Shown here: positions 1-64,000 of the stretch, piece after piece
Layout of the letters: each line of letters begins with the position of its first letter
How positions within the stretch are numbered: the first letter of the stretch is position 1
Source of the DNA: Octopus sinensis
Lineage: Eukaryota
NCBI RefSeq assembly: GCF_006345805.1
Contig: NC_043003.1
Span: 13,640,001 to 13,704,000, forward strand
DNA length: 64,000 nt
Reading direction: 5' to 3'
Translations under genes and position numbers: made by a program
Notes under the pieces: generated by a model
The model's database searches: none
The model's input: the letters and a program-made list of their open reading frames with translations, nothing else
What the model was told of the DNA's origin: nothing

Positions 1-311
1 AAAACAACCAGTTTTTAAAAGCTGACTAGATAGCAACTAACATAGCCCTACCCATCACTAATGTATTATTTTCTTTCTTTCTTTTTTTTTCTTTTTCTTT
101 TTTTTGTGATACTCCTAAACAAGGAGAGGGCAACTAGGTGGACAGGGATTAAGTGATACCCACTGACCATTATAAAAAAACAAACAAACATATAAATAAA
201 TATATAAAATAGGAAAATTTGTTGGAGGGGGGGGTACTTTTTTTTTGTATAAGTCAAACCTTTAATTTAACCAACAAACACACACTACTCAATCAACCAA
301 CTTGATATCTC

Positions 312-592
312 TCTTTTCTTTTACTTGTTTCAGTCATTTGACTGACTGCGGCCATGCTGGAGCACCGCCTTTACTCGAGCAAATCGGCACCCAGGACTAA
401 TTCATTGTAAGCCTAGTACTTATTTTATCAGTCTCTTTTGTCGAACCGCTAAGTTACGGGGACAGCAAATCGACCCCGGGACTTATTCTTTGTAAGCCTA
501 GTACTTATCGGTCTCTTAAGTTACGGAGACGTAAACACACCAGCATCGGTTGCCAAATGATGTTGGGGATACACACATACATACGTACACAT

Positions 593-625
<33 letters not shown>

Positions 626-801
626 CACACATATATACGATGGGCTTCTTTCAGTTTCCGTCTACCAAATCCACTCACAAGGCTTTGGTCGGCCCGGGGC
701 TACAGTAGAAGACACTTGCCCAAGGTGCCACGCAGTGGGACAGAACCTTGAACCATGTGGTTGGTAAGCAAGCTACTTACCACACAGCCACTCCTGCGCC
801 T
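312..801 (-). mobile_element. tRNA-head CORE-type SINE (family A), with an internal duplication
   Basis: Reverse complement starts AGGCGCAGGAGTGGCTGTGTGGTAAG (A box), ...GGTTCTGTCCC (B box), CTTGGGCAAGTGTCTT (CORE-like) and ends TGACTGAAACAAGTAAAAGA; matches the copy at 48575. Confidence 0.85.
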
Positions 802-1185
802 ATATAAAAAAATATATAAAACATCTTTCTACAGTACCACACACACAAACAAACTATTTATTTAGATGTTTACACACATAAAGAGAATTTAGCCAAGGCA
901 TGGAGTGGACTGCTCCCAATCCATAAAGAGCCACCTTAAGAAAAAAAAAAAAAAGAAACCAACAACAGCAACTGTGAAACACTCCTTAACTGAATAAGAA
1001 AAGAAAATGAAGATGGGGAGGGTGCGGGGGAGCATTTGCAAGGTCTCCCAACCTGCGTAAAATAACAACCAAATCTTTTGCTTTCGTTAGGTAGGTACAT
1101 GGATTAGAGCGGAGTTGGAGCTAAAAAACGGGAGAGAGAGTAAATTCTGTGTATCTGATTGTATATTATAAAATATAGCTATTTG

Positions 1186-1755
1186 CTCTTTTATTTGTTT
1201 CAGTCATTTGACCGCTGCCATGCTGGAGCACCACCTTTAGTCGAACAAATTGACTCCAGGACTTATTCTTTGTAAGCATAGTACTTATTCTATCGGTCTC
1301 TTTTTGCCGAACCGCTAAGTTACGGGGACGTAAACACACCAGCATCGGTTGTCAAGTGATGGTAGGGACAAATAGACACACAAACATACACACACACACA
1401 CACACATATATACGACGGGCTTCTTTCAGTTTCCATCTACCAAATCCACTCACAAGGCTCTGGTCGGCTCGAGGCTATAGTAGAAGACACTTGCCCAAGG
1501 TGCCACGCAGTGGGACTGAACCCGGAACCATGTGGGTTGTCAAGCGATGGTGGTGGTGGTGGGGACAAACACAGACACATACATACATATATATATATAA
1601 CCACGACGGGCTTCTTTCAGTTTCCACCTAACAAATCTACTCACAAGGCCCTGGTCAGACCAAAGCTGACACTTGCCTAATGTGCCATGCCGTGGCACTG
1701 AACCCAGAACCATGTGGTTGGGAAGCAAGCTTCTTACCACACAGCCACTCCTGCT
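1186..1755 (-). mobile_element. Family A SINE with a duplicated 5' half
   Basis: Same body as 312-801; the head segment (gaaccatgtgg...ctcacaaggc) occurs twice. Confidence 0.8.
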
Positions 1756-2342
1756 ACACCACAGGAATGCAAATATATGTGAGGGGGGTGATAAATAGAT
1801 GAATAGCAAGCATGCGTGTGTATGTATGTGTATATGTGTGTATATATATATGTTCATAAAGACTCATACAGACAGAATATTTAAACATTAGTAGTTTTAA
1901 ACTGAGACACAAGGTAAGCTTATGAAGCAGGTATTTTTAGGTAACACAAATTTTTAGCTTCACTACGAAAAGTAGATGTTGCAGTTAAACCACGTTTTTC
2001 TCTGTGACCAATTTCTATTTTGTTTTAAGTTTGTGCATCCTATAAATAGCCGTTTGCTAACTATTCTCTCTCTCTCTCTCTCTCTCCCTCTCTCTGTGGT
2101 CAGGAAAATGAATAACCAATCTCTAATGAAGCAGTAAAAGAGAAAAACAAAAAAAAAAAAAAAAAATGGTAAATGCTGAAACTAGTCAAGCCAATTTCCT
2201 TTTCCTGGTCAGAGAGAGAAAAACATGTGGTTAAACCACACTACCTACTTTACAGGGCCAGACTAAAAACGCACGTTTACTAAAAATATGTTCTCCTAAG
2301 TTTAACTTCACGTCCCTAAATACATACACAGACATATATATA

Positions 2343-2912
2343 CGGAAGGGGGGGGGGGCTAAAAGGTTTCTGGCTTTGGTTTAAAAAAAATACAGGAGGA
2401 TCAGTTAATTATGATTTGGTACAACATACACTACCGTCAGAAATTAATTAGCACCCTTGATTTGCTCTTCACTCAGGGTATGTGCTGTCACCTAGTGGCC
2501 ATATCTCGAACTATTGCTTTGTTGCGAGTTCACTGTTGCGCAGAACGATGACGTAACTTTGTTTGCAGAGCAGTTTGAGAGTCTACAGCCTTATGATGTT
2601 GACATAGCAGTGCAACAAATTGGAGTGCGGATGCAGACAAATCTTCCTTTGTTTAATAGATATAGGTAGCGCCTCGCAAGGACCGAAATCACACCATACT
2701 AAGTTTTCTCATCGCGTAAGACGTTTGAACAGCTCATAGGTAATTGATTTAACCTATTTAATGTAGAAATTTGAGAGTGCTAATTAATTTCTGACGCAAG
2801 TGTATATCCCCTGCCAGATTCACACACTTATTGTAGCAGTCCTTCAGTTTTTCTAAGCCCTGTTAAAGAACTCGGAAGATTGGGCCTCCAACCTGGAACT
2901 TTTCAGCACCCA
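2343..2912. mobile_element. Mariner-like MITE, host of a nested insertion
   Basis: Ends GGGGGCTAAAAGGTTTCTGG / CCTGGAACTTTTCAGCACCC are imperfect inverted repeats; an uninterrupted homologue lies at ~3384-3575. Confidence 0.65.
2429..2802. mobile_element. Tc1/mariner-type MITE inserted at TA
   Basis: TIRs CACTACCGTCAGAAATTAATTAGCAC / GTGCTAATTAATTTCTGACGCAAGTG, flanked by TA at 2427-2428 and 2803-2804. Confidence 0.85.
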
Positions 2913-2936
2913 CCAGTGTGGATGTGTGTATATATA

Positions 2937-3062
2937 GTTAATCCAAACAAGAAAGCACAAAAAAAAACACAACAACGCGAGGACGTGGAACAAATATAGT
3001 ATTATTGGACGCTCAGGAAAGAAGGAGGGTTTAACGTTTCGAGCGGAGCTCTTCGTCGGAAA
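2937..3062 (-). mobile_element. Penelope-like short repeat (family H3), truncated, with a hammerhead-like motif
   Basis: Near-identical to 56882-57075; minus strand reads TTT-CCGACGA-A-GAGC-TCC-GCTC-GAAAC-GTT-AAAC. Confidence 0.6.
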
Positions 3063-3079
3063 TAATAATAATAATTATA

Positions 3080-3232
3080 ATATTAGGGAGTATAACTTCA
3101 AACTTACAGGGAAAAATTCAATTTAGTATTAAATCAAATTTCACAATATAAATATAATATAATTCATTTATTTATGTTTTGGTTTATGTCTATCATTGTT
3201 TGAATTGCATAATAGTGGTTGTATCTCTAATT

Positions 3233-3240
<8 letters not shown>
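3080..3240. mobile_element. Penelope-like tail fragments in opposed orientation
   Basis: 3080-3165 is the reverse complement of the tail at ~23885-23960; 3205-3240 matches 23843-23880 directly. Confidence 0.5.
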
Positions 3241-3276
<36 letters not shown>

Positions 3277-3649
3277 GATGATGATGATGATATGTATGTG
3301 TATGTATGTATGAGTGTACACACATGTACATGCATACATGTTCTGATGTTTTAATGTATTTATGTTCTGATGCTATCATATATAGAAAGGGTTCTGAAAA
3401 GTTCCTGGTTTTGGATAAAAGAAAATACAGGAAGATCACTTAATTATGATTTCATTCAACATATACCCTTCTCAGATTCACACACTTATCGCAACGCTCC
3501 TTCAGTTTCTCTAAGCCCCGTAAAAGAACTTGGAAGGCTAGGCCTCTGACCAAGCCTTTCACGATACTTTTTTTGTAAACACAAACATGTATACACACAG
3601 TGTTTGTGTGTTTACAGTTTAGGACCAAGACAATTAGCACTATTGCCAT

Positions 3650-3928
3650 TCGAGCATGGTCGTTACCAATGTCGCTTCACTGGCACGTGTAAAAAGATTC
3701 GAGCGAGATCGTTGCCAGTGCCACCTGACTGGCCCCCATACCGCTGGCATGTAAAAAGCACCCAATACACTCTCGGAGTGGTTGGCATTAGGAAGGGCAT
3801 CCAGCTGTAGAAACTCTGCCAGATCAAGATTGGGGCCTGGTGCAGCCATCTGGCTCGCCAGCCCTCAGTCAAAATCGTCCAACCCATGCTAGCATGGAAG
3901 GCGGACGTTAAACGATGATGATGATGAT
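3650..3928 (+). mobile_element. RTE-related SINE/non-autonomous element (family D), (GAT)n tail
   Basis: GGTTGGCATTAGGAAGGGCATCCAGCTGTAGAAAC (RTE 5'UTR-like motif), then CCAACCCATGCTAGCATGGAAGGCGGACGTTAAAC(GAT)n. Further copies at ~12555-12830, 47270-47382, 57150-57310 and 62590-62772. Confidence 0.75.
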
Positions 3929-4014
3929 GTGTGTGGTAGCATTTGGATACACATTTGTGTTTGTGGATTGTTTGTGTGCAGCATGTACAGCGAATGCGTT
4001 TGATATGTCCAAAT

Positions 4015-4400
4015 TGTTTGCATGGCTTGGATGAAATTTGCTGAGGCAGATTTTTCTGTGGTTAGATGTCTTTCCTGTCACCAACCTTCACCTGTTTCCA
4101 AGCAAGGTGATATATTTCCCCATGACCAGACAAGGTTTTACAGGCGATTGGAAACAAAGGACACCACTTGCATGATGGTGACATTCGTTTACAACTATCA
4201 CATGATGTCAAGGAAAAGAGACAGTAACACACACAACAAGCTTCTTTCAGTTTCCATTCACCACAAATCCACTCACCAGCCTTTGATTGACCCAGAGCTA
4301 TGACTGACAGAAGGTACTTGCTTCAAGGTGCCATGCAGTGGAACCGAACTCAAAACCATGGGCTTGGGAAGCAAACTGCTTAGCATACAGCCATATCTAC
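4015..4400 (-). mobile_element. SINE with a family A head and an RTE-type tail (family E)
   Basis: Shares cacctgtttccaagcaaggt.atatttcccc with copies at ~38950-39330, 40940-41140, 43910-44262 and 56113-56755. Confidence 0.65.
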
Positions 4401-5027
4401 ATCAGAACATATTTAGACTTAAATGTTACAGAATCAGTTCACTTTTTCCACACCAAAAAACACCACAAAAAACCCCCAAAAAAACAGAAAATATTCTGGC
4501 CAAACATGACATTCCAGTTAGTCGACTAAACTATCCCATATTTTTTCACCTAACAATGTATCATGATATTCTCGTTTACATTAAGAGGTTCAAAGAAGCT
4601 AGAGGAAATATGTTTGATAACGTTAAGTTGGTTAAAGAGCACCGCTCATGTTGACAGAGAGATTAACAAGATGTAGCACTGCAGAGAAAATAGCTGGTTC
4701 ATTATACAAACGATCGAATCAATATATGAAATATATTTACACCTGTTTTCCACGTACTTAGAAGAAATGGGATGGCTTTTACAAGGTGAGACATTTGCAT
4801 ATGGCGTATAACAAATGTTTATATCAAAGCTTTGTTGCTTACAAAATTCAGCTTTATTGGTAGCTCGTGTTCAAATTATAATCTTTACACTGAAGATTAT
4901 ATTTTCCATGGCACTTCAAGCTTACCCAGTTGAAATGAGGGGTTAGACATAGGGGATGGATTAGAGGATATCATTCAACATTTGTCTATTGTTCAGACTA
5001 TATATTAAAAACCACTTGATTGAAGTG

Positions 5028-5270
5028 TGGAGGCACGTGGCTTAGGGTGTTGAACTCATGATCGTATGGTTGTGGTTTCAATTCCTGGACCGGGCGATGC
5101 ATTGTGTTCTTGAGCAAAACACTTCATTTTCACGTTGCTCCAGTCCACTCAGCTGGCAAAAATGAGTAATCCTGCGACGGACTGGTGTCCTGTCCAGGTG
5201 GGGGATTTCTGCGCCACTGAAACTTGGAAACCGGCCCTTATGAGCCTGGCATGGCTCAAGAAGGAAGGAA
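5028..5270 (+). mobile_element. tRNA-head CORE-type SINE (family C)
   Basis: GGAGGCACGTGGCTTAG...GGTTTCAATTCC...TCTTGAGCAAAACACTTCATTTTCACGTTGCTCCAGTCCACTCAGCTG; relatives at 37074-37424, ~46590-46780, 51395-51780 and 60088-60295. Confidence 0.75.
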
Positions 5271-6473
5271 CTGGATTGAAGGTACTGTAACATTACAGCT
5301 GCTGACAGTTTGTACAAGTCTCTGTATAGTCCTGGGTTACTGCAAAAAGATTGGTAGTTCCTATTTCAATGTGGTTAAAAAGCTTACTTCCCAATCACAT
5401 GGTTTTGGGTTCAGTCTGACTGTGGTACCTTGGGCTGACCAATACCTTCTGAGTAATTCTGATAGGCAGAAACTGTGTGAAAATCAGTCGTGTGTGTATA
5501 CATACATACTTCTATCTATCTATGTTTGTGTACATATTTCTTTGAGTATGTCATCTCTCCCAGTACTTGACAACTTGATGACGGTTTGTTTACATCCCCA
5601 TAACTTAACAGTTTCCCTGAAAGACCAATAGAATACATGTCAGACTTAAAAAAAAAAGACGAATACTAGAGTTAATTTGTTTGACTAAAACCCTCCAAGG
5701 TGGTGCCACAGTATGGCCACATCCCAAAGATTGAAACAAATAAAAGATTTCACTTAATTAAGGTGTAATTAAATCCTACAACAAAGAGGTTTAATTTCCC
5801 TACTCTTAGCAGAGAGAGAACTGCATAACAGACATCTGTTAGCTTGTGGTGAAAGTGTTAATTTCTAGTAGATATTTATTTTTAAAAATATCAGAAGAAC
5901 ATGAAATGTCCAAAGATACCCCAAATAAATGAGACAATAAGTTTAATCCTTTAGCATTTAGATTATTCTGTCAAATGTAATGGTCATTTATTCACATCAT
6001 TTTATAGCAATCATGCAATCAATCTCTGAGACTTTGATGATGTGATTGTTTATTTGTAGAATGATATTGTAGGGAAATTTATACTAGTTTTGTATGGATA
6101 TGTAAATGACAATTTAAGTAGCTGGTGGAGCTTTTTCAATTAGCAGTCGGATAAAACAATTCTGAAATTCCATGAAAGATTTTTTTTTCACAGAATGAAA
6201 AAAACTGAAGTGCAAAAGTAAAAATTTTGAAGTTTTCTAATGATTCTTTCTAATTTATGGCACAGGGCCAGCTATTTTGAGGGGAGGGGGAAGTCAATTA
6301 CAGTGACCCCCAGTACTAAACTAGCACTTGTTTTATCAATCCTGATAGGATGAAAGGCAAAGTCAAAAATCTTGGTAGAATTTGAACTCGGAACGTAAAG
6401 TGTCAGAAGAAATGCCACTGAGCATTTTGCTTGGAGTGCTAACGATGCTACCAGCTCACTTGAAGTTTTCCAC

Positions 6474-6504
<31 letters not shown>

Positions 6505-6525
6505 TTACCAAAGGCAGGAAAAGTA

Positions 6526-6758
6526 CAAATTCTGAGACTGGGACATCCAAATTCTGAGACAGGGACATCCAAATCCCGAGACAGGGACATCCAAATCCCG
6601 AGACTGGGACATCCAAATCCCGAGACTGGGACATCCAAATCCCGAGACTGGGACATCCAAATCCCGAGACTGGGACATCCAAATCCCGAGACTGGGACAT
6701 CCAAATCCCGAGACTGGGACATCCAAATTCTGAGACTGGGACATCCAAATTCTGAGAT
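6526..6758. repeat. 22-bp minisatellite, ~10.5 copies
   Basis: Unit CAAATCCCGAGACTGGGACATC, with outer units CAAATTCTGAGAC...; it accounts for the overlapping repetitive ORFs at 6272-6855. Confidence 0.97.
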
Positions 6759-8293
6759 AGTCCAATTTTATTGCTCCCACTGTACTTGGAGGGTACTTAT
6801 TTCATTGACCCCAGAAAGATGGCTCTACAGGAATTTGAACTTACAAAGTAACTAAATACAACACACAGCACTTTACTAATTCTGCCACACCACCTGTGTA
6901 ATGACAATGACGATAAAAACAATGATGATGATGATGATGATGAAAATAAAATAGTCAAATCTACAGCTGTGCTGTGTGCTTACAGTTTTAAAAGCTTGTT
7001 AGTGAGACATAGCCAGGTGCCAGAGGTTTGCTACAGTAAACAGACTATAGTTTTCTTTGTTTCTATAAACAATGTTTTTCAACTCCAGTTTATAAAGTCA
7101 TAGACAAATATCAAGATGATGGATAGGCAAAAATCGTTAGTGAAGCACTGGACAGCAAAATGCCTGGCAGTATTTAGTTATGATCCTTCACGTTCTTGAG
7201 TTCAAATCTTGCTGGGGTTTGACTTTTATACTTCGTAACCAACGAACACTTCCTGCCAAATCTGTGGCCTGTTGTGCCTCTGTTAGAAATGATTATTGCT
7301 GGCAAATGCCACAAACATTTACCAAAACAAAATCAAGACAATCTTGTTAGCTTAATGGATAAATATCATTAACTGTGAAATTATAATTAAAAAGGAACTG
7401 ATGACTGAAGGGTGGCTTAAAAATAATTAAATAATGATTTAAAGTCATTTAATAGAGTGAGATAGTAAATTAAATTTTTTTATTATGTACACAAATTGAA
7501 GATGTGTGACTTTTGTGAGATTAGTTGCTGTTTAGCCTCAGACCAGCCCTGGTCAAGTAAATCTATGATCAAAGATACTGCAGCTAAAATGACTTTGTCA
7601 TTTTGGCAGGAAGGGCAGGTATTGTATACTCTAGACCAGTGCTATTCAAAGAGGTGGTCCACAGACCAGTATGGTCTGTGAGCCATCAGCTGCCAGTTTG
7701 TGGTGAGTTTCCAGAAAAGAAAGAAACATTATGAAATGCTTAAGTAATATTGCATTATTTGTTTACAAGGTAAAAAACAAAAAACTGTCAACTTTTATTA
7801 TATTTGTAGCGAGGCACAAGAAGCTAGCACCATTTTGAACGAGATCTCGCTGATATCAATACTAATTTCAAATTCTGGCACAAGGCCAGCAAATTCAAGG
7901 GAGGGGGTAAGTTGGTTACATCAACCCCAGTGTTCCAACGATACTTATCTTATCGACCCCAAAAGAATGAAAAGTAAAGTCAACCTCAGAGGAATTTGAA
8001 CTCAGAATGTTAAAGACGGATGAAACGCCAAGCATTTTGCCTGGCATGCTAACGATTCTGCCAGCCTACCACCTTAATGAAAAATATATATATATATATA
8101 TATATACTTTTCTACTCTAGGCACAATGCCCGAGGTTTTTGGGGTGGGAACCAGTCGATTAGATCAACCCCAGTATGCAACTGGTACTTAATTTTAATTT
8201 TACCGACCTCGAAAGGATGAAAGGCAAAGTCGTCCTTGGCAGGAACCAGCACCAATATTAACAAGACTCAAGCTCCATGTATAAAACTCTCAC

Positions 8294-8375
8294 CTTGTAT
8301 TTTTGTGTTGTGGGTAGGTAAGCACAAATGCAGCAAGCCTTAGATTACCAAGATATGAGGCAAATGTGCCACTTA
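8294..8375 (-). other. Possible 82-nt internal exon (unverified)
   Basis: Acceptor CTCTTCTCCTTTCAG| and donor AAG|GTGAGA; one open frame (SGTFASYLGNLRLAAFVLTYPQHKNT). No recognisable homology. Confidence 0.2.
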
Positions 8376-8560
8376 CTGAAAGGAGAAGAGACATCCCACA
8401 TGACACCCAGAACAATTTCTCCCTTCCAGGCTTTAATGATCACATCAAGGTATATGCCGTCTGGCTTCACAAACGGAATCTCAGCATATGGATTTTATAT
8501 TACATAACACCCTTACCCACTTTACCCTGGTGGCAATGATATTACACTTTGTTATGTTAC

Positions 8561-8599
<39 letters not shown>

Positions 8600-11422
8600 G
8601 GCTGGTTGGGTCAAGTGGATTTTCAGTGGCTTTTGGTTTGCAACCAGTCTAGATGAGATGAGAGAGAGAAAACACACATGTATGTACATTCTAATAGAAT
8701 GTCCACAACCTTGCAGTATGTCTAAGGTTCTGTCTCTGGTTTAAGTAAATGCAACCAACCCAGAAACCAGTTTTCATTTGATATGCTTTAGACACAAGAA
8801 ATAAAGCCAGAGTTACAAGTGGAGGAAGTATGCAAGGAGGAGGGAGAAGAACTTCAAGGTTGCTAAAATAATTGTCCAGACAAAACATCTTGAAAACGGA
8901 GAAGATAGAAACACAGTAAATAGTAAAATAAAAAAATAAAAACCTGGGTATGCGTGTGTGTGTGAAGTTATAAGGAATATGTTAAATAAATGGGTTGCTT
9001 CACTGTGAAGACATCTTTTATTGTTGAACTGTGGCCATGCTGGAGCACTGCCCTGAAGGCTTTAGTCAAACAAAGGTGTCTCTTTTAAGCCAGTACTAAT
9101 ATTACTTCTGGTTATGGGGATGTAACTAAACCAACATCGTTTGCCAAGCAGTGAACAAAACAAACATGATACACATACATATAGGCTTTCACACACTTTC
9201 TGTCCACCAAATTCACTCACAAGGCTTTCGTTAGCCTAGGGCTATAGAAGACATTTGTTCAAGGTGCCACACAGTGGGACTGAACCTGAAACCATGCGGC
9301 TGAGAAGCAAACTTCTTAACCACACAACCATGCTTGCACCTATGGTAGGTTTCATTAAGTGTACTACACTATTAAATATAGTTGAGTGAAAAAAAAATTG
9401 CAACACTGCATAATATTAGTGCACTACTGCACAACACCAGACGCATATGATGAAAGAGACAGAAGCTAGGACACGTCTTAACTAGAATGATACATAAAGA
9501 CTTCGTTAGTTTCCAAACACTGATTACACAGCAAAGTATGATTAAGCAATAAGCAAGTTTGATAAATAGAACTTCTCTATGTAATGGAATTTCGTATAAA
9601 CATGTAACTAAGCTTTTGAATGTGTGTGTGTGTGTGTGTGAGAATTGCTCTGTGTATGTGATTGTGCTAATAAAGTGGTTACCATGGCAATAGAATCATC
9701 ACATGATTTGTTGTAAAATAAACAAACTTGGTTGGTGAAGACGGGAATAAAAGTATTATGATTTTGTTTGGTGTTTATGATCATCATCAACAATATCTTA
9801 ATATCGTTTTATAATTTCTGGTTTTAATACATAGAAAGACGCAAATAAAAAGAAAATCCTTCAATAATAACACACCATGAGAGAAATAAAAAAAATATTA
9901 ATTCTTAATTTATTTACTAAATAATGAAAAGAGACAAGTGCAGGTATCATTATCATTTAAGTGTAAGCTCAAAACAACTTTATATCTCGAGTATTCACAG
10001 CAATGAACACAGAACGACAATGAATAAACCATACATTAACAATACATGTGAGTCTTATTTTAATTTTAGAAATAAATTTTATTTATCATCATCCCCATTA
10101 TCTTTCGCAGCTGCCAAGCTGACAGAGTTACAGCCTAGGTTGAACTGAGGATCAAAATTGGGTGTCTGGCATTTTGAAGGTTGTTAAGTGCTCAGAGACT
10201 TCTACCTGTCAGGTAACGAAGCTGGTGAACTTCCGCATCAGCTTTTTTACAGAGGGCCGGTGATGGACATGAGCAACACCATCAAGGGAAACTATGAATG
10301 TGAGGTTCAATGAAAATCAATTGGACTGAAGGCCTGGAGATCTTTTAGTGCAGGGGCTAAGGATTACTTCCAGTAATATTTGGGCTCGTCTGAGTTCAAA
10401 TTCTGCCGAGGTCGACTTTGCCTTTCATCCTTTCGGGGTCAATAAATTAAGTACCAGTTACACACTGGGGTTGATGTAATCGACTTAATCCGTTTGTCTG
10501 TCCTTATTTGTCCCCTCTATGTTTAGCCCCTTGTGGGCGATAAAGAAACAAATACTATCAGGTATGTGTATATGTGGTGGGTACTGTCAGTTCACAAAAA
10601 ACCCTACAAGGAGCTAAAGCACCATCAAGCTGGTCCTGCCTATGGTGCACCCAGACTGCTTGGCATATACTTGTATATGAACATTGTTGAGCAGCTGTTG
10701 ACTTGTATAGGATGAGTCCATCGAAATTAACAATCACCTTCCTATGGCCAACAAGGGTTGTAAGCAATTTTCCTCTGTCAGGTGACAATGGTGAAGAAGG
10801 GTGCACGTTAGATATGACCAAACATCAACCAAATCCAAAACCTCATCGACTTCAGGGTGAAGAGAATGAGCGCAATAGTACCCTCCAAAAAATATTTTGA
10901 ATACTAAGTGAGAGTGCAGTGCATGGCTTGACTTTCAGCATGCACTTATAAACCAAATAATAAAACTGGAATAGGGCACTTAAAAATAATTCTGGATCTG
11001 TTGGGGGTGGACCTGAGATGGCATTTCTTCTCTTGAGGCATTATCATGTTTTGCATACGGTGTATACCACCATTTCTTTTCATTTAATTTCATTCAATTT
11101 CAATGTAAACAACCATCCCTTTGTGGCAATAATAAATTCTTTATTATTATTTATTATTATTATTATTAGCTGCCAGAATCGTTCACACACTATGCAAAGT
11201 GCTTAGTAGCATTTCGTCTGTCTTCATAGTTCTGAGTTCAAATTCCACCATGGTTGACTTTACCTTTCATCATTTCAGGAGATGATAAAATAAGTACCAG
11301 TTGAACACTGGGCTCAATGTAATCAATTACCCAACCACTACACCCCCAAAATTGTTGGCCTTGAGCCAAAATTCAAAGCCGCTGCCGCCGCCACCAACGC
11401 CCCCACCATCATCATTAATTAA

Positions 11423-11618
11423 GGCAACAAGCTGGCAGAATCATTAGCATGCCAGGCAAGATGCTTAGCAGTATTTTGTCAGTCTTCACTTTCTGAGTTC
11501 AAATTCTGCTGAGGTCAACTTTGCCTTTCATCCTCTCGGGATCAATAAATTAAGTACCAGTGAATCAACTAGTCCCCTCCTCGCAAATTTCAGGCCTTGT
11601 GCCTATAGTAGAAAGGAT
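11423..11618 (+). mobile_element. Nin-domain-type tRNA SINE (family B)
   Basis: GCTGGCAGAATCATTAGC...GAGTTCAAATTC...GCCTTTCATCCTCTCGGGATCAATAAATTAAGTACCAG; a tandem neighbour lies at ~11168-11380. Confidence 0.75.
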
Positions 11619-13050
11619 TATTATTATTACTATTATTTACTTGAAATAACCAATCTTATTACTATACTTTTTAATAGGATTATTTCAAAGCTGTTTATTT
11701 GAACACTTGGCAAAAATATGCTACAGAATTGTCTAACTTTCATCTCCTTATACACAAACAACAAACACACATCAAGAGAAGCTCCCAGCATAATATACAC
11801 TAGCCAGCCAGCATATGTTTTCCATTTGCCTTGAAGTTTCAACAGTAAACAAGAAAAACAAGAAAAAAGACCTGTAACCGTTTGAGGTGACTTCAGAGTG
11901 AAACTTGTTATTATTTCTACTGCGCCTGGACCTCAGTATAGCAAAGACAAGATATTTGGCGCGGGGAGGTAAGAATCCCGGCAAAGACAAAAATAAAATA
12001 AGACAAAAGAACTGGTAAATTAGGTACCCCAGCTGCTACAAGAAGAAACCCACGTTGTTACTAAGATACACACCGTGGACACCGGATTGTGGTGGCAACA
12101 ATGACGACGACCACCGCCAGCATCATTATTACTACTGCACAGCAACAAAAACTAGTCGAGTTGATAGATGTGTTTGTGGGAGGCTGTACGCAGATGTAGG
12201 TGCATGTAAAAAGCATAAACCAATAAATAAAGTATAGGTATTCAGGAAGTAGATCAAACACTGGGTAACACTACTGAGGATGTAAGCAACCTGGAGTCTT
12301 TTTTTTCTTCTTTCTTTTCAAACAAGGTTGTTATTGAGTGAAGCCATTTCAACTTGGAAGCTCAGTACAGTGTACATGCTTTGTTTTATATTTATTTTTT
12401 TTTCTTCCTTAATTAATGAAACAACTGCATGAACAGCAGTGAAGCTTTAATCAGCAGCCTAACCTATTGATAAAACTGTGAAACAGGGAGGTGGAGAAAA
12501 ACCCTATGTGGCTGACTGACCTACTAGATATAGCAGCAAAATTTCTCTTGTGCCGAAAAACATTCAAGCAAGGTTGTTGCCAGTGTCGCTGGACTGGCTC
12601 CTGTACAGGTGGCACATAAAAAACCACTTGAGCATGGCCATTGCCAGTACCACCTGATTGGCCCTAAGCACCCACTACACTCTCAGAGTGGTTGGCGTTA
12701 GGAAGAGAATCCAGCTGTAGAAACACTGCCGGATCAGATTGGAGCCTGGTGCAGCCATCTGGTTCGCCAGTCCTCAGTCAAATTGTCCAACCCATGCTAG
12801 CATGGAAAGCGGACATTAAATGACGATGATAATATTAGAATATAGTCATCATCACATGATATATGTCTACAAAAGCTTCAACATAAAGAAGTGTAACAAA
12901 AGACACTCAGCTGAATCAGATCAACCACTATACCTTACATTGGTGTAAAAAATGATAAACCATTAAGCTGTAAGTTATGGAATTTACAGCCATGTCACAC
13001 TGAAAATATAACCCCAATTCTTATCTGAACACTGAATTTTAGAAACAATT

Positions 13051-13691
13051 TACTGTAAAAACCTATGTAATTTTCACACCTGTGTAATATACGCAGGTGA
13101 CTTTCAGGATAAAATTTGTTAAAAAAAAAGCTTCTACTCATGTAAAGATCGCACCTAAAAGTCTTCAGAATTACTGAAATGGCCTGGGGGAAAAGGTTTT
13201 CAATTTAGTTGTATTTAGCGTAGTTTCACTTAATTATGATTAGATTTTATCAAATTTTCACTAAATAAAAATAATTTCTGTTTAACAGGTATCACATTAA
13301 AAGCTATTACATTACAAAGTGCTTGTGTTGTTTATAATAATATGGCCCGGACCATGATTACCAGCACGAATGTCAGACTTCAAAAAATAGTTAAGCATTT
13401 AATGGTTTTAGTAAATTTATACAGAAAAAGTAAGCATTACACTGTTCAGCATAAATAAGAGTCAACTTCATTATATCTAAGACTTGATTTTTTCTGTAAA
13501 AACCTTTTCTGACACTAAATGAGACAACTTCTGGTACAAATGTTTACATTTTGTATGTCTTTTTTCAACAAAAAAAATTTCTAAAAATTCTGGAAATGAT
13601 CTACTCATGTAGTTTATGCACCCCTAAAGTTTATTTTTTATTTTTGCGAAAAAAAAAAAATGTGTAAATTACATGGGTTTTTTTTACAGTA
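13051..13691. mobile_element. Degenerate Tc1/pogo-like MITE
   Basis: TACTGTAAAAACCTATGTAATTTTCACAC ... GTGTAAATTACATGGGTTTTTTTTACAGTA form imperfect TIRs. Confidence 0.55.
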
Positions 13692-13825
13692 GTTTAGCAT
13701 TCATAAGGTGACCACACATGAAACCTGGGTACCATAGGCATCTTTAGTTCTTTGAACAGATGGGAGAATTAACACAGAAATGGACAAAAATATCTGATAT
13801 TTCCTTCCTTACATCTTTTATACCT

Positions 13826-14056
13826 ATTTCTTTACTATCCACAAGGGGCTAAACACAGAGGGGACAAACAAGGACAGACAAACGGATTAAGTCGATTACA
13901 TTGACCCCAGTGCGTAACTGGTACTTATTTAATCGACCCCGAAAGGATGAAAGGCAAAGTCGACCCCGGTGGAATTTGAACTCAGAACGTAATGGTAGAC
14001 GAAATACAGTTAAGCATTTCAGCCAATGTGCTAACGTTTCTGCCTGCTCGCCGCCT
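13826..14056 (-). mobile_element. Family B SINE, full length
   Basis: Reverse complement of the 20342 consensus; flanked by the direct repeat TTATACCT (putative TSD). Confidence 0.85.
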
Positions 14057-14630
14057 TATACCTTGAAATTTTTATACCTTGAGTTCAAATTCATCTCAGA
14101 TCAAGTTTGTGTTTTATTGTTCCCAAGCCAATAACTTAAATACTGGGTTTGAAGCAAAAGGTGATGCCCCATCTTGGCCACAGATTATTAACTGAAGCTA
14201 GTAAAAGAATAAAAAAGAGTATAAACTACCAATAAAAGCTCTATAATATTCTACAACCCGGAGAAGAGTAGATTACCATGTTATATCTGTGCAGTGCAGC
14301 ATTGGGACTTTGAGTTAGTGAAGCAAGAAACTCCTGTGTTCACTATTAAAAACGCAATGAACTATGTCATTTTTTGATGCTTTTGGGGGTTTCAAGTTAT
14401 TTAACTGATGACATGAGGGAATTGGTAAACGGAGATAGGAACTGGGGCAAACAAGCAGCGGTCACACTGGATTGATCAGCACAAATTTATAAATTTTAAA
14501 ATGGATACATCATTGTCATTATCGTTGTTGTCTAAGTCAACCTCAGCAGGATTTGAACTCAGAGCACAGTGGGACAGAACAAATACGACAAGGCACTATC
14601 TAATATCGTAATGACTATCAAATAGCTTCC

Positions 14631-14831
<201 letters not shown>

Positions 14832-14965
14832 AAACATTATTGGTGAATTGAAGAAACGGTTGTACCTCCAACCGTGCTGTTTACTGCTGTGATTTTTGCT
14901 ACTAAGGTATCGGTTAAACTTTTGATTAATCTACTACAAGATTATTCATCTTTCTATTTCACATA

Positions 14966-14996
<31 letters not shown>

Positions 14997-14997
14997 A

Positions 14998-15043
<46 letters not shown>

Positions 15044-16925
15044 ATATATATATGTGTGTGTATATATATATATAACGGGAAGCTTTATGAAAATAAACAA
15101 AAGACGAAGGCAGGTGGAAAACAAACGAACAATTGTATTAGTATGGCGCTCAGGAAATATAAATAAAACTATATATATATATATATGTGTGTATATATAT
15201 ATATATATTATATATATATATATTATAGATTGTTGCTAATTTGACCAAATGTTTTTTTTTTTTGTTTTTTTTTCAATATTTATTTTTGCTAGCAATAGCT
15301 GGTTCTTTTGGTCAAACTATCGTATCTCCAGCTGTTTCAGATGCCAAGATATTAAAATTTACCAAAGTGTAGTACAACAGTTTTGCTATGGAATAATGTA
15401 ACTATTTTTTTTGTTTTCTGAAAAAGCAGTGTTTTGAATTTATGACACTTCTGCATTATAGCAACGACATATAATTTTATATTTGGGTATATACCTTGTA
15501 GTATGCTGTTTAAAGCCCAGCCCACAGCTACCTGATCTCTACAACAGTATGGTGGTATATGCCACTGGATTTGCTTTAGGTATTTTTTGTATCCATAGAG
15601 TTTATCAAAAATATTATGAGAGAAAGAAAATGGTATTCTCAAAATGATTGTAGTGAATAAAGAGTCTTGTGAAGTCCCTTTTTTTTCTTTCACATATATA
15701 TATATATATACACATCATATATATATATATGTATGTGTATATATATGTGTATGTGTGTATGTATGTGTATATATATATATATATATATATAGATGTATAT
15801 GTATGTATATATATATAGATGTATGTGTATGTATATATATATAGATAGATGTATATGTTTGTATATATATATATATATATTTATGTATGTATGTATGTAT
15901 ATATATATATATATACATATGTATGTATGAATGAATGAATGTGTATGTGTGTATATATATAATATATATATATATATATATGAGTAACAACAAATACACA
16001 CACACACTAGACAGAGTTGAGATAGCAGTTACTGCTAGAGAAATAATTTAGAATTTCCTGTGGATGAAACAAGAATCTTTGAGAGGCCAAAGTATGACCA
16101 GATTAGCTTCTGAATCAACACAAACACCATACACAGGCTTTTGTTACAATCTGATATGACAGCTGAGCATTTATACACTGAAGAAAAACCAGTGTAGACT
16201 GTTTGGTATGTGGAGATCGCCGTGTGGGAAGGGGCTACAATATGATAGCCAATGCTATGAATGATTGTGTACAGTCAAGACTAACTCCTACTGAGAAGTA
16301 TTTTTTTGTGTGTGTGTTTTCCTTTATTCAACGTTGGGCAGATTTTAGATGGATATATAGACTGGTTAACACTGTGTTAGATTGACAGCCATTCACATAC
16401 ATGGAAATGAGATTTTATAAGTGTACATGTGATACAAAACAAGCCAATAGACTTTAGTACTACCCTCTCTGTTGGCTTTCATTAGTTTTTCTCCCTTTAA
16501 GTGGTTTTCTGCTAGCCATGCTGCCTGTGTCAACATTATAAGATTTGATTTCCACATGAGCAGTTCTTATGTATAACTTGGCTAACCCACCTACCTACCC
16601 CTTGAACTTAGCTTTTCCTTGTTAACTGAAAGACTTGGGATAAAGCTTGTTCTTTCTCTAGTTGTTGAAGGAGCAACTTGAATGATTAACAACTACACAC
16701 AAATGTGTGTGTGCATGTATGTGTGTGTGTGCATTTCTTAAGACTCAGCTAACAACACTAGTAAACAAAGAAGTTTCCTTCCAAACAGCAAACCCACAAT
16801 GCATTTTCCCTGGTTTTTCAGTAGCATACATAGTATTTTGAGATGAGATTTTCTTTCATTTTTCTTTATGAAAATCTACGAAAGATTTGTTCAAATCATT
16901 GTCAACGTAAAAAAAAAAAAAATCC

Positions 16926-17320
16926 AAGGTGTAGGAGTGGTTGTGTGGTAAGTAGCTTGCTTACCAACCACATGGTTCCGGGTTCAGTCCCACTGCGTGG
17001 TACTTTGGGCAACTGTCTTCTACTATAGCCTCAGGCTGACCAAAGACTTGTGAGTGGATCTGGTAGATGGAAACTGAAAGAAGTCCGTCATATATATATA
17101 TATATGTGTGTGAGTGTGTGTATATGTTTGTGTGTCCCCCCAACATCGCTTCACAACCGATGCTGGTGTGTTTACTTCCCCGTACTTAGCATTTCAGCAA
17201 AAGAGACTGATAGAATAAGTACTAGGCTTACAAATAATAAGTCCTGGAGTCAATTTGCTCAACTAAAGGCGGTGCTCCAGCATGGCCACAGTCAAATGAC
17301 TGAAACAAGTAAAAAGAGAG
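16926..17320 (+). mobile_element. Family A SINE inserted into the transposase fossil
   Basis: Full head-to-tail match to the 48575 copy. Confidence 0.85.
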
Positions 17321-17531
17321 TAAGCCTTTTTAAAACTATGCTTGCAACACTTTTACAACTAAGGCACAATGGCAAACCATAACAACAGATCTTACGATAA
17401 ATATACCATATATTTAATTGATTATCATGTATGTGACCAGAATAAGTAGCTGGCCCCATATTGAATCTGCTCAGCTTGTTCAGGATCTTAAGTCCTTTTT
17501 TGGAATTTTTTGAAATAAATCCCAAAATACT

Positions 17532-17760
17532 TTAACCCTTTCGTTACTGTATTTATTTTGAGATGTTCTGTGTTTCTTTCAATTACTTTAAATATAACAA
17601 AGGATTTAGTAAAACAACTTAGTTATCATTAAGCTAGTGTTAGGAACATAAATTGTGACTAAGGTTTGGTGGAAGATTTTAATTCAAAACTTATGAAAAT
17701 AAGACATTTGTACTACAGAGCCAGAGCCAGTTTCAGCTGGGTTGATAAGGAAAGGGTTCA
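17532..17760. mobile_element. TTAA-target MITE family P1
   Basis: TTAA-CCCTTTCGTTAC ... GAAAGGG-TTCA; copies at 18398-18625, ~33836-34010 and 43271-43480, with diverged copies at ~22400-22582 and 35550-35767. Confidence 0.8.
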
Positions 17761-17862
17761 AGTTTTCTATACTGATGCAGTTTTGCATGCTACTAACCAG
17801 CAATTACATTAATTTTCTCAACGAGCAAAACTACATTATTTAAAAATAATCTGGTGAAAATT

Positions 17863-18091
17863 TTAACCTTTTAGCATTTAAACCAGCCATATGAGGCCCA
17901 AAAATTCTACCTGTTTTATGTTCAAATTGACCTGACCCAGCCTCTGGCATCTACCTTACAATGTCATTTTAAAAATAAACAGGGCACACCATTGAAATCT
18001 CCAAGCTACAAGATAATGTATGATTAATTCAAAACGATCTGAATTAATATTCTTTACATTTGACAGAGTAATCTGAACGCTAAAGGGTCAA
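17863..18091. mobile_element. TTAA-target MITE family P2
   Basis: TTAA-CCTTTTAGCATTTAAAC ... CTGAACGCTAAAGGG-TCAA; copies at ~18672-19238, 22013-22226, 25265-25480, 31830-32058, 34076-34163 and 43251-43680. Confidence 0.8.
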
Positions 18092-18769
18092 ATACTTCAA
18101 ATGGTTGGAAAATATTTAACAAGATTTCTTGTCCAAGTCATTGGTGGTTATTGAATGGCAATGGTGGATCCGAGCAACGAAAACGAGCAATGCTTTTTTC
18201 TGCAATTCTCATGATATGGAGAGAATGGAGAGAACTATCATACTGGTTGATATCGCTGTAGTGTTAACATAATTGTTCATTGCAAAGAACACGCACAAGA
18301 TGGGTGTATCCAAACCTGTACTCGGAACATAGACATGTCTGATGTGATGAAACAATGTACTACTCGTTTCCTCATTCCATATGATGGACAAGTTTCTTTA
18401 ACTCTTTTGTTACTGTATTTATTTTGAGATGCTCTGTGTTTCTTTAAATTACTTTAAATATAACAAAGAATTTAGTAAAATAACTTAGTTATCATTCAGC
18501 TAGTGTTAGGAACATAAATTGTGACTACGGTTTGGTGGAAGATTTTAATTCAGAACTTATGAAAACAAGACATTTGTACTCAGAACCAGAGCTGGTTTCA
18601 GCTGGGTCGGTAACGAAAGGGTTAAATGAGGAAATGTGCAATGATAAAGGTCTGGACCCTCTGGATTTTAAACCTTTAACATTCAGATTTGTTTGTCAAA
18701 TGTAACACTTATTGTTTTGAATTTATCAGGCATTATCTTGTAGCTTCAAGATATCAATGGTTGCTTCCT

Positions 18770-19128
18770 TTTTCTTTTATTCTTTCAGTGGTTTCAGTCA
18801 TTTGACTGCGGCCATGCTGGAGCACCACCTTTAGTCGAACAAATTGACCGCAGGGCTTATTCTATTGGTCTCATTTGCCAAACTGCTAAGTTATGGGGAC
18901 ATAAACACACCAACATCAGTTGTGAAGCGATGGTGGGAGGACGGACACAGACACATACATATATATATATATATGACAGGCTTCTTTCAGTTTCTGTCTA
19001 CTAAATCCGCTCACAAGGCTTTGGTTGGACGCAGGCTATAGTAGAAGACACTTTTCCAAGGTGCCACGCAGTGGAACTGAACCTGGAACCATGTGGTTGG
19101 TAAGCAAGCTACTTACCACACAGCCACT
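18770..19128 (-). mobile_element. Family A SINE nested in a P2 MITE
   Basis: P2 sequence stops near 18765 and resumes at ttttagaatgatattgtaggg (~19128). Confidence 0.8.
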
Positions 19129-20341
19129 TTTAGAATGATATTGTAGGGTTGGTGTGAGAGATTGGATCTAGTCAGCTTTTATATAAAACAAGTAGAATAT
19201 TTGGACTGGATATGACTGGATTAAATGCTAAAAGGTTACACACATGCTTGAAGGAAACCTGGAGAGAAGATTACGGAAGAGTATCTGAATCATTTATTGT
19301 TGTTTAAAAGGAAGGCAGACTTTTACACCTCATGATCAAAGAAGTAAGGTAATGGACTTGAAGAAAATAAGCAAGCAACTGAGTCACAATCAAAAGCAAT
19401 GATGGCCCACTGTATTATTGCAGGCGAAATAAATATCAGAGGTGCTTTGTCCCATGCAGAATCTGCAGGAGTAGCTTAGAGATTCTGCAAGCTCTTCTCT
19501 CTGTGGAGCAGCTTAGAGATACTGCAAGCTCTTCTCTCTGTGGAACAGTAAATCCTCCGATTATGAAAGTGGATAGTTATAAAGGCACAGGCTGTTGGAT
19601 GTCTTAAAAGTACACTTCTGATGGTCTCAAAAAGTTTTTGATGCAGTACACAACAAGCAAGTAGAATGAATACTTTCACTGAGATTTTCACGCAAAGGAA
19701 ACACAATACGAGAGATTTTGGAATGAAAATGTAACAGCTGGCTATTATTGTTGGCTGCTATTTAGCAATGACCTAGACTAAGTTTATTTGAGAAACACCA
19801 TATTCACAACACATTTGAAAACTTGTATAATGTATATATATTTTTTTTAATTGTATGAGTAATTAATTGAATCTATGATATATAAATGAGTTTTAAAATT
19901 AATTATGTATTAATTAATCAAGTATATGCTGTGTGTACATTTGTTCAAGCAGTAAAATTTCATATAAAATGTTATTTAACACATCTAAAGTAATGATGCA
20001 ATTGAGAAAAATAAAAATTGACACATTCCACAAAATTGTTGAGGAAAACAACAAAAAAAAAAACTTGAAGATTCGGAATTAGCCATCAAAATGAATTCAG
20101 GGTTTACTCCATCAAATGGATTCCAATATTTATTTGTTTACCGTCTGTTACATATTCTGTTCCTTTTTCCATTTTTTTTCTCTTCCAAACTGCTAAGTTA
20201 CTGGGATGTAAAAAAAACAACACCAGTTGTCAAATAGTACAAGAAACAAACACAATTCTCTCTCTCTCTCTCTCTGACAGACACACACCTGTATGTATAC
20301 AATGGTTTTCCTTACAGTTTCCATTAACTATATTCACTCAT

Positions 20342-20573
20342 AAGGCAGCGAGCTGGCAGAAACGTTAGCATGCCGGGCGAAATTCGTAGCCGTATTTCGT
20401 CTGTCGTTGCGTTCCGAGTTCAAATTCCGCCGAGGTCGACTTTGCCTTTCATCCTTTCGGGGTCGATAAATTAAGTACCAGTTACGCACTGGGGTCGATG
20501 TAATCGACTTAATCCCTTTGTCTGTCCTTGTTTGTCCCCTCTGTGTTTAGCCCCTTGTGGGTAGAAAGAAATA
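20342..20573 (+). mobile_element. Family B SINE, young, with a long TSD
   Basis: Intact A/B boxes and GCCTTTCATCCTTTCGGGGTCGATAAATTAAGTACCAG; the direct repeat TATATTCACTCATAAGGCA lies at 20329-20347 and 20574-20592. Confidence 0.92.
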
Positions 20574-20946
20574 TATATTCACTCATAAGGCAATTGGTCA
20601 GCCTGAAGACCAACAAGGCATTTGCTCTAGATGCTGAACAGGACTAAAATTAAAACCACTTGCTAGCAAAATGAACTCCCTTACTACAGAGCTAAGTAAG
20701 ACAAGCCAACCCTAATTAGTCTGTAATGACAACAGAAACACTGATTTTAATTATTGATGAATCAACAACTAAAAAAACACCTTCGTTTTCTTAAGACATT
20801 TATCTGTAACACAATGACTATTGGTTTGAATGGTTATTGATGAAAAAATCAAATATTTAAACAAGTGACATAATTTTAAATTACCATTAAATATACACAC
20901 ATACATACATATATATATAAACACACATATATACATATACACATGC

Positions 20947-21008
<62 letters not shown>

Positions 21009-23434
21009 CATACACACACGCACACACACATATACATACATGCATACAACACACACATATATACATACATGCATACACACACACACATATATACATACAT
21101 GCACATATATATATAAACACACACATATACACATGCATATACATATATATAAACACATACATTATACATACACATATACACACATGCATATATATATATA
21201 TATATAACACATCCATTACATATACACACACACAAACATACACACACACACACACACACATGCATACATATGTAAATTATGTGTCTGTGTGTGTCCTTTT
21301 CAATAATGAAAAAACAAATTAATAGAAGCCTCAACAGCAAACTCAATGAATTATGAAATACATTTCTAAAAATCTAACTTGGAGCTGGTGATTTAAGAGA
21401 TACTTTAACCAATGTTCTCTATATTTACAGGTTGTTAGTTCGTTCAACTCAAACTTTGCTAGTTCACTTCTAATAGAGAAGCTTATCTCCATTTACCACA
21501 ATAATTCTTAAATGTTGTTTAATGGGAAATGGGAGAGTTTGGGGTTATAAGCATTTCAAGCAGGGTCTGTGTGCATGTGTGTGTGATTGTGTATATCGAA
21601 AGGGGTTGCTGTTGATAGGAGGGGGTCCAGATAGGAGAGAGCTCTGATCAAAGGTAATTTCAGCCATGACCACCCTGTCTTTTTGGATAAAAGGAACTAT
21701 GTTGTCAAATGTGTTCTTTTGATTTTTAATGCAGTAAAGTGTGATCCGAGGGAGACTTGGCTGCAATTTCTTGCAGAGCAAGCAATCATGAAGAGGCTTG
21801 CCTGTTACAATGAAAACCTCCTTGGTTTATGAAGTAGGTGACCAATAAAGGTAGATGGATTGGTAGCGTTAGAGAAAAAGAGGGGTGTTGGGCGTTAGAT
21901 AGGAAATGGAACAAGATTGAAAGGATTCGCCAATTGCCATGTTACAGAACCATCTGATTATTCCAACAAAACCTCACTCACCTATACATAGGGGTTACAA
22001 AGACTGGATGGTTTAACCTTTTAGCATTTAAACTAGCCATATCCGGCCAAAATATACCTGTTTTCTGTTCAAAATGGCCAGATCCAGCCTCTCTCACTTA
22101 CCCTGCAAAGCAATTCTAAAAACAATCACATCATTTAAGTCTCAAAGCTACAAGAGAATACAGGATTAATTTTTTAAAACGTGGAAAAGCATTACATTTG
22201 ACAAAGTAATCTGAATGCTAAAAGGTGAGACCAGTGGGTTCTCACAAAGGTAGATACCAAACCCCACCCCACCCCAATATAGCGAAATTTTTACCCCCTA
22301 TTTATGAGAAAGTAATCTTGTATCCAAATAATTCTTTTTCCTTCACTAATAGGGATCAACAAGTTAAAAAAAAAGACAATTTAAATATGTAAATTTATTG
22401 AAAACCTTTTTGTTACTATATTTCTTTTGAAGAATTTAGCAAAATAACTCATTAGTCATTATTAAGCTGGCTTGTGGAACCTAAGAGTAAATTAAGTTTT
22501 GATGGAAAGTTTTAATTTAAATAATTTTAAAAATTGAAATTTGTATCGTAGAAATAGAGATAGATCCCTATCAAAAGGGTTGCATAGCAATTTGTCTGCC
22601 TTGCTTTTCAATCCTTACAGTAACTCACTATATGAAGCACTAGTTTAAATGGTATTGAGTTCTTTCTCATCCTCATCGTCAAATGTGCGTTTTCCATGCT
22701 GGAACTGGTTGGACAGTTTGACTGAGGTCTCCAATCTGATCTCATTCATAGATATTAAGTAAGTTGACCCTACAAATTTTTTTCAGCTGCCGGGGTAGAC
22801 ATTTTTCTCACTTGACTTATGCTGTTAGTTACCCTAGAGAAATGCATGAACATCCTATAATCTCACTTCCTCATTTCCCTTCTATGTAACATATTGTGCT
22901 AGTGTGATAAGAGATGAAAGCATATTTCCGTGATCTTTACCACTAGACGCCTGCATGCACAAACACATATAACACACCACAGACTTACGTAACAGTAAAA
23001 GATGTATTTAGAAATATCTGGCGCCAAACTAGATATCTGAAAATATCTGCTTAGATTATCCACCTCCTGTAACCCTGCCGCTGGCTTGAGCAATGATAAT
23101 TCAGCCACATACTTCAGTCTTTGAAGAACTGACCCAATCATCTCAAACTGGAATTTAATAACATGGGTGCCTGCACCCCTCTTCCGAACTTCGAGGGATA
23201 AACAACAGCTTTGTACTTGAGTTTGAGTTAGTCAATATCCCCACACTGTTGGACTATGGAGATGAAAATCCTTGAAATACTAAACCAGACCAGCTATGTT
23301 ATCAGTTGATGTGATAATATCTAGTTTGTTGAACCACACAACCGTATTTATTGGTACATTATTTCATTCTATGACACGACACTTCAGTAAGCATCAAGTA
23401 CACAAAGTCAACAGCCAGAAGAGTGAAACCTGTT

Positions 23435-23468
<34 letters not shown>

Positions 23469-23553
23469 TGTGTGTTTGTGTGTGTGTGTATGTATGTATG
23501 TATGTATGTATGTATGTATGTATGTATGTATGTATGTATGTATATATATATAT

Positions 23554-23956
23554 ATATTATATAATATTATTAGAGACAAAACCACTTTGTTGATAGGTTT
23601 ATTTTAGTTTATATATTGTTTATATATTGATTATATATGGATTATATATAGATTATATATTCATATTTTTTCATTAATACTTTAATTATTTTAAAATTAT
23701 TATTTTTATATTTTAAAATATTGATATTTTAGATTGGAAGTCCACCTGAAGATTGTCGATCAAGACAAGAAACAATTGTAGTGGCGGTTTTTTTGACTTT
23801 TTATTAAAATTTTATGTATTGATTAAGTCTTTCCTTGTTTGTTTTGCAAAATAGTGGTTTTGTCTCTAATAATATTATATAATATTTTACTATAAAATTG
23901 GATTTAATCCTAAATCTGATTTTTTCCCTGTAAATTTGGATTTATTCCCTAATATT

Positions 23957-23962
<6 letters not shown>
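23554..23962 (+). mobile_element. Penelope-like pLTR fragment with an inverted 33-bp 5' piece, in (TA)n
   Basis: 23554-23586 is the exact reverse complement of 23853-23885; contains the hammerhead below; flanked by (TA)n. Confidence 0.65.
23742..23784 (+). ncRNA. Minimal type I hammerhead ribozyme, canonical core
   Basis: CCAC-CTGAAGA-TTGTC-gatcaa-GACAA-GAAAC-aatt-GTA-GTGG: stem I CCAC/GTGG, core CUGANGA, 5-bp stem II, GAAA, palindromic stem III (ACAATTGT), GUA cleavage triplet. Confidence 0.85.
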
Positions 23963-24023
<61 letters not shown>

Positions 24024-24162
24024 CACTTCTCTCTCTTTGTAAAATCCTTTACTGTCCACTTTTTCATCTATCTATATGTATATCTATCTATCTGTATAAC
24101 TATCTAACTTTATAACTGTCTATCTATCTATAGATGTCTATCTAACTATAGATATCTATCTA

Positions 24163-24356
24163 TAGATCGGTAGCCACTACACACAGTTTTTTTCTCTCTT
24201 TGTTTCTCTCCTTGTTTTTTTCTGTGTCCTTTTCTGTAGAGGAGCGTAGGCTCGAAACGTAAAAGACTTTTTCAATTCCCGAGCATTATACAATACATCT
24301 GTTTGTTTTGTACACCACCTGTCTTCGTCTTTTGTTTTTTCGTGAACTCTCCCCCT
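24163..24356 (+). mobile_element. Penelope-like ~190-bp repeat (family H2) with a hammerhead-like motif
   Basis: Starts GATCGGTAGCCACTACAC, ends GTGAACTCTCCCC; motif TTT-CTGTAGA-G-GAGC-GTAG-GCTC-GAAAC-GTA-AAAG at ~24231-24265; lies in (TATC)n. Confidence 0.65.
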
Positions 24357-25939
24357 ATCTTTCTGTATATCTATCTATCTATCTATCTATCCATATATCT
24401 CTATCTATTTGTCTATCTACCTACCTACACATTCAAAGAAACACAACTAATGCTAACAACTTCTGATTGCAAAAAAAAAACTACATCCAGCTCAGCCAGT
24501 ATTCTTACAGCACTTACAAGCAAAAGACTAAAGAGATTCCCTTTCCTTTTCAGGAGGCAGCGAAGACTATCCAGAACGGGATATAATTTGTTTTAGTTTT
24601 TATCTAAACAGCAAACAAATCCACGATAAGAAGTCGAAAGAATGTAGTTTCTGTTCATTTTGTCATGAGATGAATTTGCTGTAAGCTATAACAAATTACC
24701 TTACGACATACGGACATACGTCACACGCTTTCTTTATCTATTACTGTGTTGTTGCTCTCAAGAAAGCAAGATATCTTCTTAATGAGATGTATGGTCTGAA
24801 AAGCTGAATCTGTAGTACATACTGCAGCATATATGGTTTCTGGTTTATGGTTGTATAGTATATTGTTTTACAGCTTATTTTTCCCTGGTGTCATTATTGC
24901 TAATGGAGTTTGGAGTTGGTTTAGAAAGCGTACTGGAGATTAAGATTACAAAATTATTAGATTTAAAAGATATAAGTTCTATGCATACTTGTTGCAGCCG
25001 GCAATAACAGACATGTTGAAGAATACGTACTAGGGAAAGAAAACAACAAACAAAAAACAAATAAAGCAAAACAGAAAAAAACAACACTATTGTCCAATGA
25101 TTTTTGTTGAACGGTAAAAGAAAGAAAAGAAAAAAATATGTAAAAAAAACAACAAAAAACAAGCTATGTCCATGTGATGAAATACTGAATGCTAATCGCA
25201 CATGTACCACATCTCTCTAATACATTATATACACATGTGTAGCTTATTCTATAATTAGATAGATTTAACCCTTTAGTGTTCAGATTACTCTGTTAAATGT
25301 AATACTTTTTCACTCAAATTGTTTTGAATTAATCATGCATTATGTTTATAGCTTTGAAGTTTCAATGATGTGATTGTTTATTTTTAGAATGTCAATGTAG
25401 GTTAGGTGTGAGAGGCTAGATATGGCCAGTTTGAATATAAAATATGTGGAATATCTGGGCCAGATATTTTAAAGGGTTAAAATGGCAAAAAATAAGAAGT
25501 GAGTATCAATCTTAGAGTTTGCTGGTGTATATAAAGATGCAAGCGTGGCTGTATGGTTAAGAAATTTGCTTCTCAACTGCACAGCTTTGGGTTCAGTCCC
25601 ATTGCGTGGCACATTGGGCAAGTGTCTTCAATGATATTCTTAGGCTGACCGATGCCTTACAAGAGAATTTGATTGATTGAAACTGAGAGAAAAACATGAC
25701 AAAAAAGTCATTTACACCAATGGTTCTCAGCCATTTTTTTTCTTTTTCACTAATGGACCGCTTTGGTTACTATTTTATTCAAATTCCACTGAGGGTGACT
25801 TTGCTCTTCATCCTTCTGGGGTCGATAAAATAAGTACCAGTCGAGCACTGGGGTTGATGTAATCAACTATTGCCCTCCCCAAGAATGTCAGGCCTTGTGC
25901 CTATATTCACAGGACACTCATGTGTATATATTTCTTTTC

Positions 25940-26278
25940 TTTTTTTTCTTTTGTTTGTTTCAGTCATTTAACTGCGGCCATGCTGGAGCACCACCTTTAG
26001 TCGAATAAATCAACTCCAGGGCATATTCTTAGTAAGCCTAGTACTTATTCTATCAGTCTCTTTTGCCAAACCGATAAGTTTGTCAAGCAATGGCGGGGGG
26101 ACAAACACAGACACAAACAAACATATATATACAACGGGCATCTTTACAGTTTCCATCTACCAAATCTACTCAGCTTGAGACTATAGTAGAAGACACTAAC
26201 TCAAGGTGCCACGCAGTGGGACTGAACCAAGAACCATGTGGTTGGCAAGCAAGCTACTTACCACACAGCCACCCCTGC
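25940..26278 (-). mobile_element. Family A SINE, internally deleted
   Basis: Head and tail match the consensus. Confidence 0.75.
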
Positions 26279-26287
26279 ATGATAGAT

Positions 26288-26448
26288 AGATAGCCACTAC
26301 ACATTCTTTATTTTCTCTCCTTGTTCCTTTCTATGGAAGAGCATAGGCTCGAAACGTAAAAGACTTTTTCACTTCCCAAGCGTTATACTAATACATCTGT
26401 TTGTTGTCTACACCACCTGTCTTCGTCTTTTGCTTTTTTGTGAATTCT

Positions 26449-26452
<4 letters not shown>
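26288..26452 (+). mobile_element. Family H2 repeat
   Basis: CTTT-CTATGGA-A-GAGC-ATAG-GCTC-GAAAC-GTA-AAAG; followed by (TA)n. Confidence 0.65.
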
Positions 26453-26496
<44 letters not shown>

Positions 26497-27128
26497 ATAT
26501 ATATATAACCATGCATATAAACATGCATACACACATACATTAAAATATATAGTGAAACATGCAGACAGATATAAATGTCAGTAATCTAACATACATATAT
26601 GAGTCTTTTCAGAGTTGCTTAACCTGCTAGAAATAATATGCAAATCTCAACCGCATCAGAACCCCACCCTCAAATAAAGGAAGGACATGATGGCCATGGC
26701 TTGAAAGCCTTATAGCATAGATCTTTTATCTTTTACTTGTTTCAGTCATTGGACTGCAGCCATGCTGGGGCACTGACTTGAAGAATTTTTAGTCGAAGGA
26801 GTTGGCCCCAGTATCCATTTTTTAAAGCTTGTTACTTATTCTACTGGTGTCTTTTGCTGAACCGCTAAGTTACAGAGATGTAAAAACAGACCAACACCAT
26901 TTGTCAAGTGGTAGTGGTTAACAAAAACACACATATATATACACATACATACATACACACACATATATATATACACATACATACACACATACATACACAC
27001 ATATACATACACACATACATATACATACACACACACACACACACATACATATACATACACACACACACATACATATACATACACACACACACATACATAT
27101 ACATACACACACACACATACATATACAT

Positions 27129-27179
<51 letters not shown>

Positions 27180-27845
27180 CATACATACATATAAGAGACC
27201 AAAGTGTACATACACCACTATATGTATACATAAAAAAAGAATACAAAAACGGGACAAGAACGCAAAACACCCAGACAGATGATACAAAAAAAGGACAAGG
27301 AAAAACAAGGACAGGTCATTCAGAGCTTTCTTTCACCCATCAAGTTCCAGATTTTGTATTCTTTATATATACACAATGAGCTTCTTTCAGTTTCCAACTA
27401 CCATATCCGTACACAAGGCTTTGGTTGACCTGAGAGTATAGAGTAGAAGGCACTACTTGTCCAAGGTGTCATGAAGTGGGACTGAACCCAGAACCATGTG
27501 GCTGGGAAGCTAACTTCTTACCACACAGCCACACCTGTGCATATCTGCTTGATTAAGGTTGATCAAGGGTTACAACAACGACAACAACAACAGCATACAG
27601 AGACTTTTTGACATCACACACACACATACATACATACATACACATTCATGCATTTACACAAACGTATATGATTATGACAGGACGTGCATACACACATGCA
27701 TGTACGTAGATTCTTCACTCCCCACAACACACACAAATAGACAAACAGACAGACAGACGGACAATATTTATATAGGCAGTGAAGTGGCAGAAATGTTAGT
27801 GTATCTTACAAAATGCTTTCTGTTATCTGTTCCGGCTCGTTATGT

Positions 27846-28826
27846 AGGGTAGATGATGTGACTAGGGATATGAAGGCTGGGAAAGCAGCTGATCCGTCAG
27901 TGATAGTTGCAGAGAAGCCTAAAATATTTGGTGGAAGCAGGGCAATATGCTAGTCACTTGAATAGTTAATCAAATAATATACAAGGAGCCATACCTAATG
28001 ACTGGTATAGCAGCAAACAGTATCATCACAAACTGTTACAAAAGTAAAGGAGATGCGATAGAAAGAGAGAGATAGACTATGGAGGCATGAAATTTTTGGA
28101 TCAGGTTATAAAAGACATGAAAGGTTGTGGAAAAATGGAAAAATTGATTAGGAACAGGATTGGCCTCAATGAAATACAATTTGGCTCTTGTGTCAGGAAG
28201 GGGTGCTCATCAATGCTTTATATTCTTAGTGAGACTACGGCAGAAAAATTACTTAGTGAAAAGTAAGACCCTAAAACTTTAACATTTTTTTAGTGGCCAC
28301 CCAATCTAAGAGTGAGGAACCTTCTCAAAGACCTTGATGAATGCTAAGTGAGACTACTGCAGAAAAATTACTAAGTGAAAAGTAAGACCCTAAACTTAGC
28401 ATTCATCAAGGTCTTTGAGAAGGTCCCTCACTCTTAGATTGGGTAGCAACTAAAAAAAATGTCAAAGGTAGATGAATAGCTTGTGAAAGCAATACAAGTC
28501 ATGTTCAATTGTGTGTTCAGCAATGAATTTAGTATGCACGCAGGAGTATATCAGTATACTCAGTTCTCAGTTCCCTCCTGCTTATTACAGTTCTCCAAAC
28601 CATAACAGAGGAGTCTGAGACTGGCTGTCCAATGGGAACATCTCTGTGTAGATGACCTAGTTCTCATTGCTGAAAGTGGAGTTGATTTAGAGAAGAAATT
28701 CCAGATAGGGAAGCAAAATGTGAAATTGAGATGCCTCAACATAAACTTAGCAAAGACTAAAGTAAATAAAAAAGAAGACAGGATTCAGTTACCATTTGGG
28801 GGAAATGGCCAAGACTGAACTGATAT

Positions 28827-28864
<38 letters not shown>

Positions 28865-29600
28865 AAAGAAAATAAGACACAAACTATATATGGTGTTTCC
28901 AATATAAACTATGGATGCACAGAAGTTGTAGCAGCATCAAAGCAGGTTCAGAGAACAGGTAGTCTACTGGAAGAGCAAATGGGAAACAGATTAACAGATT
29001 ATCCCAGATGACTGGAAGGCTCTCTAGAATCATGTGACAGCTTTTGGTGACCTACTTGGCTGCAGTTATGTTCTCTAAGTGTAGTAGCCAGAGTAAGCAA
29101 GCTGGAAAAAAGTCCAAGGATATATTACCTCTACTGGTAACAAAAAGGGTCTCTTTCAGGGCAAAGGGCAGATGGTATAATGCTGCTTATGTATGATGTG
29201 AGATGTTGCATGAGAGAAGGGAGAGAGAGGGCCTTGAATGCCAAAGATTTGCAAAGACAAGACAGAAGTGAAACAAGTGGGTTACATTCTATATGCGATT
29301 TTAGTAGTGTGAATGATGACAAAGTACAAATGAATCGAGAGGGAGGAACTGGATGCCAAAGGAATGAAGATGCAGTGTGTAGAGAGAAGCTAGCACTGGT
29401 ACAAGGTATATGATGTCTATAGACACATGTATGAAGTGTTGAGCACTCAAAGGGGGAGACCAAGGAAAACTCATGGTGAACTAATGAGGACAGATCTTAA
29501 GATGTTGCAACTCACGAAGGAAGTGATGAGATGACAAAGAACTGTGACTGACGATTGGTGAATATGCAGTGCGAGAGAGGATCCAACCACTTGCACAAGC
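27846..29600 (+). pseudogene. Degenerate RTE-clade LINE reverse transcriptase
   Basis: Hand-translated motifs DMKAGKAADPS, IPNDW, YKSKGDA, DYGGMKFLDQV, EIQFG, LCVDDLVLIAES (decayed YADD); many frameshifts. Confidence 0.8.
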
Positions 29601-29671
29601 TTGGAGAAACAAATTTCTCTGAGAAGCTCCTGCAGTTTCTGCATGGGGCAAAGCATTTCCAATATATATTC

Positions 29672-30037
29672 CTGTGGCTGTGTGGTAAGTAGCTTGCTTC
29701 TCAACCACATGGTTCTGGGTTCAGTCCCAATGTGTGGCACCTTCAGCAAGTGTCTTCTACTATAGCCTAAGCCTTGCAAGTGGATTTGGTAGACAGAACT
29801 GTAAAGAACTGTGTGTGTGTATATATATATATATATACACGCATATATGTATATACACATATATGCATGTTTTTGTGTTTATCCCCCAACTGGTGTTGGT
29901 GTGTTTACATCCCCATAATTTAGTGATCCAGCAAGACATTGCCAGACCAAATGCTAGATTAAAAAAAAGGTCAATTTGCTTGACTTAAAACCCTTTAAGG
30001 TGGTGCCCCAGTATGGCCAGTCTATTGACAGTAACAG
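29672..30037 (+). mobile_element. Family A SINE, diverged
   Basis: GTGGCTGTGTGGTAAGTAGCTTGC...GGTTCAGTCCC head and tail remnants. Confidence 0.75.
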
Positions 30038-30040
30038 ATG

Positions 30041-30072
<32 letters not shown>

Positions 30073-30076
30073 CCAT

Positions 30077-30262
30077 GATAGATCGGTAGCAACTACACAT
30101 TCTTTACTTTCTCTCATTGTTTCTTTCTGTGTTCCTCTCTGTGGAAGAGCGCAGGCTCGAAACGTAAAAGACTTTTTCAATTCCCAAGTGTTATACAAAA
30201 ACATCTGTTTGTTTTCTACACCACCTGTCTTCGTCTTGTGTTTTTTTTTTGTGAATTCTCCC
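30077..30262 (+). mobile_element. Family H2 repeat
   Basis: CTGTGGA-A-GAGC-GCAG-GCTC-GAAAC-GTA-AAAG at ~30139-30170; between (TA)n tracts. Confidence 0.65.
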
Positions 30263-33200
30263 TATATATATATATATATATATATAAATAAAATGTACTC
30301 ATCTACTCACACACCACACACACACACAACTTTATTAATATTATTAATTTATTAAGCATATCATTAAATCCTTACTATCGGTTGGTGCCTATATTTAGGT
30401 GGCTGTAATGCTTGTCATTTCCATCTAGAAATGACAAATATCACTGAACTTAGATGAATGAACTCCCACTCTATGCTCATAATACTTTCACACCACAGCA
30501 TGGATTTAATAACAGTACAACGGCCTGAATATAAATAAATAAATACCCTTATGCATACTCTATGTACCACAGCATTTAAAAGTATTTCTACAGCTAAAAA
30601 CCATTCACAAGAGTTATTAAGTTTAAATTTCAGATGAGAGGAAAAAAAGAAGCTGCTAAGAGAAAAAATATAATAGTAATAATAAAAAGAAGAAAAGATT
30701 TAAGGAAATTCTGTTCACTGAAAGAAGTGTTAAGTTTTACAAGGCAGCCAGCCCCTGACTCAGGCACAGCATAACACTGATTCATTCATTAGTAGTGGTA
30801 AAGGGGACAGCGAAAAGACAAGGCACAATAATGATGATATAGTGGTCTTAAGTGACAGCTGGCGAATGAGAGGCCAACCTCTCAAGCAGATGGCGTTTTT
30901 CTTGGTTGCATTCTGGAATGCGTAGTGCATGCAACATCCCAATGTGTAGGGAATAGGAGTCTCTTGCTTTGTTGTAAAAAAAAAAAAAAAAAACAACAAC
31001 TTATTGCTAGCAGCTGCTAAGACGATTAGCATTTGTGACGTTGCCTTGCTGCCCATGTGCAGAATGTTCGGCTGGCTCGTTGTGCAAGGAGATGGAAGGT
31101 TTCGATTAATCTGATACTTATAGAGTGATTTTTTCTTTTACACTGTAAAGGCCATCCGATTTCCTATACGTGTTATATCAGCATGTGTGTGTGTGTGTAA
31201 TCATTGAGTTTACAACCACTTTGTTCCATGCTCGCATTTATTTGATTAAAAGAAAAAAAAAAGTTTTTTTTAATTTTTAAAAATATTTTTGTTGTTTTTG
31301 TAAAATCTCAGAAAATAATTAAAAATTCACATTTTTTGTCAAATAATTTTGTTATATTTCTCTATCTATCCAACTGTAAGCATTTTAAATATTTCACCAA
31401 CTTTTTGTTATAACTTGGCAAAAGGGTACATTTTTTGCCAAAAATTGCTAAATTTTGTTCCCCCAGTCTTCTTTAACCACAACCAGAATCATAAACTTTC
31501 CCTTGAAAATATTTCAAACTAGTCAAAGTTGAGACCTAATACATTGAGTTGGTGTTATATTGTTAGATGCTTACAAAATCACCAAGTTATGGGATAGATT
31601 GTTCATGAAACATGCAAACAAATACACTGTCGCTTGAATGGCACTGATAAGAAGACACAGGAAAACAAACAATTGCACACATCCACAAAAATTTGACATA
31701 GACACCAAGAGCCATGCCCAGGCTTGCATCTTGGAGAAGAGCTTTCAGGTAGCAGCTCTATAGTTCCATAAATCAGAAGATGGTATTAGTAGCAAGCAAC
31801 TTCACTTTTGGAGAAAGAGAGAGTCTTGCTTAACCCTTTACTGTTCACATTATTCTGCCAAAATGAATGCTTTTTCATCCATATTGTTTTGAATTAATCA
31901 TGCATTATCTTGTAGCTATGAGGTTTTGATGAGGTAGCAGTTAAATTTTAAAACGATATTGTAGGGTTGGTGTGAGAGACCAGATCTGGCCAGTTTGAAC
32001 AGAAAACAGGCGGAATACTTTTGGCCGGATATGACCGGTTTAAATGCTAAAGGGTTAAACCACCTCACTGTTTCAATGTTGAATAGCAGTAACAAGTTTG
32101 TCCCTCTCCAACTATTCTTTTCATTTTCATGGCTCTTTTGTTTATAAGGATGGTTTAATCTAGTTAAAATGGTTGGAACATCTACAAGAAATACTGTTTA
32201 TATAAGATAAATAATGATAAAGAACTTCCGAAGTCCATGAATTTCACTGTGCTATGACTAGGGTATTTTAATGTCGAAATATCAACTATAAAGACAATTT
32301 ATTACAGAAAGAGAGTGAAGTAAATTGATACAAAACCACTCGGTATAAGCTTTATTAGTTCATTTATCTTGCATAAATACTACTTTTAGAAGCTGCTCTA
32401 TTTCAAATACGCACAAGTATTTATTTAACCAAATGAAGTGCCATGAGGGAAAGAAGAATGAGAAAGGAAAAAAATTACTACTGCTATTCAACATACAAGC
32501 AGATGGAAGATTTTGATGAGATTTTTTTTTTTTCCCTCTCTGATGGAAAAGAAGGTTGTATGCTACTAACATTGTATTTGCAAGCGAATATCTTGTAAAA
32601 AAAATTTGCCAAATGAAGAATACTAAAATGGCCATGTGAGCAACTTGGTGAAGCCCAAACAATATCTGAAGGCCAGTTGTTTTAAAGTGTTATGAAAAGA
32701 CCGTTTTTGGTCGAAATATTAACTTCGTAGTAAATTTATTATGGAAACAAAGTGAGATAAATAGTAGAAAAAAAACATTGTGTATAACTACATTAATTCA
32801 TATGTGTGAGTGCATATGTACATATAAACACACACAGATATATATCTCAGCAGCATTTAACACCCACTTTCCATGTTTGCAAGGCTGTATAATATACATA
32901 CATCTATATTTCGTTTTTGGATTTGGTTAGCAAGATTCTTTATATGAGTTTGTGTGTTGAAGCGTATTCTGTTGTGTCTAGCTTTATAAGGCACAAAAAG
33001 AAAATGACTCTCCCCAGACACAATAGAATATACATCTATATGTTCTATGTAAATGAATATACAGATATATAAAATGAATTCATGTGTTCTATTTATGTGA
33101 TATCCAGATTTATGTGATATCCTTCATATATGCCTCTGTGTATGTGTGTGAGAGCACTATGTATGCATACATAAAATGTTATGCCCTAGGGTTGTAACAA

Positions 33201-33723
33201 CGAAAGATGTTAAGTCTACAAGAATTGTGTAAAAAATGGCTAGTCTAAATAACCATGTTTTATTTTAGGGACTAAACAACAAGAAATAAGGTAGTTTTTT
33301 TGTTTTTTTTGTATAAGGAAAACCTGTGTGCCATTTAAGTATTCAAAGGTTTTGAAAAAGATCATACATATATATCAGGTGATTTCACACTGTTGACAGA
33401 AAAACAACAGGAAGAAATCGAAAGGAAAAACAAATCCCAATCCTAATCCAAGTGAAGAATAGAAATGTTAATACCAAGCTGAAGCCACAGGTAATAATAC
33501 AAAATATTTCTATATTAGAATACATAGAAAATAATAGTAGTAAGAATCCTTTCTATTATAGGCACAAAGCTTGAAATTTCGGGCGAAAGGGTCTGGTTGA
33601 TAACACTGACCCCAGTGCTCGACTGCTACTTATTTTTATTGATCTTGAAAAGATGGATTAAATGTAGCTAAATATTTTGTCTGGCATGCTAATGATTCTG
33701 CCAATTTGCCATCTAAATATTAA

Positions 33724-33836
33724 TAACGAGTACTCAGAGAGCACAAACCTCCGCCAAGACAACACTAATGTCTTCTCGACGATTAGATGATGATTTTTAA
33801 AATGCGAATGTCTGAAATGAACTTGACTGCTCTCAC
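33724..33836 (+). mobile_element. Possible Helentron/Helitron-type non-autonomous end
   Basis: AACGAGTACTCAGAGAGCACAAACCTCCGCCAAG resembles the end of such elements as I recall them; unverified. Confidence 0.35.
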
Positions 33837-35805
33837 ATTTATTTTGAGATGCTCTGTGTTTCTTTCAATTAATTTTAAATATAACAAAGAATTTAGTAAA
33901 ATAACCTAGTTATCATTAACCTAGTGTTAGGAACATAAATTTATGAAAACAAGACATTTGTACTACAGAGCCAAAGCCAGTTTCAACCGGGTTCGTAACG
34001 AAAGGGTTAAATGATGAATGCCTTATTTTGAAGAGTTACAGCATCAAAACATCAGAACTACTGCTCTGAGATGCTCAACCCTTTAGCATTCGGACAAGCT
34101 AGATCTGGTCTATTTGAAGAATATCAGGGCTGGATATGGCCAATTTAAATGGTAATGGGTTAACAGACTGCTACAGAACAAACTTCTGTCGTTTGGTCCT
34201 GTACATCATATCTACTACAACTACATAAATCAAAGCTACTCACTAGTTGTTACTGTTAATCTTTGTAGCTAGTTACCTCATCTTTACTGCATCCCCTCTT
34301 TCAATTTTTGTTGTGATTTACTGCCTTCCTATCAAATCACACACAAAGTAGCGTAACTTGATTGCATAAAAAGAGTCAACAGCCATGCTTCTCTCAACCC
34401 ACAGACTTAACATTTCTGCCATCACTGCACCTCATCGACAACACAAGCTCTCCTCGATAACAATTAGAGCCAGGCTCACCCTCTCCTTATCACATCTGTA
34501 CACCCTTAACACTGTCGCATACCAACCAACATATTTGTGCATTTTTCTCCGCCTTCTCTAGCAGCAAAAAAATACTCTGCACCGTTGCACACGTCTCTAG
34601 TGACAATTATTGTCTTCATATTACAGAGTTTTTCTGAACACTTACTGTAGATAGATATCTCATATTTCCATCAGAAAAATATTTCATGAAACTTTCTCTG
34701 CAACTAACTTGCTTGTTACACCTAACGTCTAATTGCACGGCTGGCTCTTTCTGTGTGTGTGTTTTTTTTTCTTTCCCCCTTTTCTTTTTGCTTATTTCAT
34801 ATCTATAAACAAACAAATGTACCTACACTCACACAAAAATAGACCTTTATATCTCTCTATTTCTTCTTTGGAAACTTACACGTAAAAACTAAAATCTTAG
34901 AAACAAGATGAGTGCAACTAGATAATAATAATAATAATAATAATCTCCCCAGTGTCAGAATTGAAGGCAATGATCTATAGAACATTGAACAAAAGTCTAT
35001 AATGATTTGCAAAGGCGCTGACATTTCTACACACAAAGGTTAGATTGTGTAACGTTTTGTTAGGTTAACCGACCTAGACAGTATTGATAAATAAAAGAGA
35101 AAGAGAATCGAAAAAAAATATATATTTTTAGAAAGCAGGTGTAAAAGAAAAAAAAAATGAGGATTATGTTGGAAATCATACAGGTATCAATCAACTAAAT
35201 GACTTGACATGATTGACAAAATGTGGTTATAGATGGAGGTAGGTGAGTGAGTATAAAAGAAACTCTAGCTACAATGTATAGGAGAATTTCATTCATAATT
35301 CCACTAAAAGTTCCATGCGATTAATGCTCGTTAAGTATTTCACTGTGGAAATCAGCTTATATCCACTCAAAATTTCATCACCCTTAATTATGGAAAGAAA
35401 TTTGTATACCGATCTATTTTTCATTGAGGAATGTCGTGTTTAAAACTATTTGTTTTTTGTTGAGAACATATTCAAATTTATGCAGAAGCATAAAAAAATT
35501 TCTTTTCAATTCTTTTTCTTTTTTATTGATATTTGCAACTGGTTTTATTTTACCATGTTTGTGTTGAACAACACTACTTTTGTTTTAATTAATTTCAAAA
35601 ATAATCAAGAACTTAATAAAATAACTTCATCGTTGTCAATCCGGTATTTGAAACATAAATTAACATGAAATTTTTGTTGGAAACTTTTTATTTGGAACAC
35701 TTATAAACATGAAGTTTGTGTCATAGAACAAGGGTCATTTTGGACGGGTTGGTATCAAAAGGGTTAACATCATTACTGGAATGACCATGAAATCTAATTT
35801 TGCAG

Positions 35806-36367
35806 TTACTGTGAAATAAGGCAGCGGATAACACTAGGCAGAGAGGCAATGGTCAGCATGAGCAAAGTCTCGAAGAGTAGAGACATCAGCCTCGCTACCA
35901 AATGCAGATTGGTGAATGCAATCGTCTTCCCAATAGCAACATATGGATGCGAGACCTGGACACTAAAGAAAGCTGACCAGAAGAGAATTAATGCATTCGA
36001 GCTTTGGTGTTGGAGAAGACTTTTGTGGATTCCATGGACTGCAAGGCTCACCAATGGAGAAGTTCTTAACCAGATCAAGCCAAAACTGTCGCTAGAAGCT
36101 AGGGTCACCAAGCATAGATTGGCATATTTCGGTCATATTATGCGAGAAAATCCCTGGAGAAGGACATCATGCTCGGAATGGTCAGTGGCAAGAGAGAAAG
36201 AGGCCGACCAAGAACCCGCTGGCTTGACACCATCAAGAGTGACACGGGAATAGTCATAGCCAATCTGAAAAAAGTGACCCAGGATAGAACTGGCTGGAGA
36301 ACACTGATCCCTCGAGTAATCGAGAGTCGACCTCGACTAAACGATAGATAGATAGATAGATAGATAG
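35806..36367 (+). mobile_element. 5'-truncated RTE-clade (BovB-like) LINE 3' end
   Basis: ORFs 35849-36253 and 36169-36351 join across one frameshift: TKCRLVNAIVFPIATYGCETWTLKKAD..INAFELWCWRRLL.IPWT..LAYFGHIMR / GKRERGRPRTRWLD; (GATA)n tail. Confidence 0.93.
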
Positions 36368-37073
36368 TGAATCAAGTAGACGATGAAAGATGAATCTTGT
36401 CTTAGACAGAAAATAAATGTTTCCTCACAGGAAACCTGATATCTTTCCTTCAGTTAGATGGAACTGAAGTGATGAAGAATTAAATATTTTAAACAAAAAC
36501 AGAAACACAAAACAATGCCTTCAGCCAAGTTTTAAGGGTCAAAGCATTTGACCACTTTACTCGAGAAAAGTTGATTATGTACTTTTAAGACTCCTCTGAC
36601 TCGTGTATTCCTGATCCTTTTCATTGCTTTGATGAATTTTGGGATATTTGTACGAATTTTAGAACTGGTACGGCTGTATGGTAAGACATTTGTTTCTCAG
36701 TCATATGGTTTTAAGTTCAGTCCCATTATGTCGCAGTTTGGACCAAGTGCCTTCTATTACTGCCTTGGGCTAACCAAAGCCTTGTGAGTGGGTTTGGTAG
36801 ACAGAAATCAGAAAGAAGCCAGTCACATATGTATGAAGGACACTATATTGTTATTAAGAGTCAAGAATCATCTTTATTTTAGCATCTACTTTTTTAATGC
36901 AAGCATGGGTTGGACGGAATTAGTTGAGACTCTTCTTGTTACCAACTCTCACCTGTTTCCAAGTAAGGGGATATTTCCCCAACCCCAGACATGTTTCCAT
37001 GGAAGATTAGCCAAATAGTTAAGAAGCAAGCTATTCAACCACAGAGCCACGTCTAAACTCAAGAAACAATAAT

Positions 37074-37424
37074 GCTGAGACCTCCTCTGGTCATGACTGA
37101 CCATGGGATTGCACCTAGGAAGTTACCCTCCCAGGCACAAGTCCGGGCAAGGTTGTTTTTATGGAAGACCAGCAGTCGCCCATGCATACTGGCCTCCCCT
37201 CTCCATGCCACCAGTGTTATCCAAGAGAAAGGCAAAGGGGCCGATACAGCTTGGCACCAGTGATGTCACAACTCATTTCTACAGCTGAGTGAACTGGAGC
37301 AACGTGAAATAAAGTGTCTTGCTCAAGACACTTTATTTTAACACGCAGCCCGGTCCGGGATTCGAGTTCACAACCTCACGATCATAAGCTCAATGCTCTA
37401 ACCACTGAGCCATGCGCCTTCATT
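37074..37424 (-). mobile_element. Family C SINE with a 13-bp TSD
   Basis: tRNA-like head GGCGCATGGCTCAGTGGTTAGAGC; AAGAAACAATAAT at 37061-37073 and 37425-37437. Confidence 0.9.
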
Positions 37425-38616
37425 AAGAAACAATAATAGTTAATAATATACTCAAGAAATAATAATAGTTACAAATTATAGCACAAAGCCAGCAATTATA
37501 TTTTATTTTGTTTTCATTTTATTTAATTTTATTCTCTTTCTGATTCATCCATTAGGCTAGATGCAATTTTATCCAAGTTTCTAACAATCATATGTTTTCT
37601 CACAAACAGTATATGTTTCTATATTGCCACACATCTCTCAAAAACTGGGCAGGTTTTGTGGATCATTGTCTCTTTGCCTCTCAACATCACATGACAACTG
37701 TGAGTGAGGGCCACCGCCATGTTAAGTGGTGCCTTTCATTTCTAATCTTCCATGGAAACATGTCTGGGGTTGGGGAAATATCCCAGGCGAAGGTTGGCAA
37801 CAGGAAGAGTATCAGCCATGGAAAAATCTGTCTCAACTAATTCCGTCCAACCCATGCAAGCATAAAAAAAGCAGATGCTAAAATAAAGATGATGATGAGT
37901 CTTAATAACAAGATAGTGTCCTCCATACCAATGTTTCAGCCAGGAAATGAAGAATTCAATTGTCAATCCAAAAGTGAGACAAAAGCAAGATGTCTTGAAA
38001 CACTAAACAATGACAGACGATTGAACTACAATGAAGAATGGAACAATAAGACAGTTTCCTTTCTTCCTTCCTTCCACTAGTTTGGGTGTTTGGCTTGAGG
38101 AAGTGATATCAGATCTTTCAACCTCTCAGACAGAATCATGTTGAAGAATGTTGTGTGCCGGAACTGAGATAAGTATCAGAAGAAATATTTATAAGACAAT
38201 GATACATAGCATATTAATCAATTACTTCTATCATTAACCTTCAGTCACGATGACTGTTGACAAAAGGTCCTCGATTGTAGATCAGAACAAAGATGAACAA
38301 ACTTATGATTGAGAGGAATGTACAGAGAAACATTGGACAGTCAGTGAGTATTGGGCCGAAATACTTAGCACATAATGTAGTAGAAAATATGTATAAAGGT
38401 ATGAAGGTGGCAAGCTGGCAGAATCGTTAGCACAACGGACAAAATGCTTAGCGGCATTTCATCCATCTTTACGTTCTGAGTTCAAATTCCACTTTGCCTT
38501 TCGTCCTTTTGAGGTTCACAAAATAGGTACCAGCTGAAGACTGAGGTTGATGTAATTGACTTACATCCCTCCACCAGAATTGCTGGCCTTGTGTCAAAAT
38601 ATGAAAGCAATATATA

Positions 38617-38848
38617 CAGGGTTGGCCAAAAGTCACCCAACAGTAAATCAAAATTTCGTAAACACTATCTGTAATTCTGTATCGACACGAATGGAAAAAT
38701 GTGTCACTCAAGGAAGACTTCAGTTTCAACAATTTCAATTTTCATGATGTTTCATATTTAGATGCTTTTATTAAATTCATTCCATCATAAATAAATCTTG
38801 GAATTAAATGGTTTTGATTTACTGCCAGGTGACTTTTGGCCAACCCTG
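38617..38848 (+). mobile_element. Tc1/mariner deletion derivative
   Basis: TIRs CAGGGTTGGCCAAAAGTCACC / GGTGACTTTTGGCCAACCCTG, TA flanks; retains a transposase C-terminus-like peptide (ICNSVSTRMEKCV..G..QF). Related copy at ~41164-41548. Confidence 0.88.
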
Positions 38849-39889
38849 TATATAAAAGCACAATACAATGTCAGTAGCAAGACCAGAACAAACATCACTA
38901 AGGATCAGTATTGAGATACTTTGATTAGCAAGTCTAATAATTCGCACACACCATCATCATTGTTTTAATAGCCGCTTTTCCATGCTTGCATGGGTCGGGC
39001 AGAATTAGTTGGGGGCAGATTTTCTATGGCTAGATGCCCTTCCTGTTGCCGAAGCACGCCTATTTGCAGCTAAGGTAATATTTTTTCCATTGCTAGACAT
39101 GTTTTCACAGAAATGAAGGACACTGCTTGTATGACAGTGACACTCCTTTACAACAATCACGAGATGTTAAGACAAGGGCACACCAACCCGAACACACTTA
39201 TATACATGATGGGCATCTTCCACTTTCTGTTTATCAAATCTACTCCCAAGGTGCTCGAGGTGCCACACAGTAGAACTGAACCCAGAGCCAAATAGTTAAG
39301 AAGCAAGCTATTTAACCACAAAGCCATGTCTAGACTCAAGAGTCAATAGCTACAAAATATAGCAATTTTAGGGAGGGGCTAAATCGATTATGTTGACCCT
39401 AGTGTTGAACAGGAACTTATTTTATTGATCCTGAAGCATAGAAAGGCTAAGCTGACCTTGACGGAATTCGAACAAGAAATAATGATAATAATAAATGATA
39501 ACATCTAGAGCAAACACCCTGTTTTTGAGAGATGTGTAGCAATATAGAAAAATATACTGTTTGTGAGAAAACATATGATTGTGAGAAACTTGGATAAAAT
39601 TGCATCTAGCCTAATGGATGAATCAGAAAGAGAATAAAATTAAATCAAAATAAAAATATATATATATATATACAAAATGAAATAAATGTATGGTTCAGAG
39701 GAGATATTAGATGAGATTGTCTTTGAATGGAGAAGCTTAAGTTGAAACTGAAATTTGCTGAAGATAAGGAATGAGTCACTTCGCATTTCGAGACACAAGC
39801 CACCAGAGGTAGAAAAATGCCAATTGCTGAAGCAACAACTGTTAAGCAAGCCTTCTTATGTGTATATCTTCCCCCCCTCTCTCTCTCTC

Positions 39890-39928
<39 letters not shown>

Positions 39929-41325
39929 CTGTTCTAACATTCTCTCCTCTGCCACTTTTTAAAAAGACAGGATGCAATGAAGCTTTTCTCCATTCAGAAG
40001 CATAAACGGACACTATAGTCCGAGTCGCATTCAACCAATTTATTAGACACTCATTTAATTACCAATCACCACCTTAATATACTTATCGTCGATAACTACC
40101 GAGCATACAATGGCACTCTTTACAAACGGCCACAATGGGAATTTCCAACAGGAGGGGGGGGGAGAGAAAAAAAACAAACAAACACACCCATGTGCATGAG
40201 TGTGTATGTGTGTGTGTGCGTGCGTGCGTACATGTGTGTGTGTGTATATGTATGTGTGTGTGTGTGTGTGTGTGTGCATATATCTTGTGCCAGACTTTGA
40301 ATCACGCCAATACTCTCATTCGAAAAATTATTTTGCTCAGTAGCTTAAAAGTTATTATCATTATTGTTATTATTATTATTACTATCAATATCCTTATCAT
40401 TATCATCAATATCATCATCACCATCATCATCATCATTATTATAATATACTACACCACTGCTTCTTTGCGCAGGCAAATTGATAATGCTGAAATGAACGCA
40501 GAATTTCTCTGAAACATTATGATTATCAGCATTATTATTATTATTATTATTATTATTGCTATACATCTTTGCAGACAAAACTACAGATAACATGCTCTGA
40601 GTAGTTATTGATGACATCAATAACTTCTTATTATATAACATCTGAAAAGTTAATCAAATCAACACAAGTTTAGTCTTTGTAGTAAAGTTACACGGCAAAC
40701 AAAGAGATTTGAGAAATGGTTTTGAAATCCAACACAGTTGCAAAGCAACAGCTTCGTTTTTCTCTTCTTTGTTTTGGTTCTGTACTTTAAAAGAAATTCT
40801 TGCCCAACAGTTATGATTAAATCACACAAAATCGCAATTACTGGTGTAGAAACGATATGATGATGCAAAAGTGGGCGGATAATTAAAAGCTGCCTCTCCT
40901 AAGTTTTACAAGCCTGCGTTTTGTAATTTTAAATTCGGCATCGATTTTCAGCATCCACTTTTCCATGCTTGCATGGGTCAGATGGAATTTTGCTGAAGGT
41001 GGATTTCCTGTAGCTGGAAACACTTTGTATCGCCCAGCCCTCACCTGTTTCCAAGCAAGGTAATATTTCCCCATGACCAGACATGTTTTTCACTGAAGAT
41101 TGGATATGAAGGACAACTATCACACAATGTCAAGCCCAGGCAACAGCAACATACACACACACACAGGGCGGGCCAAAAATCACGCACAAAATAATTTCAA
41201 TACACTCTAGAATTGTCAAAGACCTGCTTTAATTTTTCTAAAATTGAATAAAATAGATAAAATGATGGTGAATACTCATATACTTGTATGTGATGAATAA
41301 AACGAATAATAATAATAATAATAAT

Positions 41326-41497
41326 GTGGTGCTCTGATGGTTACTGTATCCTACTCAAAACACTTTCAATACAGTAACCATAAGAGCATCACAACAAATC
41401 ACAACACATACCCAAGGCACACAGAGCTGCACTCGGTAGTGAAATGAAAGCATGATATAAAAATAAAACTACTGAATAATAATAATAATAATAATAA
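41326..41497 (+). mobile_element. Dong/R4-like LINE 3' end in (TAA)n, with an inverted 5' piece
   Basis: ORF-end-like ILLKTLSIQ*, short UTR and (AAT)n tail, with (AAT)n also upstream; 41326-41349 is the inverted copy of 41369-41392. Clade assignment is inferred. Confidence 0.6.
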
Positions 41498-42568
41498 CAA
41501 TGTAATAAAATATCAAATGTTTTGGTGGCTGACTTTTGGCCCACTCTTTATAAGTATGTGAGTATATGTATATATAAATATACACACAGACACATATATA
41601 TACACAATGGGCTTCTTTCAGTTTCTCTCCACCAAAACCATTCACAAAGCATTAGTCAGTACTGTGCTACAAGAAAAGACATTTACTTGCCCAAGGTGCA
41701 AAACAGTGGACTGAACTTAGAACCATGTGGTTCGGAAGCAAACTTCCTACAAGGTAGCCACGCCTGTACCTAATTTCAAAATATTTATTATAATTATTGA
41801 AGTCATCGAATTAGGGAGCAGAAAAAGCTAGCCCTAGTTGTTCTATTACCTAAATAAATATCACCATGAAATCAAAGGATCTTTCTTTATATCACACACA
41901 AACAAAAAGAAAATGTATAGACTTTATCTGAAATGTATCCATCAATGGGTGATTAGCACTATTGTCTTCAGAGAGAGCATCTCTGGGCTAATATCTATAT
42001 CTACAATCAGATTTGGGCACAGGCATGAAGGCCACTAAAACCCTTATCATAGAGAATGCAGACAAGCGCTGCATCTAGAGTTAAACTATTTACAGATATA
42101 ACGCTGTTCTCATAATGGGACGTGATCCATAGATCGATCCATTGGTTCGTGGTGTTAGTCTTCAACCGCTGTCTCAACTAGGTTAGATATTAATAACTGC
42201 TGGCTTGTCTACAAATTAAAATATATTGAAGTTAGATGAACACGATCCGTTTCAAGTGTCACTGTTTGCACCGTGAAATATCAAACTTCCTTAGCTAAAG
42301 AGGACCAAGTAATTTATGAGAGGAAAATCACAAGAAAAGGTGTGTGTGTGTGTGTATACATATGTATACATATAAAACCTGTGACCACTACAATCTATAG
42401 GTTAAGTAGAAAAGGTAGTCAGAATTTGGATAAACCCCATTTATTGACTCCCTTCTCACATTAACATTTGTGTGTGTATGTATGAGTGTGTGTATATAAA
42501 TATATGCATACACACATATACACACATTCATTCATATACATACATATATATATCCATACATACATATG

Positions 42569-42609
<41 letters not shown>

Positions 42610-43093
42610 GTATACATATATATGTATATACAAATATACACATATATACATATGCATGTGTGTATGTGTTATATAAGACGATAAAGTTTAGTTAGTAATA
42701 ATTTTCAAATAGTAAAAGTTACCTTCATTTTATGGAAAACCATCTTGACCAGGGATCTTTAAATCATCCCAAGGTTTTCCGAACTAGGAGGGTTGGCAGT
42801 CCTACAAAATAAAGTAAAACGAAATTCAGTAAGAAGCTACTGAAGATGAGAAATAGATTGAATACGGAAACACATCTGCAAAGAAGTAAAACGGTCGATT
42901 AAAATAAGATGTGAATAGTTCCAAATAAATTGTCAGGGTGTATTTGATTGGTCGTTGATGAGAATGGTGGTATTGATTAATTAATTCTTTAATGAACTAT
43001 ACTGAAAGTTGATAGATCATGCAACTGTATTAGTATCATAATGCTAAAGAAGAAGAGCCCAAAATCCTCTCAAGAACTAGTTTTCATATAGAT

Positions 43094-43785
43094 CAGGGGT
43101 TCTCAACTTAGGACCATATATGTAGGTCTGATATAGATTTTTGTCATTAAAATTTTATCTGCAATAAATCAGTTATACTTCTACAATATACAAAATTTTA
43201 ATTTTTTTTTATACAATTCCTAATATTTAATTATAAAAATGGTTTTTTTTTTAAAGCGTTTAGCATTTAACCCTTTCGTTACCAAACCGGCTCTGGCTCT
43301 GAGTACAAATGTCTTGTTTTCGTAAGTATTGGATTAAAATCTTCTACCAAACCTTAGTCACAATTTATGTTCCTAAAACTAGCTTAATGATAACTAAGTT
43401 ATTTTACTAAATTCTTTGTTATATTTAAAGTAATTGAAAGAAACACAGAGCATCTCAACAGAAATACAGTAACGAAAGGGTTAAACCAGCTATATCTGGC
43501 CCAAATATTCTATCTGCATTTTGCCTTCAAACCAGCTAGATTTGACCTCTTAGACCTACCCAACAATGCAATTCTAATAAACAATCACATCATTGAAATC
43601 TCAGAGCTACGAGATAATGCATTGAAAACAATGTGAATAAACAAGCATTACACTTGACAATAATCCGAATGCTAAAGGTGCTGAAGGTATAAATATTGAA
43701 TAACTAGGAGAGTTCATTCAAATAAAACAGGAATCAAAGGGTCACAGGGTAAACCCCACCCCCCAAAAAAGGTTGAAAATCACTT
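43094..43785. mobile_element. hAT-like MITE containing a P2 MITE containing a P1 MITE
   Basis: Outer ends CAGGGGTTCTCAAC / GTTGAAAATCACTT with a degenerate 8-bp TSD (ATATAGAT/GTGTAGAT); inner P1 at 43271-43480 has a perfect TTAA duplication. Confidence 0.7.
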
Positions 43786-45456
43786 GTGTAGATATCAAGG
43801 GTGAGGTGCAATGGAGTAGATTTATCATGTTTTTGTAGACTCAAAAGAAGGGTAGAACACACAACTAAACCCTCACAAGTTTCCCTATTTAATTTAGAGG
43901 CTATTTAATTTAGTGGTTGTGCGATTAGGAAGCTTGCTTCCCAACCATATTGTTCTTGGTCAAGTGGATTTGGTAGATGGAAATTGAAAGAAGCCCATAA
44001 TGTGTGGGTATGTGTATGTTCCTTTATCTTGACACCACATGATGGTTATAAAAGAGCGTCACTGTCATATAAGCAGTGTCATTCAAATCCAATATTCTAT
44101 GAAAACATGTCTGGCCACAGGGAAATAAATATTACTTCGTTTCAAAACAGGTGAGGGTTGATGACAGGAAAAGCACCCAGTCACAGAAAATCTGCCTCCA
44201 ATAAACTTTGTCCGAACATGCAAGCATGTAAAAAAAAGTGGACATTGAAAAATGACGATGATGACAACGAGTGCTGTTACACCTAACTGTAGCAATGAAC
44301 TATTCCACTTTACCTACTTACAGTTTAGGTGAACTATAATCGAGAGAACTAAGTGTCTTGACCACAGTCCATTTCTTCTCGATTCCCTTATTACACCTTT
44401 CCCCGTTTCCATTCTTGTACTGACTGGATGGTTTTACGAATCTAAAGTATTAACAAGAACCGCTGGAGCGGAAGAGTTTACAATTGAATGCCCAGCCTAA
44501 CTGTAAAATAGTAAAAATATTGATTTCTCCAGTTTGGCTGATTGAAGCAAATACAACGACATGCTTTTATTAAGATTGTGATGAAAGTGGTAGAGTTTAT
44601 TTAAAAACACAGCCTTAAGGAGGGCTACTGCTGCAAACATTAGCTTTTTCGCCTGCTCTTCCTCACAGCAAACCAATTTACTCCACTTTTCAACTGTTTA
44701 TTCTCATTAAATGCTAACATGGAGTCACGGCTGGCTTCCTTGTATCCTTTTGTTTATATTTATTGGAGTCTACAGTCTAGTAACTATTCACCTATTGAAG
44801 GGTTAGAGTACAATTGTGAATGTTTAAAAAGATTTTATTTCAGAATTTAAGTATTATTTTCAAACTCAGATTCTTCTTGACTTTTTAAATTTAAACTTCA
44901 AACAAAATTTAATACAAAGCAAAAATTCAAATTGGAGAGGGAAAAAAAAAAAAAAGGAAAACAAACAGAAAAATTATTTTTCTAATTGAATTTCAAAATC
45001 AAGTTTATATTCTAGACTTCATGTTTTAGTTGTTGAAAATGTCTCAATTATATTAATTTGATATGTTAAACTGAAATAAAACATGTGAATTGAAATCCTC
45101 AGTCTTGGAGAAATATCAGAAAGAATGAGATCACTGCACTTTTATATTGTCTGATGTTCTGAAAGTTGGTAAACACAATGGTACTTGTAAGTCATAATCT
45201 TTTGAAAGGTTAATTATAATTAAATCTCATGAATGTTTAATTCAATACCTGATACATTTGCTATAGTCAGGTAGACCATTCCAAAGAGTTTCACAAACCT
45301 TGTGGCAAGCTCAGTAATGCAGTATTCTAAGTGCTAAAACCTACGATCTATGTGGATTACAAATATCAATCATGAACATTCTCAGACTGCATTTAGCCAA
45401 TAATTTCAGAGAAATAGACACTGCCATGAGACATAGTGTGCATGTTTATGTGCGTG

Positions 45457-45508
<52 letters not shown>

Positions 45509-45584
45509 AGCAAAACGTCCCTCTCCTCGTCCAATGGACAGTGCTGAGTTGTCAAACATTTAAACCAAATTTTCACAAACCAGC

Positions 45585-45900
45585 TTGTCTGACCGTCTCA
45601 TAAGCCTCCCCCTTTGAGAAACACTGATTTAACCTAAATTTGAGACACTAGCAAAAGAAGAAATAATGATAGACTTTTTTTTTCTATTCCAAGAAAAACG
45701 ATTTTACAAATGCACATTCCCACAGCTACATCAATCGCATTCTCACCTGGAATTGATTTTTGCAATTTTTTCAAGACTTATACACGCCCTGATACCATCA
45801 GTATCTACATATCAAATTTGAGCACAATCGGATGGAGGATGCCCGAGATCCTATAAGACATACACACACACACAGAACAGATTTTATATAATATATATAT
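45585..45900 (-). mobile_element. Possible Helitron-like non-autonomous element
   Basis: Minus strand begins TATATAAAATCTGTTCTGTGTGTGT..., the typical Helitron 5' pattern of TA-run plus microsatellite; 3' end not confirmed. Confidence 0.35.
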
Positions 45901-45939
45901 ATATATATATAATATATATATATATATGTAAATGTAAAA

Positions 45940-46065
45940 AAATACAAACTGGGATAAGAACGTGAAACATTTAGAAGACGATACAAAAAACACGGACGGG
46001 ACATTCGAAGCCTTCAATCTTCAGTCAAGAACCGGATCATCTTCGCAATTTCGGCTGATTAATCA
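45940..46065 (-). repeat. Short (TA)n-embedded dispersed repeat (Penelope-like?)
   Basis: Near-identical to 51962-52090; diverged copy at ~27225-27355. Confidence 0.6.
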
Positions 46066-48126
46066 CATATATATATGAAATCTGGGGTCTTTCTCAAGCC
46101 AGCATAAATAATCGGTGGTCTTTATCAAACCAGACTGCGATAATTATTTTTGTATAGATTTGCAAATAAAATCTAGATAAAAATATATGTCTGGGAGTGC
46201 GTATGTGTCTGGGGCTACTGGTTGTCCGACAGCAAAGGCCATTGTTCAGATACAGAAAACTGCGATCCTCACATTTTGCCCGACATGCTAATGTTTCTTA
46301 TTTCTTTATTGCCCACAAGGGGCTAAACATAGAGGGGACAAACAAGGACAGACAAAGGGATTAGGTCAATTACATCAACCCCAGTACATAACTGGTGCCG
46401 AAAGGATGAAAGGCAAAGTCGACCTCGGCGGAATTTGAACTCAAATGTAACAGCAAATGAAACATCGCTAAGCATTTCACCCAGCTCGCTACCTTCAATT
46501 ACTGTCACCTTTATTAATTACATATATGATGGACTCTCCCGTTGAAGACGACATATGAGAGTTCAGCTTTTGTTTACAATGATCCAATGTATGTGCTGTG
46601 CATCAGCTCACTCTCTCTCCATCGAATTGGCATTGTGTCCAAACATCAGATGCTGAAATGATTGCAGAGCAACATGAAATGAAGTGTTTTGCTCAAGAAC
46701 ACAATGTACCACCTGCAGGAATTGAACCAAAGATCTGTTAATTATGAGTGCAATACCCTAGCTACCAGGCCACATGCTTATTGGTTAGGGTGTTTACATT
46801 CACTCACGATATACATATATGTTTTATAAACAAACTTAGAAGCACCGAATGAGTTGGTATTTTATAGAAAATAAATTAAAAATCCCGAAAGCAGAATGGC
46901 CGTGAAAACAGCTTAGAAGAAAGTCTACAGAGTAATTTTGTTGTACCTTGGGAAGGTCATTGTGCCAATAATAGACTCATGTATTGTTTCTATTTCACTT
47001 CTCTTATTATTATTATTATTAGCCAGTTTGTTAACATTTAACCAGTTATCTAACTGACTTTGATTAATCATTCAATCAATTAATCAGCAATATTTACCGA
47101 AATCCTTTCATCATACTTTGCAACCTCATCAATGATATAACCCCTCTATTCCAGGTTTCTGTTAATAGGTTAAATGATAACCAATTGACTAACAATAAAA
47201 GAAGTGAAATAAAATCAGTGTGTGTGTTTACTGGCATAATGACCCTCCAAAAATATAATAAAATGTTTCATGGTTGGCATTAGGAAGGGCATCCAGCTGT
47301 AGAAACCATGCCAAATTAGACAGGAGTCTGGTGCAGCCTTCCAGCTTGCCAGCCCTGGACAATGGACATATGATGATGATGGTATGGGATCATCTCAAGA
47401 TCATGCAATCCAAGGATAAAAATGAAATGTTCTAAGTTCTATAGAGTAAAATGAAATCCAAAATTCCAGAAAGAAAATCGGGAATATCTTTACCAGTTGA
47501 AAAATACAGCAAAATTAAAACTAAAAGACTGAACCACCTAAAGCAACATAACACAAGCCCAGTTTAAAAGAAATAAACTCAATTAAGATACAAAACCCTT
47601 CTTTTTCAAAATGAAAGCATTGTTTAAGTATAAAATTTAAGTGAATTTAATACAAAAGATTCTGTGAAATAAAAATTATCCCTACAAAATTTATTTAAAA
47701 CGGCACCCAAAAACATTGCATTTATAGAATAGGGGGTTAAATTGAAAATTTTAATCTCAAAATTTACTTAACATCAAGTTCTTAGAAACAATTGCTTCTA
47801 GCAGGCCTTGCATAGAAGCACTTAATTCTGATTTGATTATTTTGAAATTAGTATCTGTGAAATTGGAAATTCTAATGCATTATATTACCGCTGCAAGCTG
47901 GCAGAACCATTAGCACATTGGGTGAAATGCTCAGCAGGATTTTGTCTGTCCTTACATTCCGAGTTCAAATTCCACCACAGTCGACTGCCTTTCATCCTAT
48001 CAGGGCCGATAAAATAAGCACTGGTTGAACACTGGGGTTGATTGTAATTGACTTTGGTATGAGTATAAAAAAAAACTGCACCCCTCTACCAAGCCATGTT
48101 GAGCCAGTGCGACAGAGTAGGCTCAC

Positions 48127-48420
48127 CTTCTTCTTCTTCTTCTTCTTACAGCATTCACCCGGGGTGGGTTGAGCTGGCTTCATTCATCCTCAATGCTGCA
48201 TCTCTCGCAAACGCCGACCTGGCCTGGCGATTTGAGGCTAATGACTTCGTGATCTCCAACCACTCCTTATTCCAGCAGCGATATGAGGGCCTAGGTTGGG
48301 TTCCAGATCAGCCTTGACTGTCGTCAGCCAGGTTTTTCATTGTCCACTACTACATCGCTTTCCTTCAAATATTCCTCAGAGAAGGCTCACCAAACCAATA
48401 TGATCTGAAGCTCAAATTCA
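48127..48420 (-). mobile_element. RTE-clade LINE 3' remnant (SR2/SR3-like), (AAG)n tail
   Basis: Minus-strand translation KRCSSGQ*KTWLTTVKADLEPNLGP / WNKEWLEITKSLASNRQARSAFARD..EASSTHPG*, then (AAG)n. Confidence 0.7.
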
Positions 48421-48574
48421 CAAACTCCACATCAGACCGTGGTTGGTGGAGAAATTATGCTGAGGCAATCCAATTCGATATTACTGTATTTAATGGCATA
48501 CAAAGTCTAAGTTTTTAGCCCCACTTCCTCACTAAAAAATGCCTTAAAAAAAATAATAAAAGGAATAAAAGAAT

Positions 48575-48995
48575 AGGCGCAGGAGTGGCTGTGTGGTAAG
48601 TAGCTTGCTAACCAACCACATGGTTCCGGGTTCAGTCCCACTGCGTGGCACCTTGGGCAAGTGTCTTCTGCTATAGCCCTGGGCCGACCAATGCCTTGAG
48701 AGTGGATTTGGTAGATGGAAACTGAAAGAAGCCCGTTGTATATATGTATATATATGTGTGTGTGCGTGTATGTTTGTGTGTCTGTGTTTGTCCCCCTAGC
48801 ATTGCTTGACAACCGATGCTGGTGTGTTTACGTCCCCGTTACTTAGCGGTTCGGCAAAAGAGACTGATAGAATAAGTATTGGGCTTACAAAAGAATAAGT
48901 CCCGGGGTCGAGTTGCTCGATTAAAGGCGGTGCTCCAGCATGGCCGCAGTCAAGTGACTGAAACAAGTAAAAGAATAAAAGAAAGAATAAAAGAA
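48575..48995 (+). mobile_element. Family A SINE, best-preserved copy
   Basis: AGGCGCAGGAGTGGCTGTGTGGTAAG, GGTTCAGTCCC, CORE-like CTTGGGCAAGTG, central (TA)/(TG), tail AAGTAAAAGAATAAAAG; GAATAAAAGAA on both sides. Confidence 0.92.
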
Positions 48996-49387
48996 AACAA
49001 AAACCACACCGAGTCCTATATGTGAAGTTATGCCTTTATTACAAGCTTTTTTCCCTGAATATGCATTGCAGAAATTTGCATGCATCTAATACGTTTGTGC
49101 ATTTTTATGTTATCAAATGCAGTAAATTTTACCATTTAGCTGAAATCAGAATTGGTACATTTTTACCCACTTGAAGTCCAATTGACCTAGTAACTGATTC
49201 CAACTCCAACTTCAGAGCCATGGTAACTAGATGACGTTAGAGAAGGCAGTTATCAATAGAGTTGTCAACCACGTGGAAATAAACTAAACATCTTCAAGAA
49301 TGATAAACAGAAGCTACTGTTTGGAAACTTTAGGTGAGCATGCATGCGTGCGTGCGTGCGTGTGTGTGTGTGTGTGTGCGTGCGTGC

Positions 49388-49424
<37 letters not shown>

Positions 49425-50276
49425 GTGTGTGTGTGTGTGTTGCTATGATTGTTATTTTATACCTGTTTACCATGTTCACATGCATTGGCCTGCTTGTTAG
49501 GTTTCACGGCAATTCTCTTACTCATGTAGTGTATACATGTTCTCGGATACACTTACACACATTTATGTATACCTGCTTGTTATTAAGAAGCTCACAGAAT
49601 CATAATTCCATTTCTATCTTCGACCACTGCCCTACATAGAAAGTAAACACCGTAAAACACGGACACACAGACACACATGAGAAATAATCAGATTGGGCAA
49701 AGTATTGACCAGCTATTAAACATAATGCTGTGCAGCTTTCTCGTTTTCCGACAGTTACTATGACGAGACAGCCTCAAATCATCTGTACCAACTGGTGAAT
49801 AGGTAGCAGATGAACGTTAAATCAAAGCAGAGATGTCTCCAAACTATTATGGCACGAAAGGATTAGTTTAACAAACATACACAGCAGTGATATATGTGTG
49901 TGTATACACACACGGCAAGTTATAAATACAATTTAGCATTAAACTGAAGAATTACACCATCCCTTTTTTGCAGAGTTCTAATTTATTACACTTTTACAAG
50001 AGAAAGTGACAGTAATACATGGTTTACCACACAGGAGTGGCTGTGTGGTAAGTAGCTTGCTTACCAACCACATGGTTCCGGGTTCATTCCCACTGTGTGG
50101 CACCTTGGGCAAATGTCTTCTACTATAGCCTTGGGCTGACCAAAGCCTTGTGAGTGGATTTGGTAGACGGAAACTGAAAGAAGCCCGTCATATATATGTA
50201 TGGAGATAAAGTGTACATTACCTCTCCGGTGGCAAATTGAACCGCAATCTCCTATGTAACACATGGGGACACTTAC

Positions 50277-50333
<57 letters not shown>

Positions 50334-50340
50334 ATATATA

Positions 50341-50842
50341 TTCCTATCTAGGCACAAGGCCTGAAATTTTGGGGGAGGGACGCCAGTCAATTAGATCGAC
50401 CTAAGTGGAATTTGAACTCAGAATGTAAAGACAGATGAAATACCTATTTCTTTACTACCCACAAGGGGCTAAACACAGAGAGGGCAAACAAGGACAGACA
50501 AACGGATTGAGCCGATTATATCGACCCCAGTTCGTAACTGGTACTTATTTAATCAACCCTGAAAGGATGAAAGGCAAAGTCGACCTTGGCGGAATTTGAA
50601 CTCAGAACATAGTGGCACACGAAATACCTATTTCTTTACGACCCACAGGGGGCTAAACACAGAAAGGACAAACGGATTAAGTCGATTAAATCAACCTCGG
50701 TGTGTAACTGGTACTTATTTAATCGACCCCGAAAGGATGAAAGGCAAAGTCGACCTCGTTGGAATTTGAACTCAGAATGTGAAGACAGACGAAATACTGC
50801 TAAGCATTTCGCCCAGCGTGCTAGCGTTTCTGCCAGCTCACT
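50341..50842 (-). mobile_element. Three stacked family B SINE segments
   Basis: GGAATTTGAACTCAGAA...GAAATAC occurs three times, twice followed directly by a new tail CTATTTCTTTAC. Confidence 0.8.
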
Positions 50843-52086
50843 AATATTACCAAGTCTGAACTCTTCTAAAACACTAATAAACCAACCATTGCCAGCACAT
50901 ACCGTTTCTGTTTTCCATCCCATTCTGGATTTTACCCTGAGATATATGTCAGTTTTATTAAGTAGTGAGCACACACTGTTCCCAAGCAGACAACCACTAC
51001 CTCCACCTCCACCACCATAACCACTGCCATCTCCATCACCATTTGACAGTTATTCCACCACCTCACTGGGTAAATACTTGTTAAGAATTCGGTCTCAATC
51101 TTTTACAGCCATTAGGAATACAATATTCCCTGGCTGCCCAGTTTATAGAAAAGTATAACTTACTAACATCTTGATAAAATTCACTTTGCTGTAAACCAGG
51201 TTGTTTTCATGATAGAGAAGCAAATGTGGGTTAGTTTTAACAGGTTATATGTGTCAGCAAACAAAGGAACCACTACGTGGTGGCTCAGCTGCTAGAAACA
51301 GCAACCAAATGTCTTAAAAATCACACAACTTAGAATTAAAAAAAAAATAGCAGAACTCAATGGTCAATGCGAATCTAGCAGTATATACACACACGTGGAG
51401 ACACAATGGCCCAATGGTTTGAGTAGTGGACCTGTGGTCAAAGGATCGCAGTTTCAATTCCCAGACCGGGCAGTGTGAGTGTTTATTGAGTGCAAACACC
51501 TAAAGCTCCAAGAGGCTCTGGCAGGGAGTGGTGGTGAACCCTGCTGTACTCTTTCACTACAACTTTCTCTCATTCTTTCTTCATGTTTCTGTTGTACATG
51601 TATTTCAAAGGGCCAGCTTTGTCACACTCTGTATCACACTGAATCTCCCCAAGAACTACATTAAGAGTACACGTGTCTGTGGAGTGCTCAGCCACTTGCA
51701 TGGTAATTTCACGAGCAGGCTGCTCCATTGATTGGATCAACTGGAACCCTCATCATTGTAACTGACGGAGTGCCACGACGACACACACACACACACACAC
51801 ACACATATATCCCTAAATATACACATGTATTGCAATTTTTTCTGATTTTTTTTCAGATTCTTTATATATGCTAGGCTACTGATATTAAATTGATATTGAT
51901 TAAATTTTCAATTTATCACCTTCGTTATTTAAATATATATATATATATATATGTTAAAGTTAAAAAAATATACAAACTGGGACAAGAACGTGAAACATTT
52001 AGAAGACGAAACAAAAAACACAGACGGGACATTCGAAGCCTTCAATTTCAGTCAAGAACCGGATCATCTTCGCAATTTCGGCTGAT

Positions 52087-52125
<39 letters not shown>

Positions 52126-52128
<3 letters not shown>

Positions 52129-52384
52129 TCAGGGATCTAAGTGTAAGAAGTGATGGTAGGTATAGAGAAGAAAAAGTGGGCAGTACAATATGATAAGCTA
52201 GCTAAGAAACATATATGTGTTAAATAGAACCTTGCATGGATTGTGAATATATGAATCACAGAGAGCATCAATCCTATTGCCAATTAGCTTTAAACCCTGG
52301 TATCCAAGGAACTGTAAATAGGACAAGACGTGTTTTTTCTACATAGAAGCAAAATGAAGCACCTGCAGTACATTTGAACTGACA
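52126..52384. repeat. ~260-bp segment duplicated at 59553-59809
   Basis: Direct repeat GATTCAGGGATCTAAG...CATTTGAAC.GACA; both copies follow (TA)n. Confidence 0.9.
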
Positions 52385-52769
52385 ATCCTTAAATAAGTAG
52401 TTTGATACCTTATCCCATCAGCCTTTTATCTTCCACTGATAAAAACGGAAATACTAAATCCTACCTACATAACTCTCTCTTTACTCTTTTACTCATTTAC
52501 TTGTTTCAGTCATTTGACTGTGGCCATGCTGGAGCACCGCCTTTAGTCGAGCAAAGAAAATGGATATAGAGTGTTCGGTAGGTGCTGTTTGAAAAAGTTT
52601 GCGTCCATGGCAAGGTGAGAATCCTCAGGAAAATATTAGATAGTTGAAAAGAACAAAGTGGATGGCACTGCAGGTAGCAAGCCCATTACCCACACAAGAT
52701 TCCAGAAGTTCTGACAAAATCCGAGTTAAAAGAATACAACAACAATAATGAGCATCATAGCCATGTATT

Positions 52770-53092
52770 GAGAGGAATTCCTTGGGGTTTAGAAAATTCA
52801 CCTTTGGAAACATGGGTGTTTCGTTCAACATCCTAAAACAATCCTTATTCAGGGACGTTTTGAGTGGAATGGGCTACTCGACCAGAAGAAAATTCTAACT
52901 TGGGCCCCACCTGCAAGGTCATGTGCTGTTTATCTTGATATGAGATCACCATGCCGTGCATATATGGTTGTGATGCATGTGCCTCATGTACTCTTATCAG
53001 ATGAGTAGTCATGATGGGTATACTGGGCTTCATATATTTTACTCCAGTGTCATTTTGATGGCATGCACTGCTCTCTCAATCAATAATAATAA
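52770..53092 (+). mobile_element. Probable non-LTR retroelement 3' end with an (AAT)n tail
   Basis: Ends GCACTGCTCTCTCAATCAATAATAATAAT; resembles a common cephalopod repeat; no ORF. Confidence 0.4.
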
Positions 53093-53557
53093 TTTTGATT
53101 TTGAGAAGAGTCAATAGAACTGGAGAGAGAAAGTTGACAGGAGCCATGGTCATTAGTTGTGACCCACCCCTGGTCAAAAGATATTGATATACAATGAGTC
53201 TGAGAAATATGATGATAATAACAATAATGCTTTTAGCAATAGGCACAAAGCCTGAAATCTGATGGGTAGGGGAAGTGTGGGTTAGTGCAGTGGTTCCCAA
53301 ACATTTTTGGGGCTGCCCCCTCCTCCCAACACTCAAACCACATTCCTAGCACCATCCCCACTCATCACCACAAATATAGACCATTTTCAGCAGCAAATTA
53401 TTCAAAACAACAGTATTTCACAAATAAAACTTAACCTAATCAACCCATTTTAAATTTTTTTCTTTTTTGGGTGGGTGGGTGGTTCTTTTGGGGGAGAGTC
53501 TTATCAATTCTCCATCATCCAGAAGGATTAGATCAATCAGTAGACCAGAGCCCAACA

Positions 53558-53835
53558 TTTTTTTTTAAAGCATTTGCTCATTACAAGGTCCTTAGACCAC
53601 TGAAAACATAAGAGCAACTAGAATAAAATGGACGCTGGACAGAAGTCAATAGGTGACAATGTATATTAAAAGACTTAAAAGACCGGAGGCCGTATTGAAG
53701 AGGAAGAACAAGACTGTGGAAGGGAATTCCCAAGTTCAGAGGTTTGAGGGAAGAAACTGGTTCTGTAAAATGCTTTACAACACTTAGGAGGATGCACAGT
53801 ATACTGATGAGAACTGGATGCCCGAGAAACAAATT
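53558..53835 (-). mobile_element. CR1-group LINE 3' remnant
   Basis: FYRTSFFPQTSELGNSLP / VLPLQYGLRSFKS matches the SFFPRT..LWNSLP...FK C-terminal signature; A-rich tail. Confidence 0.7.
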
Positions 53836-54393
53836 ATATTTTTATCAACCTGGAAAGAAGGTATGGTACAGTTGACCACAACAGGATTTGAACTCAGAAT
53901 GCAAGGCATTGGCAGAAACAGCTCAAGGCATTTTCTCTAGAGCTCTAACAATGCTGCCATTTAATTTTTCTTTCAGTTTATTTATTTTCATCTAATTGTT
54001 TCAGTCATTAGACTACGGCCATGCTGGGGCACCGCCTTGCATTTTTAGTCAAATGATTCAACCCCAGTACTTATATTTTAAAACCTGGTACTTATTCTAT
54101 CAGTCTCTTTTGCTGAACTGCTAAGTTACTGGGATGCGAACACACCAGCACCAAATGTCAAGAAGTGGTGGTGGTGATGGTGAGACAAACACAGAGATTA
54201 TATATATATATATATATATATATATCAAAAGGATGTGTTACAGTACCCATTCCACATACACAAAAACAGCCATACCAACAATCCAACATAGCCCCATCAT
54301 CAGCTGCCTCATGGATATCATTATAGTTTCAACACCTGAGCAGTACCATTCAATCCAGCAGTGTCAACAGCACTAAGATAAGTGTTGTTTGGG

Positions 54394-54433
<40 letters not shown>

Positions 54434-56267
54434 GACAAGCTTCTTTAAGTTTCTGTCTATCAAATCCACTCACAAGGTTTTTGGTCGGCCCGAGGATATA
54501 GAAGACGTTTGTCCAAGATGTCATGCAGTGGGACTGAACCTGGAGCCATGTGGTTGGGAAGCAAGCTTCTTAACATTTTATTCTTTTTGCTGTCCACTTT
54601 GCAGTTAAGTTATATCGTTCTCTACAAAATAAACACTAAACTAACACACACACGACTATATATATATATATATATAGGCACTGTGAACTAACCACTAGTC
54701 AAATGCCTGCAGTCAAAAAAAAAAAAAAGCAATGCCTCTTTCCTTCTCTTTCTAGCTCTAACTACTCATCTCTATGGGTGTATACTAAAGCTGTTTTGAT
54801 TGGTTTGTCAATATCCTTGCAGCAAGTTAGCTAACTGGGGAGGAATAATATATATTAAAAGGAGAAAATGAAAAACGAAAAAAAAAAACGAAAAAACGGT
54901 CAGAAAGCTATAACTGTATTGATTACTAACCCATCAGTATTAGCAGCAGCATCAACAGCGCCATGAAGAACTATGATGACATTTTTTTGTGGTGGAGCAT
55001 TAAGCTGCTAAGTGGATAATTTAGGGATCAACTGGCAGAAAAGATAAATCAAAACGAACAAAAATAACAAAATATTTTAAAAAATCGGATAGTAACTTTT
55101 AAATTAGTATGCACGGAATCTTTTTAAAAACATCTTTTTTTTATTATTATTTTTATTTTTTTCCCTCCCTCCTGGTTTTATTTCCATTGATTCTTCCATC
55201 TACTATTCCAGGGTGATAGGTTTGGTTTTTTTATAGTATTGCCAATAAAATGGAGTAATAAAAGACATCCAGTCAAAATTGAGAAAAAAGAGGTTGGCAG
55301 GAGGGAGGGAGGAGGGAGTAAGTTAACAAAACTTGGAAAGGATATTCTTGTTAGAAAAGAAAATGAAAAAAAAAATTGGAAAAAAAAAAAAAAAGAGAGA
55401 AAAAAAAATCTTCCAAAATTTCTCTTTCCAGCTTGAGATTATTATGAAAGAATTTCAGTCCCAAGACTACAGCCGATAATCAGTCGAAAACGTTGAATCA
55501 GTCGGAATCTGCAACAGTTATGGTGATTGGCTCAAGAGGTTTTTTGTACAATAAGCTTCATAGTATTACAAATGCACACACACACAGACACACATACACA
55601 CACACGTAAGCATAACAGCAGACAATATCAAGAAAGTTTGTCTTATGCCCCTCTTGGGACACTGCTTTCTCACCTACAAAAAAACGCAATCCAGTTTTTC
55701 AACTGTATTGTGTATACAGAGAGTAATATAAACTTACAAGAAAATAATAATACTGTTTAGTAAATTATATTTAATATGTCATGGGTCATAAAATTACTGT
55801 AATGTAGATTTCTAGAAGATTGCACACACAAACACACACAAACACCCCCCTTCTATCTTATACACACACACACGCAGTGTGCTCATTAGCTCATACCTCA
55901 AAACATATGTAATATGTTTAGTGCAGCAAGTTTTCATAGTGTGTATGTTGACATACATACAGTAGGTGAAGTAGGTAGTATGTTGTAATATATAAATATA
56001 CAGCAAAATATAAGGAAACTAGCACTGAGTGTATGTGTAAATTATGAAATGCAGTAATGGAAGAGAATATTATAAGCAATAACCAATCTCTCTCTCACAC
56101 ATACATATACACGGCACAGGTGTGGCTGTGTGGTTAAGACGGTTGCTTCCCAATCAACCATATGGTTTCAGGTTCAGCCCCACTGCATGGCACCTTGGGC
56201 AAATGTCTTCTGCTATAGAACCAGGCCAACCAAAGCTGTGTGAGTGGATTTGTTAAATAGTAACTGA

Positions 56268-56486
56268 AAGGCGGCAAGTTGGCAGAAACATTAGCACGCC
56301 GGGTGAAATGCTTAGTGATATTTCATCTGCCGTTACGTTCTGAGTTCAACTTTGCCTTTCATCCTTTCGGGGTCGATAAATTAAGTACTAGTTATGCACT
56401 GGGGGTCGATGTAATTGAATTAATCCCTTTGTCTGTCCTTGTTTGTCCCCTCTATGTTTAGCCCCTTGTGGACAATAAAGAAATAA
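56268..56486 (+). mobile_element. Family B SINE nested in a family E SINE
   Basis: Host is interrupted at AACTGAAAG and resumes at AATTGAAAGAAGC. Confidence 0.8.
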
Positions 56487-56881
56487 GAAATTGAAAGAAG
56501 CTGATTGTGGGAGTGTGTGTGTGTGTGTGTGTGTGTGTATGTTTATGTGTTTATGTTTGTATTTTGTCTTCACATCATGTGATAGTTGTAAATGAGTGCC
56601 ACTGTCATACAAGCAGTGTAATTTTCCAATATTCTATGAGAACATGTTTTATCATGGGGAAATATTCCCTTATTTGGAAAGAAGCGAGGGTTGGAAACAA
56701 GAAACACATCTGACCACCAAGCAAGCACAGAAAAGTTGATGCTAAAATGATGATCATACCCACTCACACACACGCAAAGGTACAAGTATGGACATGTGCA
56801 TGACATGTTCACATGTCAAGCATGTGATTTTGGGGTTCAGTCCCACACTGTTGTATCTTGAAGCAGGTGGCTTTTATTAAA

Positions 56882-57075
56882 GTTAATCCAAACAAGAAAA
56901 CACAAAAAAACACAACAACGCGAGAACGTGGAACAAATATAGTATTACTGGATGCTCAGGAAAGAAGGAGGGTTTAACGTTTCGAGCGGAGCTCTTCGTC
57001 GGAAACATAGAAGGAAAGATCCAGAGAAGGGAAGACAGAGGAAAAAAAATCGCTAACAGTACACACAAGGTCACA
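56882..57075 (-). mobile_element. Family H3 repeat, full length, hammerhead-like motif at 56972-57006
   Basis: Minus strand GTTT-CCGACGA-A-GAGC-TCC-GCTC-GAAAC-GTT-AAAC. Confidence 0.65.
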
Positions 57076-57313
57076 TATTAAACCCTAACCTTAAGAGAGC
57101 TACGCTAAATTACTGGTGTCCGTACCCTGTGAAAAACATCTGTACCAGGCCACATAAAAAGCACCCAGCACACTCTGTAAAGTGGTTGGCATTAGGTAGG
57201 GCATCCAGTCAGAGAAACCGAGACAAATCAAACTGGAACCTGGTGCGGCTCTTGTCAAACTGACCAACCCATGCCATCATGGAAAACAAGCATTAAATAA
57301 TGATGATGATATA

Positions 57314-57527
57314 CAGTAATCCCTTGCCATATCATGGTTCACCTACCACGGTTTATTTAAGCTTACGTTGATTCCTCCGTGGTGTTGTTTTGCAGTTATA
57401 ATAAAATAAAAATATACAAATTATAAAAGGAATTAAAAAAAAATATACAGTACAGCACAGTTTCAACTTTGTGGATTTTCACCTATCACAGGGGTTTTTG
57501 GAAAGTAACATAGTTCAGGGATTACTG
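57314..57527. mobile_element. Tigger/pogo-like MITE
   Basis: TA-CAGTAATCCCT ... AGGGATTACTG-TA. Confidence 0.8.
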
Positions 57528-58736
57528 TATATATATATCAAATGTATGTGGTTAAGAAGCTTGTTTCGTAACCATGCAGTTTTGGGGTTCAGTCACAATG
57601 GGCAGCACTGTGGGTGATTGCCACTAATTCCTGGTGAATTTGGTAAATGTCATTGTGTTTGTTCCCCCAACTGATGGACAACTGGTGTTGGCTTGTTTAC
57701 CTAACTTAGCGGTTCAGCAAAAGATACTGATAGTATATGAGCCAGACTTTAAAAAAAACAGAGTTTTTAATTTCATTTGATATATATATATATATATATA
57801 TATGTAAATAAAACATCATCATCATCGTTTAACATCCGTTTTCCATGCTAGCATGGGTAACCATTGAAGAAATTTAGTTGCACAAATCAACCCCAGCGCT
57901 TTTTTTTTATTAAGCCTAGTCTCTTTTGCCAAACTGCTAAGTTACAGGAACAAACACAGACGTACACACACACACACACACACAACAGGCCTCTTAAAGT
58001 TTCCATGTACCAAGTCCACTCACAAGGCTTTGGTCAGCCCAACGATATAGAAGACACTAGCCCAGGTAGCCATGCAGGATGGGACTGAACCCGGAACCAT
58101 GCGGATGAGAAGCAAACTTCTTGCCACACGCAGCCACGCCTATAGCAAGCTGGTTTAGTTTTCTACATAACAGCACCCCCCCACCTAATTATAGCATATA
58201 TATAGGTAAACCATCTACGAGCACAGCAACAGCAACAGTCGGATCAGTAAGCTGCAGAAGTAAGGTATGCTAACGGTGATATGTGCAAGAGAAGACATAT
58301 GCAACACTTCAAGACAACTCTTCACAGAAAAAGAACGAGAGACAGAGAGAAAAGAAGAGGAAGACCAACATTTAAATATATCACAAGGAAGTAAGATACA
58401 ACAACAGGAGCAAATTTCTGTATATGAAGTTAAATTTTAAAAATATCAAATAACTTTCTTCTTAACTGACTACTCCGCCCCACACCCACACCCCCTCCTC
58501 CTCCCAAGTTCATTTATGTTAAGAATTCGCTGCTTCTAAAAATAATATAAACATTTTTAACTAGTTAAGAGTTTGTTTTGGAGCGTATCACTAAAGCAAT
58601 GCAGTTAGGGAAAGGAAAAAACTCAAGGTTATTAACAACAACGAAAACAACACATAGAGTGATGATAAAAGTTGATTTTCTTGGCCTAATTTACAAATAT
58701 ATACAATATATTATATATACATTATATTATATATAC

Positions 58737-58945
58737 ATCATCATCATCATCGTTTAACGTCCATTTTCCATGCTAGTGTGGGTTGGATGGTTCGACCGGG
58801 GTCTGGGAAGCCAGGAAGCTGCAGCGGGCTCCAGTTTGATCTGGCAGTGTTTCTACAGCTGGAAACCTTTCCTAACACCAACCACTCCATGAGTGTAGTT
58901 GGTGCTTTTTACGTGCCACCGACACATGTGTTTATTATATATATA

Positions 58946-59006
<61 letters not shown>

Positions 59007-59328
59007 ATATATGTGTGTATATATATATCTCTGTAGAGATATATGGAAAGTGGACATTAAACAATGATATGTGTGTGTGCACACACACATATATAAACAG
59101 ATTTGGATTGCCTATGTTCAGTTCACTGCAGGACACACACACACACACACATCATCATCGTTTAACATCCGCTTTCCATGCTAGCATGGGTTGGACGGTT
59201 CAACTGGGAGTCTGGGAATCCAGAAGGCTGCACCAGGCCCAGTCTGATCTGGCAGTGTTTCTACAGCTGGATGCCCTTCCTAACACCAACCACTCCATGA
59301 GTATAGTGGGTGCTTTTTACGTGCCACC

Positions 59329-59361
<33 letters not shown>

Positions 59362-59502
59362 TTAACGTCCGCTTTCCATGCTAGCATGGGTTGGACGGTT
59401 CAACTGGGGTCTGGGGAGCCCGAAAGCTGCACCAGTCCAGTCAGATCTGGCAGTGTTTCTACAGCTGGATGCCCTTCCTAACGCCAACCACTCCGAGAGT
59501 GT
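58737..59502 (-). mobile_element. Three co-oriented family D 3' fragments
   Basis: (CAT)n-TTTAAC.TCC..TTTCCATGCTAG begins at ~58737, 59150 and 59330. Confidence 0.85.
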
Positions 59503-59509
59503 TTATATA

Positions 59510-59555
<46 letters not shown>

Positions 59556-60413
59556 TCAGGGATCTAAGTCTAAGAAGTGATGGTAGGTATAGAGAACAAA
59601 AAGTGGGCAGTACAATATGATAAGTTAGCTAACAAACATATATGTGTTAAATAGATCCTCGCATGGATTGTGAATATATGAATCACAGAGAGCATCAATC
59701 CTGTTGCCAATTAGCTTTAAACCCTGGTATCCAAGGAACTGTAACTAGGACAAAGTGTTTTTTCTACATGGAAACAAAATGAAGCACCTGCAGTACATTT
59801 GAACAGACAGCATGCCCTCTCCATCAACCACAGTCTGATGTACAGGCTGTGAATTTGAGCTTGAGACCCTACTTGTTTGATGAGCCTACCACACTTAAGT
59901 CGATGACATCGACCCCCCCCCCCAGTATTCAACTGTTACTTATCTCATTGACCCAAGAGGAATAAAGACAAAACTGACCTCAGTGGAATTTGGAATGTAG
60001 TGATGGATAAAATCTCGCCAAGCCCTCCACATGGCATGCTAACAATTACGCCAGCTTGCCACCAGATGTATGTGTGTGTGTGTGTGTAATGGGGGCTTTT
60101 CGGTTAGGTTGTTACATTCATGACAATAAGATTGTGGTTTTGATTTCTGGATTGGTTGACATGTGTTCTTGACCAAAACACTTCATTTCCCATTGCAAGA
60201 TGGACCGGTGTACCACCCAGCTGAGGACTGTGCATGTCACAGAAACTGGGACCAGCCCTATGAGTCTAAATGACTCAGGGAAGGAGCTTTATACTTTTGT
60301 GTGTGTATCTATAGGTATGTGTGCATGTGTAAGTGCATATGTGTATATGCGTATGTGTGTATTCATGTATGTATATGTGTATTTATTTATATGCATGTAT
60401 ATATCTATATACA

Positions 60414-60787
60414 TATATGTGTGTGTATTTGTATGTATGAATATACAAGTGTGTTTGTATATGTATATCTATGTGTATTTGTATGTGTATGTGTGTATAT
60501 ATATAGGCAGACAGACAGATAGATAGATCATCATCATCATCGAATATACAAGTGTGTTTGTATATGTATATCTATGTGTATTTGTATGTGTATGTGTGTA
60601 TATATATAGACAGACAGACAGATAGTAGATCATCATCATCATCGTTTAACGTTGATGATGATGATGATGATGATCTATCTATCTGTCTGTCTGTCTATAT
60701 ATATACACACATACACATACAAATACACATAGATATACATATACAAACACACTTGTATATTCATACATACAAATACACACACATATA
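60414..60787. repeat. Fold-back palindrome with a duplicated left arm
   Basis: 60653-60787 is the reverse complement of ~60414-60541; 60542-60643 is a direct copy of the left arm; centre CGTTTAACG. Confidence 0.85.
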
Positions 60788-60974
60788 TTTATTTATATTA
60801 AGGGCATTACTATACATAAATGCCTCATGCTAGGAGGGACTCTTAAAAGTCAAAACTACCGTAATAAACACATTGTATTATGGTAGTTTTGACTTTTATT
60901 ATGGTAGACTTTAAGAATCTCTCCTAGCGTGAGGCATTTATGTATAGTAATGCCCTTAATATAAATAAATATAT
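60783..60974. repeat. Second palindrome (~65-bp arms plus an inner hairpin)
   Basis: ATATTAAGGGCATTACTATACATAAATGCCTCATGCTAGGAG pairs with CTCCTAGCGTGAGGCATTTATGTATAGTAATGCCCTTAATAT; inner stem 60844-60866/60876-60898. Confidence 0.9.
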
Positions 60975-61791
60975 TTAAAGGGAAAAATAAATAAATTTTT
61001 CCTTTATCAAGTTTTTCACACTAACTACTTGATAATTTTTTTTATAATGATTTTATCCTATTTTTAAATTGTATATAGATAGATAGATAGATAGTTGTTC
61101 AAGCATGTAGATAATAATAATAAAAAAATCAAGCAAACACACACAAAAAAAAACAACACTCCTAATGAATGAATCATAGCTAAAAACTTTTACTAAGAGG
61201 TGTAACAGAACAGTTAAGTAGGGCACACAATTGCTGCGTACAACACATTACAATGCTATGTAATGATGAAACTAAATCTATTTACACTGCAACACTGAAG
61301 GTCTCTGTGTTTCATTTCCGTCCCCACCACAATGAAATGCGATCTTCGAAAAGTTGTTTTTAAGATTTACACAGACAATTTTTTTTTTTTTTTTGAGGTA
61401 CCAGATGTAAAAATTCTAAACTGAAATTTTGAAATGAAATGTAACAGAGAAGGAATAAATTTTAAAATTACTGAATATTGATTTTTACTGGGCAATCTCA
61501 TGGCTTGGAGTTCAGTTCCACATTGTGGCATTCTTGGCCAAACTGTTTTCTATTCTAGTAGCAGGCCAGCTGAAGCTTTGTGCGTGAATTTAGTAGATGG
61601 AAACTGTAAAGAAGCCATATATATATTTGTGTGTGTGTGTGTGTGTTGGCCACATTAATCAGTAAATATCTCTAAGTTTAGCATTTGATAAATTGACTAA
61701 AACCCTTCAAAGTGGTGCTCTAGCATGGCCACAGTTTAATGACTGAAATTAGTAAAGAATACAAAAGCAAAAAAAAAACTAAGTTAGTATA

Positions 61792-61836
<45 letters not shown>

Positions 61837-62332
61837 CAATCAATGCTGCTGTTGTGGTAACTTAGCATTTGAGTATGGAAATGTCAAACGGACGACTTTT
61901 AAAAAGAGATAAATTCAAGAGGTTGACCTTGGTGGGATCTGAACTCAGAGCAGAGTCAGAACAAATGTTACAAGGAAATCTAACCAACACTCTAATAAGT
62001 CTGCCAATTCAGTACCTTTTCTGCTATAATATAAAGTAAGATAGATACAATTTAACTACCCTGTTCAACCCAGTTAAATTGCATGTGAATGCTGAATTTT
62101 TGTTCATACTCACAATAGCATACACACACACGTGTGTGTGTATATATATATATATCATCATCATTGTTGTTTAAAATCTATCTTCCATGCATGTATGGGT
62201 AGGATGGTTGAATGGAGCCGGCCAGGTAGCAAAACTACCCTTGGCTACTCTATCCATGTGAGCAGGGTTTGTGGGTTGGATTTTGATTACTCAAGGAAGG
62301 TTTGTATATATATATATATATATATATACAAA

Positions 62333-62542
62333 ATGTGACCTCGTGCATACCGTTGGCGATTTTTTTTCCTCTGTCTTCCCTTCTCGGGATCTTTCCTTCT
62401 CCTATGTTTCCGACGAAGAGCTCCACGTGAAACGTTAAACCCTCCTTCTTCCCTTCTTTCCTGAGCATCCAATAATACTATATTTGTTCCACGTCCTCGC
62501 GTTGTTGTGTTTTTTTGTGTTTTCTTGTTTCAATTAACTTTA
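62333..62542 (+). mobile_element. Family H3 repeat, stem II mutated
   Basis: GTTT-CCGACGA-A-GAGC-TCC-ACGT-GAAAC-GTT-AAAC at 62406-62440; flanked by (TA)n. Confidence 0.65.
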
Positions 62543-62788
62543 TATACATATATATAGTATATATAACTTACTTTGCAACATCACTAGCACAGGTGGCACG
62601 AAAAAGCATCTGGTAAACACTGTAAGGTGATTGGTATTAGGAAGGGCATCAAGCCATATAAAACAAGCAAAAGATGACACAGGAGTTCAGCACAGCCTTG
62701 TGGCTTCCTGGATACTGTCAAACCATCTAATCCACATGCCAGCATGGAATATAGACGTTAAATGATGACGATGTATAAATATACATAA

Positions 62789-63198
62789 GCATAGGAGTGG
62801 CTGTGTGGTAAGTAGCTTGCTTACGAACCACATCGTTCCGGGTTAGTCCCACTGTGTGGCACCTTGGGCAAGTGTCTTCTACTATAGCCTCGGGCCGACC
62901 AAAGCCTCGTGAGTGGATTTGGTAGACGGAAACTGAAAGAAGCCCGTTGTATATATGTGTGTGTATATGTATGTATGTATGTGTGTATATATGTTTGTGT
63001 GTCTGTGTTTGTCCCCCACAACATCACTTGACAACCGATGCTGGTGTGCTTACGTCCCCCATAACTCAGCGGTTCGGCAAAAGAGACTGATAGAATAAGT
63101 ACTAGGCTTACAAAGAATAAGTCCTGGGTCGATTTGTTCGACTAAAGGCGGTGCTCCAGCAAGGTCACAACCAAATGACTGAAACAAGTAAAAGAGTA
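62789..63198 (+). mobile_element. Family A SINE
   Basis: Full-length match to the 48575 copy. Confidence 0.88.
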
Positions 63199-63317
63199 GA
63201 GCATATATTTATTTATATACATGCGAGTCTCTAAGTCTGTGAGTATGTGTGTAAACACAATAAAACACATAGGTTTATCTGTTTACAATGTTCCAGTATA
63301 TATACATATATATACAT

Positions 63318-63349
<32 letters not shown>

Positions 63350-63815
63350 TCAAGCTGATACACATCGCCACAAGCTTTACCTTACCCAAATGATTAACCT
63401 TGTTTACTATTCTAATTATTTTAATATTTCCCTCCCTCCATTATGTTCAACATTTGCAGAGAATTGTTTGAACAAGTATTTTATAGCAGCAGGCCTTTCC
63501 TATGCTAACTTACTCGAGTGAAAGTTAAGGTAGTGACTGTAATGTCCGTACATGTGTGTGTGTGTGTGTGTGTACTTTCTATATTGGTATGAGAGAGACT
63601 GCTGTCAGCATATTGCTTTCCTGTGTAAATATAGGCGCAGGTAGGAATATGAATGAGTAACCGGTTATTATTATTATTATTATTTGTCTAGACCTTACTT
63701 AAATGTTTACACGCATTATATACTTTTATATGCATTTCAGCCCTATGGCCGCGGCCATGCGGGAGCACTGTCAGTGATCATATGCGGGTAGATTTTTTAA
63801 GTTCTTTTTAAACGA

Positions 63816-64000
63816 TTATGGCACAGGTGTGTCTGTGTGGGTTAAAAAGTTCGCTTCTCAACCACATGGTTCCCAGTTCAATCCCACACCTTGAACAAGT
63901 GTCTTTATGGCACAGGTGTGTCGGTGTGGTGAAAAAGTTGCTTCTCAACCACATGGTTCCCAGTTCAATCCCACACCGTGGCACCTTGAGCAAGTGTCTT
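63816..64000 (+). mobile_element. Tandemly duplicated SINE head (runs off the window)
   Basis: TTATGGCACAGGTGTG...CCCACACC...CAAGTGTCTT occurs twice. Confidence 0.8.

What the first reader, a model, noticed from the sequence alone, without database searches (positions are those of the whole stretch)
23742..23784. Canonical minimal type I hammerhead ribozyme in an AT-rich Penelope-like fragment
Seen: all core nucleotides (CUGAAGA, GAAA, GUA) and all three stems are present in otherwise very AT-rich DNA, and stem III is the palindrome ACAAUUGU. Established: minimal type I hammerheads with short palindromic stem III mark Penelope-like element pLTRs and are thought to cleave as dimers. Inference: this is a potentially active self-cleaving RNA that could cut any plus-strand transcript crossing it.
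Basis: partly seen in the sequence, partly recalled or inferred. Interest (0 to 1): 0.75.

Follow-up and report, generated by a model that had tools for sequence, protein, structure and literature searches.

The report
Penelope-like element's minimal hammerhead ribozyme motif
The window holds a real minimal hammerhead-ribozyme motif inside a broken-off end piece of a Penelope-like jumping gene present in this genome in many hundreds of copies; it is an ordinary member of a known class, and this lone copy would likely not cut RNA on its own.

Summary
The motif is in the sequence exactly as described: CCAC/CUGAAGA/UUGUC-GAUCAA-GACAA/GAAA/CAAUUGU/A/GUGG at 23742-23784. A strict descriptor hits once in the window and in 0 of 200 shuffles.

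It lies in a 376-bp, 5'-truncated, non-coding repeat copy (23587-23962). A 29-bp inverted fragment of the same repeat abuts its 5' end, and both ends run into (TA)n.

Genome searches show this is the terminal part (pseudo-LTR region) of an autonomous retroelement:
- In longer copies the hammerhead sits 238 nt upstream of an ORF of about 840 aa.
- That ORF aligns by profile comparison (96% probability) to the reverse transcriptase of RT+GIY-YIG Penelope-like elements of the same genome.
- The family shows the published hallmarks of such elements: 5' truncation, adjacent inverted truncated copies, an extra tail at one end only, partial tandems, and insertion into microsatellites.

Across diverged subfamilies the hammerhead is a conserved island, with a compensatory A-U/G-U/G-C series in the palindromic helix III.

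Caveats:
- Rfam models miss it.
- The 10.1-11.1 pair is U-A, not G-C.
- The covariation statistics are weak.
- No RNA evidence was obtainable.
- The window copy has no partner in cis, so cleavage here is doubtful.

This is a new member of a known kind, of moderate-to-low interest.

The parts
23440..23557 (.). Compound microsatellite (GA)n(TG)n(TATG)n(TA)n on the left of the insertion; probable target site
   Evidence: Read. Copies elsewhere are likewise bounded by (TA)n.
23558..23586 (-). Inverted, extremely 5'-truncated fragment (29 nt) of the same element. It ends at the 'short-form' 3' end and lies head-to-head with the forward copy.
   Evidence: It is the reverse complement of 23853-23881 (arms 23545-23592 and 23847-23894, 88% complementary). 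Inverted partners of variable length (about 30 to 455 nt) sit at the 5' end of 20 of 30 sampled copies.
23587..23962 (+). Forward, 5'-truncated, non-coding copy: the last 376 bp of the element's pseudo-LTR region, ending at the 'long-form' 3' end
   Evidence: It is 94-98% identical to the other 39 copies scored. In the 29 other copies aligned the sequence continues further 5'.
23742..23784 (+). Minimal type I hammerhead motif: helix I 23742-45/23781-84, core 23746-52, helix II 23753-57/23764-68, loop 2 23758-63, GAA 23769-71, helix III palindrome 23772-79. Predicted cleavage is 3' of A23780.
   Evidence: The motif is intact in 21 of 30 copies sampled by their tail only.
23812..23881 (+). Conserved 3' block ending at the short-form 3' end (...AATAATATTATATA); likely the region where reverse transcription starts
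   Evidence: It shows 89% mean pairwise identity among 13 diverged subfamily copies, but those copies were selected on this block. In the first sample (L001-L030) all 8 inverted copies, and 2 of the 30 forward copies, end here.
23882..23962 (+). Extension ('tail') of about 80 nt, present at the forward end only
   Evidence: 28 of 30 forward copies run to this end. 0 of 8 inverted copies in sample 1 do, and none of the 20 inverted copies in sample 2 do.
23963..24019 (.). (TA)n on the right of the insertion
   Evidence: same in the other copies.

Best explanation
Window 23742-23784 is the minimal type I hammerhead motif of the pseudo-LTR of a high-copy Penelope-like retrotransposon, carried here by a 376-bp 5'-truncated dead copy. 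It is predicted to cleave (after A23780) only when paired with a second copy or helped by the element's protein.

**Shown**
- The motif is present.
- The repeat family exists and the element has the anatomy ORF, 3'UTR and about 4-kb non-coding body, hammerhead, about 105/181-nt tail; in partial tandems this runs on into the next ORF, whose ATG lies 238 nt past the cleavage site.
- The ORF is homologous to a Penelope-like element's reverse transcriptase.
- The insertion signatures of such elements are present.

**Inferred**
- New copies are made by target-primed reverse transcription that starts at one of two sites about 105 and 181 nt downstream of the hammerhead, on both strands of a cut (TA)n target. 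This would give the forward copy plus the inverted truncated partner seen in the window.
- In transcripts that carry two hammerheads (tandem or more-than-unit RNA), the palindrome ACAAUUGU pairs between the two motifs to build a double hammerhead that trims the RNA.
- The window copy, being single, is probably inert.
For: **Motif**
- Core and helices are read directly.
- The strict descriptor hits 0 of 200 shuffles.
- Two 43-mers cofold to a double hammerhead at -22.0 kcal/mol, with intermolecular 8-bp helix III, both helices II and helices I in trans. The monomer folds at -6.5.

**Family size**
- 1190 first-look candidates for the 331-nt query; 40 were scored and all are 94-100% identical.
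- 365 candidates for the 170-nt tail.

**Penelope-like signatures**
- Variable 5' truncation.
- An inverted 5'-truncated partner in 20 of 30 loci.
- The tail extension is on forward copies (28 of 30) and never on inverted ones (0 of 8; 0 of 20).
- (TA)n at both ends.
- Partial tandems: L107 has a 408-nt period, 2.6 copies, 99% matching. In 15 of the 18 linker-query loci read through (L175-L192) the linker runs on into ORF sequence (tail upstream in all 18), and 5 of them share at least about 2 kb around it.
- These are the hallmarks listed in PMC8557442 (passages). They agree with PMC11167929 (passages): both strands cut and extended, two internal RT start sites about 90 nt past the hammerhead cut, AT-rich targets.

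**Coding partner**
- ORFs follow the hammerhead and tail, with an open frame of up to 859 aa.
- hhalign against the RVT_1+GIY-YIG element ORFs gives 96.2%, E 2.3e-9, over 435 columns including the YxDD block (Pfam of the template).
- Nearest Atlas clusters carry HTH_animal, GIY-YIG, DUF8422 and RVT_1.

**Selection on the motif**
- Among 13 diverged copies chosen by their 3' block only, mean pairwise identity is 40% upstream, 84.5% in the hammerhead without loop 2, 29% in loop 2 and 52% in the spacer.
- Helix III pair 58-61 is AU in 10, GC in 7, GU in 3 and unpaired in 0 of 20 variants.

**Other families**: other Penelope-like families of the genome carry analogous minimal hammerheads near their (TA)n-bounded 3' ends.
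Against: - No hammerhead hit from Rfam at any threshold.
- The 10.1-11.1 pair is U-A here. Across 20 variants it is AU in 6, UA in 6 and unpaired in 8, whereas G-C is described as highly conserved (PMC4209133).
- Whole-structure covariation is not above the shuffle control: the score is reached by 58 of 500 shuffles and the percentage paired by 92 of 500. The 20 variants were picked with a pattern that required most of the core, so core invariance in that set is circular.
- Inserted copies contain the hammerhead uncut, with sequence on both sides, so the templates had not been cleaved there, or had been re-ligated.
- 5' ends of copies are not clearly enriched at the cleavage site: 3 of 21 inverted copies lie within 8 nt.
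- Pfam finds neither RVT_1 nor GIY-YIG in the linked ORF. BLASTP to the other element's ORF is not significant.
- No RNA evidence exists.
- Intactness of 21 of 30 copies is uninformative, because the copies are 95-100% identical.
Confidence: 0.8

Rival explanations
1. The sequence is conserved in the element's RNA but is not a working ribozyme. On this reading the hammerhead-like island serves as a binding or folding site for the element's reverse transcriptase, or as part of a promoter, and no cleavage occurs.
For: - U-A instead of G-C at 10.1-11.1, and 8 of 20 variants are unpaired there.
- Helix I is only 4 bp and there are no loop-loop contacts.
- Copies are reverse-transcribed straight through the motif.
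- Published minimal hammerheads of this class had low or protein-dependent activity (PMC4209133; PMC11167929).
- PMC8557442 notes that elements without hammerheads proliferate well.
Against: - All catalytic core positions are kept across subfamilies whose loop 2 ranges from 6 to 29 nt.
- Helix III keeps its self-complementarity through A-U, G-U and G-C states.
- The 3 copies compared of a second, unrelated Penelope-like family of this genome keep a comparable motif at the same relative place; further minimal hammerheads elsewhere in the sampled loci were not tied to a family or position.
Confidence: 0.15
2. The family works as a retrozyme. Short deletion derivatives in tandem would be transcribed, cut at successive hammerheads, circularised by a host ligase and copied by rolling-circle reverse transcription. 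The window copy would be one product of that process.
For: - L107 holds a 408-nt unit repeated 2.6 times at 99% identity between (TA)n runs.
- L097 holds a 341-nt period repeated 2.1 times.
- Unit size and AT-richness fit non-LTR retrozymes (PMC7229834 passages).
- A 2026 preprint proposes that animal retrozymes derive from Penelope-like pseudo-LTRs (abstract only).
Against: - Only 1 of 30 tail-sampled loci is such a tandem.
- The window copy is single, and its upstream part is the long non-coding body, not a tandem unit.
- The L107 unit is explained as an internal deletion of the autonomous element with TAG microhomology.
- No circular RNA evidence exists (one search was unusable).
Confidence: 0.04
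3. The 23545-23894 inverted repeat marks a MITE or foldback DNA transposon, and the hammerhead-like string is a chance match inside it.
For: Arms 23545-23592 and 23847-23894 are 88% complementary over 48 nt. The loose descriptor finds about 1 chance hit per shuffled window.
Against: - The left arm is not a fixed terminal repeat. In other loci the inverted partner varies from about 30 to 455 nt or is absent, and the forward copy is variably 5'-truncated.
- The two ends are asymmetric.
- The element continues into an RT-like ORF.
- The strict descriptor hits 0 of 200 shuffles.
Confidence: 0.01

Closest known systems
Minimal hammerhead motifs (min-HHRs) of metazoan Penelope-like elements (Cervera & de la Pena 2014, PMC4209133; parts 1-2 read)
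   Same: - Type I topology, short helix I (4 bp), no loop 3, palindromic helix III implying dimeric action.
- Location in the pseudo-LTR.
- Mostly dispersed as single motifs in truncated copies.
- Pairs on opposite strands 100-700 bp apart.
- Massive copy number.
   Different: - Helix II is 5 bp (6-8 bp described).
- 10.1-11.1 is U-A or A-U rather than the 'highly conserved' G-C.
[quoted passage not shown]
- Sequence variation within the family is low, as reported for D. virilis, rather than high.
Poseidon element PAc of Anolis carolinensis (Frangieh et al. 2024, PMC11167929; passages read)
   Same: - Hammerhead just upstream of or at the ORF start.
- Copy ends (RT start sites) about 90-105 nt past the hammerhead cut.
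- Two alternative start sites giving a one-sided 'tail'.
- Both DNA strands extended, which explains the inverted partner.
- AT-rich targets.
   Different: - Here the hammerhead is 238 nt upstream of the ATG and does not overlap it.
- The 'tail' is about 77-80 nt rather than 30-40 nt.
- There is about 4 kb of non-coding repetitive body between the ORF end and the next hammerhead.
- Nothing has been tested biochemically.
Non-LTR retrozymes of animals (Cervera & de la Pena 2020, PMC7229834; passages read)
   Same: Type I hammerhead in AT-rich repeats of a few hundred bp. A rare tandem form of 408 nt exists in this family (L107).
   Different: - Retrozymes carry canonical hammerheads in multi-copy tandems and are shown to make circular RNAs.
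- Here tandems are rare, the motif is the minimal variant, and the window copy is a solitary fragment of an autonomous element.

Membership tests
Hammerhead ribozyme, minimal type I variant | Catalytic core C3 U4 G5 A6 N7 G8 A9 ... G12 A13 A14, A15.1-U16.1, H17 | tested here: met
   CUGAAGA, GAAA and ...U-A are read and found by the descriptor.
Hammerhead ribozyme, minimal type I variant | Helix I open (type I) and helix II closed by a loop, both adjacent to the core | tested here: met
   Helix I is 4 bp and helix II is 5 bp plus a 6-nt loop. 96% of helix I cells and 78% of helix II cells are paired in 20 variants.
Hammerhead ribozyme, minimal type I variant | No loop 3; palindromic helix III able to pair between two copies | tested here: met
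   ACAAUUGU is present. The cofold minimum-energy structure uses it as an 8-bp intermolecular helix. 100% of cells are paired in 20 variants, with an AU/GU/GC series at one pair.
Hammerhead ribozyme, minimal type I variant | G10.1-C11.1 pair (described as highly conserved in PMC4209133) | tested here: not met
   It is U-A in the window. Across 20 variants it is AU in 6, UA in 6 and unpaired in 8.
Hammerhead ribozyme, minimal type I variant | [quoted passage not shown] | tested here: inconclusive
   U23753 can be read either as that nucleotide (helix II then 4 bp) or as 10.1 paired with A23768.
Hammerhead ribozyme (Rfam hammerhead families) | Covariance-model score at or above the gathering score | tested here: not met
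   No hammerhead match at gathering score or at E<=10. The control shows that the models also miss the other minimal hammerheads.
Hammerhead ribozyme | Site-specific self-cleavage | not testable with these tools
   No raw RNA reads were available.
Penelope-like element | Reverse transcriptase of the Penelope-like type in the element's ORF | tested here: met
   hhalign of the ORF family (A2) against RVT_1+GIY-YIG element ORFs (A3) gives 96.2%, E 2.3e-9, over 435 columns. However, Pfam gives no direct hit and no RT phylogeny was made.
Penelope-like element | GIY-YIG endonuclease domain | tested here: inconclusive
   VVYKC...VYIGSTS...R..H is read by eye at the C-terminus. Pfam GIY-YIG is found only in 1 of 6 homologues, at 17.6 bits, below the 22.6 cut-off.
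Penelope-like element | 5' truncation, partial tandems (pseudo-LTRs), and an adjacent inverted 5'-truncated copy | tested here: met
   The window itself has the inverted fragment at 23558-23586.
Penelope-like element | One-sided 'tail' extension from two RT start sites | tested here: met
   Forward copies reach the long end in 28 of 30 cases. Inverted copies do so in 0 of 8 and 0 of 20. The extension is about 77-80 nt, longer than the published 30-40 nt.
Penelope-like element | Insertion bias for microsatellites or AT-rich DNA | tested here: met
   (TA)n abuts both ends in the window and in most of the aligned copies.
Non-LTR retrozyme | Tandem array of short units, each with a hammerhead | tested here: not met
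   The window copy is single. Only 1 of 30 sampled loci (L107) is a 408-nt tandem.
MITE / terminal-inverted-repeat DNA transposon | Constant terminal inverted repeats with target-site duplication | tested here: not met
   The inverted partner is variable in length or absent, and the ends are asymmetric.

The most novel reading that the evidence does not exclude
This is a recently active, very AT-rich and sequence-divergent Penelope-like family, probably of an octopod genome. Its RNA keeps just two conserved islands: a U-A-variant minimal hammerhead, and the RT start block about 100 nt downstream. Its deletion derivatives (a short form, and a 408-nt tandem form inserted as a 2.6-mer) would show retrozyme-like elements arising directly from a Penelope-like pseudo-LTR in an invertebrate. 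The multimeric insert would be made by reverse transcription of a circular or concatemeric hammerhead-processed RNA.
Probability: 0.2. Interest if true: 0.6.

Novelty: new member of a known kind. Interest (0 to 1): 0.3.

Why it matters
Minimal hammerheads in Penelope-like pseudo-LTRs have been known since 2014, so the finding adds an example rather than a principle.

Its use is practical:
- The family is young: copies are 94-100% identical and open frames reach 859 aa.
- It is abundant.
- It shows, in one family, the hammerhead, the two RT start sites, head-to-head insertions, and tandem mini-derivatives.

That makes it a convenient natural data set for two open questions: what the hammerhead does in the Penelope-like life cycle, and whether animal retrozymes are pseudo-LTR derivatives.

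For annotation, the finding warns that Rfam models miss this whole class and that Pfam misses the RT of this family. My searches of the held library found no paper on hammerheads or retrozymes specifically in cephalopods.

Tried and rejected
- **Rfam:** whole window at gathering score, and E<=10 on 501 nt and on 76 nt, gave no hammerhead. The control on four loci holding other minimal hammerheads was also blank.
- **Monomer fold of 61 nt:** the minimum-energy structure is not a hammerhead, z = 0.11. This is expected for a motif whose helix III cannot form in cis.
- **Sequencing runs:** no RNA holder listed; all runs are contigs and 'RNA' is a guess.
- **Laying four runs on L107:560-1700:** short high-depth contigs only, with no joints usable for ends, strand or circles. 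Nothing is concluded about expression.
- **Covariation statistics:** not above the shuffles.
- **Enrichment of copy 5' ends at the cleavage site:** 3 of 21, not convincing.
- **Autonomous partner, early looks:** the first three extended loci have no RT-type ORF. The abundant 780/781-aa RT+GIY-YIG family and 20 further GIY-YIG loci do not share the tail. tblastn of that ORF against 135 element loci gave only neighbours inserted in the same (TA)n. The true partner was found only by following the sequence 3' of the tail.
- **Direct hits for the linked ORF:** Pfam, BLASTP and PDB sequence searches were all negative.
- **An 'AG|ATTGGAAGT' boundary shared by three upstream contexts** looked like a splice acceptor. 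It is explained instead by internal deletions of one element.
- **Earlier scan notes:** none for this genome. The sequence look-up returned an unrelated archaeal casposon.

Full report
**Observation**

Window 23742-23784 reads CCAC CUGAAGA UUGUC GAUCAA GACAA GAAA CAAUUGU A GUGG. This gives:
- the hammerhead core (C3 U4 G5 A6 A7 G8 A9; G12 A13 A14; A15.1...U16.1; A17);
- a 4-bp open helix I;
- a 5-bp helix II with a 6-nt loop;
- a helix III that is the loop-less palindrome ACAAUUGU (23772-23779).

A descriptor of my own finds this site and nothing else on either strand of the 64 kb. In 200 dinucleotide-preserving shuffles the loose descriptor gives 0.98 hits per window, the version with a palindromic helix III gives 0.10, and a strict version gives 0.00. 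The strict thresholds were chosen after seeing the motif.

Rfam reports no hammerhead at gathering score or at E<=10 on 501 or 76 nt. It also misses the other minimal hammerheads that the descriptor finds in L048, L120, L065 and L107, so this negative says little.

One departure from the textbook motif: the pair next to the core (10.1-11.1) is U-A, not G-C.

**The repeat around it**

The genome (2.72 Gb, 13,516 contigs; the window is C7:13640001-13704000) holds at least 1190 first-look candidates for 23560-23890. All 40 scored are 94-100% identical.

Aligning 30 loci delimits the window copy as 23587-23962. It is followed by (TA)n and preceded by a 29-nt inverted fragment (23558-23586, the reverse complement of 23853-23881) and a compound microsatellite.

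Other copies continue further 5', so the window copy is 5'-truncated.

The inverted repeat seen by the repeat finder is not a fixed terminal repeat. In other loci the inverted partner is about 30 to 455 nt long or absent.

The two ends differ:
- Forward copies run to a 'long' end (...CCCTAATATTTATTAT) in 28 of 30 cases.
- Inverted partners always stop about 77-80 nt earlier, at a 'short' end (...AATAATATTATATA): 0 of 8 reach the long end and 0 of 20.

**The element is a Penelope-like retrotransposon**

Early extensions found only non-coding sequence upstream of the hammerhead. This is a body of about 4 kb with internal 1.2-kb and 0.4-kb repeats and no second hammerhead.

The genome is full of GIY-YIG sequences: 5029 first-look candidates, and 149 of 150 scored match. 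The commonest 780/781-aa family has Pfam RVT_1 followed by GIY-YIG. However, neither that family nor 20 further GIY-YIG loci share the tail.

The link came from following the sequence 3' of the long end:
- A 173-nt 'linker' has 329 candidates.
- Of the 18 linker loci I read through (L175-L192), all have the tail upstream and 15 continue from the linker into ORF sequence; 5 of them (L178, L180, L183, L185, L192) share at least about 2 kb across this stretch.
- In L180+L193 the first base after the cleavage site is at 1319 and an ATG at 1557, that is 238 nt downstream.
- Open frames of 124, 103, 481 and 154 aa follow, down to about 4070.
- About 20 nt after the stop, the sequence is the 5' part of the 'body' that precedes the hammerhead in the non-coding copies (95% identity over 454 nt).

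The unit is therefore ORF, 3'UTR and body, hammerhead, tail. In partial tandems it runs on through the linker into the next ORF.

Other copies keep open frames of up to 859 aa.

Evidence on the ORF:
- Pfam, BLASTP and a PDB sequence search see nothing in it.
- Six homologues were found in the large protein collection. Two are named by their source as Argonauta hians and Octopus bimaculoides proteins. From this I infer that the genome is a cephalopod's, probably an octopod's.
- The profile of these sequences matches the RVT_1+GIY-YIG ORFs at 96.2% probability, E 2.3e-9, over 435 columns, including the YxDD block.
- The nearest Atlas clusters carry HTH_animal, GIY-YIG, DUF8422 and RVT_1.
- GIY-YIG itself stays unproven: motifs by eye, and a sub-threshold Pfam hit in 1 of 6 homologues.

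The structural hallmarks are those listed for Penelope-like elements in PMC8557442 (passages): 5' truncation, partial tandems, an adjacent inverted truncated copy, a one-sided tail, and a microsatellite target. They fit the biochemistry of the Anolis element in PMC11167929 (passages): both strands cut and extended, and two internal RT start sites roughly 90 nt past the hammerhead cut.

**Derivatives**

I sampled 30 loci by the 170 nt downstream of the cleavage site only (365 candidates, 40 scored). Their context upstream of the hammerhead is:

| Upstream context | Loci (of 30) |
|---|---|
| Long body (includes the window) | 9 |
| Short form | 16 |
| 408-nt tandem (L107) | 1 |
| Truncated inside the motif | 4 |

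- In the short form, the 5' flank matches a 24-nt stretch of the body's 1.2-kb repeat, so it is an internal deletion.
- The tandem, L107, has 2.6 units at 99% identity. It is an internal deletion that joins codon about 42 of the ORF to the hammerhead with TAG microhomology.

**Is the motif under selection?**

Within the young family it is intact in 21 of 30 copies, with 5 mutated and 4 truncated. This is uninformative at 95-100% identity.

A search with a diverged tail gave copies of 86-100% identity from several subfamilies. In an alignment of 13 of them, chosen by the 3' block and regardless of whether the motif is intact, mean pairwise identity is as follows:

| Region | Mean pairwise identity |
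|---|---|
| Upstream 60 columns | 40% |
| Hammerhead without loop 2 | 84.5% |
| Loop 2 | 29% |
| Spacer | 52% |
| 3' block (selected on) | 89% |

A second subfamily has at least 780 candidates. It keeps the core with a different, longer helix II and with helix III ACGAUCGU.

On 20 distinct variants (alignment A1) the named structure pairs 89.6% of cells. One helix III pair is AU in 10, GC in 7, GU in 3 and unpaired in 0. The 10.1-11.1 pair is AU in 6, UA in 6 and unpaired in 8.

Against this:
- Shuffles reach the covariation score in 58 of 500 and the percentage paired in 92 of 500.
- The 20 variants were collected with a pattern that demanded most of the core.
- So the statistical support from covariation is weak.

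The argument for selection rests on the conserved island, and on a comparable minimal hammerhead kept at the same relative position in a second, unrelated Penelope-like family of this genome. That family is the 780-aa one, which has a U3-A8 core variant about 80 nt from its (TA)n end and keeps it with small changes in 3 of 3 copies. The descriptor also finds other minimal hammerheads elsewhere in the sampled loci, but I did not tie them to a family or a position.

**How it would work**

Two 43-mers cofold into a double hammerhead at -22.0 kcal/mol. The palindromes form an 8-bp intermolecular helix III, both helices II form, and helices I pair in trans. A single copy reaches -6.5.

This is the dimer model of PMC4209133 (read). 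That paper also reports no activity for a single minimal motif and weak activity for dimers. PMC11167929 reports protein-assisted cleavage.

The window holds one hammerhead only, and its inverted partner (29 nt) does not include the motif. A transcript through the window could therefore not build the dimer in cis. I judge this copy probably inert.

At family level I infer that the motif trims more-than-unit or tandem transcripts. Set against an obligatory role:
- copies are reverse-transcribed through an uncut motif;
- copy 5' ends are not clearly enriched at the cleavage bond: 3 of 21 lie within 8 nt.

No RNA evidence could be had.

**Verdict**

'Canonical' is too strong, because 10.1-11.1 is U-A and Rfam is blind to the motif. 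'Could cut any transcript crossing it' is unlikely for a lone copy.

The thing is a new member of a known kind. I found no paper in the held library on hammerheads or retrozymes specifically in cephalopods (listings only).

Noticed in passing
L046:6663-6707 (G000:C6:82394000-82403500); also L047, L048: The abundant 780/781-aa RT+GIY-YIG element family carries a minimal hammerhead-like motif with the U3-A8 core variant (AUUU UUGAUAA GGUUC...GAACC GAAA CAUGU A AAAU). It lies about 80 nt from the element's (TA)n-bounded 3' end and is kept with small changes in 3 of 3 copies.
   Followed up: partly
L048:7129 (both strands), L120:1088, L065:1965, L047 (minus strand): Further, unrelated minimal hammerhead motifs with G10.1-C11.1 and palindromic helix III (ACAAUUGU, ACGCGU, ACAGCUGU) turned up in about 0.5 Mb of sampled loci. 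The genome seems rich in such motifs.
   Followed up: no
L168 (G000:C16:41693880-41696972), about 1440-1500 in the orientation of the match: A head-to-head pair of copies is joined exactly at the helix III palindrome (CCGCCACTACAATTGTAGTGGCGG). It looks as if the cDNA switched templates at the self-complementary octamer.
   Followed up: no
window 23779-23795 and 23851-23866; L046:6728-6745: A short motif, TAGTGG(C)(G)GTTTT, occurs at the hammerhead's 3' side and again about 30 nt from the short-form end. A near-identical string sits about 38 nt from the 3' end of the unrelated 780-aa element. It may be an RT recognition element, or it may be chance.
   Followed up: no
window 3663-4061 (-), 58676-59365 (+); many locus flanks (e.g. 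L046:2790-3020, 6790-7030): An abundant SINE-like repeat (CATCATCATC...GTTTAACGTCCG...CCATGCTGGCATGGGTTGGACGG...) is also inserted next to (TA)n. It mimicked a direct repeat around one element.
   Followed up: partly
window 35798-36253 (+): A 151-aa open frame (...CETWTLKKADQKRINAFELWCWRRLLWIPWTARLTNGEVL...) looks like the C-terminal part of a LINE-type reverse transcriptase. This reading is from recall and was not scanned. No other convincing coding sequence was seen in the window's ORF list.
   Followed up: no
L107:641-1687 (G000:C2:66799311-66802480); L097:1475-2183: Multimeric insertions are present: a 408-nt unit x 2.6 copies at 99% identity, and a 341-nt period x 2.1 copies, each between (TA)n runs.
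   Followed up: partly
L180+L193 position about 4546; L185+L194 position about 4548: Two ORF-containing copies end at the same point, about 450 nt past the stop codon (...CATTCGC), not in (TA)n. One has an inverted 452-nt partner ending there too. This suggests a third reverse-transcription start site for this element.
   Followed up: no

What the first reader, a model, noticed from the sequence alone, without database searches (positions are those of the whole stretch)
24163..30262. Family H2: three ~190-bp repeats with a hammerhead fold whose core has U at the normally invariant A6
Seen: copies at 24163, 26288 and 30077 share a U-rich stem I arm (weaker in 30077), then CTGTAGA / CTATGGA / CTGTGGA, an extra purine, stem II GAGC/GCTC (intact in all three while the loop varies GTAG/ATAG/GCAG), then GAAAC-GTA-AAAG. 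The U at position 6 is in all copies, so it is a family trait rather than random decay. Stem III has no loop (ACGU palindrome), so it could form only in a dimer. Inference: either a natural variant-core hammerhead or a family that spread after losing catalysis.
Basis: partly seen in the sequence, partly recalled or inferred. Interest (0 to 1): 0.8.

Follow-up and report, generated by a model that had tools for sequence, protein, structure and literature searches.

The report
Jumping-gene hammerhead with an altered core
These three repeats are broken-off ends of a jumping gene with over 14,000 copies in this animal genome, whose hammerhead-shaped RNA motif has U in place of a normally fixed A yet stayed unchanged while the surrounding sequence drifted, so it is likely a still-working but slow self-cutting RNA that standard searches would miss.

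Summary
The three repeats are 5'-truncated 3' ends (pLTRs) of a ~4.3-kb Penelope-like retroelement (RT, Cys linker, GIY-YIG). The motif is the known PLE minimal hammerhead except for U at position 6. U6 is family-wide: 14,495 of 15,046 exact genomic matches, both pLTRs of three full-length copies, and the major letter in runs of four other organism labels. Across five subfamilies whose flanks differ by 10-40%, N7 takes all four bases and position 17 takes C, A or U but no subfamily has G; U6, the rest of the core and stem II stay fixed. That is the hammerhead pattern of constraint, so 'spread after decay' is unlikely. Cleavage itself is untested: mutations here lower activity in vitro, and PLE insertion in vitro does not need cleavage. 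The window copies are decaying relics; their loop variation is decay, not tolerance. No natural U6 core appeared in my paper searches; a natural C6 is in print. The scan earlier noted a different PLE core variant (U3-A8) in another genome. Verdict: new variant of a known kind.

The parts
24162..24353 (+). 5'-truncated 3' end (pLTR) of a Penelope-like element, A7/A17 subfamily, between CTAT microsatellites
24230..24265 (+). Minimal hammerhead motif of copy 1: stem I 24230-33/24262-65, core 24234-40 with U6 at 24237, stem II 24242-53, predicted scissile bond after 24261
   Evidence: position numbering inferred from the hammerhead consensus
26281..26451 (+). 5'-truncated pLTR, G7 subfamily, followed by (TA)n
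26327..26362 (+). Motif of copy 2: U6 at 26334, private G5>A (likely dead), loop G>A at a CpG, predicted scissile bond after 26358
30072..30262 (+). 5'-truncated pLTR, G7 subfamily, inside (TA)n
30135..30170 (+). Motif of copy 3: U6 at 30142, private stem I mismatch and loop T>C, predicted scissile bond after 30166; predicted to misfold
15068..15169 (-). Fourth, shorter copy of the same family (youngest U7 subfamily, 92% to L101); begins about 10 nt past the predicted cut and lacks the motif

Best explanation
The repeats are 5'-truncated ends of a Penelope-like retrotransposon whose pLTR carries a minimal hammerhead with U6, and this motif was held fixed on the element's active lineages, so it is likely a slow, dimer- or protein-assisted self-cleaving ribozyme that trims tandem precursor RNA. 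Shown: the element's anatomy (two pLTRs 4.27-4.36 kb apart around an RT/Cys-linker/GIY-YIG frame), U6 in all sampled subfamilies, constraint on the core and stems with N7 and H17 free. Inferred: a read-through transcript of a tandem copy holds two motifs; their ACGU palindromes pair to give stem III; the cut falls after GUH; reverse transcription starts 110-140 nt downstream at (TA)n targets and usually stops early, leaving solo ends such as the three here, which then decay neutrally. Every copy that spans the site came from RNA not cut there, which fits a slow or late-acting ribozyme.
For: PLE identity: EN and RT remnants upstream of two family copies; full-length tandem copies L101, L102, L106; RVT_1 E 2.7e-8 and 1.2e-7, GIY-YIG E 0.009-0.03, below Pfam's cutoff; CX4CxxC linker, YIDD, YIGQT. 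U6: 14,495 of 15,046; the 551 others are 65 C, 28 A, 7 G in the 100 listed, over all four N7 states, i.e. decay. In copies found by the EN protein, by flank or as bystanders, U6 in 69 of 76 and 73 of 79. Subfamily majorities differ at 74 of 154 flank columns but at 5 of 36 motif columns: N7, H17, the outer stem I base and two CpG artefacts (Fisher p 1e-4). On a flank-only tree of 79 such copies: 5 shared changes at N7, 5 at H17, none at C3, U4, G5, U6, G8, A9, G12-A15.1, U16.1; 7 in the other 34 columns (5 at CpG, 2 at the outer stem I base) against 34 expected (p 8e-6). C or G at 17 in only 257 of 14,495; 45 of the 100 listed are G, about 0.8%. Stem I outer pair is C-G here and G-C in the A6 sister family. 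In four runs of organism labels B-E only N7 and H17 show other letters at 3% or more within the motif. Literature: natural C6 hammerhead cleaves slowly and well in Mn2+ (PMC3088659, PMC7151607); an anole PLE hammerhead cleaves only with its protein (PMC11167929).
Against: No cleavage was measured. In a full pairwise mutagenesis all single and double changes in the CUGA turn except the 3-8 swap had low activity (PMC9901934, passages); A6C cut Mg2+ activity by orders of magnitude (PMC7151607). PLE insertion in vitro did not need cleavage and no RNA-seq ends mapped to the site (PMC11167929); Naiad PLEs spread without hammerheads (PMC8557442). With 30-nt flanks the hammerhead stems are not the predicted minimum-energy fold and the double hammerhead (-4.5 to -13.9 kcal/mol) is far above the dimer minimum. 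No subfamily-level compensatory change inside the U6 family was shown. No intact ORF copy was found.
Confidence: 0.55

Rival explanations
1. U6 switched catalysis off, but the hammerhead fold is still selected as a non-cutting signal, e.g. a binding site for the element's protein or an RNA dimerisation site, which keeps the RNA intact for reverse transcription.
For: Position 6 changes lower activity (PMC9901934, PMC7151607); cleavage is not needed for insertion in vitro (PMC11167929); loop II and stem II are fixed in sequence, as a protein-binding site would be; the family outnumbers the strict-pattern A6 hammerheads (15,046 against 12,937, different patterns); no clear 5'-end pile-up.
Against: Both catalytic guanines and every other core position stay fixed, and position 17 avoids G through at least three states; a pure binding role would not obviously need all of them, though folding alone might.
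Confidence: 0.3
2. The constraint is on something that overlaps the motif: a splice acceptor (pyrimidine tract then YAG), a promoter or DNA-level site of the pLTR.
For: In the A7 and old subfamilies the core reads pyrimidine tract + CTGTAG, a good acceptor; in Drosophila Penelope an intron ends at the hammerhead (PMC4209133).
Against: N7 left A several times, destroying that AG, while U6 stayed; the free positions are exactly 7 and 17; no joint at this site among the laid contigs (311 bases only). Coding constraint is excluded: the U7 subfamily has TGA right after U6 in the one frame that reads through in L106, and the main frame ends far upstream in many copies.
Confidence: 0.08
3. A dead ribozyme carried along: U6 arose once in a master copy and the motif is neutral since.
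For: Individual copies decay in the motif at 2.7% per site in young copies, as expected for relics; the five GGGC/GCCC 'compensated' copies do not exceed the 8 expected by chance.
Against: Master lineages changed about half of the flank columns but none of the invariant core positions; gene conversion would have levelled N7 too, yet N7 tracks the flank tree.
Confidence: 0.07

Closest known systems
Minimal hammerheads of metazoan Penelope-like elements (Cervera and De la Pena 2014, PMC4209133; Lunse et al. 2017, title seen in a reference list only)
   Same: Place in the pLTR, U-rich 5' arm, short stem I, extra base between 9 and 10.1, G10.1-C11.1, palindromic 15.2-16.2, no loop III, thousands of solo copies from truncated elements.
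   Different: U at position 6; their consensus is CUGANGAH and the core variant they describe is U3-A8. Stem II here is only 4 bp with a fixed GUAG loop.
Natural C6 hammerhead of phage Bcep176 (PMC3088659, PMC7151607)
   Same: A natural pyrimidine at position 6; slow in Mg2+, active in Mn2+.
   Different: One phage sequence with C; here U, in more than 14,000 copies, with evidence of long-term selection; activity untested.
Neptune/Nematis-type EN+ PLEs (PMC8557442)
   Same: RT, CX2-5CxxC linker, C-terminal GIY-YIG with CCHH, partial tandem and inverted pLTR structures, insertion into (TA)n.
   Different: Clade within PLEs not resolved here (no reference proteins for a tree).
Non-LTR retrozymes (bioRxiv 10.64898/2026.07.22.740005)
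   Same: Type I hammerhead, origin from PLE pLTRs.
   Different: The window copies are dispersed independent insertions of two subfamilies, not head-to-tail tandem units.

Membership tests
EN+ Penelope-like element (Neptune/Nematis type) | [quoted passage not shown] | tested here: met
   RVT_1 above cutoff; GIY-YIG E 0.009-0.03, below cutoff; YIDD, YIGQT
EN+ Penelope-like element (Neptune/Nematis type) | CX2-5CxxC linker and CCHH motif | tested here: met
   CSRPRCRTC and CISCSLC; histidines read from the translation
EN+ Penelope-like element (Neptune/Nematis type) | Direct pLTRs from partial tandems, inverted partial copies, microsatellite targets | tested here: met
   L101, L102, L106; inverted partial pLTR in L016; (TA)n flanks
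EN+ Penelope-like element (Neptune/Nematis type) | Placement in Neptune or Nematis by RT phylogeny | not tested
   No reference PLE proteins fetched
PLE minimal hammerhead | Core C3 U4 G5 A6 N7 G8 A9 ... G12 A13 A14 | tested here: not met
   U at 6 in 14,495 of 15,046; all other core positions match
PLE minimal hammerhead | N7 free; NUH cleavage triplet | tested here: met
   N7 A29 T20 G16 C11 and H17 A29 T26 C18 G1 gap2 of 76; G17 about 0.8% genome-wide
PLE minimal hammerhead | Stems I and II, extra base 9/10.1, G10.1-C11.1, palindromic 15.2-16.2 | tested here: met
   (stem II probability 0.92-1.0 in four of seven U6 copies with 12-nt flanks)
PLE minimal hammerhead | Covariation of the stems within the family | tested here: inconclusive
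   Stem I G-C/C-G swap between the A6 and U6 families; the stem II A-U/G-C rows were picked by a pattern that demanded them and do not exceed chance
PLE minimal hammerhead | Self-cleavage (as a dimer) | not testable with these tools
   No raw RNA reads offered; genomic 5'-end test inconclusive
Non-LTR retrozyme | Head-to-tail tandem non-coding units each with a hammerhead | tested here: not met
   Dispersed copies 2.1 and 3.8 kb apart with unrelated spacers; family continues into a coding PLE

The most novel reading that the evidence does not exclude
A natural, functional hammerhead with a CUGU turn: a large PLE lineage shared by several related species fixed U6 long ago and kept a working ribozyme, with the loss of A6 made up by the fixed GUAG loop, a metal ion or the element's own protein. 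CUGANGA-based surveys would then have missed one of the largest hammerhead families of these genomes.
Probability: 0.5. Interest if true: 0.75.

Novelty: new variant of a known kind. Interest (0 to 1): 0.6.

Why it matters
A6 is treated as invariant and is written into the search descriptors used for PLE hammerheads, so this family is invisible to them. If it cleaves, the catalytic core tolerates more than mutagenesis of minimal constructs suggests and some in vivo factor rescues it. If it does not, it shows that PLEs keep the hammerhead fold for a non-catalytic job. Either result bears on the open question of what PLE hammerheads are for, and the A6 sister family with the same stem II in the same genome is a ready control.

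Tried and rejected
Rfam scan of the window: 0 matches. Compensated stem II copies as proof of covariation: 5 found, 8 expected by double transition; three have C17 and two sit basal to the old clade, so a small GGGC/GCCC lineage is possible but not shown; a flank search from L149 gave 2 matches, itself and one copy without the motif. Cleavage fossil in 5' ends: hand counts from the first 100 of 153 rows and 100 of 106 rows, indel-shifted full copies and internal duplications dropped; 32 against 18 at matched TA sites (not significant), 66 over 6 positions against 34 over 7 (p 0.005, but the test window is AT-rich and favours microhomology); among A17-type copies 11 T|AAA, 7 TA|AAA, 5 |AA (70 loci fetched, 40 of them hand-picked). 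Inconclusive. Coding constraint on U6: rejected. RNA evidence: no RNA holder listed on record and only contigs offered. Thermodynamic folding does not favour the double hammerhead, also not for the A6 sister copy, so it does not discriminate. No PLE ORF remnant in the window. Papers not held: Lunse 2017 and a review sought for A6 data. Perreault Fig. S7 text was unreadable; one Cervera supplement file was not searchable; either could hold a U6 example.
Full report
Observation. Their parts are as described: cores CTGTAGA, CTATGGA, CTGTGGA, one extra purine, stem II GAGC/GCTC, GAAAC-GT-A and AAAG. Copy 2 also has G5>A and copy 3 a stem I mismatch. A fourth copy at 15169-15068 (minus) starts past the motif. 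Rfam finds nothing at gathering score. The genome is 2.72 Gb; its repeats look like an octopus's (recalled, not tested).

What the repeat is. Two of the 30 closest genomic copies run on upstream into GIY-YIG and RT remnants. A search with that 82-aa piece gave 150 scored matches of 11,985 candidates. Among 20 long-frame loci fetched, L101, L102 and L106 are full-length elements with two direct pLTRs, the motifs 4.27, 4.27 and 4.36 kb apart, U6 in both. The frame has RVT_1, a weak GIY-YIG match below cutoff, YIDD, a CX4CxxC linker and YIGQT, the marks of Neptune/Nematis-type PLEs, which prefer microsatellite targets (PMC8557442, passages). None of the three has an unbroken frame. The window holds no ORF remnant: its copies are solo 5'-truncated ends, copy 1 of the A7 subfamily, copies 2 and 3 of G7. 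Cervera and De la Pena (PMC4209133, parts 1-2 of 4 and supplement passages) describe this motif class: U-rich arm, extra base between 9 and 10.1, G10.1-C11.1, palindromic 15.2-16.2, dimer action, low activity.

U6 is family-wide. A pattern with positions 6 and 7 free has 15,046 matches, control 0; 551 have another base at 6, in the 100 listed 65 C, 28 A, 7 G, over all N7 states. So about 1% have A, which is the decay level. Sister families with A6 exist: 12,937 matches of a canonical pattern against 30 control, one family with the same stem II, a pyrimidine triloop and EN remnants 43-52% identical. With all published PLE consensus motifs at A6, U6 is most likely derived (inference).

U6 lineages are under hammerhead-type constraint. 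A profile from seven natural copies gave 192 distinct hits in the loci then held; 165 with score at least 75 and covering the motif were aligned, 27 partial, weak or A6-family hits dropped. To avoid choosing by the core I used copies found by the EN protein, by a downstream flank (30 of 40 loci) or met as bystanders; the window's own copies and L003 (3 of 76, 4 of 79) are not strictly blind. Five groups (11, 8, 8, 21, 23 copies) differ at 74 of 154 gap-free flank columns, pairwise 10-40%, but at only 5 of 36 motif columns: N7, H17, the outer stem I base, and two CpG positions in the oldest group. On a flank-only tree, shared changes number 5 at N7 and 5 at H17, none at U6 or any other invariant core base, and 7 in the other 34 columns against 34 expected (with all 161 copies 6 and 4). 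The flank rate is measured on the columns that built the tree, which may inflate it; one search does not have that flaw. Position 17 passes through C, A and U; C or G occurs in 257 of 14,495, G in 45 of the 100 listed. The outer stem I pair is C-G here and G-C in the A6 sister. In contigs of four runs labelled organisms B-E, laid at 80% likeness, the only other letters at 3% or more inside the motif are at N7 and H17, and depth peaks over the motif, most sharply in organism E; contigs drop rare variants and the labels are coded. The youngest copies are nearly identical (0-6 differences in about 210-240 bases), so the U6 element moved recently.

What speaks against catalysis. Roberts et al. (PMC9901934, passages) found low activity for all single and double CUGA-turn mutants but the 3-8 swap. 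A natural C6 variant cleaves below 0.1 per minute (PMC3088659, section 8 and passages) and prefers Mn2+ (PMC7151607, parts 1-2 of 4). An anole PLE hammerhead cleaves only with its protein, cleavage is not needed for insertion in vitro, and no RNA-seq ends mapped to the site (PMC11167929, parts 1-2 of 4). Naiad PLEs thrive without the motif (PMC8557442). Folding gives stems I and II for short stretches of L101, L106 and copy 2, but alternative folds with longer flanks, and the double hammerhead is never the minimum, nor for the A6 copy. Compensated stem II copies do not exceed chance.

Mechanism. Shown: anatomy, family-wide U6, constraint pattern. Inferred: tandem read-through RNA holds two motifs that pair through ACGU and cut slowly after GUH, probably helped by the element's protein or a metal ion; reverse transcription starts downstream of the motif at (TA)n targets, mostly on uncut RNA, and stops early, giving solo ends that decay (2.7% per motif site in 43 young copies). 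I put this at 0.55, a selected non-cutting fold at 0.30, an overlapping splice or promoter signal at 0.08, a neutral relic at 0.07.

Novelty. Searches for hammerhead with A6U, for CUGU-type core strings, for octopus PLE hammerheads and for variant cores in pLTRs (listings seen) gave no natural U6 hammerhead. Lunse 2017 was not held, and two supplements could not be read, so a prior mention is not excluded. The scan has no notes on this genome and one on another genome about the published U3-A8 variant. It is a member of the PLE class, works most likely like a PLE minimal hammerhead, but fails the strict core definition: a new variant of a known kind.

Noticed in passing
window 23560-23885 (core at 23746, +): Inverted-repeat element with a canonical A6 hammerhead (CTGAAGA, 5-bp stem II, GAAAC), probably a tail-to-tail pLTR of another PLE family.
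   Followed up: no
window about 2900-3083 (-) and 56880-57062 (-): Two copies of the A6 sister pLTR family (stem II GAGC/GCTC with TCC loop); both window copies have U4>C.
   Followed up: partly
L125, L130, L131, L135, L137, L139, L144, L146, L147, L191-L200: A second, unrelated repeat ends in CTGTTGAG-GTAG-CGAA-CCAC-GAAACGT-G: U6 again, but with a stem II mismatch and G17, preceded by TATAAA and two more CTGAWGA motifs. Possibly an independent degenerate hammerhead.
   Followed up: partly
window 30072-30088 and loci of the G7, A7, C7, U7 subfamilies: A tiny GCC-ATG-nnn-nnn-CGn-TAG frame 50-80 nt upstream of the core recurs across subfamilies.
   Followed up: no
motif position 7, all subfamilies: N7 changed 5-6 times on shared branches, well above the flank mean of 1.0-1.4 per column; unexplained hypervariability.
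   Followed up: partly
L252 (G000:C3:48592804-48592949): A 56-bp tandem array whose unit begins at the predicted cut site of the motif.
   Followed up: no
window 60221 (+): CTGAGGA-C-stem-GAAAC, another hammerhead-like string from the generic scan.
   Followed up: no
window 35798-36253 (+), 28000-29560 (+), 6526-6757: LINE-like RT C-terminal fragment, a second decayed RT-like stretch, and a 22-bp tandem repeat of 10.5 copies at 97% identity.
   Followed up: no

What the first reader, a model, noticed from the sequence alone, without database searches (positions are those of the whole stretch)
56882..62542. Family H3: second hammerhead-like repeat family with a CCGACGA (C4) core
Seen: copies at 56972-57006 (-), 62406-62440 (+) and 3029-3062 (-) all read (G)TTT-CCGACGA-A-GAGC-TCC-[GCTC]-GAAAC-GTT-AAAC, with stem I GTTT/AAAC and the palindrome AACGTT at stem III. 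It shares stem II GAGC/GCTC with H2 but has different stem I arms that still pair, which is compensatory change between families. Inference: a radiation of Penelope-like pLTR ribozymes with different core substitutions.
Basis: partly seen in the sequence, partly recalled or inferred. Interest (0 to 1): 0.75.

Follow-up and report, generated by a model that had tools for sequence, protein, structure and literature searches.

The report
Penelope retrotransposon tails, variant hammerhead core
These repeats are the broken-off tail ends of a Penelope-like jumping gene, very abundant in this (probably octopus) genome, and they carry a miniature hammerhead ribozyme motif with one changed core letter (C for U at position 4) that likely cuts weakly at best; the kind of element is already known.

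Summary
Three copies of one repeat lie at 62329-62539 (+), 56881-57080 (-) and 2937-3062 (-), each with the CCGACGA-A-GAGC-UCC-GCUC-GAAAC-GUU-AAAC motif; copy A has lost the 3' strand of stem II.

The repeat is the 3' end of 5'-truncated copies of a Penelope-like element (PLE). [quoted passage not shown] One locus shows the repeat-ORF-repeat (pLTR) layout. Insertions sit in (TA)n.

The motif has the published anatomy of the PLE minimal hammerhead: 4-bp helix I, an extra A after A9, G10.1-C11.1, an ACGU palindrome and no loop 3. The exception is C at position 4.

Whole-genome exact counts are CCGACGA 6,876, CUGACGA 3,060, CUGAUGA 497 and CCGAUGA 299. C4 is fixed in at least four diverged subfamilies whose flanks differ strongly. 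It looks derived from canonical relatives and is the majority letter in contigs of four coded organisms.

Helix I pair 2.4-1.4 covaries across subfamilies (GC, GU, AU, CG). The sister family H2 has U6 in 14,826 copies against A6 in 169.

Cleavage is untested. This is a new variant of a known kind, of moderate interest.

The parts
62329..62539 (+). H3 copy A: 5'-truncated 3' end of a Penelope-like element (subfamily a), ending ...TCAATTAACT next to TA-rich sequence
   Evidence: 94-96% identical to the 29 other best-scoring genomic copies; the 5' end lies in the ragged 5'-truncation zone and the 3' end is shared by all 30 aligned copies
62406..62440 (+). Hammerhead-like motif of copy A: GTTT / CCGACGA / A / GAGC-TCC-ACGT (stem II 3' strand decayed) / GAAA / CGT-T / AAAC. 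The predicted cleavage site would lie between 62436 and 62437
   Evidence: sequence; 3 mismatches to the family pattern
56881..57080 (-). H3 copy B: 5'-truncated 3' end of the same element family, inverted relative to copy A
   Evidence: (inverted repeats I2, I7, I9)
56972..57009 (-). Intact motif of copy B: TATGTTT-CCGACGA-A-GAGC-TCC-GCTC-GAAA-C-G-T-T|AAAC; C4 lies at 57001
2937..3062 (-). H3 copy C: a shorter 5'-truncated copy that begins inside helix I
3027..3062 (-). Motif of copy C: core, stem II and GAAAC-GTT-AAACCC are intact; the 5' strand of helix I is cut to TTT
62305..62328 (.). (TA)n microsatellite at the 5' junction of copy A, the family's usual insertion target
   Evidence: TA repeats follow the 3' end in 30 of 30 aligned copies and also precede many 5' ends

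Best explanation
The H3 repeats are the 3' ends of 5'-truncated copies of a Penelope-like retrotransposon (reverse transcriptase plus C-terminal GIY-YIG endonuclease) that lands in (TA)n microsatellites, and their CCGACGA...GAAAC-GU motif is a Penelope-type minimal type I hammerhead in which U4 has become C; this variant is predicted to cleave only weakly, and would do so as a dimer.

Shown: the anatomy of the copies, the link to the PLE ORF, the repeat-ORF-repeat layout, the copy counts, the fixation of C4 in several diverged subfamilies, and covariation in helix I.

Inferred: transcripts that carry two copies (tandem or pLTR arrangements) would pair their ACGU palindromes into a shared helix III and cut after GUU (subfamilies a, b) or GUC (c, d). 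C4 likely lowers the rate without abolishing the motif's use to the element, because every other core letter stayed fixed while the flanks diverged. The three window copies are dead, solitary insertions with no expected activity, and copy A has also lost stem II.
For: PLE identity.
- Copies share a fixed 3' end (GGATTAACT + (TA)n) and have ragged 5' ends (30 of 30 copies; longer copies).
- L086 and L087 continue colinearly upstream into ...CNTCPF...CNLCGILYVGQTGRRLADRFAEH and into RT motifs PKIHK, DIKSLYT and YIDD.
- Pfam gives RVT_1 at E 0.006 and GIY-YIG at E 0.005 on these decayed frames. The L158 RT aligns to an intact 781-aa RT+GIY-YIG ORF at 31% identity, E 3e-22.
- L158 has a 272-nt C4-bearing repeat at 1778-2043 and 8052-8317 (95.6% identity) around the ORF. 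The upstream tail abuts the element's 5' end.

Hammerhead anatomy.
- The motif has the features that PMC4209133 (parts 1-2 read) gives for metazoan PLE min-HHRs: a nucleotide between A9 and 10.1, G10.1-C11.1, a palindromic 15.2-16.2, no loop 3 and a helix I of 4-5 bp.

Descent from canonical hammerheads.
- Sister subfamilies in the same sequence context carry CUGACGA (3,060 copies) and CUGAUGA (497), against CCGACGA 6,876 and CCGAUGA 299. The total is 10,732 and the reversed-pattern controls gave 0.
- The excess of CUGACGA (3,060) over CCGAUGA (299) cannot be CpG decay of H3 alone.

Constraint.
- C4 occurs in at least four subfamilies (a-d) with strongly diverged flanks.
- In subfamily c, sampled by flank only, 23 of 30 copies are exact, 1 reads CCGACAA, 6 have other changes or small indels in or beside the core, and none reads U4.
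- Helix I pair 2.4-1.4 reads GC 6, CG 5, AU 3, GU 2, other 1 in 17 hand-picked rows; no shuffle of 500 reached the covariation score.

Other organisms.
- C is the majority at position 4 (T at 15-27% of summed depth) in contigs of four runs from four coded organisms.

Precedent.
- A U4C viroid hammerhead loses much in-vitro activity yet supports infectivity (PMC3088659, passage).
Against: - No cleavage and no RNA evidence. No listed run is on record as RNA, and only contigs could be laid.
- U4 belongs to the conserved core, and mutations at most core positions cause drastic loss of activity (PMC3088659).
- Helix I has only 4 bp.
- The minimum-free-energy fold of the 44-nt RNA pairs GACG with CGUU or CGUC, which would sequester the core and the cleavage site.
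- Genomic copies end about 103 nt past the predicted cut (coordinates), so the templates that were copied had not been cut there.
- Two related lineages are prolific with other changes at positions counted as essential: U6 in H2 (14,826 copies against 169 with A6) and G17 in subfamily alpha. This fits a role that does not need cleavage.
- For a lizard PLE, catalytic hammerhead mutants did not affect insertion in vitro (PMC11167929, passages).
- Rfam finds no hammerhead here. It also misses the canonical-looking minimal hammerhead at 23746, so this negative says little.
- The direction U4 to C4 rests on a midpoint-rooted tree and on terminal branch lengths.
Confidence: 0.72

Rival explanations
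1. The motif descends from a Penelope hammerhead but no longer cleaves. It would be kept because the RNA, or its dimer through the ACGU palindrome, is bound by the element's RT/EN or serves template choice, so changes at U4, A6 or N17 cost nothing.
For: Three lineages each carry a different change at a position counted as essential and are the most numerous: C4 6,876, U6 14,826, and alpha with G17. The canonical beta and U4U7 versions are fewer (3,060 and 497). Catalytic hammerhead mutants did not change PLE insertion in vitro, and that hammerhead cleaved only when protein was added (PMC11167929). Naiad PLEs thrive without canonical hammerheads (PMC8557442). Copies extend past the predicted cut site.
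Against: All other unpaired core letters (G5, A6, G8, A9, G12-A14) stayed fixed after C4 arose, while the flanks changed at 20-90% of columns. Position 7, the one free core position of hammerheads, is the one that varies: C or U in the H3 group, and all four letters in H2. Subfamilies c and d moved from GUU to GUC, the triplet I recall as the best-cleaved. A U4C hammerhead works in vivo in a viroid. None of this excludes a protein-binding role for the same letters.
Confidence: 0.3
2. The motif is a neutral relic: a hammerhead that died with the U4C change and is merely carried along in a successful element.
For: Individual copies decay freely at CpG sites of the core and of stem II without compensation. 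The window's copy A has lost stem II.
Against: Decay of dead copies says nothing about the master elements. Between subfamilies the motif is the best-kept stretch. The exact 33-nt TATGTTT...GAAACGT is shared by subfamilies a, c and d despite diverged flanks. Helix I covaries.
Confidence: 0.08
3. H3 is an independent short non-autonomous repeat (SINE-like or retrozyme-like), not part of a Penelope-like element, and resembles a hammerhead by chance.
For: Most copies are only about 210-300 nt long, and none of the three window copies lies next to an ORF. Rfam reports no hammerhead.
Against: 5' ends are ragged and run on, step by step, into a PLE 3' UTR and ORF in independent loci. A T8 run near the 5' end would stop RNA polymerase III (sequence; the rule is recalled). 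Sister subfamilies are fully canonical minimal hammerheads. The Rfam control on the canonical-looking motif at 23746 also failed.
Confidence: 0.03

Closest known systems
Minimal type I hammerheads (min-HHR) in the flanking repeats of metazoan Penelope-like elements (Cervera & De la Pena 2014, PMC4209133; parts 1-2 read)
   Same: Type I layout with an open helix I of 4 bp. An unpaired nucleotide between A9 and G10.1. G10.1-C11.1. GAAA box. Palindromic 15.2-16.2 (ACGU) with no loop 3, which implies action as a dimer. Position in the repeated 3'/pLTR part of a PLE. Thousands of mostly solitary copies from truncated elements. Families with compensatory changes.
   Different: Core position 4 is C, not U, in the whole H3 lineage (6,876 exact copies). 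Stem II has only 4 bp with a 3-nt loop, whereas the paper describes 6-8 bp in Schistosoma mansoni and Drosophila virilis. The paper's figures mark 'exceptional core changes', but I could not see the figures, so whether C4 is among them is unknown.
EN+ Penelope-like elements with a CX2-5CxxC linker and (TA)n preference (Neptune/Nematis type; Naiads share the target bias; Craig et al. 2021, PMC8557442, passages read)
   Same: [quoted passage not shown] A C-x4-C-x2-C motif ahead of GIY-YIG. Partial tandem giving pLTRs. 5' truncation. An inverted 5' piece in one locus (L017). Insertion into (TA)n, with target-site duplications hidden by the microsatellite.
   Different: The clade was not determined by phylogeny here. 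The 3' UTR is long (~1.4 kb) with T-rich and CA-rich tracts. The hammerhead core is non-canonical, whereas the paper says canonical hammerheads are universal in PLEs other than Naiad and Chlamys.
Natural U4C hammerhead variant of a viroid (cited in Perreault et al. 2011, PMC3088659, discussion passage read)
   Same: The same core substitution occurs in a natural hammerhead that still serves its carrier.
   Different: That is a type III viroid hammerhead with tertiary contacts, seen as a variant within a population. Here C4 is fixed in a retrotransposon lineage whose minimal hammerhead has no recognisable loop-loop contacts.
Metazoan non-LTR retrozymes (Cervera & de la Pena 2020, PMC7229834; Li et al. 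2026 preprint 10.64898/2026.07.22.740005; search listing and abstract only)
   Same: Type I hammerheads on non-coding repeats tied to PLE machinery. One array of three 566-nt units with the canonical core exists in this genome (L159).
   Different: The H3 copies of the window are solitary 5'-truncated tails of an autonomous element, not tandem small units. No circular RNA evidence is available.

Membership tests
Metazoan PLE minimal hammerhead (min-HHR) | Catalytic boxes CUGANGA and GAAA | tested here: not met
   H3 reads CCGACGA (C at position 4); GAAA is present. Sister subfamilies read CUGACGA and CUGAUGA. H3 is therefore a core variant related by descent, not a match to the descriptor.
Metazoan PLE minimal hammerhead (min-HHR) | One nucleotide between A9 and 10.1, and a G10.1-C11.1 pair | tested here: met
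   A, then GAGC...GCTC, in all 17 aligned rows. The feature list comes from PMC4209133.
Metazoan PLE minimal hammerhead (min-HHR) | Palindromic 15.2-16.2 with no or a tiny loop 3 (dimer helix III), followed by an NUH cleavage triplet | tested here: met
   GAAA-C-G-U with no loop, so ACGU is a palindrome. The triplet is GUU (a, b, beta) or GUC (c, d). Subfamily alpha has GUG, which breaks the NUH rule as I recall it.
Metazoan PLE minimal hammerhead (min-HHR) | Short helix I (4-5 bp) supported by compensatory changes | tested here: met
   4 bp. Pair 2.4-1.4 reads GC 6, CG 5, AU 3, GU 2, other 1 of 17; covariation score 0.132 against 0.037 for shuffles, reached by 0 of 500. The rows were hand-picked representatives. 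Only one pair covaries, and stem II is invariant.
Metazoan PLE minimal hammerhead (min-HHR) | Lies in the repeat that flanks a PLE ORF | tested here: met
   L158: motif at 1917 and 8191 inside 272-nt direct repeats around an RT ORF. L086 and L087: EN/RT, then UTR, then H3.
Metazoan PLE minimal hammerhead (min-HHR) | Site-specific self-cleavage | not testable with these tools
   Only contigs of runs of unrecorded kind were available.
Penelope-like element, EN+ with C-terminal GIY-YIG | RT and GIY-YIG endonuclease in one ORF, EN at the C-terminal end | tested here: met
   L087: RT frame, then CNTCPF...CGILYVGQTGRRLADRFAEH, then a stop, then the UTR. Pfam RVT_1 16.7 bits and GIY-YIG 17.6 bits, both below the curated cut-offs on these frameshifted copies. 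BLASTP E 3e-22 to an intact 781-aa RT+GIY-YIG ORF of the same genome.
Penelope-like element, EN+ with C-terminal GIY-YIG | Partial tandem (pLTR) organisation, 5' truncation, inverted 5' pieces | tested here: met
   L158: upstream tail joined head-to-tail to the element's 5' end. Ragged 5' ends. A roughly 70-nt inverted piece in L017.
Penelope-like element, EN+ with C-terminal GIY-YIG | Clade assignment (Neptune, Nematis, Penelope/Poseidon, Hydra) by RT/EN phylogeny | not tested
   Only the C-x4-C-x2-C linker and the (TA)n target were seen. No reference PLE proteins were available for a tree.
Non-LTR retrozyme | Tandem array of short non-coding units, each with a hammerhead, giving circular RNA | tested here: not met
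   The window copies are solitary and lie 5.2 kb apart in inverted orientation. L159 has three 566-nt units with the canonical core, which I did not follow up.

The most novel reading that the evidence does not exclude
In this genome the most successful Penelope lineages carry hammerhead cores that textbook rules call dead: C4 in about 6,900 copies, U6 in about 14,800, and G17 in the alpha subfamily. Yet every other core letter is held fixed and only the free position 7 drifts. Either these are working alternative cores of a protein-assisted, dimeric hammerhead, or the conserved 'catalytic' letters serve a second job, such as recognition by the element's own RT/EN, that has been mistaken for catalysis.
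Probability: 0.3. Interest if true: 0.65.

Novelty: new variant of a known kind. Interest (0 to 1): 0.45.

Why it matters
What hammerheads do for Penelope-like elements is still open. The 2014 paper found only weak cleavage in vitro (PMC4209133). A 2024 study found that catalytic mutants insert normally in vitro (PMC11167929). Naiad PLEs do without canonical hammerheads (PMC8557442).

This genome offers a natural experiment inside one family. Closely related subfamilies carry U4, C4, U6 or G17, each with thousands of dated copies, so the cost of each core change to proliferation can be read from copy numbers. The same pairs (C4 against U4 in one context) are ready-made constructs for cleavage assays.

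The three window copies are ordinary dead transposon tails.

Tried and rejected
- Rfam (gathering threshold on the whole window; E up to 10 on copy A, and on four loci with intact motifs): no hammerhead hit. The control on the canonical-looking minimal hammerhead at 23746 also gave none, so Rfam is blind to this minimal form and the negative was set aside.
- An element bounded by the inverted copies at 56.9 and 62.5 kb: rejected. The interval holds no long ORF apart from frames over simple and SINE-like repeats, and the two copies are separate insertions (88% alike).
- SINE or MITE reading: rejected once longer copies led into a PLE ORF.
- Partner hunt through GIY-YIG hits (30 loci and 5 long stretches): the 781-, 780-, 883-, 775- and 762-aa PLE ORFs fetched belong to other families. 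H2 or H3 pieces near them are separate insertions in TA repeats. Walking upstream from long H3 copies found the real link.
- RNA evidence: no RNA holder is listed. Contigs of four runs were laid; they cannot show RNA ends or strand.
- Stem II covariation: the first 100 places matching a pattern with free stem II showed only single, uncompensated changes, so stem II is supported by conservation only.
- RNA cofold of two 44-nt copies gave an extended duplex, which is uninformative.
- Protein Atlas: nearest named clusters are RT-domain proteins with PF26215/RVT_1, commonest in rotifers. This is a lead only.
- Earlier-findings look-ups by place and by sequence returned nothing.
- Literature: searches for hammerhead + octopus, Penelope/octopus/ribozyme and hammerhead + U4C listed no paper on octopus PLE hammerheads or on a C4 PLE hammerhead. 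The supplementary figures of PMC4209133, which list core variants, were not seen.

Full report
**1. The observation**

The three copies are real. A BLAST of 62320-62560 against the window returns 57079-56878 (88% identity, 213 nt) and 3062-2927 (87.5%, 144 nt). The repeat finder reports the first pair as inverted repeats I2, I7 and I9.

Copy B (56972-57009, -) and copy C (3027-3062, -) read TTT-CCGACGA-A-GAGC-TCC-GCTC-GAAAC-GTT-AAACCC. Copy A (62406-62440, +) has ACGT where the others have GCTC, so its stem II is broken. The 22-nt family pattern occurs 3 times against 0.01 expected. These are copies of one repeat, so that is one event.

**2. What the repeat is**

The window lies in a 2.7-Gb genome (G000, contig C7). 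A search with copy A gave at least 1,902 candidates, and the 40 that were scored are 93-100% identical.

In an alignment of the 30 loci fetched from that search, with their flanks, every copy ends ...GGATTAACT followed by TA repeats. Many are also preceded by TA repeats, and the 5' ends are ragged. Searching with the 5' extension of one longer copy gave 484 more candidates, with copies truncated at many different points.

Two long copies were then walked upstream (L086, L087). They are colinear with each other over the last ~1.9 kb. They run through a T-rich and a CA-rich 3' UTR into coding sequence...CSRSRCNTCPF...CNLCGILYVGQTGRRLADRFAEH (a CxxC linker and GIY-YIG). In L087 the RT follows further upstream (PKIHK, DIKSLYT, YIDD, KPTD). 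Both copies are 5'-truncated next to TA-rich repeats and are frameshifted.

Pfam gives RVT_1 (E 0.006) and GIY-YIG (E 0.005), both below the curated cut-offs on these decayed frames. The RT of a related locus aligns to an intact 781-aa RT+GIY-YIG ORF of the same genome at 31% identity, E 3e-22.

Locus L158 shows the full layout. After (TA)n comes a 5'-truncated tail with the C4 motif, ending GGATTAAAATTATA. It is joined directly to the 5' end of an element with an RT ORF and a CA-rich UTR, which ends in the same tail again (1778-2043 against 8052-8317, 95.6% identity). That is the partial-tandem pLTR structure described for Penelope-like elements (PMC8557442, passages).

H3 is therefore the last ~210-300 nt of a PLE, and the window's copies are 5'-truncated tails. 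No long ORF lies between the two inverted copies, which are separate insertions.

**3. The motif**

It reads 5'-UAUGUUU / C3 C4 G5 A6 C7 G8 A9 / A / GAGC-UCC-GCUC / G12 A13 A14 / A15.1 C15.2 G16.2 U16.1 / U17 | AAAC-3'.

Cervera and De la Pena (PMC4209133, parts 1-2 read) list features of the metazoan PLE min-HHR that their search descriptor did not impose:
- G10.1-C11.1;
- a palindromic 15.2-16.2, with loop 3 absent or tiny, so that two copies form helix III together;
- a helix I of 4-5 bp.

H3 has all of these. Its only departure is C at position 4.

Rfam reports no hammerhead. It also misses the canonical-looking minimal hammerhead at 23746-23790, so that negative carries no weight.

**4. 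Relatives with other cores**

Exact whole-genome counts in the context ...GAAGAGC-N3-4-GCTCGAAACGT (both strands; reversed-pattern controls 0):

| Core | Copies | Call |
|---|---|---|
| CYGAYGA (total) | 10,732 | 51 |
| CCGACGA | 6,876 | 50 |
| CTGACGA | 3,060 | 52 |
| CTGATGA | 497 | 48 |
| CCGATGA | 299 | by subtraction |

If CTGACGA arose only by CpG decay of H3, it should be about as common as CCGATGA. It is ten times commoner, so separate U4 subfamilies exist.

Samples taken in order along contig C1 confirm this:
- Most of the 30 CTGACGA copies form a subfamily (beta) with its own diagnostic differences from H3.
- The 20 CTGATGA copies include an older-looking subfamily (alpha, GUG at the cleavage triplet), beta-like copies, one H2-like copy and one copy of a further family.
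- The 20 CCGACGA copies fall into at least four subfamilies: a (the window's type), b, c and d. Their flanks differ strongly.

Between-subfamily identity in 15-column windows is 0.83, 1.0 and 0.80 across the motif, against 0.08-0.78 elsewhere. Twenty-six of those motif letters were fixed by the search pattern, which inflates the middle value.

An unbiased check removes that objection for subfamily c. Of 30 copies picked by their upstream flank alone, 23 read TTT-CCGACGA-AGAGC exactly, 1 reads CCGACAA, 6 have other changes or small indels in or beside the core, and none has U4.

**5. Direction of change**

A maximum-likelihood tree of 60 of the 70 sampled copies was built with core positions 4 and 7 masked. 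Ten rows were dropped by hand: L089, L090, L093, L095, L097, L122, L128, L135, L136 and L155. Most are truncated or belong to other families.

The tree is a ladder: (c, d), b, a, beta, alpha. Terminal branches are longest in alpha (0.054-0.16) and shortest in a, b and c (mostly 0.005-0.065).

I infer the order alpha (CUGAUGA), beta (CUGACGA), then a, b, d and c (CCGACGA). On this reading C4 is derived, arose about once, and was kept through further radiation. The root is a midpoint root, so this order is an inference.

In contigs of four runs from four coded organisms, position 4 is C, with T at 27, 15, 22 and 24% of summed depth. The mixture of C4 and U4 copies is therefore not peculiar to this assembly.

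**6. Structure support**

On 17 hand-picked rows from the subfamilies and H2, helix I pair 2.4-1.4 reads GC 6, CG 5, AU 3, GU 2, other 1. The covariation score is 0.132 against 0.037 for shuffles (0 of 500 as high) and 0.009-0.067 for slid partners. Only that pair covaries.

Pairs 2.1-2.3 are U-A nearly throughout, and columns beyond 2.4 do not pair. Stem II is invariant. A pattern that left stem II free showed only uncompensated single changes among the first 100 places.

**7. H2**

The H2 copies (window 24242, 26339, 30147) read CUGU-N-GA-A-GAGC-GYAG-GCUC-GAAAC-GUA-AAAGAC. Genome-wide, U6 occurs 14,826 times and A6 169 times in that context. All four letters occur at position 7 among the first 100 places listed. 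H2 is thus a second, larger family with one non-consensus core letter, and it varies at the one core position that hammerheads leave free.

**8. How it most likely works**

*Shown.* The element is a PLE with a (TA)n target. The motif sits about 103 nt from the 3' end. Tandem arrangements that would put two motifs on one transcript exist (L158, L159, L160).

*Inferred.* Two motifs would pair through ACGU and cut after U17 or C17. C4 weakens this.

*For continued use of the motif:*
- Every other core letter stayed fixed after C4 arose.
- Subfamilies c and d changed GUU to GUC.
- A U4C viroid hammerhead works in vivo despite poor activity in vitro (PMC3088659).

*Against a need for cleavage:*
- Genomic copies extend beyond the cut site.
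- Lineages with U6 and G17 also thrive.
- Catalytic hammerhead mutants of a lizard PLE inserted normally in vitro, and that hammerhead cleaved only with protein present (PMC11167929).
- The MFE fold pairs G5-G8 with C15.2-N17. Most hammerheads with this helix III could do the same (my inference from the core rules).

My odds, given PLE-hammerhead descent (about 0.9):
- weak but real cleavage, about 0.45;
- a conserved role without cleavage, about 0.3;
- a neutral relic, under 0.1.

**9. Novelty**

PLE minimal hammerheads, their dimer logic, their solitary truncated copies and occasional core variants are in print (PMC4209133), and so is a natural U4C hammerhead (PMC3088659). My searches listed no paper on octopus PLE hammerheads or on a C4 PLE hammerhead. 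I could not see the supplementary figures of PMC4209133.

Earlier notes of this scan describe other octopus PLE hammerhead families, one in this genome with an A3-U8 core. I did not test them.

New here is that C4 is fixed in a prolific lineage, beside canonical sisters and a U6 family. I rate it a new variant of a known kind, of moderate interest. The window copies themselves are ordinary dead insertions.

Noticed in passing
window 23736-23790 (+): A canonical-looking Penelope-type minimal hammerhead of another family: GUCCAC / CUGAAGA / UUGUC-GAUCAA-GACAA / GAAAC-AAUU-GUA | GUGG. Rfam does not report it even at E up to 10.
   Followed up: partly
Genome-wide, U6 occurs 14,826 times against A6 169 times in this context, and position 7 takes all four letters.
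   Followed up: partly
L088-L107 (subfamily alpha, e.g. L100, L101, L103): An older-looking subfamily has the canonical CUGAUGA core but GUG at the cleavage triplet. G at position 17 breaks the NUH rule as I recall it. Its helix I pair 2.4-1.4 is A-U.
   Followed up: partly
L159 1664-3401 (G000 contig C4): Three head-to-tail units of about 566 nt (98-99% alike), each with the canonical CUGAUGA version of the motif. This is either a retrozyme-like array or a local tandem duplication.
   Followed up: no
L017 (G000 contig C17), about 130 nt upstream of the H3 tail: A roughly 70-nt piece of the element's UTR lies inverted directly upstream of the same stretch in direct orientation. This is the fold-back layout described for PLE insertions.
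   Followed up: no
L081 2721-5063 (G000 contig C6) and many places: An intact 781-aa RT+GIY-YIG Penelope-like ORF with many equally scoring copies (at least 5,029 GIY-YIG candidates genome-wide). Its 3' end also abuts (TA)n. My simple descriptor found no hammerhead-like motif in its ~1-kb 3' UTR, which has TGATGACGTC repeats.
   Followed up: partly
window 57181-59500 and 62129-62300: Several copies of a different short repeat (...CATCATCATCGTTTAACGTCCGCTTTCCATGCTAGCATGGGTTGGACGG...), SINE-like and often next to the TA-targeted elements.
   Followed up: no
window 60403-60798: A 139-nt inverted repeat, 97% complementary, with 118 nt between the arms, inside TG/TA-rich simple sequence.
   Followed up: no
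window 60221-60245 (+): CCCAG / CUGAGGA / C / UGUG-CAUGU-CACA / GAAA / CUGGG has hammerhead boxes but no NUH site. It is probably chance.
   Followed up: no
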